This document shows, one piece after another, positions 1 to 64,000 of a DNA stretch of 64,000 bases. Position numbers and translations under genes: made by a program. A model generated the notes under the pieces. It did no database searches. It saw only the letters and a program-made list of their open reading frames with translations, and had not been told where the DNA came from. Source of the DNA: Callorhinchus milii (taxonomy: Eukaryota); assembly GCF_018977255.1 (NCBI RefSeq), contig NW_024704742.1:82648001-82712000 (forward strand), in the 5' to 3' direction. The first letter of the stretch is position 1. Each line of letters starts with the position of its first letter.

Positions 1-170
1 CCTTGGTTTAATGTCTTGTCCAAAGGACAGCACCTCCAAAAAAGCACTCCCCCAATGCAAGGTAATGGAGTGTCACTCTGGACTGTGAGTTCAAAGTCCC
101 AACGTAGGGCTTGAACCCATGTCCTTCTGACTCAGAGATAAAAGTGCTATCAACTGAGCCGGGCTGACAC
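1..170 (-). mobile_element. Deu-domain SINE (SacSINE1/AmnSINE1-like), 5' part, cut by window edge
   Basis: Reverse complement gives a tRNA-like head (gtgtcagcccggctcagttgatagcact...gggttcaagccc) followed by the start of the Deu domain (ggacaagacattaaacc), as in other copies here. Confidence 0.75.
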
Positions 171-584
171 CTGCATTGTTCCTCTGTCTTTCAGGGTGCT
201 GTATTGAATTTTGTAGCGTGGAACAGTAATAGTGGGCAGGCCTGCATAGAGCTGATTTCCACCATTTTTACCTGTGTCCAGGACCTGATGCTGAATGTTC
301 ACCAGCCACATCGCTAAAAACATGACAAGTTCTAAAAGTTATAGCTTTCAGGAGAAACTATTTGCCAATCTATTGTTCTGTTATTTTCCAGATATCCAAT
401 TTTCTCCTTTGTCTCATCTGCTAAAGGCCTGTGACGGCTTTTACTTTTTCTTGAGGAGCCGATCCACTTGTACCTTGTTCGAATAGCTGTTATTTATTTG
501 TGAGCCGAGATAGTGAGCTTATACCAATGAGCCCAATGACGTTCTTATCCAGTCGAGTAGGCGCTCATATCTAGGAGGCAGATA

Positions 585-775
585 GAGATCAGGAATGGTA
601 ACCCTGGCAAATGTATGCCTCGCCTTCCCCTCCCATTTCAACCAAGATCCTGAGGTCAATTACATTACCCCTCCTGCTACTCCAACTAAGTCAACATAGA
701 CTAGGTTTGAAATCTAGACCTGACTGGTATGTAATTCTCAGCCAATCAATGTATACACTGCTGGAGCTGTGGGGG
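585..775 (-). mobile_element. Old, degenerate SINE-like repeat (related copies at ~7280-7480 + and ~27990-28165 -)
   Basis: Shares the motifs ttg(a/g)(c/g)ctcag..cc and ccagggtt.cc..tcctgatc with the two other segments; family not identified. Confidence 0.4.
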
Positions 776-1639
776 AGAGGCTATGTTTCAAACCCAGAGC
801 CATTACTTTATTCTTGTAAGTTGTCAGTGAATGAAAGTGTGTATCCTGTGTGATCACATCTCAGCTGTCATTCTTTCAATGAGCTATTTCCCCACTTGAA
901 TCATTCATCCAAGAAACGGAATTTGTCCATTGACTGGCTCTTTTGGAATTTGTGAAATATATAATAATCCTTGCAGTTGATGTACAAATTTGACCAGCAG
1001 AACACAAGGAAATTAAGAGCAAGGTAGTGACACATCACAGTCTGGCAAAAGCAGGAGCCCAAGGTTAAGTAGACTTTCTGTTAATGACTAACCCAGTTTT
1101 CCTAAGGCGCATATTCAATTGATGAAAGGCAGCTCAGAGATATGAAATCAGTTGGCAGCATACAGGGGCTGCTAATTGGAAATGCAATGATTATTCAATT
1201 ACATTCAACTTTAGTGCCTTAATATTTAATGCCATCTTTAACAAGTGTGAACAAAGAATGTGCTTCTGGGTCTCAGTGCTGTCATAAGAAGCTATTTGAA
1301 GTCACTATCACACATTTCACGACACTTGACACACGTTGAGAAAGGAAACACTGGATGTCAATTCGAATAGTCAAGAATTAACTGAAAGAAATGAAATATT
1401 ATTTGGACAGATTTTAATATTTTGGGTGCCTCAATGATTCCAGCCAATAAAATGATAGTCTTCAACCTGGTAGCATGGTAGATTGTTTAGAAAGGCTGTG
1501 TGCATTTATATTGCATTGCATAACAGACTGTTAGTAATCTTTCCCTTCACCAAAGGATCAATTTTAAGATCCTCATCTGCACCTTCAAATACCACTACAG
1601 CGTTATACCACCCAATCTCTGTGAATTCCTGCGACCTTA

Positions 1640-1860
1640 CTACCCCGTCTCTTCCCTCTAATCAGCCAACTCTGGCTTGCTTCATGCCCCCAATCGCTCC
1701 TCTCTACTATCAGCGGTCAGCCCTTCAGTCCCTTTCCCCACATACTCTGAAGCTGTTCCCTCGATATGCATCTACCTAACCCCTTCCCCCCCTTCTATCA
1801 AATACCACATTTATCTTTTTGGCCATTCAGCCTTTGTAAAGTGCTTTGACGTGATCTCCC
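1640..1860 (+). mobile_element. Old L2 LINE 3' fragment
   Basis: Degenerate match to the L2 3' end seen at 24600-24900 (cagcggtcagcccttcag...ctctgaag...tttttggccattcagcctt). Confidence 0.55.
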
Positions 1861-2550
1861 AACAGAAAATTGATGTTGGTGGAGCTGAGCTAGATTTAAG
1901 GAAGCGAAAGAGGCATCGTATTGGTAAATCTAGCTTTGCTGGAGCAAACCAGCCCGGCGGCAATCTGAGCCCTATTTTATCCATGCTGCATCCAGCACAA
2001 CAGCACACTTACTACATCCCTGCACGGTAGGTATAAGAAATTCTAACCACTCTATATAAATGGTACTTTGAATGTAAGAAAGAATATGAATGAATTTCAA
2101 AAGATAATGCAAATCTGTGGATCTGTTAAGGTTTCTTAGCAAAGTTCGTAACTTAATGTCCACACTGAGTGAAGTTCTTCCTTATGTTACCAACGTGGAA
2201 ACTGCACTGGAATGCCATTTCACTTTAAAATTGCTGAGTCTCAAAAGCTCTGTTATGGGCACATGCAGAGTCTGAGCCTATGTAATCTCAGATGTCTGTA
2301 CCCGGGAGGAAATGTGCTGTCTGAGTAAGAAAGGGTGAAGAGAGCAAACGCAATTCACTTAATAGGAATATTCACCTGAAATTTACAGCTCAAAGTAACT
2401 TGCTCGATAGATGCAATTAATCTTGTGAGGAAATTGAGTGAATGAGTGAAACAATGAATGGCACTGGGTGTTGGGTGATGTAATGGTTTAGAGCGCTGCT
2501 CCTTCTCCTCTGGGGTCTGTAATAAATCCAGCTCCAACTGATGGGCTATA

Positions 2551-2795
2551 ATGTGAGCCCTCAAATTTCACCTTGTTTTAACCCGCAATACGGTTTTGTC
2601 TCAAAATTTAAGAACACACAGAATTGTGCATGATTTTTCAAATTCAGTCTTAATTTGGGTGTTTGTTTTTTGAAGTTCTTAAAATAGAATAGAATTACTA
2701 AGCCGATTTTTAAGGATTTTTCTGCAACGCTCGCTCAAAGGTAAATTTTAAGACAAAAACAGTCCAGTTTAAGACGAGGTGGGATTTTGGCACAT
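2551..2795. mobile_element. MITE-like fold-back element
   Basis: Imperfect terminal inverted repeats aaatttcaccttgttttaa / ttaagacgaggtgggatttt and inner ttttgtctcaaaattt / aaattttaagacaaaa. Confidence 0.6.
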
Positions 2796-2927
2796 GCTTC
2801 AGGTTGGAAAGATAGATTCAGTGGAATTTAGTCTCCAGGCAATCTCTATAGCAGAAAAATTCAGACTGACTGTGATCACTGCCCTGCTCCCTGGGGATAT
2901 CTTATAATAATAAAGACTAATAGAAAT

Positions 2928-3520
2928 CATAATAATTCTTACATTTGATAGAGCACCTTTCACGTCACAAGGACGTCTTAAAATGCGTCACAGGATATAC
3001 CGTAAAGTGTTGTGACTGTGTATTTGCAGGTGAGCACAACAGCCAATGCCCCACAAACAGCCAATGAAATGAATGGACAATTTTATTATGGAGAACGTTG
3101 ACCAGGGCACTGGGAGAAACTCCTTCTATTTTTGAGTAGTGCAAGTCCATCAATCTGTCCTGTACTCCCATTGGACCATTTGTCTGCCCATCAACCCATC
3201 CCAACCTCTCACTGAACCATCCTATCAAGTTTGGGACAGTCAAATGGTTTGATGGACAAGTAGATAGTCCAATGGACTCACTGTAGTCATGAAAATTTCC
3301 CAAAAGGTACGTTTCCAAACCATAATTTTCTTACAGCCTTACCCATGGGATCTTTAATGTCTACCTGAACAGGCAGATTAACATCTCATCAGTACAAAGG
3401 ACTTCCAGCACTCTGAGTGTCAGGCAAGAGTCTACAAGTTCAAAGTCCAATGAAAGTGGGGCTGGAATCCAGAACCTTCTGATTCAAAGGCGAGAGTGCT
3501 ACAAAATGAGCCAATATTAA
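2928..3520 (-). mobile_element. Deu-domain SINE interrupted by a ~200-bp insertion (3143-3343)
   Basis: L2-like tail, Deu domain (ccatgggatctttaatgtctacctgaacaggcaga) and tRNA-like head all present; the consensus is broken at gagtagtgc|...|ccatgggatc. Confidence 0.75.
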
Positions 3521-4139
3521 GCAATCCAATTCAGAAATACTATACCAGCATGGTGGTGATAGAATAGTGCAGCTTTCTTCTCTGTGACAAACCCAATAAT
3601 CCCTTACTGCCACTTCCAAAGGGTTTCAGACAATTTCTCCAGAGTAGAAAACATGAGAGATTTATGTAAAGGAGTTAGTGAACTGTAACACATTAGAGGA
3701 ATTAAGAGACTTTACAGCTCACAGTAATTTGTGACAGTCTTCCATAATGCACCTTATATTGGAATACTTTATCCAGGATAATAAAGATTAGATGTCACAC
3801 ATGGATTAAGGATTTTAGGTGCACACAATCCCTGCTTGGCTAATTCACTGTGTTTTGCATGACTTTGAATGAATGGGCTTCAGCTATATATTGTGTCAGT
3901 ATTTTCTTTGTAGACTTGCTCTTGTATTGCCTTGGACCAATGGTTGATGAACTGATCTAATGCATCCTGTCACTGGGGAGGGGAAGCAATTTGAAAGGAT
4001 ATATAAACTTCTGCTGATGTAACTGAATTCAGTCTTTTTTTAACCTGACATTTTCCCTCAAGTGCTGCTTCCAATATGTTTGGAAACTATTACATAGTGA
4101 CAATTAAATTGGTGGCGTGTTGCCTTTTCATCTGCTTGT

Positions 4140-4415
4140 ATTCACCAACTTGCCTGTTCAGCTGGACATTAAAGATCCTGTGGCACTATTCAAAAAGACA
4201 AGGGAGTTTCTTTCGATGTCCAAGTCAGCAATCCCCCAAATAAAATTGGTCATTCTCTCCATGGCTGTTTGTGGGACATTGCTGTTGGCAAAATGGTTGC
4301 TGCGTTTGCCAACAAAAACACACACAAGTTACACCACTTCACAGTAAATCTGGCAATGCGCTTTGGGACATCCTCTTGACTTGAAAAACACTATACCAAA
4401 TGCAAGGTTTACAAT
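4140..4415 (+). mobile_element. Deu-domain SINE, 3' portion
   Basis: gcctgttcagctggacattaaagatcctgtggcactattcaaaaag...gtttgtgggacattgctg...tataccaaatgcaagg. Confidence 0.75.
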
Positions 4416-4659
4416 TATGCTTTGTTTAACATAATGTTAAATGAAATTCACTGTCGAGAGCAAGATAATTACTGCGCTCAAACTGTTGTGATGTGCTTTG
4501 TATGTTTTTTAATTGCTATTTTGTGAAAAAAAGGTGCCTTAATGAAACAGCTGAGAGTGAGGAACATTCCACATTATGACCGCGGATTTCTAAAGGTGTT
4601 GCACTTGACACACTCTGGCCTCTCTCTTTCTCAGATGTTAACACATCCATTAACATACA

Positions 4660-4935
4660 CTATAGGAGGGTATAAATATAAGGATGCTGCTAACAGATCA
4701 TATAGGGAGCTAAGGACAAATTTCTTCACACAGGATAAGGAGAATCTGGAACTCACTATCAGAAGCTGTGGGTGATAGCAAATAGCATCTACATGTTTTA
4801 AGGAATGTAAACCTGAGGGAGAAGGAAATAGAGTGGTATAGGAGAGGAAAATGGGATGGAGGCTTATGTGGAGTATAAACACTGCACGGACAAGTTGGGC
4901 TGAATGATCTTGTTGTGCTATATCACTATGTAACT
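4660..4935 (+). mobile_element. Old CR1 LINE 3' fragment
   Basis: Encodes RTNFFTQ...WNSL, typical of the CR1 ORF2 C-terminus, followed by a CR1-type 3' UTR (gggctgaatgatcttgttgtgcta). Confidence 0.6.
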
Positions 4936-5035
4936 TTAAGGATCATACATTCTAAGCTTCATAGAATTCCTTAGTAAGAAATTGCATCAGAATTCCCACT
5001 TAACTCCACTCGGGAAATAGATTGTGTAAAATTAT

Positions 5036-5225
5036 TTACAACAACAACAACAACAACATGATTGCATTTATAGAGCGCCTTTCATGTCGGGAGGACGTCC
5101 CAAGGCGCTGGACAGTTGGGTCGGGACCCGAGCAAGGGGGAAATGGTCAGGGTGAGGGGAGGGAAGGGAGGGAGCGAGGAGGGTGTAGAGAGTTGAGAGG
5201 GGAGCTGAAGGCACGGTTGAAGAGA
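5036..5225 (-). mobile_element. L2 LINE 3' end
   Basis: (CAA)n followed by gcgcctttcatgtcgggaggacgtcccaaggcgctggacag, matching the ends of the longer L2 copies. Confidence 0.85.
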
Positions 5226-5336
5226 ATTTACTTTAGGTTACAGGAAGGAGTCACCATTTTCTCAACTAAGAAACTTTATAATTAATATTATTAAGAAATA
5301 CTGCAACTTAGGCATCAGTGTATGACATCTGCCCCT

Positions 5337-5649
5337 TATAATAATAATCCTTGCATTTGATGTGACGCTTTTCACGTTTTCTAGACGTCCCAAAGCACTT
5401 CACAGAATATACTGTAAAGTGAATTGACTGTATATTTGTGGGCGAACGCGGCAGCCAATGGCGCACAGCAATGTCCCACAAACAGTCATGGACTGAAAAT
5501 GACCAATTTATTATTGTTTTTTTTTGGAGGGATTATTATTAGGCGTGTAGAGTATGGAAACTTGCCCAAGGTTTCGCCCTGCCTGGAATTGAACTCAGGT
5601 CTCTCACTTGCAAAGCGAGTGCTCTAACTACTGAGCTACAGGACTCCAC
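5337..5649 (-). mobile_element. tRNA-Ala-like SINE, short form, full length
   Basis: Head gtggagtcctgtagctcagtagttagagcactcgctttgcaag with Pol III A and B boxes; body and (TTA)n tail match the copies at 36555, 42141 and 56258. Confidence 0.9.
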
Positions 5650-5654
5650 ACAGG

Positions 5655-6010
5655 ACTTTGGATGAGACATTAAACCAGGGTCCCATCTGCCTGTTCAGGT
5701 GGATGTTAAAGATCCTATGAAATTAGTCGAAAAGAGAAGGGAGTTTCTCTTGGTGTCCTGACTGGGCAATTATTCTCCAGATACAGTCAGTCATTCACTT
5801 CATGGTTATTTGTGCGACATTGCTGTGTGCAAATTGGCTTTCGTGCTCTCCTACATATATTACACTTTATAGCATATCCTCTAAAGTGCTTTTGAGACAT
5901 TCTCTTACCATGAAAGGCATTATGAGTCAACTCCACTTTGTAGTAAAACTTGTAAAGTGCTTTGAGATACTTCGACAGTATGATGAGGCACTATATCAAA
6001 TGCAATGATT
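5655..6010 (+). mobile_element. Deu-domain SINE, headless
   Basis: ggatgagacattaaaccagggtcccatctgcctgttcaggtggatgttaaagatcc matches the Deu-domain consensus as I recall it; followed by L2-like tails. Confidence 0.8.
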
Positions 6011-6859
6011 GTAAATAATTATTATTAGTTTGACTGAGTGTATTTATTGTTTGTCAATGAGAAGGAAGACGGAATGCAAAACCCCTGGTCTCATGCTTTT
6101 TGAACTCCAATGCTATTTTGCTTGCGTTTTTGCAAAGTTCATCTCGGAGAATAGAACTGGCCTTTAAATGTTATAATATAATAATAGCTGCCAACAGGGA
6201 AATCCTTGCAGAGAGCATCAAAGATGACAGGTGCAGAAGAACTGTCACAGATATTTGTTGCTGCCTACAATAATGTGTTTATCTATGTTGGAGGTTGCCA
6301 TCAAAGGTTGCAACCGTGTCTACACACATCTTGCCTTGGTTGACAGCCCCTGCCTCTTAATTGTCGAATGAACCCGCTGGCAGGGTCAGTTTGACTATGC
6401 CAATGCACTTTGTTGATGCTGTTACCATTATTCTCACTGCGTGATGTTCTCTAAACATGCTGTGATATAACCCAATGTACCATGCAAAAAGTCATTGGAG
6501 AGCCCAGCTCTCGTGACCTGCACAGTGCCAGTATATTTCTAGTATTGAATATGTTCCAGTTTCCACTATCATCCTTGCTCCCAATGGATTGAATTCAAGG
6601 GCTCTCCCACTCACCTATAAATCCCCGAATACCCTAGCACTTCCTGTTTCATCCAAAATATAAACAACCAATCGCACTTTTGCAATATATTTTGTGAAGT
6701 GCTTTGAGACATCTTGAAGATGTGATAAGGTGTTATATCAAATGCAAGGATTATTATTGTTATTATCTTGTCATATCCCACTCCTTTGTTTGCCCCTCCG
6801 CTAGCTAACTCAGACTTGCTGGGGTTCCCCATCCTCTCATGACACTATCAGAATTTTCA

Positions 6860-7045
6860 GATTCTACACCTCTCACCCTCTTACTATCCCTTCATCTCAC
6901 CCCTCACTATCTATGTTTAAGTCCCACCTTAAAACTTACCTCTTCGACCAAGCTTATGGTCACTTCCCCCTTTCTTGTATCCCCTATCAGTGGAAGCGCA
7001 CCAAGATGTTATCCTGCGTGAAGGGTGCCCTACAAATGCAAATTT
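6860..7045 (+). mobile_element. Old L2 3' fragment
   Basis: cacctta aaacttacctcttcgaccaagcttatggtcac...gtgaagggtgccctacaaatgcaa; similar ends at 15510-15770, 28840-28960 and 47205-47455. Confidence 0.6.
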
Positions 7046-7919
7046 TTTGTTTCCAAATCTCAAACTCAGGTAGATTATTTTGAGCTGGCAGCTTAGGGTT
7101 ATACTGAGCGAATCAGAGCTCTTTCTCAACACAATTACCAGTGAATCAGTGATCTCTCAACGGGATTGCCAACTCTTCACTTTAAATATAACAATGGACC
7201 ACCAAGAACATTTCAAACTTTATAATGAATTCCTCCCTCTCTTCACCCCCACCCCTCCAAAAAAAGGATGTATATGCTGTTGCTGAGCCATTCCATACAT
7301 ACAGGAAAGGTTTGATCTCTCAGCTCAAATAAGTTACCTAACCTCAACAAAGGTAACAGCTGTTGTTGTTCAGTTGGGCTCAGCATCCCAAGGTTCGGAA
7401 AAAAAATTGAGCCTGGGTTTTTGGAACAGAAATTGAGAGTGGGTTCCCATCACTGATCATTGTACAGGGACTCCTGCTGTGTGATCTGATGCCGTCTTGT
7501 GTTTGTGTGTCTACATTGTGAGATGGTTGGATCAGTGCTTATAGCTTAAACCATTAAATATAACAATAATAATGCTTGTATTTGTGAGGGATGTCCTCTT
7601 GGCGTGAAAGGCACTATTGACCTCCAGTTTAACTGTGATTTGAAGTTAAACTGGAAGAGAAGGAAACAGTTCAAGCACAAGACCTGAACATTAGATGTGT
7701 GTTGAGTTCCTTGTTAGTAAATCCAGTTCCAGCAGAATTCTATGTGGGTGAATAGGTGAGTGATGCCATCACCTATATACTTTTAACAAATGATGTCCCA
7801 ATGAGTCTGTTACTAACTGTTGTCCCATGCAACATTCAAATTGATCTATTGCCCTAGATTCTGCATTTAGTAATATGTGAAACCGTAGCATGTTGCAGAA
7901 AAACCTGAAACAAGTAAAA

Positions 7920-8800
7920 AAAAACTTCTCTCACATCCGCAACATCGTCCAGCTCCGTGGCTATCTCTCCCCACACCCCACTTGGCTGCCGAGATCTTCA
8001 ACAACGACAACAACAACAACAAGATTACATTTGTATAGCGTCTTTCAAGTCGGGAGGACGGCCCAAGACGCTGGACAGTGCACAGCATTTCAGACCCGAG
8101 CTGGGGTCAGGGAGGGAGAAGGGAGGGGAGGGGAAGGGGGGTGGCCGATAGTATGGTCGAAGAGGAGGGTCTTGAGGTGGAATTTGAAGGAGGCTAAGGA
8201 AGGGACAAAGAGGAGTGATTGGGGGATGGAATTCCAGAGGTTGGGGCAGAGTGGCTGAAGGCTCTCCCCCAATGGAGCAGGCTGGAGCCGGCTGAGCGGA
8301 GGGAGCGGGCGGGTTGGTAGGGCGTTAGGAGGTCGCAGAGGTAGGGTGGGGCGAGGCCATGGAGGGTTTTGTAGGTGAGGACCAGGATCTTGAACTGGAT
8401 CCTCTGAAGGATAGGGAGCCAATGGAATCAGGCGAGAATGGGGGAGATGGGGTCACGGAGTTTGGTGCGGGAGAGGACATGGGCTGCAGAGTTCTGGATT
8501 ATCTGCAGCCTGTGAAGGGAAGAGTTTGGAAGGCCAACAAGCAGGGCATTTGCATAGTCAAGCCTGGATGTGATGAAGGCATGAACAAGAGTTTCAGCGG
8601 CCTGAGGGGTGAGGTAATGGCGGAGTCATTCATTCACATTTCATCACTTTGAGGCTCAATTATTCCAACCCTCTCCTTGTCAGATTTTCCAACTAATCCC
8701 TTCAAAAACTGCAGAACATCTAGAACTCTGCAGCTCATGTCTTCTCCTGCACCAGGATTCATGGGGCTATTATATCTATCCTTGCTCTACTCCATTGAAT
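7920..8800 (+). mobile_element. Older L2 ORF2 fragment split by the younger L2 at 7999-8627
   Basis: Left part translates HIRNIVQLRGYLSP; right part continues IHTFITLRLNYSNPLL...LQ; both match the L2 ORF2 C-terminal region seen in other copies. Confidence 0.6.
7999..8627 (-). mobile_element. L2 LINE, 5'-truncated
   Basis: ORF2 C-terminal remnants (HYLTPQAAETLVHAFITSRLDYAN; LWNSIPQSL...FKFHLKTLLFD), 3' stem-loop and (TTG)n tail. Confidence 0.9.
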
Positions 8801-10956
8801 ATATTTCATAACTATATAAGTTTCTTGCTCTTTAATATGTCAATGTACAGGCCAACCAAATTACAAGATGGTGGTTTAACTTCATAAACTCAGTGTTATA
8901 ATGGGACACACTATAAAAATGCTCTGTAGTCAGTACTTTCCGGTTTTCCAGTCACCGCTGATGCACTTCCAGGTTGCTGTACATGCGCAGCAAGCTGGCA
9001 ACCACTTTCGTCTGTGCAACCCAGTGGTTCCTAGGGCAACATTAGACACTAAGATCAGTCATCATAAAGTATCAATGCTCCAATCCTTGCATTATTAATA
9101 ATAATCCTTACATTTGATATAAAACCTTATCACATTGTCAAAATATCTCAAAGCATTTCACAGGATTTAGTATAGGAAACATGCCAGCCAGCACAAAAAT
9201 GTTACCTCCATGGCATGATCATGCTATAAGCAGACCTGCATTATACCAGGTGGGTTCTACAGTATCAGCCTGTATTTATTTTGCTGCTGTGCTAACAATA
9301 CAGATAATCCCATTCTGTTTATTGTCCCATTCAGTTCCTGCATATCTATCCTATTATTGTGTAGGAGTGATAATATATCCCAGGATTGCTGTTGGGAGAC
9401 ACTGGGTGTGATCAGACTAAATGTGCCAGAATTTACAGGACACATTACAGCTTGTCTATAGTACTAACTATACACTATGATGGTATTGTCATCTCCAAAT
9501 GGCAGCTGGTTTCATTGTCGAATTTAAGGAGATTTCTGTATCCTGATACTCACCAATAGATCTGGACAGGTTTACCGTTTCATTTGGTGAGAAGTTGTGT
9601 TGTGTTTTCTAGAAAGAGGGAAATGTATTCACAAGAGAAAAGAAGGATTTTATATACAAGGCTGCACTTCAGTCCTTGAGACTGATGGATGCTGAATTAT
9701 TGCTAATGCCTGGTCTAATTGTACTCCTCAAAAGAATAGCATTGTCTCTGTTCATTAGGAAGAGGAATGGTCCATACAGTAATTGAAGTGTCTTCCACTT
9801 ACAGAGTAAAACACTCCCACGTGTGTGTTGAGGGAAAAGCGAAAGTCTGTCATTTATTCATTGTGGTCATAAGGTCAATGACCAGAACAAAATTATGCAG
9901 CAAATGGATTCACATATCACTCAGCATATCAGAAGATGATTTATTTTGACTGTCTAGAATGTCTATTTATTAGGGAAGGCTAGATAAATGAATGTGGAGC
10001 TGATTATTTACTATTTGCTTTCTTGAGTTAATAAAAGAATCTGCTGCTTTCCACTTGGATGATATGTTCGTTGTGTGCTTGTTTCACAGTTATAGTGAGT
10101 ACTGAAATGTGCTGCAGAATTTTCTTAGTTTTTTTCCCCCAAAAAAGTGATGTCTGTGAATCATGTTCACTGCGTTACGTGGTAGTTACAGTTTGAGAAA
10201 ATCATATTCCTAAATTCATAAGAATTTTCGGCCGCAATGTTCACTGAGAAAACACATTCGCTGAACATTACAGTGTATCCTGTGAAACACTTTGAGATGT
10301 CCTCCCGACTTGAAACGTGGTAGATCCAGATGTAAGTATTATTATTGCTATTAATTATTCATAAACTGGACAACACAATTTGCACAACAAATCCAATTTC
10401 GCCAAATTTGCCCACAAGATACACAGTCAATGCAATTTACAGTATATTCTGTGAAGCGCTTTGAGACATCTCAACGACACGATAAGGCACTATATCAAAT
10501 GCAAGGATTATTTTATTAACTTAATTTGAAATTGTTGTATTTTAAAACCCCATTTTGGTGAACATCTCACAGGTGCAGTTCAATAATCTTTCGCTGAACT
10601 GCGGGTGGATCAGAAGCTTGTGCAAATATTTACCAAGTTTTCCTTCAATGGAAGAGAGGAAGTGAGACTCAGAAAAACTCCATTGAGAGAGAATATTTCA
10701 GAGCATCTAGAATTGAACAAATTCTTCAATGTAGTCTTGATTTTTTAAGCTGTTTCCTTTTAAGAAGTACTGAAAAATAACTTCAAAGCTGACACTGCAT
10801 TCAACGATTTAGCACATTCTGGATGCTCTGAAATGCTACATGAGTATATCAGTCTTGAGTCAGGTGGGATTTTTTTTACTAAGTGTCTTTGTGGCTCTCT
10901 TTCGTGTGGATGACATAGTCTGAATCTCTCTAGCTCACTATTTGGAAATCTGAATA

Positions 10957-11145
10957 GTGGAAATCTAAAATCAAGACAAAAAGAAAACGCTGGAAATGCA
11001 CAGCAAGTCAATTAACAGGTGAAAAAAGACAGGTTAATGGTACTAGCATGACCCTTTATCAGATTGGCACACCAGTCACATTAACCTGACTTCGTCTCTC
11101 ACATGCTGATCACTCCGTTGTACATTTCTACCATTTTCTGCCTTC
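10957..11145. mobile_element. Degenerate fold-back element related to 52825-53070
   Basis: Inverted arms caggttaatg/cattaacctg and agaaaacgctggaaatgcacagc/gttgtacatttctaccattttct; same motif order as the 52.8-kb element. Confidence 0.6.
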
Positions 11146-12829
11146 ATACAGCATAATCTTCACTTTGGAAGTCAAGTTTATAAATTGTTTCTGTCAGAAG
11201 GCCAAAAGATAAGAGAGAAAGCAAGTGAGAAGGAATCTAATGAGAGAAAACTATTAACAGTGAACAAGAAGATATTTTACAGCATCTAATTGTCTATGTG
11301 TTTAAATATGATTTGACAGCAACATAAATCCAATAACACTGAAAATGTTCCCATCAATAATATTTCCCTCATCTCCCAGAAGATTGGATTTTTCATGTAA
11401 ATGAATTTTTGAGCTAATAGCCTGGTAATGACATGGCAATGTAAACATTTTCACCCTAAAAATATATTTGTGCTCAATAGCCCTTGGACGCATAGTCCAA
11501 ACATCATTTTGCTCAAAACTTTTTGCAAGTTTTGATGACAGTAACTTTCTACTAATGCAAAAAGCTTTCAATTAAAGGAGTTAATTAGGTATTTCCCCAG
11601 TAGTCAGTAAATTAACAGAGTTTGGTGGGCGAAAACAACGCATTTTGCATTTACAGACTCAGGTAGTGTGGATTTATGTTCTGTTGGTCCATTACAAATG
11701 CACATTGTCAAGGTTCATGAATTTACCATTGAATGGAGGAATTCCTCCATCTCTCAGTCCAAGGCATAATGCGCACTCCATCTCCACACATACTTCATGC
11801 TCAATGTATATGTTCGCTTCTGGGCACAAGGAATGTAGTAGTGTCATGTTTCACTGAGCCAATGCAGTTTATTTCAGAAGTTGAACCTCACCCCTCTCTC
11901 TCTCTCTCAAATACATAGTATACAAACATACACTCTGAGTTAATAGCAACAACAATAATAACTTGCATTTATATAACATTTCAGAGCATTTAACCGTGGT
12001 GTAGATTAACACCGAGTCTGAAAGGGAGGGGAAGAAACTTAGAAATTCTTCAGATATGATTTGAAGATAGGCAAAGAGGGAGCAAAATTGAGGGATTGAA
12101 GTAAGGAGTTTCAGAGATTCAAGATAGAGTTGCTGAACTCTGGCAATATAGTGCACTCCCAGCACTATATTGGAGAGTCAGTCTAGACTGTGAGTTAAAA
12201 CTCCCTGTTCCTGCCTTGTCCTAGATTGTGAGTTCAAAATACTACCCGCGTGAAGGGTGCTACATAACCCTGAAGCTTATGTTTTCAAAGGAAGTGAGAG
12301 ACCAGGCATGAAGAAACCTACATGGAATCATTAAATTTTGATTTTTGTGATGGAAGGGGAAATTGTCCAGAGGTCTTCAGACTACCCCGGGCCAACTGAC
12401 TCAAGATTAGAAAAGAGTGAATTTATATGGCATGGAGAGAGGGGAGACTCCATATTTATTGGGCTCTGAGTTCAAGTATGGCCCAGGATACTGAAATCCT
12501 GTGGAGGAGGGCTATAGTATGCAGTCTCTCACAGGCTTGGATGTGAAGAATAATTTTGAGCTATTGCTGTAACACTAACATTTGATTGGAATGAATACAT
12601 TCCATTCAAGTGATTGTGCTTCCAGTGGGGGGGAAGGAACTCTCCACAGGGAGCAGTGGAGATCTGTTTTGTGTTTGGAAGCTACAATTTAGCTTCTTAA
12701 ACCAGTAGCAGTAACATGTCACTGCACTTTCAATGAACTCACAGCAAAGCCTGGCCAGCACTGTGTTAGGAAACATCCCTAGAATGTAATGAAAATCCTG
12801 GCACTTGAACTCAATGTTATAAAAAGTTC

Positions 12830-13175
12830 TCTGAAAGTGTTCTGACTGTGCATTTTGTAGGTGAACACACAGCACTTTTCTTTAAACAGCCATGGAGTGA
12901 ATGATCATTATAATTTGGGACATTGGTGCCCAGGACACTAGGGGAAACTCCCTTCTCTTTTTGAATAGTGACATGGGATCTTTTTACGTCCACCTGATGA
13001 TGTGACCTCGGTTTAATGTCTCATCTGAAGGATGAAGCCTTAACAATGCAGTGCACCCCCAGCACTGTATTGGACTGTCAGCTTAGACTGTGAGTTCAAA
13101 GACTCGATGTGGGGCTTGAATCCACAGCCTTTTGACTCAGAGGCAAGAGTGCAACCAATAAGCCAGGTTGCCACT
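12830..13175 (-). mobile_element. Deu-domain SINE, near full length
   Basis: tRNA-like head at 13110-13175, Deu domain at 12960-13035, partial tail. Confidence 0.85.
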
Positions 13176-14444
13176 TAAGCATGGAGGGATAACCTCAAAG
13201 AATTCCCCAGCAATGTGTTTGGTTTCTTACGAAACAGCAATGAAATGCTATCATTGGAAAGAACAATAACATGAACAGCAAGGAATAAACTCTTCAAACT
13301 CAAGCACTGATGATGGTGGGTGGGGGCGGTGGGGCAGGGGGGGAGGAGATGGTAGATTGCAGAGGGGGGTTGTGAGGAAGGGAAGGGGTGGTGAAATGCG
13401 TATTCAAACCCCAAATCAGATAGCTGAAGTTGCAATATTTCTTACCAAGCTTGATAATTATCACACCAAATCTATTGTGAAACATCACATTTTTCAACCC
13501 CCTGGAGTTTATCAGACAAGGCTTTGTAATGAACAATTCATTGAACATAGATAATTATTGTTATTATTTATTATTGTTATATTTGTCTCCTCCTCCTCAT
13601 CCCTGCTATCATGATCTCAAAATGAATCTTCTTGAATTCATGCCCACACACACACTCCACATATATCTCATTTCTTCTTGTGTCTCAAAGGATTGTTAAA
13701 CAACAACAAATTAAATTTGCATAGTGTCTTTCACGTCAGCGTAGATATTTTACTTTTGAGCTTGGGTTTTAAAAAAAGGACCAGGTAAAAGATAATAAAT
13801 ATACTTGAAATAAGATATATGCATACACTTATCAAGAAAGCTTGTCAGGATTGAAGTAACTGATTCTGAACCTGGGTTAGGCTTTAGGTCTGATTTTACA
13901 GTAATTCTCCCTCTGTTGCCAAAATTGCATTTTTGACACCATCATTTGTCAAAAGTAGTGATTCTTTTCAATTTGCTATCAAACTCCGAAGCTGCAGGAG
14001 AACTGTAGACCATTCCATGGTCTGCAGGGAGAGATAAGACATTTCCTCTCTGAACAAATAGTTTTTTTTAAAAAAAAGAAACAAGGAATGTAAGGTTTCA
14101 TTTCTGAGACAGATGCATCATCAGCTGGAACTTATTCTGTCTCTGGCTCATCACTTGACGCTTTCTTGACAAAATACACTGGGGAGCTGCGGACTACACA
14201 ATGAAAATATAGCTGTTGAACCTTGGAAGTCATCCTTGTTTCTCATCAAATCTTCCGTTACCTTTCATGAAAAGGAAGCATTAATACTGCTTTGGATTTT
14301 TTTTGTATTCTTTTGTATTGTACAGAAAATATCTAATGATCTTAATAATACAATGAACTAAAAAGGAAGGCACTGAGAGAAAGATATGACTTTGACTATC
14401 TTCTGTTTTCTCTTCAAAATGTGAGATTTGAAACAAAGTATCAT

Positions 14445-14800
14445 GGTGCCATCCATTCGATGAGACATTAAACTGAAGTCCTGTCAGTCAGTAGGTTGCT
14501 AAAGATCTTATGGCATATTTGAAAAGAGAAATGAGTTTCATCTGGTGTCCTGACCAACAATCCCCAAAGTACATTTTTTCATTCACGCCAGAGCTGTTTG
14601 TGGGACATTGTTGTGCGCAAAGAACAACAACAACAAAATTACATTTATAGAGCGCCTTTCACGTCGGGAGGACGTCCCAAAGCAAATTGGCTGCCACATT
14701 CACCCACAAAAAACAATTACTGAACTTCAGAGTATATCCTGTGAGGAGCTTTGAGAGATCCTCATGACATGGAAACAGCACTATATCAAATACAAGATTT
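14445..14800 (+). mobile_element. Deu-domain SINE with a nested L2 tail (14622-14681)
   Basis: ggtgccatccattcgatgagacattaaactgaag...; SINE consensus gcgcaaattggc is interrupted by an antisense L2 tail. Confidence 0.85.
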
Positions 14801-16619
14801 TATATATAGGCGACACATTTGCGGTTGTTCTAAATCGATCCTTGAATTAAGTAAGGAACTTTCAAGTACCTATCAGCAGGTGGAGCTCCCCTCTCCAGAA
14901 AAGAGGAATCATCCTCTTCCAGTTTGCTTGACACCATTCTTTTTTGAATGAGATGTTTTTTCAAATATATTTTTTAATCGCTGGGGCAATTCATTGACTG
15001 ATCAATGTTTTGTTCAATTGATGTCCCCCCAACGTGAAAGATACTATACAAGTGTAATTTTGTTGTTGTTGATGTTTTCTTGAGCTCGATGAGCGAAAGA
15101 GGGGAAGAAATGTCTGCTCTCTCCAGCCCAGAAATCAAATGTAAGTGATCTTGAAGTTGAGCTATGGGAATCACAGGCAGTCTACTTCTGGAGTATTTTT
15201 CCGCACCTTTGGTTGCCAGTGAGAGACACTATCTGTGCTCTAGTTACAAACAGTCTTTTTCACTCTACTGTGTAATTTATAGTGTATAAATAAGTGGATT
15301 GATTTAAAAAACAGAAAAACACAATGTGAGATATGGAGCACTACAAAGCACAATAGTTACCTTTGTTAGTCCTCCACAGTCTCCATCTCCCTCAGTTCAT
15401 TGAAATTAGATCTTTTGTCATTTCCATTAGTCAAATTTCTTGCTGTTGATTGTCATTATTAGACAAATGGCCTGCTCCTCAATCCTCTCCTCTACCTGTC
15501 TCCTTCAGTTGGCCGGCTCAGGCCATCTGCACATCCCTTGACCCCGCCACTCCACCATCACCATCATTATGCCCTGACCCTCTGGAACTCCCTAACTCAT
15601 TCACTCCAATTTGCCCTGTTTGCCTATCTTCATATCACTGACGACTTTCCTCCTCAAACTTATGGTCACCTCCCCTTGCTCCCGGCTTGGCGTCAAACTG
15701 TGTAATGGTTGATCACCCTAAGTGAAGGGTGCTATATAAATGCAAGATGTTCTTGCTGTTGTTGATGTTGTCAGTTCCAAGGTGTGCAGCCTTTAGAGGC
15801 AACTAACTGGAACATTGGGATAGAGATAAGGACTAGAAAGTTATATTTTTATACAGAGAAATATCACATAATGCAAACCATGTTTGACTATTCAACACCA
15901 GATTTAAGGTTATAAAACACCTATATTTAGCTGTTGAGCAGTCTTGAGAATTGTCATGAAAATTTAGAAAGGCAATATTAGTCATGAAGATGGTATAGAA
16001 CTGGGATTTGTACAAGGATTTTTTCCCCAGACAACAGCTTGAGTATAACAGTTAGCTTGCTTTACTTTCTTTGAGCACAGGCTTGGGATCTTTATAAAGT
16101 GGTTGAAACAAATTAATTTGACAAGATACAATGCCATGGGAGAAAGGATCAGCAGACCAAGTTGGCAGCAAAGCTCATCCAAGTGTCACTTCTGCATTGC
16201 AAGTCTGCATTGGGAATCAAAGTAAAGCCAATCTCTGGGGAAACTTGTATTGTAAAGATAACGATAGTATCTTTACATGCAGCAAATTTCACCCCATAAA
16301 GGGTGGAGGGATTTCACCTGGGTCTAGATTTATTCTGTTTTCTTAGCATTTCAGAGCATGCAGATTTTGACGAATTGTTGAATTCGGTCTTATCTTTTGA
16401 AATGCCTTTCTGTCATTCTGCAGAGAGCGTACGTAAACCTATGCCTTTAAAACTAGAACTGTGTTTAATAAGGTCCAAATTCTCCATGGTCTTATATGCT
16501 GAGAAGAAAGAGTACATTTTTTTTCTAATTTCTTCCCAGTACCCAATTTCTACTCCTTGTGCATTTGGTACAATGGTTTCAGGTGCACCAAGGTCGCAGA
16601 ATGAGAGCCCACAAGTAAG

Positions 16620-17030
16620 AATAATAAAAATAAAAATATTCTTTACATTTGATATTGTGCCTTTCATATCAGGAGGATAACTCAAAATGCTTTACTGCAT
16701 TTACTGTAAAATGTAGTGACTGTGTATATTTTTGAAGACAATTATGGTAGCTAGTTTGCATACAGCAATGTCAATAAGCACCCATGAATAGACTGATGAT
16801 CAGTGTTATTGAGAAACTCCCTTCTTTTTTTCAAAAGTGCCATGGAATGTTTAACATCTAGCTTAGTTTAACATCTCATTTGAAGGATAGCAACCTCGAC
16901 AATGCAGCGCTTTCCCAAGCTGCACTGTAGTGTCAGCCTAGACCATGAGCTCAAAGTTCCAACAAGGAGCTTGAACCCACAATCTTCTGATTCAGACGTA
17001 CGAGTGCTTCCAACGTAGCCAGTCTGGTAA
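16620..17030 (-). mobile_element. Deu-domain SINE
   Basis: Head, Deu-domain remnant and L2-like tail in the same order as other copies. Confidence 0.75.
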
Positions 17031-17714
17031 GTGCCGTGTTATGAAGAATGCCGTGTTATAAAGCCAAAGCCAGAGTAATTAACAGCTAGATTGTAATCCT
17101 TGGAGCGGTAGTTGAGGCCAGGACACTGGGCTCATTTAAGAAATAGCTTGATACTGTTATGGTAACTTAGTAGGGTCAGTACTCTGAAACATTGTGATCA
17201 AATCTGCACCTCTCATGTAATCCTTACCACAAGTGTAGTTACAAATCACTGTTAGAAAGCAGAATAAAGCTTGCCCTGATTCATTAAACAACAAGATTCT
17301 TAACACTGGAATTTAAGACGAGTTACTAGAATAAGCACCATAAATACTGATTTTATAAACCTTGTGTGGTAGGACTGCTATGTTTAAGCACATACAGTTT
17401 TCCAAAGAGTGTATTCACTATTGAGGAATATACTGTCAGAGATTTTGAATTAAAATGGACGATTATACAGCTGTTATTAAATTATTATAAGATGCTCCTT
17501 TGTCAGGGTTCCTTGTTCTTTGTTTGATGCTGAATCAATGTTTTATGATTTTTTTGTCAACATGAAAATGATAAATTATCGTCAGTATAGACATAAGACG
17601 TGACTCAACCTATTAAAAATACTGAACTTGCTTTAGAAAGTCACTTTCTTAATAAGTAAGAGCAAATTAATTCATAACATATACTGAAAGGCAGCTTCCC
17701 AAAATTATTATTAT

Positions 17715-17960
17715 CAATAAAATTATCAATTTTATTTGGGAATTTTTGACCAGGACACTGGGGGAAACATCTTTCACTTTTTGAATAGTGCCATTGGTTC
17801 TTTAACGTCCATCTGAACAGGCACAGATGTACTACAGCTATACAGCACTGCCCCTGCAGTGTAACCCTGACTATGTGAGCTCAAAGTCTCGACATAGGGC
17901 TTGAACCCATAACCGTATGATTCAGAGGCGATAGTGCTACTGACTGAGCCAAGTTGACAT
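17715..17960 (-). mobile_element. Deu-domain SINE, internally deleted
   Basis: Head atgtcaacttggctcagtcagtagcact...gggttcaagccc joined to gttcagatggacgttaaagaaccaatggcactattc. Confidence 0.75.
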
Positions 17961-18827
17961 CTTAACCCTGTGCTTGTCAGCATTGTAGTCTGTCTGATAC
18001 AAACTGGGTCTCTGTGGAGAAGTCTGCCTCCAAAGCAGAAATGAAAAATGATTCAGAGACTGAATACAGCATTTGGAAGCATGAAAAACAAATGCAAAAT
18101 AACTTACATTGCCTTGTACCCACATAAAGTGGATACATATAATGTCACAATGTAAGAGCAAACCTAAAAGGTAGGGTGGTCCTAGCTGGACAACAACAAC
18201 AGCAACAACAAAATTACATTAATAGAACGCTTTTCACGTCAGGACAAGCAGCAAGAAAGCTTGGCAGACAACACTTTCAATGGCAAGTTATGTAATTTTA
18301 GCTGGTTAATAATGCAAGGATTATTATTAATACTTTCTGGGATTAAGTAAACTGAGCGCTTCCCTTGGGGAGAGAGAGAGCATTCCATTCCCGACAGGAA
18401 TCTCCATGTGTAGGCAATATGCATGGGACTCTTAAGCATTGAGAAGGATTTCTGCACATGTTGGACATCGATTGACTAAAAAAAATCTCAAAAACATGAA
18501 AAATGAGGAAAGGATTTGGGTAATAGAAAACATTTGAAACCATCACAGTGTGGTAAGCAATTAATGGAGCTCAGCATTTTATGATGTATCACTAGAAGCA
18601 TGGAGTATACATCCAATGAATTTAGCATTGCTTCTCTGTAAGGCTTCATGAAGCTCATGGTCAAGATGTTACATGCATCTCAATGGAGTCTCAGTTCATG
18701 CATCTGCAAAAGGACTTGAATCAGAAGTGGTTTAACAAAGAGGGAAAAAGATGGTGTCAAGATTTTCTTGGAAGGACAGGCTGAAGGAATTTGATTTTTC
18801 AGATCTGGAGAAAATGTGTTGATATGT

Positions 18828-19090
18828 CATAAGATCACAAGATTAGTTTGGATGAAGAAGGTCGTTTGACCCCTCTGCTCTCATCCCTCCACAACACTCA
18901 ATCGACCTTCACAACATCAGGTTACTTTTAAATGAATCCAGTGTCTTGGCGCCTCAACCATCCTTCCTGGCAACCTATTTCAGTCATTAATTGCCTTCTG
19001 TATAAGGAAAACATTCCTGGTACCTGTTCTGAAAAGTCCTTTTATTCTATTGTGTGTTTGCATTCTAAAGTATTGATCTAAGTTTACCTT
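18828..19090 (-). mobile_element. Old CR1 3' end
   Basis: Reverse complement matches the CR1-type end at 37470-37630 (gagggatgag...gaccttcttcatc) and ends in 8-nt-like repeats. Confidence 0.55.
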
Positions 19091-20321
19091 CTCATGATGT
19101 AACTGCAATTATCTGAAGCTATGACAGACCAATGGGGTGAAAGATTGTAACAGCCAGGGAATCCCTTTATAACACCCTTCACTGCACTGCTCATAGCATG
19201 GGTCTGCTGAGGAACTCACAAATGTGGTACACCCATCATCCGATGCTAACTAGCTGCCTTCCTGCACTAGAAAATGGCTATCAGGTCATCATTAATTTCA
19301 GTTTGTGCTGCACATACTCATCACGAGCAGAAAGCTTCAATGACCTCACTGAAACATTGGCTCCAAATGACTGTAATAAGGTTTCCCTGCATTTTTGCTC
19401 AAAAGGGAAAGGCATTATGATCTGTCATTGAGAAACAAGGAGTGTAAGAGTTGAGACAAAATGCTTTATCAATTGTGGTGAAATACAAAGTTATACCTTG
19501 ATTTGACACAGCCTGAGTCTGCAGATAATAATAATAATAACGATAATAATAATGTAGCAGGTACTAGAACCTCCAGTCATTCAGCAATTAGCGCTGAGAC
19601 AGGAGCAGGTTTTTGTGTTGTGAGCTCACATATTGGTATGAATGGGAGATTTTGCCTGACACATGTGGAGACCCATCACCTTACTTAACTTAAAGAGTAT
19701 TCAAACCAAACCACGCATGCCACCTACACATGGAAGTTGCCTGGAATCCCACAGGGAGGAGACTTTTATCCCTTCAGTCAGTGCCACACTATTATAAGAC
19801 CAGTGTGTAGTATTGAATACAGTGAGATCTGCAGAGTGTTCCTTTGACAATCACTCCAAAGCTGCCCAGTAATAGGATATAGCTTTTCACAATGATTTTA
19901 AAGCCAGGGCTTAAAGGCTAGCTGTTGATCATGTGACTTGTCAGAATGAAAGATCAAATAGATAATGAGTAATAGACAATAACAGGGAAAAAAGAAACTA
20001 TCAGAAATGATTTTCGGAGATCAGGGATATCAGATACTGTCAACGAAATGGTTTTGTGGAATCTTCAAATTAAACAATGACAGGAATGAAAGACATCAGA
20101 AGAACAGAATAAAATCATGTTGGATTAATCAGCCAAACAAATACAGCTACAGACCTTCCAGCATTAGAAATGGCAACTGATGAATTCAAGAGCTCCAGAC
20201 ATCTGGAAAGCATAAATCACAAGTTTTGCCGAGAACAGATGAAGTTGGTTTCTGGCAACTTGATGGAATTCAAACATGTTATGTGCTCTTGGGATGATTT
20301 ATGAGCAGAGCAGCTTCATTT

Positions 20322-20765
20322 TAATAATAATTATCCTTGCATTTGATATAGCATCTTATCACACGTACAAAATGTCTCAAAGTGCTTCGCAGAGTACACT
20401 CTAATGTGAATTAACTGTATATTTTGTAGTTGACAGACGACAATCAATTGTGCCCACAGTGTCCCACAAACAATTGTGGATTGAGTTACTAAATTATTTT
20501 TTTAAAAATGTTGAAGGGATTATTACTCCCAGTAAAGTGATCTCCAATCGACTAACAACCTGGTTCCTACTTACTGCTAGGTAAACAAAGGCACGTGGAA
20601 TAAGGAAACTTGCCTAAGGTTTTGCTCTGCCCCAGAAACTACAACAACAACAACTTCCATTTATATGGCGCCGTTCACGTGGGGTAGCGTCCCGGAGCGC
20701 TGGGTCTAATCAAACCCAGGTCCACTCGTTTGCAAGACAAGTGCTTGAACCACTAAGCTATTCCA
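20322..20765 (-). mobile_element. tRNA-Ala-like SINE, long form, with nested L2 tail (20639-20702)
   Basis: Head, extra internal segment (tttacctagcagtaagtaggaaccaggttgttagtcg), shared body and tail. Confidence 0.8.
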
Positions 20766-21391
20766 GCATTCTATTCCAGTGTCCGCTGTATTATTACTAT
20801 TATTATCTACAGACTCAGGCTGAATCACTTGAATTGAAAATGATCAGCACAAAGTAATCCTTTTTTTCGGGGGTGAGTGGGCGGGCAGTGAATTATAACC
20901 ATGTTATGTTTGCACACTTTGTTCCCCAAAACTATATTTTTACCTGACAGTGTCTGCTACTTGCCACTTCACAGCACCTGGGATGGCAAGGAAGCCTGGG
21001 GTTAAGGCTTAAATCCTGTCATTACTGCAGGAGGTGGGAATCAAATGGGGGAGGGAATTGAGGAGAATGGAATTTGGGGAGAGGAGAGTGGTGAGATAAG
21101 TCAAACCACATTCATCCATCCTCCTCCTCCTCCTTGCTCCTCTCCTTCTCTCCCATGAGACTGAACTTTTCTGAAATTCTCTGCCTTGGCTCAGAATGAG
21201 CAATGTTCTTGTATTTATCTGAATGAACATGTGGTGCCAGACCCAACCCCATAACCTCATGAATCAGATCCTACAGCTCAGGTCTATAGCCGCAGAGCTG
21301 AATCTCTTTGTCACACAGGTATAGGTTTTTTGTCCTTGCAAGCAGGTTCAATGTGATCACGTCAAGACTTGTTATAAAATGCTGCAAATCT

Positions 21392-21610
21392 TAACAACAA
21401 CAAGCAACAAATTGCATTTAGACGATGCGTTTCGTGTCAGGGACATCCCAAGGTGCTGGACAATCAAGGGTTTGCACCCAATTACGGGTTGGACTCAAGA
21501 GGGGTGGGGGGCAAAGAGTTTGGGAAGATGACCGAAGGCACAGTCAAAGAGGAAGGTCTTGAGACAGACCATGAAGGAGGCAAGGAGGAGCGGAGAGGCA
21601 AAGAAGGGTA
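21392..21610 (-). mobile_element. L2 3' end
   Basis: (CAA)n, tail stem-loop, and gaaggcacagtcaaagaggaaggtcttgagac as in other L2 copies. Confidence 0.75.
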
Positions 21611-21999
21611 GATGTGAGCAGGAAGAGGAGCTCACAACTATTGTTTGTGTGAATGATATTAAAAAAATAAAAGTAATCCGTTCATTTGGTGTAGCACCTT
21701 ATCACTTTGTCGAGACATCTCAAAGCACTTCACAGGATATAGTGGAAAGTGAATTGATTGTGTATTTCTATGAAATACTGTGACAGTGAATCTCCTATGA
21801 TCAAGAGTGTTCGGTAGCACTCTTGATCAGAGAATGGCATCACTGGCAGAGAATGTTCTTCTGGAAGGGAGCAGAAATTCTAAATAAGCAATAAAAATTA
21901 CAACTGAAGTCAGCAACAATATTTCCATTTGCACTGGAATAACTTGAGGATACTGAAGGCAGAGGGACTTGTAACCATCTTTTTGTTCAACCCATCCAT

Positions 22000-22460
22000 C
22001 AGATGTCAGCCTGGCTCACGAGCACTCTTGCCACTGAATGAGTATGTTTTGGGTTCAAGTTTCATGTTAGCACACACAGTCCAGGCTGAAGCACCAATAC
22101 AGTGCTGGGGGTGTTCTGCATTTTCAGAGGTGCTGGTATTCAGATGAGATGTTAAATCAATGTCCTATTTGTCTGATCAGTTGGATGTTAAAGATCCCAC
22201 GGCACTATTCAAAAAGAGAAAGGAGTTTCTCCTGGTGTCATGGCCAACATTCCCTCAGATTGGCTATTTGATGTATGCAGATTGGCTACCACATTCATTG
22301 ACGAACAACAACTTGCACTCATATAGGGCCCTCCGTGAAGGGTAGCATCTCAGAACGCTTAATGCACGGCTACTATATTTTACAATGAATCCTATGAAGT
22401 TCATTGAGATATTTTGTTGATATAATAAGACGCTGTATCAAGTGCAAGGATTGTTATTGA
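22000..22460 (+). mobile_element. Deu-domain SINE, full length, with nested L2 tail (~22303-22360)
   Basis: Head gatgtcagcctggctca...gggttcaag, Deu domain cagatgagatgttaaatc...aaagatcccacggcactattc, and tail. Confidence 0.8.
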
Positions 22461-22877
22461 CTCATTCCCCAAAACCTGTAAAACTAAGCAAGAGGTTTTA
22501 TTACGGCATAAAGCAGTGTTTCTTTGATTCTCTTCTCTTTAACTCCAGGACAGAGATGAAGGGGAGGGGGTCTGTCGAAGGGGAGGTCGCCCACCTGGTG
22601 AGGGAGCCCACCCTGGTGTTTGAGGGAAATAGATTGCATGATTTACACACAGTAATGTGTAAACATTGAGCAAATGCTCCTAGGGACCTGCTGAATCCAC
22701 ACTTTATCTAATATCTATATCAATTTAACTAAACAATGTACAAGTATTGAAATCACATCTATATTGTGATGTGTGGCTCACACACACAGTAAACGCAGTG
22801 AGACGTTTTGATGGTGTGATAAAGTGCTATATCAAATGAAAGGATTACTATTACTATATATTACTCTACTATTACAT

Positions 22878-22935
22878 GATGGGCCGAATGGCCTTCTTCT
22901 GTGCTTTATAGTTCTATGATTCTATGATTCTATAT
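22878..22935 (+). mobile_element. CR1 3' tail
   Basis: gatgggccgaatggccttcttctgtgct followed by (ttctatga)3, the typical CR1 octamer tail. Confidence 0.75.
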
Positions 22936-24016
22936 CCTATTCAATTTTCACATTTTTGCAAATTTCCATTAAAGTCAAGAGCACGTCCCAAGGCACTTAA
23001 CAAACCTCGTTTGACACCCAAACTTGGACTCCTAGCTGCATTGCTATAAGCCTAGTAATAGTTGGCTCCAAACCAATTCAGGAGCTGGTGGTGATTCTAA
23101 AATCCTCTCTTTCACCATCTGCGTGCGACATTTAGCTTCCCTCTACGTGGATTATCTCCTTATCAGTTGAATACGGGAAGATGAATACAATATCTATTTG
23201 GAATTGCTATCTATAAAATAACAGAACAGTATCTTCTTGTGTAGTGCATTTGAGAAACAGGCTCAAGGAATATGGGCTTGGTTCATTAAACTGCTTATCA
23301 GAGTTTTCTCAGCAGCTTCCTGATAAATGTGACAACTGCATACGCACAAAGAATCTTTCCTACATGAGCCGTATAGGTCAGGCCACGGAGCGTTGTAGGT
23401 TAATGAAATCAAGGTAAAATACAGCAGCGGTGACTCTGCAGTGAAAAATAATCTGTAAGTGCTCATTGCAATAACTTTATGATAGTTAAGCAAATAAAGA
23501 TTTAACAGGCATCACACAGATCAACTTCATCCTGACAAACGTGCAGTGCAATCGCTTTCCTTTCGTGCTTGAGATGGTGCTGGTTCTGTGGGAAGACAGA
23601 TTCCGAATAAACAAATGCTGGAAAACTCTGCGTCTCACCACGTAGATTGACTTCCTTTCCGCACTGCTTGCTTTATTACTCAAAGCACAAGAAAGGTGGT
23701 GATGATCCTTTACACTATCTAATCTCATTCCTTTCTGAATATCAGCCTCATGGCCCTTCCATTATCACGTCATAAGAATAGAGTTAAGCTCGTATCCTGG
23801 GAACCAGCACCAAATGCCATGATCTGCAAAGTGGCTGCAGGCAACAGATAACCATAAAGTTGGGTGAGGGATTGGGGTACTCAGATATTGATGAGTTTTC
23901 TGTGATGCTATACAGCACATCACAATTTTCATCTCATTTCACCTGTAACAGTAATATCAACTTGCATTTATATGGCACCCTTCAAGTAGAGTGACAACTC
24001 AGAGTTGACCTGGAAT

Positions 24017-24902
24017 CAACGTGCGTAAAACTGAGGCCCTCGTGATTGGCTCGCGTCAGCGCCTCAGCACCTCAGGCGCTGACACCATCAGCATCCAAGG
24101 CTGCACTCTCCACCTCTCAAAGCCAGTCAGGAACCTCGGGGTTCTGTTCGTCCCTGAGCTGTCTTTTCTCCTTCATATCCGCACCACAACTGGCACCGCC
24201 TTCCATCACCTCCGGAATATTGCCAGTCTATGGCACTACCTCACCCCTCACGCTGCTGAAACTCTGATCCACGCCTTTATCACCTCAAGGCTGGACTATA
24301 GGAACTCTCTCCTCTCCGGCCTTCCCGGCACCTCCCTCCACAAGCTGCAGGTCATTCAGAACTCTGTAGGCTCATGTACTATCCCCCACCAGGCTTCGGG
24401 ACCACATCACTCCCACCCTCGCTCGCCTCCACTGGCTCCCCATCCCCCATAGGATTGAATTCAAGATCCTCATCCTCACCTACAAGGCCATTCACGGCCT
24501 TGCTCCCTCCTACCTCTCCAATCTACTATCCCCCTACCTACCTGCCCGTACCCTCCATTCCTCTGGCTCCGGTCTGCTCCACATCCCCCGCTCCAACCGC
24601 CCTACCATCGGTGGCCGGGCCTTCAGCCTCTCAGCCCCGAGGCTCTGGAACTCTATCCCCCAGTGCCTTCGCCGCCTCCTCCCTTTCCTCCTTCAAGGCC
24701 GGTCTCAAGACCTTTCTCTTTGACCGTGCCTTCAGCTCCCCTCTCGACTCTCTACCCCCTCCTCGCTCCCTCCCTTCCCTCCCCTCAGCCTGACCATTCC
24801 CCCCTTGCTCGGGTCCTGACCCAACTGTCCAGCACCTTGGGACGTCCTCCCGACGTGAAAGGCGCTCTATAAATGGAATCTTGTTGTTGTTTTTGTTGTT
24901 GT
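24017..24902 (+). mobile_element. Young L2 LINE, 5'-truncated (ORF2 C-terminus with frameshifts)
   Basis: ORF KTEALVIGS...VRNLGVLF...HHLRNIA...ETLIHAFITSRLDYRNSLL...LQVIQN is the L2 RT C-terminal region; 3' stem-loop and (TTG)n tail; CpGs retained. Confidence 0.93.
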
Positions 24903-25539
24903 AAAAGCAAAGTGTGTAATCACCCTAAATCTGCTAGATGAATGACCTCCTACTATGCTGTAAATTTCTCTGATTCCAAGATTCTACACGTGGAAACTAT
25001 CCTTGAATCTGTGGAAGATATCATCAAGTGAGAGCATGTAAATGAGTTAATGGAGTGGACTAGTGATAGAGCCCTGAGGTACACTACAGGTGACCCTGTG
25101 AGACTGAGAGGAGAAAACAAAGTGGAGGTGGATCAAATTAAATTGGAATCCGGAAAGTGCAGTCCCACAGAGGTGTTTTTAGAGATGAGAGGCAATCAAG
25201 GATGGTAGAGTGGTGAAGGCAGCAGAATGGTTGAGAAGGACGAGGTAGCATGGAGTGAAGTTCATCATTTGTTTCTTTGATAAAGGCTCTCTTGTGCTGG
25301 GACAGGACAGAAATTGAACTGCAAGAAGCCAGTACTGCAGCAGCCAGTTCATCATCCCATGGCCTTTCATTTGAAAGTTTACACTCCCATATCACATGCA
25401 GCCTTTCTAGAGTTTATATGAGACAAATTAGTTGTGAATCAAAAGTAACTCTGTGACATTTCAGAATACTGGGATCATTAATATCTCCATATTAAATATG
25501 TTTACCTTTATTTCTCACCTTACACCTAAGACTAAACCA

Positions 25540-25725
25540 TCAACAAAAACAAAAACAATAATAAATTGGTCATTTTCAATCAACAACTGTTTGTGGGACA
25601 TTGCTGTGCGCAATTGGCTGCTGCGTTTCGCCCACAAATATACAGCATATTCTGTGAAGCGCTTTGGGACATCTAGAAGACGTGAAAAGCGCTATATCAA
25701 ATGCAAGGATTATTATTATTATTAT
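25540..25725 (+). mobile_element. tRNA-Ala-like SINE, 5'-truncated
   Basis: Body and tail nearly identical to 36670-36855. Confidence 0.85.
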
Positions 25726-26146
25726 CAGGTCAGTGTGTGATCAGTACATTCAGGTCAGTGTTTAGTCAGCAGGTTCAGGTGGTTAGTGTGCCTCCAACTG
25801 CTTGTGTGGTTCATACAATGACCTTATTTTTGACTGATATTTCTGGAATAACAAATTTGCAGGTGTCAATTTCTGATGTGATTTATCGAGTGGAAGGTTG
25901 GTTCAGCTGTTCCCTACGTAAGTGATGAAGTGTATCATGACATTTATGCCATTCATAACAATAAAATGAATATCAAATTGTGCAATTGGGAATATTTCTG
26001 CTGCAATTAATGATTACGTGTACATTAATCATGTTTTTTTTGCTCAAGGGACTGCTTTAGCAATAGGCAAATCTATTTTCTTTTTTAAAAAAAGTTTTAG
26101 TACATTATTGGCAATAGATCAGTGTGTACTGTATATTCTAAATCAT

Positions 26147-26283
26147 AACAATAATAATCCTTCCATTTGATATAGCGCTTTTCACATCTTCTATACGTCT
26201 CAAAGTGCTTGACAGAGTATAGTGTAAAGTGAATTGACTGTATATTTTGTGGGTGAAACGCGGCAGCCAATTGCGCACAGCAG
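26147..26283 (-). mobile_element. SINE 3' fragment
   Basis: Matches the shared SINE tail. Confidence 0.8.
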
Positions 26284-26457
26284 AATCATGATATAGCCAG
26301 ACTTCATATCAAACTGGTTTCAAAGCTAAAGTTTGTGATAAGTAGTGGTGATTTGCATTTAACGGCATGGAGTAACAGTTCTCAATCAATCTTTATTGGT
26401 GTCCATAATCCAATAGACGGTTTTACAGGAAACGAGCACCCATCTTTCTACCCATTA

Positions 26458-26722
26458 TTAGAACATAAGAACATAAGAACATAAGAATTAGGAGCAGGAG
26501 GAGGCCATTCGGCCCCTCGAGCCTGCCCCGCCATTCGATAAGATCATGGCTGATCTTCAGATCTAACTCTAATTACCTGCCATATCCCCATATCCCCTAA
26601 TCCCTCTGTTTTTTAAAAATCTATCAGTCTCAGCCTTGAAGATGTTCAAGGACTGAGCATCTACAGCCTTCTGGAGTAGTGAATTCCATAAATTCACTAC
26701 CCTCTGAGTGAAGAAATGTTGT
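26458..26722 (-). mobile_element. CR1 LINE 3' end
   Basis: (agaacata)3 octamer tail, ggccattcggcccctcgagcctg 3' motif, then C-terminal coding remnant (FFTQRVVNLWNSL). Confidence 0.85.
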
Positions 26723-29700
26723 CACACACTCATTGAGCTCTCAGCTGTCTTGGCTCACTTGACTGTCTCTCTCCTACTGTCCACACTAAAACATGAAGAT
26801 AATGCGGAAACTTACAATCCATGAGCTATTTATTACAATGAATGTGCCAGAGGCTGACCAGCCCCTCCCCCAACGCCATTCTCAATAGTAACAATAGTAA
26901 TAGAGAGAGTGGATCTAGTATTGGGCCTCTGTATTGTGGCTTTTGGCTGCCCATGTTTTGACAGGGTAATGCCATACTGCTTTAGTAAACAAACCCTCTG
27001 AAGTACCGTTGATGGCCCTGAATGCCACAAATCAGCTTCTCGGACCTCACTATTGCAAATAGAGTCATGGAAATGGGATTGGGGAGACGGGCGAGGGAGA
27101 GAAGGTCTACAACTCATACCACCACTTTGATTATGGTAATCTCACAAGGATCAAAATTTGACCTCTGTAGGCCATTGTCCTACAATTTATGTGAATCTTT
27201 TGATCTCTTCATAACAAATAGTTTACCACTCTTATTCTTTCATCATTTCCTCGTCAATTTATTCCCTACACTTCTGAAGACAATCTAACTCTTCCTGTCT
27301 CTGGTTACTCTTCCTCCCTGTGCCTGAAACTCCCCGGATTAGATAAGCAGGGTGAGTCTCTCTGGTGAAAAAGTGTGCATTTCATTTTAAACACGGGAAA
27401 ATTTCCATGTGGAGGTGGCATACATATGTGAAGCTCTCACACTGGTCTGAATACTATTAAGATGGTGATAGATTTCCAACCGTGTCAGAAACCCAGCTGA
27501 TCAAATACCAAAATTCCCTGAAGGCACTGATTACATAGTGTCTCCATTCTTCCTGTGTGAGCCTGGACAGTGAATGCCAGCAAGCTCTTTGACCATGAAG
27601 GAAATTGCAACCAAGCAAAAGTCCTGCCCTGACCCAATATCGCCAAGCACATGCACCCCACCTCACTCAGTGGTATTGAGGAGCAGGCTTCCTGAATGAT
27701 TTTTCCTCTCCATAGCTCAGCAGTACAAAAGGCTAATTGATGCGTCTATATCATTATTGGCTCATCAAAGAGTGGGAGATACAACCTGTCAATTTTCAGG
27801 TCTACATCACTCAGTTACCCCCGTATATGACTTTATCATCTGAGCTGACTAGTGTATTGCTTGATCTGGTGTATTGTGTTCCCTGGTACCTTGCCCTAGA
27901 AGCCATTCTTAATAGATGTCTTTGGACAGCAAGCGTCCACAGGGAATTCTGTTCTGTGCCCATCTGGTGTCCCCACCTGCAAATCCCATCATGTCACTGG
28001 ATCAGGAACAGAATCACTGGATCAGGAATCTGGGCTAATGTTTCCCTTTCTCAGCTCACAGAAGCTGAGGTTAACTGTATTGCCCCCAACTCACCACCAC
28101 AGGTAATTCAGCACTAACCAGGGATTGAACCTGAGAAGTTCCTGGTTGGAGTGGCTAATTCCATGCTGACAATGTGTTTCCCAACCGGAATATCGAGCAG
28201 CATGCATTCAGTCACTTTTGCTTTGCCTGCAATTTGTTTGCGGCTCCCAGTCACATTTCTTTTTTTGATATCTCTATCTTATACTAGATTATAACTGTGT
28301 TGGTCAAGTGCTCTCCTGCTCTGAACAGTTAAAGGGCGAATGTCGTCCGTTCCCTTACCTAAACGAGAAAGGAGTTAACCGAAAGATTACTTTGTGTTAG
28401 GTTTAAAACTTGCAGTATTTGTCAATAGGTGAAAATGCAAATTTCATTCAATTGTATTACCCGAGGGTCTGACAAGCTAAGGTTGATGAAATGATTAAAA
28501 TATAATTCAGGAACTGTAAAGAGAAGGCTCCCCACCTGCATTATTTGGGTAGTGATCTCATGTCCTTCCTCACAATGTGCGAATGTCTTGTTATAATCAT
28601 GATATAACCAGACAGCTTTAATTCTTTTGCAAGTTGGTATTCTAGAGAATTTGATTGGGGTTAAAGATCTTGGAAACTCTGATGCGTGTATTTAAATGGC
28701 CAACTTATTCTGACAGTCAGATTTTGTTTATTGCAACTTGTGTGCTTTGTATTTGAGGAGCAAAACTCCTTAGTGCCTTCACAGCGTTCCCTGAATCATG
28801 TATTTACTCGTTTATTCATTTAATTTGCTAATTTACCCCACCTTAAAACCTACCTCTTTGACCAAGAACCTTCATCCTTGCTCTGCGTCCATCCCGCCAC
28901 TGTGAAGCACTCCGAGATGTTATTCTACCTGAAGGGCGCTATATAAATACATGGTGATGTTTTGAGTTTGAAACCTGTAGAACAGAAAGCCTCAAATTCC
29001 ACATTGTAACTGTGTCGGCTCAGTCGACAGCATTCAGTTACACGCATTGCATTCCAGAATTTCCATGTGTGATGTTATGTTCCACTTATTTCTGTCTCGT
29101 TTGAATACTATTAAACACTCTCTGATGAGTTTCCACATATTTCAAACCCTCGTTTGATAAAAAAATTCTCTCTGTTGCAGCACATATTTGCCTCAATGTA
29201 AATATATTGCATAGATCTGCATGTCTAGCTATCAGACAGCATGCTCAGTTGTGCCCTTATTCTGTCTATTCACTGGAAAAAAGTTCAATACACGGTGAGT
29301 CTGGTAGGCTAAATGTCTCCTCAGCATATTAATCTTAGTTATGGTTTGCAACATATTAGCAGCATAGAGGAGGTCCTGATAAAAAGCAGTCATTAAAATT
29401 CTCTTAGCATTTCTTCTGCCTAATTTCGCGCTTATCAGCAGCAGGGATGTTGGTGCTGGCAAAACAGAACCTCATCTTGCTTTCTGGTACCCAAATGAGT
29501 TGGAATTCCAGCCAGGGCTGTGCCTAGCATCTTTGGCAAATTTGTCTAATGGGAATTCCACTTTATAATCGTACGTTGGCAAAGGCACCCTGGACACTGC
29601 TGGCATTTCAGTCCACCAGTGATGTAGGAATCAACAGGATCAGAAAAGGCTTCAGGTCCTTTTGACCAATTTACAAAGTTTTTTTTCTTTAAATTAAATA

Positions 29701-30224
29701 AATGGCTGACACAAATTGTCTCCAGGAGTTATCTATCCCTCATGTTCTTCGCTCCCTGGATAAAATGATCAAATTGAGATGCCTTCTTCTGAACTTGAGT
29801 CTGTGTCTATTTGTTCTGTTTATTTTTATTATGTTAAACGTATGACTGTATCAGTGCTCTCTTTATACCCTTGAGGATCTTGAAATTAGTTTGCATTCAC
29901 CTACAAAATACACTTTACAGTAAAACCTGTGAAGCGCTTTGAGACACTCTCCTAAAGTGAAAGGTGCGCTATCAACTGTAGGGATTATTATTTGATTGCT
30001 TCAATAAGTCTTTTCTGATCCTTCTCTTTAGAATGAACATTTTCATCTTCTTTAGTCCTTCCATAGTGGGTGTAAAATTAAAATAGATTAAATGATTTAG
30101 TTGTATGAGGTCATTCAATTTTCTTTTTAATGTGTTACACACTGGATGAAAAAAATATATTTTGTTTTTTTCCACTTTCTTTTCTGCCCTTTAAACCCTT
30201 CCCCATTTTTCTTCCAGAATCCTC

Positions 30225-30700
30225 ATCCATGCCTTTGACACACCCAGTGCTCTCGTCACCTGTTTCCCTAGCTCCACCTTCCACAAGCTCCAATTCATTG
30301 AAGACTCTTCAGGCCTGATTTTTTATCCATTACAAAGCTCTGAATACCCATTACTCCCATTCTTGCTTGGCTCTACGGGCTCTCAGTATCATACCAACTT
30401 TAAGTTTCCTTCCATGAGCTTCAAATCCATTCATAGTTTCTCCCCCTCCCTGCTCTTCCAGCTTATTTTTCTGTCAGTGCCCCTTGAACCCTCTTCCAAA
30501 TTTCCTCTATTATTCATTCCCTCCCTCTGTATCACTGTTGGTGATCAAACCATCAGCTACAATGTCCTGCCTTCTGGAATTTCTTCTAAGAACAATATCT
30601 CTTTTAGTAAAGTTTCCATCTTTCCCCGTTCTTTCTCTTTGAGTCCTATCTTCAGACCAGTTAATCCTAAGTGAAAGGCCTGAGTAAGTGTAGGTTGTTA
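30225..30700 (+). mobile_element. Old L2 fragment
   Basis: Degenerate match to L2 ORF2 end (ctcatccatgccttt...ccacaagctccaa...ttggtgatcaaaccatcagc...tctggaatt). Confidence 0.55.
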
Positions 30701-30914
30701 TTGGAGGTGTGACCAGATGTTAAAAGCAGTTGAACAGAATAAATATTCTGCTGCTTTTCGCTTCTTTATTGGAGTTATTTGACTGTGTGACTGATCAGTC
30801 TTTATTAGTCCATTACTGCAAAAACTCATGCATGTGTTACAATAATAGTAAACAACAACAAGATTAAATTTGCATAGCGCCTTTCACGTCGGGAGGTCAT
30901 CGGGAGGATGTAAA

Positions 30915-31320
30915 ATAACCCTTAATTTCGATATAATGCCTTTCATATCAGGAGAACATCTCAGAGTGTCTCACAAGATTTCGCTTTAAAGTATATTGAC
31001 TGTTTAGAAAACTTGGCAGCCAATTTGCCCACAGCATTTTCCCCCAAACAGCCATGAATGACCAATTTTATTTGGGTGGTTGTTGGACAGGACAACAGGT
31101 GAAACTCCCTTCTCTTTTCGAATAATGCCTTTCAATCATTAATGTCCACCCGAGCAGGCAGACAGAACCTCAATTTATCGTCTCATCCTAAGGATGGCAC
31201 CTCTGACAATGCAGCCCCAGCACTGCATGGAGTGCCAGCCGAGGCAATTGAGTTTGAAGTCATGGCATGGGGCTTGGAACATCTGACTCAGAAGAGACCA
31301 TCTTAGCCAGGCTGGCACCC
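30915..31320 (-). mobile_element. Deu-domain SINE, full length
   Basis: Head ggtgccagcctggctaag, Deu domain gaggtgccatccttaggatgagacgataaattgagg, and tail. Confidence 0.8.
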
Positions 31321-31478
31321 TCAGTATCTTGGTATCTCTCACTTTGGTCATAGCTATTGGAAAGGAAAGGCCTTGAAAAGCGTAATGCAAACCACTAGTG
31401 ATTACCCACATTACCATGCTGCTCTTCACAAGGTGGGTGTGGACAATGGCCTCAAGCCGCAAACAATGCCGAACAGAA

Positions 31479-31526
31479 TGGAGTTATAAATGGATCTATA
31501 AGTGGAGCTATAAGTGGAGCTGTAAA
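31479..31526 (+). repeat. 12-bp minisatellite x4 (tggagctataag)
   Basis: tggagttataaa tggatctataag tggagctataag tggagctgtaaa. Confidence 0.85.
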
Positions 31527-32429
31527 GTGCTCTGAGGTCACTGAGATCAGAATATTGGGGCTGTGTTGCATGTCGAGGTCACTTCAATGCAGGAAGACTG
31601 TGCTTCACAATCATTCACTTGCTCAATCTTATTTATTTGTTTAAAGAGATCATTTGTTACTGAGGTGTCAAGGTTACCAGGCAGCAACAGGTTTCCCAGC
31701 TATAAAGCAAACCCTGGCTTTTCGTTTTTTTCTGTCTCACATTCAATTGTTCCATGCTCGCAGGGAGAAATTATTGCAGCATGCGGAGGTTTTTATACTG
31801 AAACGCTCTGTGCATCAACCTGAGAGTAGTGTGCCAAAAACAGCTTCCTGTATTGTGCCAGTGAGTTCAAGGTACAAATCAGACAAACCAGACCATGTTG
31901 TCAGCTCGATAAACCTGAATGCTGGCGTGACTTGAGGAACAGTGTTTGTTTGGCTTTTTCGAAACGATTCCTGTTTCATGAGCTGATTAACTGTGAATTA
32001 GCAAAGTGCCTTCAATAATCCATACATGTGATATAGAGCCTTTCACATCGGGAAGTTGCCTCTACGTGCTTCACATGATGTACTGAAAGTGGAGTGACTG
32101 AGCATTTTGTGTGGAGTTAGTGGTTCTGTGTCTGTCTAGTTGTTACTATTAAGGGGGCAGGCAGAGGGCTTTCTTAACATTACCAGAGGGTGCCGAATTT
32201 TGCAAATTCTTTAATTCAATCTTAAATCTAAAGCTGCATTCCTTAAAAGACAGAAACTAGAAAGGTTTGGAACCAAGTGGAATTTCCCCATAATGTTCAT
32301 TAATCTCTAATCGACCCTTTTATACTTTTTATACTCATTGTCCTGAACTTTAAACAATGAATAAACACTGTTGATTTCAATCAGTACAAAACATGTGCCA
32401 AGTTATCTTACATAGCCACATAGTTTGGG

Positions 32430-32780
32430 CTGTCGGCTTGTTTCAGTTGGTAGTATTCTATTCCCTGAGTCAGAAAATTATGGTTTCAAGCCCCACATTG
32501 GGTATTGGATCTAGACTGGCAGAACTGTAGGAATTCTGCATTGTTGGAGATGCTATGTTCCAGACGGGATGTTAATCAAGGTCTTATCTATTCTTCAGGA
32601 GACATTAGCAATACTCAGACATTCGTCAGAAAGAAAAGGGATTTTCTGCTGATGTTCCCATCAACAATCTCTCTTGGCTGCCACTTTTGCCTGAAAGAGC
32701 ATCATATTGGCAATTATTGTAAAGTACATTGAGATGTTTCGCCATTATAGACCCTATAAAAATACAAGATATTATTAATA
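32430..32780 (+). mobile_element. Old Deu-domain SINE
   Basis: tgtcggcttgtttcagttggtagt...ggtttcaagcccc head, degenerate Deu domain and tail. Confidence 0.65.
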
Positions 32781-33844
32781 TTACCTGCCTCACCACTTAA
32801 CACTGAAAATGAGTAGGATTTATGTGCAAGTGGGTCATGGGATTAGGATTTACAAGTAGTAGCTAAAATTGACATGTACTGAGCTGTAGTTAGGTTATTG
32901 AAGATTAAATTCACTTTTGTAGCTCGGCAGTGGCAGCTTTGATTCAGTCCTGTTTTTGTTTGTGTGATGCTTCAACCAAATGTTTGCCTGGATATCCAAT
33001 GAGTTGTTTGCCATTCTGCAGTGATTCTCTGTGTTCATGTTTGTAGAAAAGGTCAAGTATGTGGCTATCACACTGACCTAGTAACCTGTCTTTGATAAAG
33101 TCAACAACACTGGGCAGTATGAAGCAGTACAAGAGCTGGAATCAATATTAGAAAATATTGGCAATAGTCTTTTTCTTTACATTTGAATAATCATCTTAAT
33201 GCAAATCTCAACGAGTTATAATGTCCTGCCATCTTTATTCCCTGCAGTAGAATGGCACCAGGAGGGCCATGAGTGCCTCAATGATATGCTATAATGTTAC
33301 AATACTGCTTAGGTGATGGGTGGAAATCCCCTCATCTCTCCCCTCTCCCCCACCACCTCCCCCCCCTCCACCCTATGGTGCAATATATGTAGACACAGCA
33401 AGCCCCTTCCCAACCGACCACAGACAACGAACTGTCATGATGAATTCTGTCCTCAGGGTTCTGAGAAGTTCAGAGTAGTTTTGTTTTCAATGAAAGTTAT
33501 TATCCTGTAGAGGAGGATTAAACCAGGGGCGAGGGGGAGAATGTCTTGTATCAAGCATTTGACAGCTTTTCTTTTCACGTGAGTACACGTGAAGAATTAT
33601 AATTAACAATATGAGAATCTATTCTGGTTGAAACACTGCTGAACGGAGTTGAGTATAAAGAGGGATGAAGCCTCTCCATTGAACCCATAAGCGAACCACA
33701 TATTTGTCGTTGTTTTGTGAGTTTGATGGACAGCCAGAACTGTGGCTTCCTCTGCACAGGCTTTGATGTAAATTGATCTGAAGTTGTCCTGACTTGCCAT
33801 CTCTTTTTACATAACCCAGCGTCTGGTAATAATATAATAATTGA

Positions 33845-34170
33845 AAAGACATCTCAAAGCTCTTCACAGAATATACTGTAAAGTGTAATGACTGTGTACT
33901 TTTTAGGCGAAAACAACAGCCAATTTGCACACAGCAATGACCTGCAAAAGGCTGTGAAGTGAACAACCAATTTTATCTGAGGGATTATTGGCCAGGTCAT
34001 AGGGAGAAACTCCCTTTTCTTTTCAAAAGACACCTCTGACAATTTAGCACTCCCCAAGCACTGCACTGGAATGTCAGCCTAGACTGTGAGTTCAAAGTCT
34101 AGACATGGGGCTTGAACCCACATCCTTCTGACTCAGAAGCGAGAGTGCTACCGACTGAGCCAGGCTGACA
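33845..34170 (-). mobile_element. Deu-type SINE with central deletion
   Basis: Well-preserved head (gtgtcagcctggctcagtcggtagcactctcgcttctgagtcagaagg) fused directly to gaaaagaaaagggagtttc; most of the Deu domain is missing. Confidence 0.85.
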
Positions 34171-35289
34171 CACATATTCCTGCTGTTATACAGTAATTTG
34201 CTTATTCCACAGGTATCTTTTTTCAAATGTATGCTCCAAAGCCATTTTATCCATGTTGCATTTCATTCATGCTTTCTGCGTCGTTTGAGCATCCTTTTGC
34301 ACTTCTCAAAGTAAACACACCTCCCCCTTGCAGAGCAGGGTGATACGTATTCTAATACAAAAGTCCTAAAGTCTTAAGTAGGCTTGAGCCTGGTAACTGC
34401 ATCTGCTTGAGTAGTGTAAATATTTCTGAACCGCATCTGCCCCAATGCTTTCAGCAGTAATACTGATTGAAGAGAGGGCAGGCACTGGGGCTTAGCTGTA
34501 CATTCTGATAAAAACATGAGCCTATCCTATTGGACACAAATCCTAAAAAATGATCCCAAGAAGTGCAGGTGGGAACCATTCCATAACCTTTAACATAGAC
34601 AGATATCATTTGCTTTCAGTCTAGATTCTCAGAATTTGTCTCAATCCAATCCTTCGTTCCTGAATGAAAGTTCATTGCAGGATTTCATTGCTTACTTTAT
34701 AGGAGAAATTTGAGAAGTTAAGGGGGAGGAGGTGAGGGGGTGGGGGGAGTCATAAATCACTCATGTTGTCAAGTTTAAGTGTCTGTTTAACTCCTCTGCC
34801 GTGTACTGAACAGGAACTACATGACAATAGAACAATGTATGCTCTAAATAAGCAGAATGAAAATTAGAGAGAGGCAAGCTGTTTGAGTGAAGCATTATTG
34901 CCCCAAATACAATGGAAACCCTGTTATGACATGGTAGGTATGTGTGTTTTGTGTGTGATAAAATCCTAACCGCAGCTATAATACGGCGTGACCACTAGGC
35001 AATGCTTTCACATTCACTGAACATATGCTTGGAAAGTCAGCTGGCTCTATCAGGGTTTCGAAACGTATGCTGGTATGCAAGACAACAAAATGGATGACTT
35101 TGGTTCATCATTCATAACCATTCACTCCATGGCTGTATGTGGGACATTGCTGCATGCAAATTAACAGCCACGTTCACCTACAAATGACACTGTCACTCCA
35201 TTTTACAGTATATAGTGTGAAGCGCTTTGACATCTCCTCCTGATGTAAAAGGTGCAATATTATATGTAAAGATGTAAAGAAGAACCCAG

Positions 35290-36325
35290 AGGGTGGTGCT
35301 ACAGGGAATGTCATCAGACTAGAAAATTGTTATCAGTGGAGTTCTGCAAGCGTCTGTTTTGGGACCTCATTTGTTTAATATTTTTAAAAATGATCTGGAA
35401 CTAGGAGTCGCAAGGAGAGTGGCTAAGTTTACAGATGACACCAAGCTAATGAAGACGGTAGATTGCGAAGCTGAACAAGATAGGTTACAGGAGGACTTAA
35501 ACCTATTTGGGAATTGGGCAGATCAGTGGCAGATGAAATTCAATGTGGAGAAATGTAAAGTACTTCACATGGGGACAAAAAATCCTGGAAGGGGCTTTTA
35601 TTTGAACGCAAGGAAAATAATAAGTATGGAAAATGAATAGGACCTGGTGGGCCTGATTGACAATAAATAGAAGCTCTCCCAACAATGCTCTGTGGCAGTG
35701 AGTAAAGCAAACAAGATGTTGGGATGTATCAAAAGATCAATAGAAAGCCGAAATAGTGGTGTAATCCTGCCACTGTATAAATCAATGGTGGGACCATACT
35801 TAGAGTTCTTTGTACAGTTCTGGTCGCTGCTGTATAAAAAGGATATGGAGAAATCAAGAAGATACAGAGGACGGAAACCAAAAATGATTGAGGGAATGGA
35901 AAGACTGGACTATGAGGAGTGACTAAATAAATTGGGCACGTTCACACTGGAAAAGAAAAGATTGAGAGATGACATAATTGTTGTCTTTAAGATTCTAATA
36001 TTGATGATGGAAGGCTATTTCAACTTGTCCAGAATAGTAAAACCAGAGGACATGGCATGCAATTGAAGGGGGTTAAATTCAGAACTAATCTATGCAAACA
36101 CTATTACAGTGAATGAATAGTGAATCCGTGGAACAGACTCCTTCAGGAAGTGTTGATTCAGGAAGTGTTGATTCTTTGAAACACAGATTAGATCGTTTTC
36201 TTTTAGGAAATAACATTATGGGATGCAGTACATAAGTAGTTCGGGACATATATGCATGCAACCGCCAGAAAGGTGGAAGGCGAACTATTTTGGTCTAGCA
36301 TTTATTATGCTTTTATGCACTTATG
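35290..36325 (+). mobile_element. CR1 LINE, 5'-truncated; disrupted reverse transcriptase C-terminus
   Basis: ORFs GPHLFNIFKNDL...KFTDDTKL...WQMKFNVEKCKVLHMG and KANKMLGCIKRSIESR...LYKSMVGPYLEFFVQFWS are classic CR1 ORF2; contain stops and frameshifts. Confidence 0.93.
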
Positions 36326-36554
36326 ATTATTATTACTGTTATTGTAAAACCGCAGTTTACCAGACTCTGGGTATCTGAAATTTAAGCCTAGCCAGACTGT
36401 GCCCAAAACCCCAAAACATTTAAAAACCTTTCCGTGAACCGTGTGTAGACTCCCGCTGGCCCAACTCTCCTAGTTTGCACCAATGCCACACTGAGCAGCC
36501 TCATTGCCCTTACTGGCCTTCACTTTGGCCATGGATATCAAGTTTGACTCATAT

Positions 36555-36855
36555 GTGGAGTCCTGTAGCTCAGTAGTTAGAGCACTCGCCTTGCAAGCGA
36601 GAGACCTGGGTTCGATTCCTGGCAGGTAAGTTTCCTTACTCCATACACCTGATAATAATCCCTCCAAAACAAAATAATAATAAATTGGTCATTTTCAATC
36701 CACGACTGTTTGTGGGACACTGCTGTGCGCAATTGGCTGCCGCGTTTCGCCCACAAATACACAGTCAATTCACTTTACAGCATATTCTGTGAAGCACTTT
36801 GAGACATCTAGAAGATGTGAAAAGCGCTATATCAAATGCAAGGATTATTATTATT
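36555..36855 (+). mobile_element. tRNA-Ala-like SINE, short form, full length
   Basis: A box tagctcagtag, B box ggttcgattcc, ttgca anticodon-like loop, shared body, (TTA)n tail. Confidence 0.92.
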
Positions 36856-38534
36856 GTTGTTTGAATCCCGTGAAATAGCTTATTCGCTATTTCTGTTCGT
36901 AGGATTCAAACAATTATAATGCCAATAGTGACATTTACTGCCATTTTTGACAAGTTACCCCTAGACAGGTTTGCCTCCTCCCTCACCATTATCCCATCTA
37001 GCTGTGGTTTACGTGTATTATTATTATGATTATTATTATGATTATTTATAATAATTAAACATACGTCCCAATTATTTTACAAATCGGCACAAACATCACA
37101 CCCAGTCCGATTCGACGTAAACTCCATACTCAGCTTTAATGTTGTCGATTTTGCACCGGAAAGATTAATACTTGAAAACAGGAACTACTTGTTTTGTTTT
37201 GTAAAATTCGCAACAAAAGATGATATACCCTCAAAGTTGGAGCATCCACCTTTGTATATTTCCAACAGCCATTGAGGAAACAACAAAGTTTCTTTGCTCG
37301 GAATAAAAGCGATTCTATTTAAACTTAAAAAAAAATTTAACCTGAGTTCCTAATGACGACTTTTTCTTTGAAGCATTTGCATGTGACTCAGCCGTCGTCA
37401 CTGTACAGGACAGTGATGGATACAGGAAATCCTGAATTGTTGATGGCTCGGAAATTTACCTGCTGATGAATCAGGATTGTTTCGTTAATCGAGTATTTCA
37501 TTAAATTGTTGCCAGGACACTAGACTCATTTATAAAGCAGCTTGATGCTCCAATGAGAGGATGGGAGACTGAGTGTTCTGGAGGGATGAGATTAGATGGG
37601 CCGAAGGACCTTCTTCATCTTGTAGTGTGCTCTGCATAACAACTAAATGAAGAGAGCAATGCAAACTCACACTGATATTTAAGGGACGCTTGCATTTTGC
37701 TTCTGTTTTGCAATATTTATTCTTTTAATAGCTACAAAATATGACCCTATCTTGTACGGCTTTCTCTCCATTTTAAGAGTCCTGGATGCTTAAAAAATAA
37801 TTCCCAAGTTATATGAAAAACCAGCCATGTGGAGAAATCAATTTAGGAAGAGATAGTGAAAAGAGTGAATTTATTTCCAAGAGTTTTTTTTTGGATGAAT
37901 TATGTTATGGAAATATGCCAGTCAATGCATTGATTCAATGTTTTATAGGATGTATTTAACCCTGCCAGTACTACAGAGCACACACTCATATAGCTAGGCT
38001 TTCGTATCCATCTTCATTGGTAGACAGACCTCAGCACAGCAGGCCTCTGCTGTTCAAGCAATGCACTTCCAAATAATTGAACCATCATTCAAGCTGTGTC
38101 CAAATGTGTCCAAGCTGTGGTCACGAGCTGAACTAACTCTAAGGTGCTTGGCAATGAAATGTCAGACTTGAGTCCTCCTCCGTGGTGGTCTTGATACCCC
38201 AGGTGCCTTAGCCAGGCAGGACTGTAACATTCCAGGGCACTGTTAATGACAGATCAGCTAGGCTGGCTTATCGACAAAACTTGGGGGGTAGACCAACTCC
38301 ATTATTGGGAACTTCGTACATGGCTCCTGTTAACCCTGCTAGCCAAACCCTAACATATTAGATGGTTCTAGCTACACAACAGTGGGAAGCTTGTCAGACA
38401 ATGCTCTCAGTGGCAAGTTATTAAGGCCCTATTTTGGCTCCCTCGTTTTTCTAATTTACATGGTCATATTATCCACGGACATCAGGTCAACCTCCACATG
38501 TACACAGATGACACCGAAATCTATTTTATTCATC

Positions 38535-38950
38535 ACGTCGTCGAGGTGTCTCAGATATATTGTATCCAATATATATTCACAGGATATGTTGTAAAGTGGT
38601 TTTGACTGTGTATATTGCAGGCAAAATGCGGCAGCCAGTTATGCACAACAATATCTCACAAACAGCCATGAAGTGTGTGACCAATTGTATTTGGAGGATT
38701 GTTGACCAGGACACTGGGGAGAAACTCTGTTCTCTTTTCAAATACTGCTATGGGATCTTTAATATCCACCGGAACAAACAGACAAGACCTCAGTTTAATT
38801 TCTCATCCGAAGGACTGTCCCTACAGAAAGGAAAACCGCTTCACCCCCAGCACTGCATTGGAGTGTCAGCTTAGACTGAGAAACCAAGTCCCAATGTGGG
38901 GCTTGAAGCGTGGGGTAGCGAGAGTGCTACCACTGCACCAGGCTGACACT
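38535..38950 (-). mobile_element. Deu-domain SINE, full length
   Basis: Head, Deu domain (ttcggatgagaaattaaactgagg...aaagatcccatagcag) and tail. Confidence 0.8.
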
Positions 38951-39013
38951 AAAAATCAATTTTATTTCTAGAAATCAATTTTATATCAACTGCAAACTGC
39001 AAAAACAACACTG

Positions 39014-39743
39014 GGTGACTTGTTTTACCCTGAACTGTCCTTCCCCCACATCCGAGCCATGACCGGCACTGCCTACCACCATCTCCGCAGCATTGCCAGA
39101 CTCTGCCACTGCCTCACCCCTCAGGCTGCCAAAACCCTGACCCACTATTCGTCACCTCAAGGCTTGATTACAGGAACTCCCTCCTCATCGGCCTTCCCTT
39201 CACAGGCTGCAGATCATCCAAAACTCTGCAGCTCGTGTACTCTCACTCACCAGGCTCCATGACCCCATCACTCTCACTCTCTCCTGATTCCACTGGCTCC
39301 CAATCCCCTAGAGGATCGCATTCAAGATCCTCACCCTCACCTTTAAGGCCATCCATGGCCTTTCCCCTTCCTACCTCTCTGACCTGCTGACTCTCTATGA
39401 GCCTCCCGGCTCTCTCTATTCATTGGGCTCTGGCCTGCTCCATGTCTCCCTCCCGACCCTCCCTACCATCGGTGGCCGGGCTTTCAGCCTTTCTGCCCCC
39501 AAACTCTGGAACTCCATCCCACGGTCCCTTCCCCTCGCTTCCTCCCTTGCCTCCTTGAAGGCCGGTCTCAAGACCCTTCTCTTTGACCGTGCCTTTGGTC
39601 TCCCTCCCACCTCTCTGCCTTCCCTCACCCCTACGCCACCCTTCCCCCATGCTCGGGCCCTGCCCACCTGACTGTTCAGCGCTTTGGGACGTACTCCCGA
39701 CGTGAAAGGCGCTCTATAAATGTAATTTTGTTGTTGTTATTGT
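39014..39743 (+). mobile_element. L2 LINE, 5'-truncated
   Basis: HHLRSIARLCHCLTPQAAKTL...PTIGGRAFSLSAPKLWNSIP...KAGLKTLLFDRAF; 3' stem-loop and (TTG)n. Confidence 0.92.
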
Positions 39744-41944
39744 GGGCAAGCCTTTTGGTTTGTATTTCTTATGTGACAGTACAACGTGGCCATATAAATC
39801 GTATTGAAGTGCAATACTGTGGTGAAGGTTACCTGAGACACATATGGCTGTTTTAGCTCACCGAGCAAGAGAGAGGTTTGTCGAAGGTATTCCCCTCAGT
39901 CTCCTCCCTAATGTGCAATTAGCCTGCAAATAACCTTTTTGGGGGAATTTTTGCAGTCAGATAAATCATACCTTCAATGAACAATCTTTATCATGAGATA
40001 AAAAGGAACAAAAAAATAACAACCGGGTTGGAAATTGGAAGTCAAAACGTACAATAAAATCCTGCAAATGCACCACAATAATTTACATTTATATAGCACC
40101 TTTCACATCAGGAGGAAATCTTAAAGAGCTTCACACAGCTGACTGCTATCAAAGGGTGGTATTGGGGCCAAGGGGGGTTTAGGAGTGTGGATAGGTAGAT
40201 GTGGAAAGGGTGGGGAAAGTGACCGAAAGCGTGGTTAAAACAACATCTGATGGAGAAAGCCAGGTTAATATCTTGGGTGCAACCAATTATTCGAATGGTT
40301 TTGTCAAGGAGCAACTCCGCAAAATCTAACCTGTTCTATTCAATGCAGAAACAGAAATTACACGCACACAGCAGGCCGCTTAGCCCACTGCATTATTTTT
40401 GACGTTGATCGACATGCTGTGGATTTTCCAGCAAGTCCGTTTTTTATTTCCAATGAATATCAATTAATATATCCCTCTGTGATTTGAAATAGTCCCACAT
40501 TGCAACCCGCCTGAAACTTGAGTTAGAAAATACAATTTCCAATGTTTTCAGGGCTCTGAGTCAAGGAACCGTAGAGCTTCTGGTGCATGTCTGAGTAATG
40601 TGTCTATATTTCTCAAGTAGCACCTTATCTGTCCAGTCATCTCACCCTGCACCATTCCAAGGTTATTTTCTTCAAGAAAAACCTCAGGTAGAAATATCAG
40701 CCAGTACTATACATTAAAACATACAGTCACTGTACTTTACAATAAATTCTGTAAAATGTTTTAAGACGTCCTCCCAAACGTGAAAGGCGCTTTACCAAAT
40801 GTAAGGATTATTATTGCTATTATTTTAATATTGAATTGCATGAATGATTTCTGAATGTTTGCAATTTTTGATTCATTTTTGAAAATAATTTTTCTCCCTT
40901 TTACTCTCACCACTCACCACATTCAAACCTTTCTGTGCTCTGGTTTTGGCTATTCACATGCTACAGCTATTAACAACTGATATTTTGATTGTATCCTTCA
41001 CATATCTGTCTACTTCCTTCTTGACACCCACAATGACCTCTACCTCTGCCATTTTACTTGCAGTGCATTCCACATCCCAACAACTCTGTAAATGAAAAAC
41101 GTTTCTCCTAAGCTCTCCTTTCGCTCTTCTTGGGACTATTTTATGACTGTGGTCCCTTGTGACTGATTGCCCCTCCCCTTTATATTAGACCCCAATATCT
41201 CAAAGAGCTTTACCATTTATATAATATCTTGGTCAGGCAACATCCAGCAAAAGTTTGGATTGATATGAATCATGCCAATTCTTCTACAAATCTATGTTGA
41301 ATCTACCACGACTATTATTGGGGTTTGTTTATCCAAAAGAAACAGAATATTCCCTCATATGGAAATGTTTGAAAAATATTCATTACAGCCTTTGAAACTC
41401 AATTCAAGATGGGCAACGCTTAGCCAGAGAAAAGACGAAACGTCTCTGAATGTTTAGTGCGATGTGAGCTAAAATAATCCCCCTTTGCTTATCATACATA
41501 TATTCCAAAACATTGTGCCTAGATTCCCCATGTGATGGTTCCTAAATTCAGTTGCATTGTCCAGAGGAGATCCCAGTACTTCTCCACACCAAAGGATGTA
41601 GGTTAGTTGATAAATCAGCACCTCTCTTTTCTGCCCCTGGTGATGACTAGTTCACAGATCGACAATAACAGATTTCAATTGGGACTTACCTCAAGCACAT
41701 TAGGATAATTCCAAATTGGAGGGAGGGAAGGAAAAGAAAAGTCAGCAGCTAAGGGGAGGCAGTGAGTGGAATATGGAAATATAAATGAATATAACCCAAT
41801 ATATCCGCTTGATCAAGCAGATGATTTATTTCCTGCAATCAAAGCTTTGCAAAGAATGTTATCCTGCTTCTGTTTGCCAATCTTAAGATGACCCTTCAAT
41901 CCCATTAACAATTACTGGAGAAGATTCTGCAAATAACACTAACC

Positions 41945-42130
41945 CACCCTTGCATTCGATATAACTCCTCATTGTGTCGTTGAGACGTCTCAAAGTGCTG
42001 CATAGAAGACATTGTAAAGTGGTGTGCAAAACCAATTTGTACCATGAACATCCCACAAACAGGCGTGGTGTAAATGATCATTTTTTTATTGGGGGATTGT
42101 CAGCCAGAATACTGGGATAAACTCCCTTCA
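41945..42130 (-). mobile_element. Deu-type SINE 3' portion
   Basis: Tail and body motifs; ends where the younger SINE at 42141 begins. Confidence 0.6.
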
Positions 42131-42140
42131 AATGGGGCAG

Positions 42141-42462
42141 TAATAATAATAATAATCCTTGCAGTTGATATAGCGCTTTTCATGTCGGGAGGACGTCCCA
42201 AAGCGCTTCACAGAACACACTGTAAAGTGAATTGACTGTATATTTGTGGCTGAACGCGGCAGCCAATTGCGCACAGCAATGTCCCACAAACAGTCGTAGA
42301 TTGAAAATGACCAATTTATTATTGTTTTTGGTTTTGGAGGGATTATTATTAGGCTCTGTGTGGAGTAAGGAAACTTGCCCAAGGTTTCGTCCTGCCTGGA
42401 ATTGAACTCAGGTCTCTCGCTTGCAAAGCGAGTGCTCTAACCACTGAGCTACAGGACTCCAC
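42141..42462 (-). mobile_element. tRNA-Ala-like SINE, short form, young
   Basis: Nearly identical to 56258-56579. Confidence 0.92.
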
Positions 42463-43086
42463 ATGTGATTTGTGATTTGAACCACTCTTGCATTTATCTG
42501 CCCAAGTCCGTTTCTTACCATTATTCCGCATCATATGGGTGCATCTCTTGTATGTCAATTTGTTGTTGAGGCTAAGAACCATGGCAACCGTTCTTGCCAG
42601 AAGACATGCAAGTCACGTTTGAGCAGGCTTGTGACATCCTTTTTCCTCTGGAGAATCAGGAGCATGATGCATTCCATCAGTCATTTCACATTTGCCTTCT
42701 ATGATCGCTGCCTCTATCAATAATTCCCTTCCAACAGCTCCTGACATCTCTTAGGGCTTCTCAACCTCTTTTGCCTACAGTTGACTGTTTTGTCCTCATT
42801 ATATCCAACTTTGTAGCAGCATTCCTTTCAGAACAAAGACCTGAAAATGTTGGATTAGTTAGATTCTGCTGAAGGCATTTTTTTTGTTGCTTTTTGCTGA
42901 ATGTTTATATAGCTGTGCCACTTTGCTGCTCATATTGGATACACTGAGTCTCAACAACACAACTGATAAATCATAGGAAATGTTGTAGGTTGTGACTCTT
43001 GGAACCTGCAACATTTTACAAAAGATTCAGGGTAAAATATCCATTGTTTCACAACCAATTTGAATTGTTAATTATCACTTGCTGAT

Positions 43087-44090
43087 AATACAAATTACAT
43101 TAGAATTGCACCTTTCACATCGGGAGGACGTCCCAAGGCACTGGACAGTCAGGGATTTGGACCCGAGCTGGGGGTCAGGATCGGGGAGAGTGGAAGATAA
43201 GGAGGGTAGGATGCTGGCCGAAGGCTCAGTTGAAGAGGAGCGTTTTGAGACACACCCTGAAGAAGCAAGGGAGGGACTGAGGTGAAGGGACTGTGGAATG
43301 GAGTTCCATTGGGTCTGAAGTCCCGGCCGCCAATGGTAGCGTGGATCAGTTGGGGGACGTGGATCAGGCCAGAGCCTGTTGAGCAGAGGGAGCGGACAGG
43401 TTGATATGGAGTCAGCAAGTCGCAGAGGTAGGAAGGGGCAAGATCGTGGAGGACCTTGAAGACGAGGATGAGGATTTTTAATTCTATCCTCTGGGAGATG
43501 GGGAGTCAGTGGAGCCAACGAGGGTGGGGGTGATGGTGTCACAGAGCCTGGTGGGGGAGAGGACATGAGCTGCAGAGTTCTGGATGATCTGCAGCTTGTG
43601 GGGGTAGGAGTTAGGAAGGCCGACAACCGGGGAGTTGTCATAGTCAAGCATAGATGTGGTGAATGCGTGGATGAGGGTTTCGACAACCTGAGGGGTGAGG
43701 CAGTGGCAGAGCTGGACAATGTTGCAGAGGTGGGGGAAGGCAGGGAGGGTCATGGCATGGATGTGTAATAGAAAGGATAGTTGAGGGTCAAACAGTCCAA
43801 GGTTCCGGACTGGCTAAGTAAGGTGAAGTGTGCATCCTTGGATGGTGATGCTGTCAGCGCTGAGTTGAGGAGGCGCTGATGGGAGCCAATCACGAGAACC
43901 TCGGTCTTGTTGACGTTCAGCTGAAGAAAGTTAGTTCTCATCCAGAACTTGATGTCTGACAGATATTCTGTCAGGACAGCAGTGGTCCTGGAGTCAAGGG
44001 TGGAGGCAGAGAGGTACAATTGGGTGTCATTAGTATACATGTGGAAGTTGACTCCATGTCTGTGGATGATGTCACCAAGAGGGAGCGTAT
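43087..44090 (-). mobile_element. L2 LINE, 5'-truncated, including the RT catalytic-motif region
   Basis: YTLPLGDIIHRHGVNFHMYTNDTQLYLS (decayed YADD)...FLQLNVNKTEVLVIG; frameshifted C-terminus; L2 tail. Confidence 0.92.
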
Positions 44091-44184
44091 AGTGTAGTGC
44101 TTTTATGATCACATTGATGCCAGTTTTCAACAATATATTTGTTTAAACATGTGGGTTTATAATTTCAAAATACCTGAAAGCAAT

Positions 44185-44525
44185 TTACAGGCAACTGCTG
44201 TAAAGTCTGGCAAATGTGTGCTTCCACACAGCAATCTCACACTAACAGCCATGAATGAATGTCCAATTTACCTGGAGTACGATTGCCCAGAACACTGGGA
44301 GAAACTCTGTTCTCCTTTTTAAACAGTGTCATGGAATCTTCAAAATGTTCACTTGAAAAGGCAGACAATTAACATCTCATCTGAAGGATGGCACCTCTGA
44401 TAAAGCAGCTCTTCCCCAGCACTGCGCTGGACTAGCATCCTTGATTGTGAGCTCCAGGGCCCACCGTGTGGCTTGAACCCACAACCTTCAAACACAGACA
44501 CAAGGGTACTAACATCGGAACCAGG
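44185..44525 (-). mobile_element. Deu-domain SINE
   Basis: cagaggtgccatccttcagatgagatgttaa Deu motif with head and body. Confidence 0.75.
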
Positions 44526-46457
44526 ATAGGAATTACGATCATGACTGTGCTGAAATCAACATAACAAACACGTGACAATTGATACTGGAGATGAGTTCCA
44601 AAGTCAAGTGAGAATTGGCACAAGTCCAAATTGGATCAATTCGGATCTATTCAGAAAAAAAGTAAACTGTTCTTTTTATCCACACTTTCAGTTAAGCTGC
44701 TTCTTTACTTTTTTTATCTTAAAAGGTCATGGTGATAATAATGTTGAGTGATAATATTTCTCTTTCTGCAGGTCCAGTGCCATTTTCTGTTCCATTTCCC
44801 TCTCTTGTACCTGACATCCGAGCTTGACATCATCTCAACAAAAGGTAAGTCCACGGTTGTTTTTATCTCATTGATGGTCAATTGTAAAATTTTCAATAAC
44901 AATTCAGCAAATAGATGAACTATGGTATTAAAGCATTACAACCAATGCTTTAAAAGGAAAATCTGTGAACAACCATTAACATGCTATAGGCAGGGGGCAA
45001 GGCTGAGGAAGGGGAGCAGACAGGAAAAAGGATGAGAAAAAGATTAAAATACTCATCTTGTAACAATTAGTTGAACAATTTCAGCTGCTTAAGAGTTGAG
45101 GTCAAGGTCGGCTTTGCATTTTTGTTGTAAGTACTTTTAGATTATCTTTTTTCACATCTGCCAATTAAAAGAATGCAAGCCGGTTATGCATTTGGGCACA
45201 CACGTCTTTTTGTGAGTGTGGAGTGAAAATAAAGCCAATTGGGCATTAATAAGCAGTCATTTATTCTCCAGGTTCACCGAAGGCAAGATTAATAGGAATG
45301 TGTGGCTGCAAAAAATGCTCTGGAACAGGGCCAGAAAAGTGTAACTGTTCCATCCTTGCACTTCCAGTACGCCTTACAGTTCAAACAGCTCCTTCTACTA
45401 TGACCATATGGAATTTGATGATCAACATTTAATACTTATACCACAATAAAAACTTGCATTCTCAATCTTTCTTCTGAAATTGCACTGAATGACCGAGTTA
45501 GGATTATTAAGGTTATCTGATCCAAGCTTCCACAGCTGAGAAGGTATATTTGTGGGGACTGTTACTAAGGACAGGTCTGACCTAGCATCTAGGTTATTTA
45601 GATTAGTATGATGATGTTTAGAGAACTGATGAGATTGAGGCACTGGAGAGGAATCAGAAAAGAGCATTTGAGTTGTCTCTGAAACTTGGAATTCTTAAAA
45701 TGTGTATGGTGAAAGGGTGAGAATGAATATTCTGGGGGTGGAGGGATTGTTTCAATCTCTGATGATCTTGTAATAATAATATTAGGCTTATGTGTCCAAT
45801 CTTTGATAGACTAGATTTAGTTATGCAGTTATGTGTCCCTCCTGTGTGATCCATTGGTGCAGGTTTGAGTCTTAGATCTGAAGCCTTGTGGTTAGAGAAT
45901 GCCACCCAGTCCTGGGATCTAGCAACAAAGAACATGCACCTAATTTGGGGGGTCTATTGTTAGCACTGTCCACTGGCAATATATATACAATTCTTGGTGG
46001 TGCAAGGAGGATTCTCATCACTTCTCCAGCGTTCAAAGCCGTATATTTATGCAAACTTCAGATTTGGTTTTCTGGAGCTGGACATTATTGAAATATCTGA
46101 GCACCATTCTTTGTTGTATCCTACGTAGCAATGCATCACGTAACATCAGATGGCTATAATACAAACATTCCATTTTCCAAGGCTTAAAACCCTTGTCTTG
46201 CTGTGCACAAAATGAAAAGAGAACAGGCTCAATAAGGTAAATGGCTTTCTCCTGCTCCTGTTTTCCTATGTGGGCAGTGACATAATACGCCATGTTTGTA
46301 TTGCCCCAAAGGACAACTAAACTTCAAAAGAAGGCAAAATAATGCACCAGAATAATAGCTTTAAAACTCATAGAATTAAGAACCGTTAAAGTGGTATTAT
46401 TTTCCCAATTTTCATTGATAAATGCCAGTGTTTTTCCCAAAGTCTACAGTTAAAATG

Positions 46458-47012
46458 ACAACAACAAAATTACATTTGTAGCGCGCCTTTCACGTCGGGA
46501 AGACGTCCCAAAGCGCTGAACAACAACAACAACAACAAAATTACGTTTATAGAGCGCCTTTCACGTCGGGAGGACGTCCCAAAGCGCTGAACAGTCAGGG
46601 GCCTAAGCATGGGGGAGGGGTGTGTAGGGGTGAGGAAAGGCAGAGAGGTGGGAGGGAGACCCAAGACACGGTCAAAGAGAAAGGTCTTGAGACTGGCCTT
46701 GAAGAAGGCAAGGGAGGAAGCGAGGCGAAGGGACCGTGGGATGGAGTTCCAGAGTGTGGGGGCAGAGAGGCTGAAAGCACGGCCACCGATGGTAGGGCGA
46801 GTCGGGCGGGAGACATGGAGCAGAATGGAGGGGGAGGTTGGTAGGGAGTCAGTAGGTCAGAGAGGTAGGCGGGGGCAAGGCCATGGATGGCTTTCAAGGT
46901 GAGGACAAGGATCTTGAACTCGATTCTCTGGGGGATGGGGAGCCAGTGGAGTCGGGGGAGGATGGGAGTGATGGGGTCATGGAGCCTGGTGTGTTAAAGT
47001 GCACAAGCTGCA
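46458..47012 (-). mobile_element. L2 3' fragment with a duplicated terminal tail
   Basis: Close to 39230-39743; two tandem stem-loop/(TTG)n tails at 46458-46590. Confidence 0.9.
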
Positions 47013-48413
47013 GAATAATAAGAATAAGAATTTTTCATTCAAAACCCAAATTTATTGTGATTTTGTGCGCACAACCATCTCAATGCGTGTTCAGAGGGAC
47101 ACAATGCAGCCAAGAGGGTTTCCCGAAGCGAGGATGAAGTGAATATTTCAAAATTAATCCTGATTTTAACAAAACTTACCCAGATTTTGCTATTGATAAT
47201 TCTGTACTCCTTCCCCCTACTCTCCCCAATTCCCACACTTTCAGCCACTACGCCCCAAAGCTTTGGAACTCTCTCCCCCAATCCCTCCACCTTGCCCCCT
47301 CCTTCCCCTCCTTTAGATCGTGGCTGAAGACCTTCTTCCTCAATCGTGCTGATGGTCATCTCCTCCATCCCTTCAGCTCAACATCAGGTTCTGCCATTAT
47401 TAAGTGCTCCAAGACGCTGCCCCGTGTGACGGGCACTATGCAAGTTGTTGCTGTTTTGGGAGACTGATTGGGGAAATATTAAACCGATAATTCACAGAAA
47501 GTTGCCATCAACAATAGAAGCTATTGAATTCACTAATACCAAGCAGTGATGAAAAACCTGCACTGAGAGAAAGATATTCTGTTCTATTCCATATGTTGCA
47601 AGGCATGGGGAAATTAACATTCAACAGCGTGCATGGTTGCAGGAGGTGATGATATTGATATTGGTTATTCCATTGTGCTTGCTTGCTTGCTTGTTTGTTT
47701 GTTTGTTTGTGTTGTACTGCATCTCATTTCCTGTTGAGGAAAACAAGACTATTATGCTGATCACCCATTCGTAACAGACATTTCAAACAGATTGCATCTT
47801 CGTTGGTGGTAAGGTAATTGAAACAGGTCTACCAAGGCATTAGGAGAAAATAGCATACACAATAAATGCCAATTAATCAGTTTTGATCCTATGAACACAT
47901 CTTTCTTGAATATTAATGGCTGATAATTAATTTTCCTTCATGGCAGCACAGCTGCAATGATATTTTAGAAAGTAGTCATTATTTTGTTATGAATGAATGT
48001 TTAATGAATCCTCTATGTGATTATATATATGTGATTATCAATAATAGATCTTCTTTAACTAATTTAACTATTCTTCCCTGGGCCCCATTTCCCAATTGAG
48101 CAGTTATCGATTTACTTTTAGCAGTTATCTGACTTCTCATTGTTGATACATCACCTGTGAGCAGTGAAATCACTCTTCAGCTGTTTTAGATGTAGATGAG
48201 ACAAAAACGAGCTGCCTTATAATTATTGTTGTAAAACTGTCCAAAAAAAGTGAACAAAATATGAATTTATCAGATATCTTGGACGCCATTCTTCCACTAC
48301 TGAGTTAGTTAGCCTATACTCTGCCTTGGCATCTTCATCTGCAGAAAGGGGCATTAAGTTGGAGGTTTGAGCATTCAGCATGGCTACAATGGAGCATTGT
48401 TATAATGTCTTGC

Positions 48414-48827
48414 TTGGGATCCGTAAAATACCAGCTACAGTGAGGTGCACCTGCCAGTCTCACTGCACATACGCACAGCTGGCAGTTCATTCCCTGCACT
48501 GGCTTGTTCCAGCCCTAAATTAAAAATATGTCCACCTTCCATGTCATTGGGCCACCTTGAACCTCACTTCCTGTGTGCTGTGCACACCTTTAGCAGGTGG
48601 CAACCTGATGTCCCAGAACTCGGATATTTCTTATGGCTCATTTTGGGTGTAGGCCTTGACATTTAGTTAACAAAACATCCAAAATGCATGCAGAAAGTCG
48701 GACGGCTCACTCCAAAATGCCAGCTGTGGAAGACTCTGTTATCTGCACATGTGCAAAGTAAATATGGAAGTGCTGACCTGTGATTGTGTCTTGCTTATAA
48801 TGCTATCTGGGATTTTATGGATCCCAA
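48414..48827. mobile_element. Putative non-autonomous DNA transposon (MITE-like)
   Basis: 23-bp terminal inverted repeats, 20/23 matching: ttgggatccgtaaaataccagct versus atctgggattttatggatcccaa. Confidence 0.55.
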
Positions 48828-48975
48828 TTACTGTGGTAATGGAGTTTTAGTGTATTCTAGGATTGTAGAATCTGAACCTATTAGTTCTATTTATCAGTAT
48901 AACAACTTCCCATTTTCAGTGCCTTCAAATTTTCAACCAGAACACAAGAACTGATTCCGATATTTTCACTAGACT

Positions 48976-49083
48976 TATAATAATAATAATCCTTGCATTT
49001 GATATAGCGCTTTTCACGTCTTTGAGACATCTCAAAGTGCTTCACAGAATATACTGTAAAGTGAATTGACTGTATATTTGTGG
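48976..49083 (-). mobile_element. SINE 3' fragment
   Basis: Shared tail with (TTA)n. Confidence 0.8.
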
Positions 49084-49304
49084 ACTTGAGCTGGGATACC
49101 TTTAGTTTCAATGTTTTGACGACTATTTAAAATAGAGTATCCGTTATCTGCTAAGTCAAGAACTGCTTTAATTTAACTCTTACCTGTCTAAAGAAGCACT
49201 TAATAATAATAATAATAATAATTATTTGGTTACTCAATACATGACTGTTTAAGGTGACGTGATAAGGTGCTATATCAAATGCAAGGATTATTATTATTAA
49301 TTTT

Positions 49305-49696
49305 ATGATAATAAGAGTATTACATTTGATAGAGCACCTTATCACGTCCTCAAAATGACTCAAAGCTCTTCACAGAATATACTGTAAAATGAATTGACTG
49401 TATATTTTATGGGCGAAATAAGGCAGCCAATTGCGCACAGCAGTGTCCCACAAGCATCGTGGATTGAGTGACCAAATTATTACTATTCTTTATTTATTAA
49501 ATTATTTTTTTTTCAACGGATTATTACTCCCAGAAAAGCAATCCATCAATTGACTAACAATCGGGGTCCTGCTTACTGCTGTGTAAACAGAGGTGTGTGG
49601 AAGAAGGAAACGTCCCTAATGTTTCGCCCAGCCCATTAGTCAAACCCAGGTGCTCGCCCATGCGAGGCGAGCGCTCTAACCACTGAGCTACTCCAC
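49305..49696 (-). mobile_element. tRNA-derived SINE, long form
   Basis: Head gtggagtagctcagtggttagagcgctcgcc, extra internal segment, shared tail. Confidence 0.85.
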
Positions 49697-49999
49697 AGTG
49701 TCTGCAGTGTGTAGTGATAGCAGGCAGGCAAGTAATGAGTGAGCCCAATGCGTGCACACATAGTGAATGGAGTTGATAGTGCAAACGCATTAGAACCAAG
49801 TATACACTGTAAGAAAGTGGGTTGTAATACGATATGAAACAAATTTACATTTATATAGCGCTTTTCATGTCGGAAAGACATCCCAAAGCGCTCAATAGTC
49901 TTGGCTGGACACCCGAACTGAGACTGAAAATCTGTATAGAACACATTTTTTTGTTAAATGATGTAGAAACAATGGGGTAAAAACTATGATGTTTTAATA

Positions 50000-50245
50000 T
50001 CCCGGCATCGGCGGTCAGTCCTTTAGCCTCTCTGCCCCATCATTTGGAACCCCATCCCACAGTCCCTTCATCTCGTCCACTCCCTTGCCGCCTCCAAGGC
50101 CGAACGCAAGACCTTCTTCTTTGACGGAGCATTCCCCTTCCTCCACCCCTCCTGATCCCAACCCTCAACTCAAGTACAAATCCTTGGCATGCTTGGGACA
50201 TCTTACAGTTAGGGTTAGGGTTAGGGTGCTATCTAAATATAATAG
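50000..50245 (+). mobile_element. Old L2 3' end containing (TTAGGG)3
   Basis: atcggcggtcagtcctttagcctctctgcccc...caagaccttcttctttgac; tail holds telomeric hexamers at 50209-50226. Confidence 0.75.
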
Positions 50246-52824
50246 ATTTGCTATTCAAATCTGTTATGAAACATTGCATTTATTTTTAGCTAATCTTAAA
50301 TCACTGAATATGGTGTTTTAGAGCAGCTCACAGAACAGGGACGTATCTCAATCAGAGTCTTGTAAAGCCAGCAGTCAGTCGCCGGCTCCATGGTCAGGAA
50401 CAATAAACACAGCCAAGAAGAAATGAGAACTAAAGATGTCATTGCTTAAAATCTGGGATCAGGTTTCTGGCCCAATTATTGTGCCAACGGTGGACAGAGG
50501 AAGGAGGGAGTGGAGGGTGGAGATCACATCAGATCTAGGAATAGATGGAAAAATTTGATGTTGCAAAACACATTTGATAACACCTTTGATAACAATCGAA
50601 TCTGTGGTGAAACATTCAATTTCTCAACCCACCAATCTTTTCCGTTCTGGCCGTTGGTTTTCCTGAGGTTCATAAGGATTATAATCTCTGCCAGCTCCTT
50701 CGTGTGATATCGATGTGTCAGCCTGATTGTGCAGCACAAAGCTGGCTACAGTTCAACAGATACTGGCACAGAAATTGTATGTGCTCTCACGACTGTTTGT
50801 GGGACACTGCTGTGTGCAATTGGCTGCCATGTTTCACCCACAAAATATACAGTCAATTCACTTTACAGTATATTCTGTGAAGAGCTTTGAGGACTATAGG
50901 ACACTATTTCAAATACAAGGATTTTTATTATAGATGTCTGGCATGTGGAAACCCATTGGTGAGGTATAAATAGTGAGATTAAGATGCTTTTTATGTCAAT
51001 AAAGACAGACTTTTACTCTCCATATAACTCATGCCATCAAGGAAGAGATTTTCACAAAGTGGAACGCGCTGCCTTAGGTCACTCGGGAGTAATCATTGGG
51101 TTCTGCAATGATTTTACGTAAAGCTCTAAGCAGGCCAGATTCAATACATTTTCATAGTCTCCATTGGCGGCGTGATTGAGATTCCCTGTTGTTTCTTGGC
51201 AGTGATCAAAATCGCTGAGGTACAGGAAAGGAAGATTGGCGTTACTGAGCTCAATAAAATGCAGCATAAGGTCACATTCAAATTGTTAATTGCTGATGTC
51301 TGGACCGTTTAATTATGATAGAGAAGTAATCATAGAAGTAGCTGTGGCCCTTATAGGCCAGTGGTGAAAGCACTGTTTGATTCCTGTTAGCAACAGCTTT
51401 TTGTTTTTAGCGCTTGCATCTGGTGAAGGGAGATGAGATTACTCAGGCAAATTCATGTTTGGGATGATTTATACACCGGTGAAAGGAATGTCATACGCTG
51501 TTCCTACTACAATGCTTTGAAGCTTTCAGTCTACTCGTGTTGTTTGCTGTCCTTGACGTTTTGTATCGAGACACAAAGTGTCAATAGGAAACAAGGCTGT
51601 GGCTCCATATCTCCGCGCATTCAGCCTGGATTTTTAAGATGGTGAATTGACCAATCAGGTCTGAGTTTTGAATAGCCTGCAGTGTAAACAACCTGAATCT
51701 TCTTAAAACCTAGTAAACTAAATTCTGTGCACATGTTCCTGTGTGTGTGTGTATGTGTTTGTTTGTGAGAGAGGGGGAAAATTTGCATAGAATACTTCTT
51801 TTATATAATAAAATTAGAATGACATACTTTGTATGAAAGCTTACGTTTTGTGAAGCCGAGTATCTTCAGCAGAATTGATGTTGTGACATCGGACACTGAT
51901 GAAATGCAATTTGGTGTGCAATGTGCTTCTGCATTTGCCATCAGAGACAAACTGTTCATTCTTTGCAGTTCTCCGCTGGACCTTATCGGAGAACATGCAA
52001 GCTGGAGGGCATTGGCATGGCTGATCACTCAGTAGGAAACCCAACAGCTGTGCTTCTGACAGCTGGAAAGAGCATGATGGCCCATCACTGAATGTTCGGC
52101 AGACCTAGGCTTACAGTCACAGCATGCAGTCTTAAACCTGTTAAGCTATACATAGAATTCCTCCTGAAAAGTGCTATTGCACCTCTCCCTGTACATAATG
52201 GAATGGCTGCAGAATTACATTTATGTCGCTATCAGCCCATCTGCTTTAGTTGTGCATTGCCTTAGGTGATAATATAATTGCAATTGCAGGCTATCAGTTT
52301 GCTCCTTTAAAATTTAGCTTAGATTCAACTGTATATTAACTAGTATTTGTGAACTTTATTGCTTTACTGGCAAGCAGACTGCTTTTTTGAAGCTGCAATT
52401 TCTCATTTTAACTGTTCATAGGGCTAAAATTCTTATGATTCTAGCTTCAAGACTATTTTCCTAATAGTTTAGTTCATATGAAATGTTAGAACATTTTTAA
52501 ACTCAGTCTTAACTTGGAAGCTGGTTCATTTTAGGTGCTGGAGAATAATAGCTTCCAAATAAAGACCTCAACTTGTGAACTTTCCAAAATTTAAAGTGTC
52601 AGTCTGTCTCAGTGGGCAACAGTCTAGCCTCTGAGTTACAAGGTTGTGGATTCAAGCTCCATGTCGGGATTTGGAACTCATATAGTCTAAACTTGCAATG
52701 CAATGCTGTTGTTGGAAGTGCCATCCTTTGGATGAGATGCTAAACAGAGGTTTCATATGCCTGTTTAGGTCAAAGTGAAAGGTCCAATGGCGCTATTCGA
52801 AAAGAGAAGGGAGTTTCTCCTTGT

Positions 52825-53070
52825 ACAAAACGCAAAATACCGCTGATGCTGGAATCTGAAACAAAAACAGAGAGAGCTGGGAAAAGTCAGCAGATCAGGC
52901 AGCATCTATGGAAAAAAAAAGTGAGTCAACGTTTCGGGTCCACAACCCTTTGTCAGAACGGAGAACTGGTCCAGTTCTGACGAAGGGTCGTGGATCCGAA
53001 ACGTTGACTCACTTTCCTTTCTCCATAGAAGCTGCCTGACCTGCTGAGTTTTCCCAGCTCTCTCTGTTTT
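52825..53070. mobile_element. Non-autonomous fold-back element, probably derived from Penelope-like element termini
   Basis: ~95-bp inverted arms (about 52864-52959 and 52974-53070); 13-bp direct repeat agtttctccttgt at 52812-52824 and 53071-53083. Confidence 0.85.
52973..53009 (+). ncRNA. Minimal type-I hammerhead ribozyme motif (Penelope type)
   Basis: AGUU-CUGACGA-A-GGGUC(GUG)GAUCC-GAAA-CGUU/GACU: core boxes, 5-bp stem II, palindromic ACGU in place of stem III, 4-bp stem I. Confidence 0.6.
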
Positions 53071-53634
53071 AGTTTCTCCTTGTGTCTGGTTCTAAAAATT
53101 CACCAATATTATAAATATTATTATACATAACATTCTACATTGCCTTAAATTTCAAGATTATGGTTTTAAGGCTAAGACTGTAGGAAATATTGGTCTTGGA
53201 ATTATTAGCTTTGGGTCAGTTTCATGAGCTGAGCAGCGACCTGAGACTCACTTCGCACTGATATCCTCAGTGGCCACAGCAGCTATTGCAAATAATACAT
53301 GGTTTATTTTGCTTTTGATTTATTGTTGCAACGTGACAAAGATTTGTTTTTCACAAGACCTCAATTCACAGTTCTCAATGGACATGCCCAGATACTCAGC
53401 TATTTGCCTGCCAATGACAAAGTAATGAGAAGAGGATAATTTTCAGTTGTTAGTTTCATTGATAGGGATTGGCAGCAATTTAGTCTGAGGAGCTGTTTTG
53501 GGATTAAGCCAAGTAAATACTGTGATTTCAACTGGGAAGGACTGGATTGTAGCAATATCCCAGCAATTTCCTCAAACTGTACTGACCAGGCCACTTGCTT
53601 TACTCAGCGGGCACCAGCCTGTTTCTCTACTCAC

Positions 53635-53885
53635 CCCATTCGGGCGGCTTTCGGTCAATCTGCTCCCACTCGCTGGAACTCTATACTAGAGTCCCTCTGA
53701 CTTGTTCCCTCCCTCATCTCTTTCATGGTCCGTCTCAAAACCTATCTGTTTGACCACACCTTTGGTCATCTTTCCTCTCTCCCACCTCCTTGGCTCCCAC
53801 TCCCAGCTTGGGTGTCAAACCAGTCATGTTAAGCACTTGGGACGTTCTCTTTACATGAAAGGATCTGTAAAAATGTGAATTTATA
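53635..53885 (+). mobile_element. Old L2 3' fragment
   Basis: ctggaactctata...gtctcaaaacctatctgtttgaccacacctttggtc and tail. Confidence 0.75.
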
Positions 53886-54494
53886 TTGTAGATTTGTATG
53901 TAAAATAGTGAAATTGCATATGTAGAATATGGAGACCAGCCATCCTATTTCAGGACAGCAAAATACAGACCTTTAAACTGTTTTTTCTCGAGGTATGGTC
54001 GGAATCTGTGTGAAATTCAGTGAGTGGAATGTATGTCCTAACATCCTATAACACTGATGATGTACATGGGAAATAATGGTTTATTGGTATTAGGATGCAT
54101 AATATGTTTAGTGTCAAGGCATAAAGAAAACAACGCAAATTACAACTGCCAAGGTAACTTATTGGGCCAATGCAAGAGTTCTGTAAGATTACTGGGAATA
54201 TTATTCAAAGCTCAGATGCAAACTCCGTTTTCTGACTGTATAATCAATGGCTCCATAAGAATATATGATTATATATATATATATAGATTTTTTTATAAAT
54301 CCATTTTTTTAATGAAATTTTTAAAATTTAAATAAAACCAATCTGGGAGAAATGCAAAAACAGATTATGGAACTGATACTAACAAAACACCAACACTATC
54401 ACTTTGTTTTGATGGCATTTGGCTGCATTCTAAACCTTTATGCCCTATGATTTTACAACAAGTTCTATTCTCACGTTGCTCATGTGGAGTTCAG

Positions 54495-54724
54495 AGGCTT
54501 TCAATTCCAACGAGTCATAACACGTGAGACGATTTTGCCTTAAAAATTAAGATTACCCTAAATTGTGAAACATTCTTCAAGTCAGTCTTAATTTCAAAGC
54601 TGATTTTCTGCACTTCATTTAGTGAGGGCTTCGAAATTAAAAACAATTGAAGAAAATTCCACAATTCCAAGCTTTTTTATGTCAAATGGCCTTACAGACC
54701 AAGACTAAGTGGAATTTCAAGCCT
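54495..54724. mobile_element. MITE-like fold-back element (same family as 2551-2795)
   Basis: Inverted termini aggctttcaattcca / tggaatttcaagcct; shared core tcagtcttaattt. Confidence 0.55.
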
Positions 54725-56257
54725 TAAGAAGATCTCAGCAACACTACCTTGCATTTATATTGCGCCCTTCACACAGGGGTTCCACCCCAAGCAAGCCAGA
54801 GAGGGAGGTGACCTTAGGTCAGGGGTGTAGCCATGAGTGGACCTGGGTGATCCACAGCCCACTCAAATAGCAGCCAGGTCCATCCATCACTATCAGGCAG
54901 ACAAAGAAGCCAATGACCATGTCAAAGGCTCACAGAATGGCCAATGACTCCTGAATAGAGATGATCATAGTCTATCACTCCTGTTAGTGTCTCTTTGCTC
55001 CTATCCTTTGACTTGGTTGGACCCTTCAGCCTTATTTCAGTAGAGGTGATTAGGTAATGAAACTAAGGATTTGGGGAACTGGAGTTCTGGTCCTGAGTCC
55101 ACCATCAGGAGGTGGTATCAGCAGCTCTGTGACTTGGAGCTGACTGGTGTATAAATGAGATGGGTGTACATCGAGTCCGTCTCTGCTCTCAAACAGACTT
55201 TTGAAAGCCATCTGATGTCTGTGCATGAATAGCAAAGTAGCGGGGAATTGAAAATCGGGCATCATGCTCCGCATCAATCTACTGTTGAAAGCAATATTGC
55301 TTCAAGCAATGTAGCCCGGCATTTGTTTAGCTGAGTTCTTTATTACCTTTGGTGAATATTTGTACTGAGTCATTCTGCGATCTGTTTACATTCTGTGCGA
55401 TTGAAAATGAACAAAATGTATTTCCAGCCGCTCTGTGTCCTCTAACTGCACAGCAACAGCTGTGGCAGGGAACAAAGGTTCAATGCTGAGTGAAACCAGG
55501 CATCTTCTCTTGGTTGTACAGGAGCTCCTAGACAATTACTGCCCCAAATGAACAACAATTACTTTTGTGTATATTCCAGTGTCAGCCATTAACAGCCCCA
55601 GGAACACACAATCCATGCTTTTAATATGTGATAGTGATTTAATTTCAAACTCCAGTGTTATTTTATTTCATGCCTAGCTTGTAAAAACTATATTTAGTCA
55701 TTTTTTCAAGTTAAAAATATACCAAGAGCTCTCCCTTGACTCTGCTGGTAAAGACACTGTCTTGAGTGAATTTGAATCAAATAGACTTGGGATGTTCCAG
55801 GTGTGAAACCTCCACTCTCCTCTCATCATGGTCCACACTGCATTAGCTATGCTAAGATTGGCCTCAGCATCCCTTGGTTTCAATAAGAAAGTTAACCAAA
55901 TCTTCCACTCTGGGCAATTCTCCAATAACCCCTGCTGGAATATGTGAAGCGTGCGGGTGTCCAGTGAGAACAGCATTGGGTTCATCTGCGGCGATGCCTG
56001 CTTTGGCAACAGCCTGCCAACACTCGCTGTCTGGACTCACATTTGCAGAATGGCCACTTGGGTAAGACACCGGCAGGTACCTGGTGCCAATGGAGTCTTA
56101 TGCCTCTATGAGGGGAAAGAGCAAGAGAATTGGAATTAGAGTAGTTAGCTCCAGTGTATCAGTTGGGCTAGCACCAGCATAGGCTCGAAGGCCTTCTTCT
56201 GTGCTGTAATTTCCAATGCTTCTATGAGTCTGCCCCTTCAAAGTAGGAGGAGAGCTA

Positions 56258-56579
56258 AATAATAATAATAATAATCCTTGCATTTGATATAGATCTTTTC
56301 ACGTCGGGAGGACGTCCCCAAGCGCTTCACAGAACACACTGTAAAGTGAATTGACTGTATATTTGTGGGCGAACGCGGCAGCCAATTGCGCACAGCAATG
56401 TCCCACAAACAGTCGTAGATTGAAAATGACCAATTTATTATTGTTTTTGGTTTTTGGAGGGATTATTATTAGGTGTGTGGAGTAAGGAAACTTGCCCAAG
56501 GTTTTGCCCTGCCTGGAATTGAACTCAGGTCTCTCACTTGCAAAGCGAGTGCCCTAACCACTGAGCTACAGGACTCCAC
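56258..56579 (-). mobile_element. tRNA-Ala-like SINE, short form, young
   Basis: Full head, body and (TTA)n tail; near-identical to 42141-42462. Confidence 0.92.
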
Positions 56580-59500
56580 AAATGAAAGGAGAACAAATAT
56601 ACTAACATGCTTAATTTTATAATAATAATCCTTACATTTGGTATAGCTCGTTTCATGTCGGGAGGACATCCCAAAGCACTTCACAGGATTTACTGCAATA
56701 TGGCAGCCCATTTGCGTACCATCAATGTACCGCACCGAGAACTTAGACTTGAGCGATGGATTGAGCCAAGCGGTGGATGTGTCACACTGAAACCTTGCAT
56801 TCTGTGGAGCTTCTTGTCAGATATTGCTTTCATTTATATTCATGAAATGTGCATGTCCCAAGCATTTCAGGTGTTTAGACATACACATGTTTATGGAATG
56901 TAAATGGATTACAGATAGCACTGAAAGACACAAGGAACATTACTTGTGCTTTGTGTAGTGCTAAATGCTACTCACAGAGCTGTCAACCTGTGTTCCAGCA
57001 AGAAGTTATTAACAAGACCCCCTACCACCTTCCCTCTGTAAATTCCCACATCAGCGTTATGATCAGCTATTACAGCATTGTTAAAGCCCTTGCTTCGTTC
57101 ACTGAGAAGGTCACATTGGAATCTGCTTTGATTTCTTTTATTCAGTGGGATGAAGAGAAGCAGACTAATGCTGAGTTGTTTTTTATAACATGTCGGAGAA
57201 TGTTTCAGTGCTTCATTCCACCTCATGCTGAAACAATCGTAGGCGTATCAGGACCAATAATGTAATGCATCACTTTCTTGTACATTATTTACTAAATAGA
57301 CCGACTAACCCCAAGTTGTGTAAGAGATGCTAACCCTGCCATTATATGCGTTTTGTTTCTGGAACAACACCAAACAGGACTGAGTATAATCAGTATAATC
57401 ACACACACAAATACAATATATCTCTTAAACAATTATTGCTGCAGCTCTCGAAAATGTCTCGGGGATCTTTTACTTTTGAATTTTCATTTTCCCTGTGCCA
57501 ACTTAGTAACGTGCCCCACCCATCCCAGCTGAAGTTCGTGGGAACAGATGTCTTTGTGTCTTTTCTGTTGAAGGCTCCAGTTCAGTAACTATACAGGTAG
57601 TAGTGTGTGATATTTGTGGCTTTACAAACAGTTACTCCTTGGCCACCAGGCACTGAGGACTTTGCTTGTGATTAAATTGTCAAGTGGAAGCTGCAGTTGG
57701 CAGGTGAAAGACCTGAAGGCATTTGGCTTGGAGAGCTCCCAAGTCATCCTCTGTTCCCCTTCCACTATTAATCTCCAGGAAAGAATGAAGCCCCAATTTG
57801 ACATTTACCATTTATGTCCAATTAAATGTTGCCCATTTAAATTGACTGCCATTCGTGTTGCACAAATGGGACCAAGATGCTCATTTTTCTATTACAGTAA
57901 ACTCCTGATAATTCATCACTCTAAGGGAAAGGACTCAGTGATGAGTTATCCACAGAGCAGTGAGTTAGGCATTTGTACATGAATAAATGTGGCCAGGATA
58001 TTGACAGCACGATTACTTAAGTGGTAGTTACACATTAAGCCAGGGTCGAGTTATCCGGAGTTTACTGTAATTACAAAAACAACAACAACAAGATTACATT
58101 TGTATAGCGCCTTTCACGTCGGGAGGACATCCCAAGGCACTGGACGCCTGCAGAAAATCGACTTCAAAATCAAGATCAAATTTAAGATTTTCCCCCAAAT
58201 TTACTTACTCAGAAATGCTAAGGTGTAGACTCGGGCAGAATTTTCCCCTCACCCTCCTCCAGAGGATGTGAAGGACTTGAATACCTCTAACAAAGCCAGA
58301 AAACTGTTTTTGCTCCTTGTGTTTGAATGAAGTGTTCCACTTCTATGGTCAATGCAGCAGTGACTTAGCCAATGGACTTTGATACATAGATGTCTGAGTT
58401 GCACTTAGACCATATTCAGTGGCTCCCCGAAAGGGCTCGGAATTATCAAGCAGAATGAAGGCGCGGATTCATGGGCCAAAAATCTTGAGACAATCTGGAT
58501 GTTAAAAAACTATGTTGGGCTTACACTGGGTGGTAAGCATTGGCAACCAATCACGGGGACACTCAGAAAATTTCCTGATTTCCCATATAGCTCGTCCTCC
58601 CCTGCCCATATTATTGTGTGTGAGGTACCCTTGGATTGAATTGATTGTGGATAGCACTGGCATTGGCTGATTGCAGAGCATCTAGCAATTCAAATCCTAA
58701 TTCATTGTTAAGAATTTTGTTGGGGAATCTGCAAATGTATGCTAATGTATATTAGAATGCATTATTACCAGTATATCTTCTGAGGACTCTTTTCTGCTGA
58801 TGACTCAAACTATCCAAATCCACCTTCCGTATTAAAACATGTTAGTGTTAGCCCCATGACACTATTCAAAAAATAGCTTCTCCCAATGTCCTAGCTATCA
58901 ATCCTCCAGATAAATGAACCTCATGCTATTTGGAGGGCCTTAGGCTACAAAACAGTCACTACGCTTGGCTGTATTTACCAGTAATGGGCTTTAGGTTAGG
59001 TTGACGCAGTAAACGCACGATAGAAATCACCCAATTCTGCCTTTAAAAAGTGTTTTGATAACCGCGAATGATAAATCGACATTGATGCACGCGATTTTCA
59101 AAAATGTTGAAATCACAGGTGCTGTATGCCGTATCTGACTGTGGGTTGTTGACACACGTACTCATTTTGCTGATGCACAGTGGCAGACCGAGCGTAAAAA
59201 AACAAAAGATAAAGACAGGCCCCAGTGAAAACATTGGCAGCACAAACCAGACATGGCAATTTCATAATAAAAAGAACTAATCTGGCCCACAGTGAGTGCT
59301 GAGACTCAAGTCATACATGACAGTCCCTTCAGAATGTTAAAGATGTCTGCTTTAGTGTGAAGCCTCCTTTCGGCACATATAAAAGGCATGATCCTGCACA
59401 TTACAAGAGAGATATCCGCATGTTGATCAACTGATTCCTCAGTGGCTCAGTTTATCATCAACCTTCCATGTCTTATACCTGAGTCTGTGAAATCTTCCTA

Positions 59501-60004
59501 TTCAGTGGCTCAGGCTGGATAGTGCATGATTTGCTGGAGCCATATAATTATACAACTAAATCAACCTCAGGCATAAATGAGCCGTTTAATTATAGGATGG
59601 AATCCAATGTGTTTGGGCCGCGTGGTTTTGGAAAGCTGAGTTTCAGTGTGTTTCAGGTTTTTAAGACGAGTTTCCTCCCTTCCTGCGAGTGAATGATCTA
59701 TGAGCTAAATGTGATGGATTGAGGCATTGCAGTCACCACCACTAACAAACATATAGAGAAATACATAGTCAATTCAATTTACAGTATATTCTGTGAAGCG
59801 CTTTGAGACGTCTCGAAAATGTGATAAAGTGCTATATCAAATGCAAGGATTATTATTTTAAAAAATCACGTATATGAAGCTAATAGAGCTTTGAGAAAGG
59901 CGATCTATAAATGTAAATTGTATTGGAATTTTATTGTAAGCGCAGTGGGATCCTGATATAATCTGAGTTTGCTTATAAGATAGGTGGGAATTTTACCCAT
60001 TGTA

Positions 60005-60780
60005 TCAACAACAACAACAATAACAACAAAATTACATTTGTATAGCCACTTTCATGTCGGGAGGATGTCCCAAGGTCTCTTCAAGATGTATCAAACAGTG
60101 TTTCGGACCCGAACTGTTGGTCGGGATTGGGGAGAGTGGAGGGCAAGGGGGTAAGGGGTGTGATCGAAGTCACAGTTGAAGATGAGGGTCTTGAGATGGG
60201 TCTTGAAGGAGGCAAGGGAGGGGGTGAGGTGGAGGAACTGTGGGATGGAGTTCCATAGGGTAGGGTCAGAGTGGCTGAAGGCCTGCCCACCCACGGTGGA
60301 GCGGGCGAGGTGGGGGATGTGAAGCAGGCTGGAGCCTGCTAAGCGTAGAGCAGAAAGGTTGGTAAGGGGTTAGGAGTTTGCAGAGGTAGGGGAGGAGCAA
60401 GGCCATGGAGGGCTTTGAAAGTGATGACCAGGATCTTGAACTGTATCCTCTGTGTGATGGGAAGCCAGTGGAGTTGGGTGAGGATGGGGCTGATAGGGCC
60501 ATGGAGCCTGGACCGGGAGAGGACACAGGCTGCAGAGTTCTGGATGATCTGCAGTCTATGGAGGGAGGAGTTGGGGAGGCCGACAAGCAGAGAGTTTGCA
60601 TAGTCAAGCCTGGATTTTATGAATATGTGTATGAGGGTTTCGGTGGCCTGCGGTGTGAGACAGTGGCAGAGCCAGGCAATGTTGTCGACGTGGGGGAAGG
60701 CAAAGCAGGTCACGGCACAGATGTGGAACAGAAAGGATTGTTGAGGGTCAAACAAGACGCCAAGTTCCAGACTGGCTCAG
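60005..60780 (-). mobile_element. L2 LINE, 5'-truncated
   Basis: ETLIHIFIKSRLDYANSLLVGLP...LQIIQNSAA...LHWLPITQRIQFKILVITFKALHG; tail with (TTG)n. Confidence 0.92.
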
Positions 60781-61177
60781 TTTGATAGAGATAAGTTTGA
60801 TAGAAATGTATCAAGCTTAATATAAATTCATGATAATCTTAAAAAAAAGCAAGGGAGTTTTTCCCGATGTCTGGACAACATTCCTCTGGGTAAATGGGTC
60901 ATTCACCTATTTGAGGGATTGTTCTTGCTTCAATCACTCTGCCTGTTTGTGTATCTTCAGATTACACTTGAAGACTTTCATCTTCGACCGTGCTTATTGT
61001 CACCTTCCTTTTCTCCCTGGCTCAAAATCAAACCACACCATTGTTAAGTGTTCTGAAATACTACCTCATATGAAGGGCTCTATTTAAATGCAAACTGCTG
61101 TTATTGGTGTTGTGTGTAAAAATGGTTGCCATCTTTACTGACAAAGACCCATTCATTACATTTGATAGAGAAGTTGT

Positions 61178-61335
61178 TGAGTCCTGTAGCTCAGTGGTTA
61201 GAGCACTCACCTCGCAAGCGAGAGACCTGGGTTTGATTCCCGGCAGGGTGAAACCTTGGACAAGTTTCCTTATTCCACATGCCTGATAATAATCCCTTAA
61301 GAAAAAAACAATGATAAAATTGGTCACTTCAATCC
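61178..61335 (+). mobile_element. tRNA-Ala-like SINE, short form, 5' half
   Basis: gagtcctgtagctcagtggttagagcactc...aattggtcacttcaatc. Confidence 0.85.
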
Positions 61336-61393
61336 CCCAAAAGTTCCCTCCACAGTTATATTGTCATTTTATCACTACACACTGTAAACACTA

Positions 61394-61750
61394 TGGAGTC
61401 CTGTAGCTCAGTGGTTAGAGCGCTCACCTCACAAGCGAGAGACCTGGTTCGATTCCCAGCAGGGCGAAATGTTGGGCACGTTTCCTTACTCCACACCCCT
61501 CTGTTTATCTAGCAGTAAGCATGAACCCGGTTGTTAGTCGATTGATGGATCGCTTTTCCAGGGGTAATAATTCCTTCCAAAAAAATAATAATTTGTTCAC
61601 TTCAATCCACGACTGTTTGTGGGACACTGCTGTGTGCAATTGGCTGCCGTGTTTCACCCACAAATAAAGTCGGTTCACTTTACAGTATACTCTGCGAAGC
61701 ACTTTGAGAAGTCTAGAAGACGTGAAATGCACTATATCAAATGCAAGAAT
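61394..61750 (+). mobile_element. tRNA-derived SINE, long form, full length
   Basis: Head, ~64-bp extra segment (61501-61564), shared body and tail. Confidence 0.9.
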
Positions 61751-63496
61751 TGTTTAGTATTTTCTTTCTTCTTCAAATGTTCATTGCATTCTGAAATGCT
61801 GTACACTGTCCAGCGCCTTGGGGCGTCCTCCCGACATGAAAGGCGCTATACAAATGTAATCTTGTTGTTGTTGTTGCATTCCCTTTTCAACATTGTAATG
61901 GTTTCGTCCTCAATAGCCAGAAAGCAGTATGTTTGAATGTTATCCTATCTATCATTAATTATGGTTGCATTTTGTCTAGTTTAAGTCCAACTTCTCGAAC
62001 TTGTAAGAAGCCTGAGTATAATGCACTGGTTGACAACAAAATTGAGTCACAGACAGAAACATCTTTACAGTACTTAACATTTATTGCCTTCTGCAGTTGA
62101 TCCTTGGGGAGTGTTATGAATAAATCCAGATGTACATTATCCAATATATTATTTCAGAAACAAGAGAGAACCAAATTCCTTAGAAGTCAGTTAATCAACC
62201 AAAACTATCATTGTGTCCTTCTTTGGGAGTGTTCTGTCGTCAAAGTGAGTACAGGGTCCAGGAGGAATTGAACCTTCAACCCTTTGCAGGCTTCGAAATC
62301 TTGTTTTAATTACTAAGAGATCCAGATGGTAATTATTTTGTGTGTAATTAATTTGTGGTTAAGACCAGAAGAAAATTCAGCTGGTAACATTTAACTGTGT
62401 GCACAAAAACTAGAAATTTGATAATGCTTTTCCACTATCCAATTCGCAATTGGCTGTCGCACTTCACCCACAAAATACATAGTCAATCCACTTTACAATA
62501 CAACAACAACTTCAATAACTTCCATTTATATAGCGCCCTTCATGCAAGATAGTGTCCTGGAGCAATATATGCTGTGAAGCGCTTTGAGAAGTCTCAATGA
62601 CTTGATAAGGTGCTATACCAAATGCAAGAAATCATTATTATCCATACCATTGAACCCAAGGTGGCAGATAGTGCTATATCACCTGTTGAAGTTCATACAG
62701 ATTTGTCTTCTCCACAGAGTGCTTGCTTTAAATATAATTATACCCCGATTGCAGCAAATGTTGCATTATGCCTTGATGTTGGAGGCACTTTTTTGAACAA
62801 AGTAATGGTTTGCAGGTATCATCGAGCGTTCTGCCCATCATGGGAGAAACACCAGGGCTGAAGTGCCAGGAAAGTCCTGGTATAATCTGTACGGAAGAAA
62901 AGATTTCAATGNAAAAAAAGGCCTCCTTCTGTGCTGCAAATTTCTAAAACTTTTCTCACTGCCAAACAACGCATTGATACCCAGATAACTCTTTGCAAAG
63001 GAATTGATATAGGAGCAACGACTTGATTCTTCACACGGCAGCCAATTTGCACACAGCAAAGTCACACAAACATTCCTCCTCATGCGCATTTTCTGGTCAA
63101 CCAGCTAATAAGTAGCCTGGCCTCGGGTCAGGCCAGTTTGCAGTCAAATCATAGGTAAGTTAATGTTGTCACTATTGCTGTCTGCTCAGAAGGTTAAAGC
63201 TGCTCGCATTCCAGAAGCAAAATATCCAATTGTGGGACGTGGGAAAATAAGTGGATTTATGGAGTAGGATGTTTATTTGAGAAAAACTAGATTGCATTGC
63301 AACAAAGAGTCGCTGGAAAGTATTTTGGCATCCCAAATTGTTGTTTAGAATACATTACCAACAAATTACATTTGTATAGCGCCTTTGACTTCAGAAGGAT
63401 GTCCCAAGGTGCTGGATAAACATCTCTTCTCTATTTATGGTTTTGTCTTGGGAGTGACAGAGAAGGCTGGCTCTCAGATTTATGAAAAGTGGCCAC

Positions 63497-63760
63497 AATA
63501 ATAATCATTATATTTGCTATAGCGTCTTTCATGTTGTGAGGACATCCCAAAGTGTTTCACGGGATTTACTATAAAGTGTAGTGACTGTGTGTTCTGTGGG
63601 CAAACATGGCAGCCTATTTGCACACATCAATGTCCCACAACAAACGTGAAGTGAATGACAATATTATTTGGGGAGATTGTCAACTAGGACCCCGGGAGAA
63701 ACTGCCTTCTGTTTTCAAACAATACCATGGGATCTTTAATGTCTACCTGAACAGCCAGAC
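63497..63760 (-). mobile_element. Deu-domain SINE, 3' portion
   Basis: ctgttcaggtagacattaaagatcccatgg...tgtgggacattgatgtgtgcaaat and tail. Confidence 0.8.
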
Positions 63761-64000
63761 AGCGCCAACAATCATTGTGTGTGTTTCTTTAGTTTGGTAC
63801 ACATAGTTGTATTGTTCCTTAAATGCTTGTTTAAAAAGGGACAAGCCCTATAAAATCCAATTTAGTGCATTGCAGAGAGAGACATGGCACAGCTTTATAC
63901 CCAGGTTATCCCCATATTAAGCACCAACAAGGAATTGGTGTCTAAGGATTCTTTGGCTGCATTCCTATTGGAGTCTTTTCTAAACTAGTTGAAAAACTGC

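Follow-up and report, generated by a model that had tools for sequence, protein, structure and literature searches.

A hammerhead-bearing fold-back insert in a tRNA-headed SINE as a probable stub of a Penelope-like element

Insertions of Penelope-like elements (PLEs) have been described with an adjacent inverted copy of the terminal repeat (pLTR), an optional 31-bp tail on one inverted pLTR, palindromic head-to-head junctions and target-site duplications (TSDs) of 8–10 bp (PMC3846280). PMC8557442 describes PLE insertions with an inverted 5'-truncated copy and a 30–40-bp tail, and calls the origin of PLE inverted repeats and tails undefined; PMC2377424 reports a 34-bp repeat and inverted termini whose size varies. 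The hammerheads of PLEs carry an extra base between positions 9 and 10.1, a G10.1-C11.1 pair and a palindromic 15.2-16.2, and pairs of such minimal motifs on opposite strands, 100–700 bp apart, are on record (PMC4209133), while the cleavage of hammerhead dimers is covered in the review PMC6765202. For Poseidon PAc of the green anole, the account in PMC11167929 places the tail between two RT start sites, has the protein cut and extend both strands, and finds hammerhead cleavage dispensable for insertion.

The 246-bp insert studied here occupies positions 52825–53070 of a 64-kb stretch of DNA, the whole of which was analysed and is called the window. A preliminary description had placed it between exact 13-bp repeats and had it interrupting a SINE. 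Sequence comparison of the insert flanks revealed the exact 13-nt direct repeat, and excision of the insert in silico restored a tRNA-headed SINE whose flanks align through the insertion point to six paralogs in the window, bearing out both parts of that claim (Table 1). The TSD, together with the restoration of the SINE upon removal of the insert, thus indicates that the 246 bp arrived in one event. The TSD is 13 bp long only if A53071 derives from the target, as the sequence suggests, since 53072–53076 also prolong the inverted arm; at the level of divergence seen between the arms, the computed probability of an exact 13-bp TSD is ~0.32. The host SINE, which we take to be a Deu-SINE resembling SacSINE1, has 16 nhmmer matches within the 64-kb window, itself included. 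Sharks carry SacSINE1, a Deu SINE with a tRNA head (PMC5499810). Seven tRNA-like Rfam matches at gathering score, between 5574 and 61467 of the window, are probably SINE heads.

Table 1 Features of the insert and its target site, in window coordinates.
Feature	Position	Strand	Basis
Host tRNA-headed SINE, portion before the insertion	52591..52824	+	nhmmer matches; empty site colinear with paralogs
TSD, left copy	52812..52824	+	exact 13-nt repeat; occurs once in SINE paralogs
Unpaired tail of the long arm, 33 nt	52825..52857	-	no partner in the arm alignment
Long arm, presumed PLE terminal repeat (pLTR)	52858..52959	- (sense strand)	arm alignment
Decayed hammerhead motif, long arm	52924..52960	-	sequence and fold; G8 lost, 3-bp stem I; no descriptor match
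Head-to-head junction	52960..52978	.	17-nt palindrome 52962-52978 and short duplication; copy-specific
Short arm, second copy of the repeat, inverted and lacking the tail	52971..53070	+	arm alignment; right junction in X1 contig
Minimal type I hammerhead motif	52973..53009	+	descriptor match; predicted cut after U53005 (GUU)
TSD, right copy	53071..53083	+	exact 13-nt repeat; microhomology with the element's continuation at 53072-53076

Over 97 columns, the alignment of the arms (52864–52959 against 52974–53070) contained 8 substitutions and a single gap, with 2 of the changes being of CpG type. These ~96-nt arms agree with the two ~95-bp inverted arms of the preliminary description, and in folding the whole insert formed one hairpin (−172.9 kcal/mol, z = −21). 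The description did not include a one-sided extension of 33–39 nt, the tail of the long arm, which measures 39 nt when counted from the end of the other arm. The right arm ends 6 nt short of the start of the tail, at the point where target and element share 5 nt. The tail is multi-copy, with a depth of 27,874 at 52852 in contigs of run X1 versus 8 in unique flank. Of the small central palindrome that had been proposed, the palindrome itself was recovered and gives a DNA hairpin of −4.4 kcal/mol, but the centre is imperfect, with ~7 extra duplicated bases. On the minus strand, 52825–52905 contains an ATG-started frame of 27 codons that meets no stop before the tail ends, as would be expected of the start of a PLE ORF; the same interval and strand also resemble an intron end. 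Read through with X, the tail frame gave no homologue in a first protein search, and 2 matches to unrelated repetitive proteins in a second, so that neither search lent support to an ORF.

The hammerhead elements attributed to the right arm were all located, namely CUGACGA at 52977–52983, a 5-bp stem II (52985–52989/52993–52997), GAAA at 52998–53001, CGUU at 53002–53005 and a 4-bp stem I, with an extra A at 52984. They make up the only descriptor match in the window, versus 0.003 expected per 64 kb from 300 simulated sequences, and a looser hammerhead pattern also matched once, versus 0.01 expected. All minimal PLE hammerhead features are present in this arm: the core, the extra base at 9/10.1, the G10.1-C11.1 pair, the palindromic 15.2-16.2 and helices I and II. 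The arm alignment likewise displays the CUGACAA reported for the left arm, with its CpG-type change at G8. Compared arm against arm only, stem II differs by one-sided changes (G-C/G-U and C-G/U-G) that keep the stem. An Infernal search with Rfam models, which the preliminary description had asked for as a check, was run and matched no hammerhead model, either at E up to 10 (6 kb and 76 nt) or at gathering score (whole window). Rfam miRNA and snoRNA matches on the insert were sub-threshold and reflect the hairpin, and were set aside.

Folding predicts that the hammerhead of the locus copy is locked inside the hairpin and inactive. The pairing probability of stem II is 0.76 in the 50 nt from 52971 to 53020 but drops to 0.03 when the entire right arm is folded, and for the complete insert, on either strand, the probability of the hammerhead stems is 0. 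With one motif on each strand, the two cannot dimerise within one RNA. A computed dimer fold, set aside as uninformative, gave −9.3 kcal/mol for the hammerhead dimer versus −23.1 kcal/mol for the alternative.

We consider it probable, at roughly three chances in four, that the insert is a dead-on-arrival PLE stub, in which one hammerhead-bearing repeat with its tail is joined head-to-head to a tail-less copy from the same insertion. Its membership in the PLEs rests on anatomy as read from the sequence: a head-to-head inverted repeat with a junction palindrome, a one-sided tail of 30–40 nt and a hammerhead inside the repeat, all of them found in PLE insertions. Together with the minimal-hammerhead features and the TSD, this anatomy argues for the Penelope origin, as opposed to a MITE, that had been put forward. 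A Pfam search of 184 of the 185 window ORFs of at least 70 aa, one N-containing ORF being left out, found no GIY-YIG domain. The search returned one RVT_1 fragment (35323–35637, +), one marginal CUE-domain match (27488–27745, −) and one sub-threshold match.

Contigs of 4 of 24 runs were compared with the locus at 80% likeness, from X1 and X20 (organism A), X5 (B) and X8 (C), B and C being two related organisms. Arm depth at 52994–53027 was 391,768 in X1, 3.48 million in X5, 2.38 million in X8 and 142,862 in X20, and depth in the unique flank was 8 (range 6–9), 48, 33 and 0, respectively; summed contig depth is no copy number, and contigs can break at palindromes. At position 53030, ~99% of the depth in all four runs is T, and the A of the locus copy is private to it. 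Over the centre (52961–52969), depth was 106–224 in X1, 3,105–5,200 in X5, 1,367–2,734 in X8 and 77–112 in X20, which in each of the four runs is at most 0.6–1.3% of the depth in the neighbouring arm bin, and the centre of the locus is therefore not a family constant.

This result weighs on the interpretation that follows the preliminary description, in which the whole 246-bp fold-back represents a ribozyme-bearing, non-autonomous family and is replicated in one piece, a PLE enzyme acting in trans on a fold-back master RNA. Arrival in a single event, as marked by the TSD, accords with such copying, and in all three DNA runs the centre does exceed the single-copy level (106–224 versus 6–9 in X1), so that some copies have a similar centre. 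According to PMC3846280, pLTRs in cis suffice for trans mobilisation, and non-autonomous PLE derivatives are known (PMC8557442; bioRxiv 10.64898/2026.07.22.740005). However, a centre at ~1% of arm depth in four runs, variable junctions in other copies and hammerhead stems of probability 0 lend no support to copying of this kind; the ribozyme, like most of the repeat, would be tied up in a hairpin RNA of 219 nt, and the retrozymes described in bioRxiv 10.64898/2026.07.22.740005 are tandem repeats, not inverted pairs. We judge that interpretation unlikely.

The ends of the family contigs point in the same direction. Among the 24 loose ends listed (2,044 further), those at 52959/52974 have a low agreement of 0.35–0.37 (218, 147 and 219 contigs), as expected if copies start at the stem I foot and differ in their flanking DNA. 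Those before 52971 carry common upstream DNA, with an agreement of 0.56–0.60 (227 contigs in X8 and 43 in X20), which suggests a longer parent element. Loose ends at 53058 make visible the continuation of the family past the end of the short arm. Among the 15 joints listed (367 further), 2 fall within the SINE, 7 skip across the centre at differing coordinates, with short sides of 20–32 nt, and 6 are strand switches; 4 of these 6, at or near mirror positions, were discounted as probable mapping artefacts. The listed element joints come from organisms B and C only, and the skips could be later deletions of unstable palindromes. Since the centre is rare, copies start at the hammerhead foot and junctions vary (in B and C only), the fold-back probably arose during insertion, without a fold-back master as its template.

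Inverted pLTRs are routine in the PLE insertions described in PMC3846280, PMC8557442 and PMC2377424, which speaks against a history in which a single repeat was inserted first and its inverted arm was added later, by repair or replication template switching. The microhomology at the right junction and the slippage-like duplication at the centre are what such a history might leave behind, but both arms lie within a single TSD and the short arm reaches just to the boundary of the tail. We give the later addition very little credence. Least credible is a DNA transposon, whether a MITE or a foldback element, whose long inverted repeats are terminal. The insert is indeed short and non-coding and has long inverted repeats, a high copy number and a TSD, but its left inverted repeat is not terminal and lies behind the 33–39-nt one-sided tail. 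Many copies also resemble single arms, chance hardly accounts for the hammerhead motif, and a 13-bp TSD is unusual among the common DDE superfamilies.

Several further observations concern the family and the locus. Many family copies start at 52971–52974, where hammerhead stem I has its foot and from where the predicted cut lies ~32 nt downstream. In other copies, the shared upstream DNA ends just before CAG, a possible splice acceptor; because an intron of Drosophila virilis ends at the 5' end of helix I (PMC4209133) and CAG occurs at the same point in this repeat family, a splice site is one candidate for a defined RNA end there. The common upstream motif is absent from the 64-kb window, in which no second copy of the arm was found either. 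A 20-nt arm motif had 0 matches in viral contigs and 5 in prokaryote genomes, and its 12 matches in metagenome contigs, all just 20–26 nt long, were attributed to chance; a phage search with the insert found nothing. A contig of X1 spans the right junction with 1 difference, its element side being just 26 nt, below the 31-nt bar. In the region 52660–52812, an X1 contig follows 52709–52812 with one difference and then departs from the window for 783 nt leftward; this may reflect a structural allele or a second insertion in the same SINE. The family contigs in X20 are no demonstration of transcription at the 52825–53070 locus.

We regard the following course of insertion of the PLE stub as the probable one. 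A PLE RT/GIY-YIG protein would have made a cut in the SINE, staggered by 13 nt, and would have copied the terminal repeat only, from a full-length transcript or a short single-arm RNA. Reverse transcription from the top-strand nick after 52824 would begin at the far end of the tail, and the inverted arm would begin at its near end, either primed from the second nick, where target and element share 5 nt, or formed when the first cDNA folded back on itself at the palindrome of the junction. The two arms would each stop at the foot of stem I, would be identical at insertion and would then decay separately, and the hammerhead would be a passenger inherited from the parent repeat, predicted to be unfolded in the locus copy. 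The clustering of 5' ends at the stem I foot favours a defined RNA end, and trans mobilisation of a short single-arm RNA is possible.

We tentatively propose twin priming by a dimeric PLE enzyme as one form of this mechanism, possible though not probable. In this pathway, both nicks of the 13-nt staggered cut would prime on an RNA of ~140 nt at two tail-bracketing RT start sites, followed by extension of both cDNAs to the stem I foot, ~32 nt upstream of the predicted cut, where a short fold-back would join them. On this view, the short single-arm RNA would represent a non-autonomous derivative of PLEs, and a very abundant one in the genomes compared. If this is true, the family offers a large natural data set on the origin of inverted pLTRs.

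Taken singly, the locus is an ordinary, inert retroelement scar, and a clean example because the paralogs of the split SINE supply the empty site. The repeat family matters more, being very abundant and having mappable junctions that could test twin priming versus self-priming. PLE stubs may also be mistaken for MITEs or microRNA hairpins, the best Rfam match here being a sub-threshold miRNA model. Other inverted pairs in the window, at 25602–26282, 8463–8754 and 48978–49348, have no hammerhead motif. We take these pairs to resemble LINE or SINE 3' ends in opposite orientation. No paper on shark PLE fold-backs or on PLE twin priming was found in a search of the openly available literature.

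Both the layout of the insert and its motif class are already published. The insert resembles the endonuclease-positive PLEs described in PMC3846280, PMC8557442 and PMC2377424 in its head-to-head repeats, junction palindrome, 30–40-nt one-sided extension, TSD and hammerhead within the repeat, and differs from them in having no ORF between the repeats, an extreme truncation; its TSD is 13 bp, compared with 8–10 bp in the rotifer PLE examples of PMC3846280. With the animal non-LTR retrozymes of bioRxiv 10.64898/2026.07.22.740005 it shares a small size, the absence of coding sequence, a type I hammerhead and a relation to pLTRs. Those retrozymes are described as head-to-tail tandem arrays, whereas the insert consists of one inverted pair whose motifs are on opposite strands, and no tandem head-to-tail hammerhead units were found at the locus. 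The core, the lack of helix III, the 4-bp helix I and the occurrence of two motifs on opposite strands are shared with the metazoan PLE minimal type I hammerheads of PMC4209133; helix II is 7–8 bp in the Schistosoma families treated there, whereas the motif here, known from its sequence, has 5 bp and the triplet GUU and is predicted to be sequestered. Compared by description with PAc (PMC11167929), the insert lacks the ATT-rich target motif given there and has 5 nt of homology at its right junction, a match that may be due to chance, as that paper describes priming without homology. Two RT start sites bracketing the tail, as in PAc, would explain both arm ends of the insert, and in likeness to PAc the copies include the uncleaved hammerhead.
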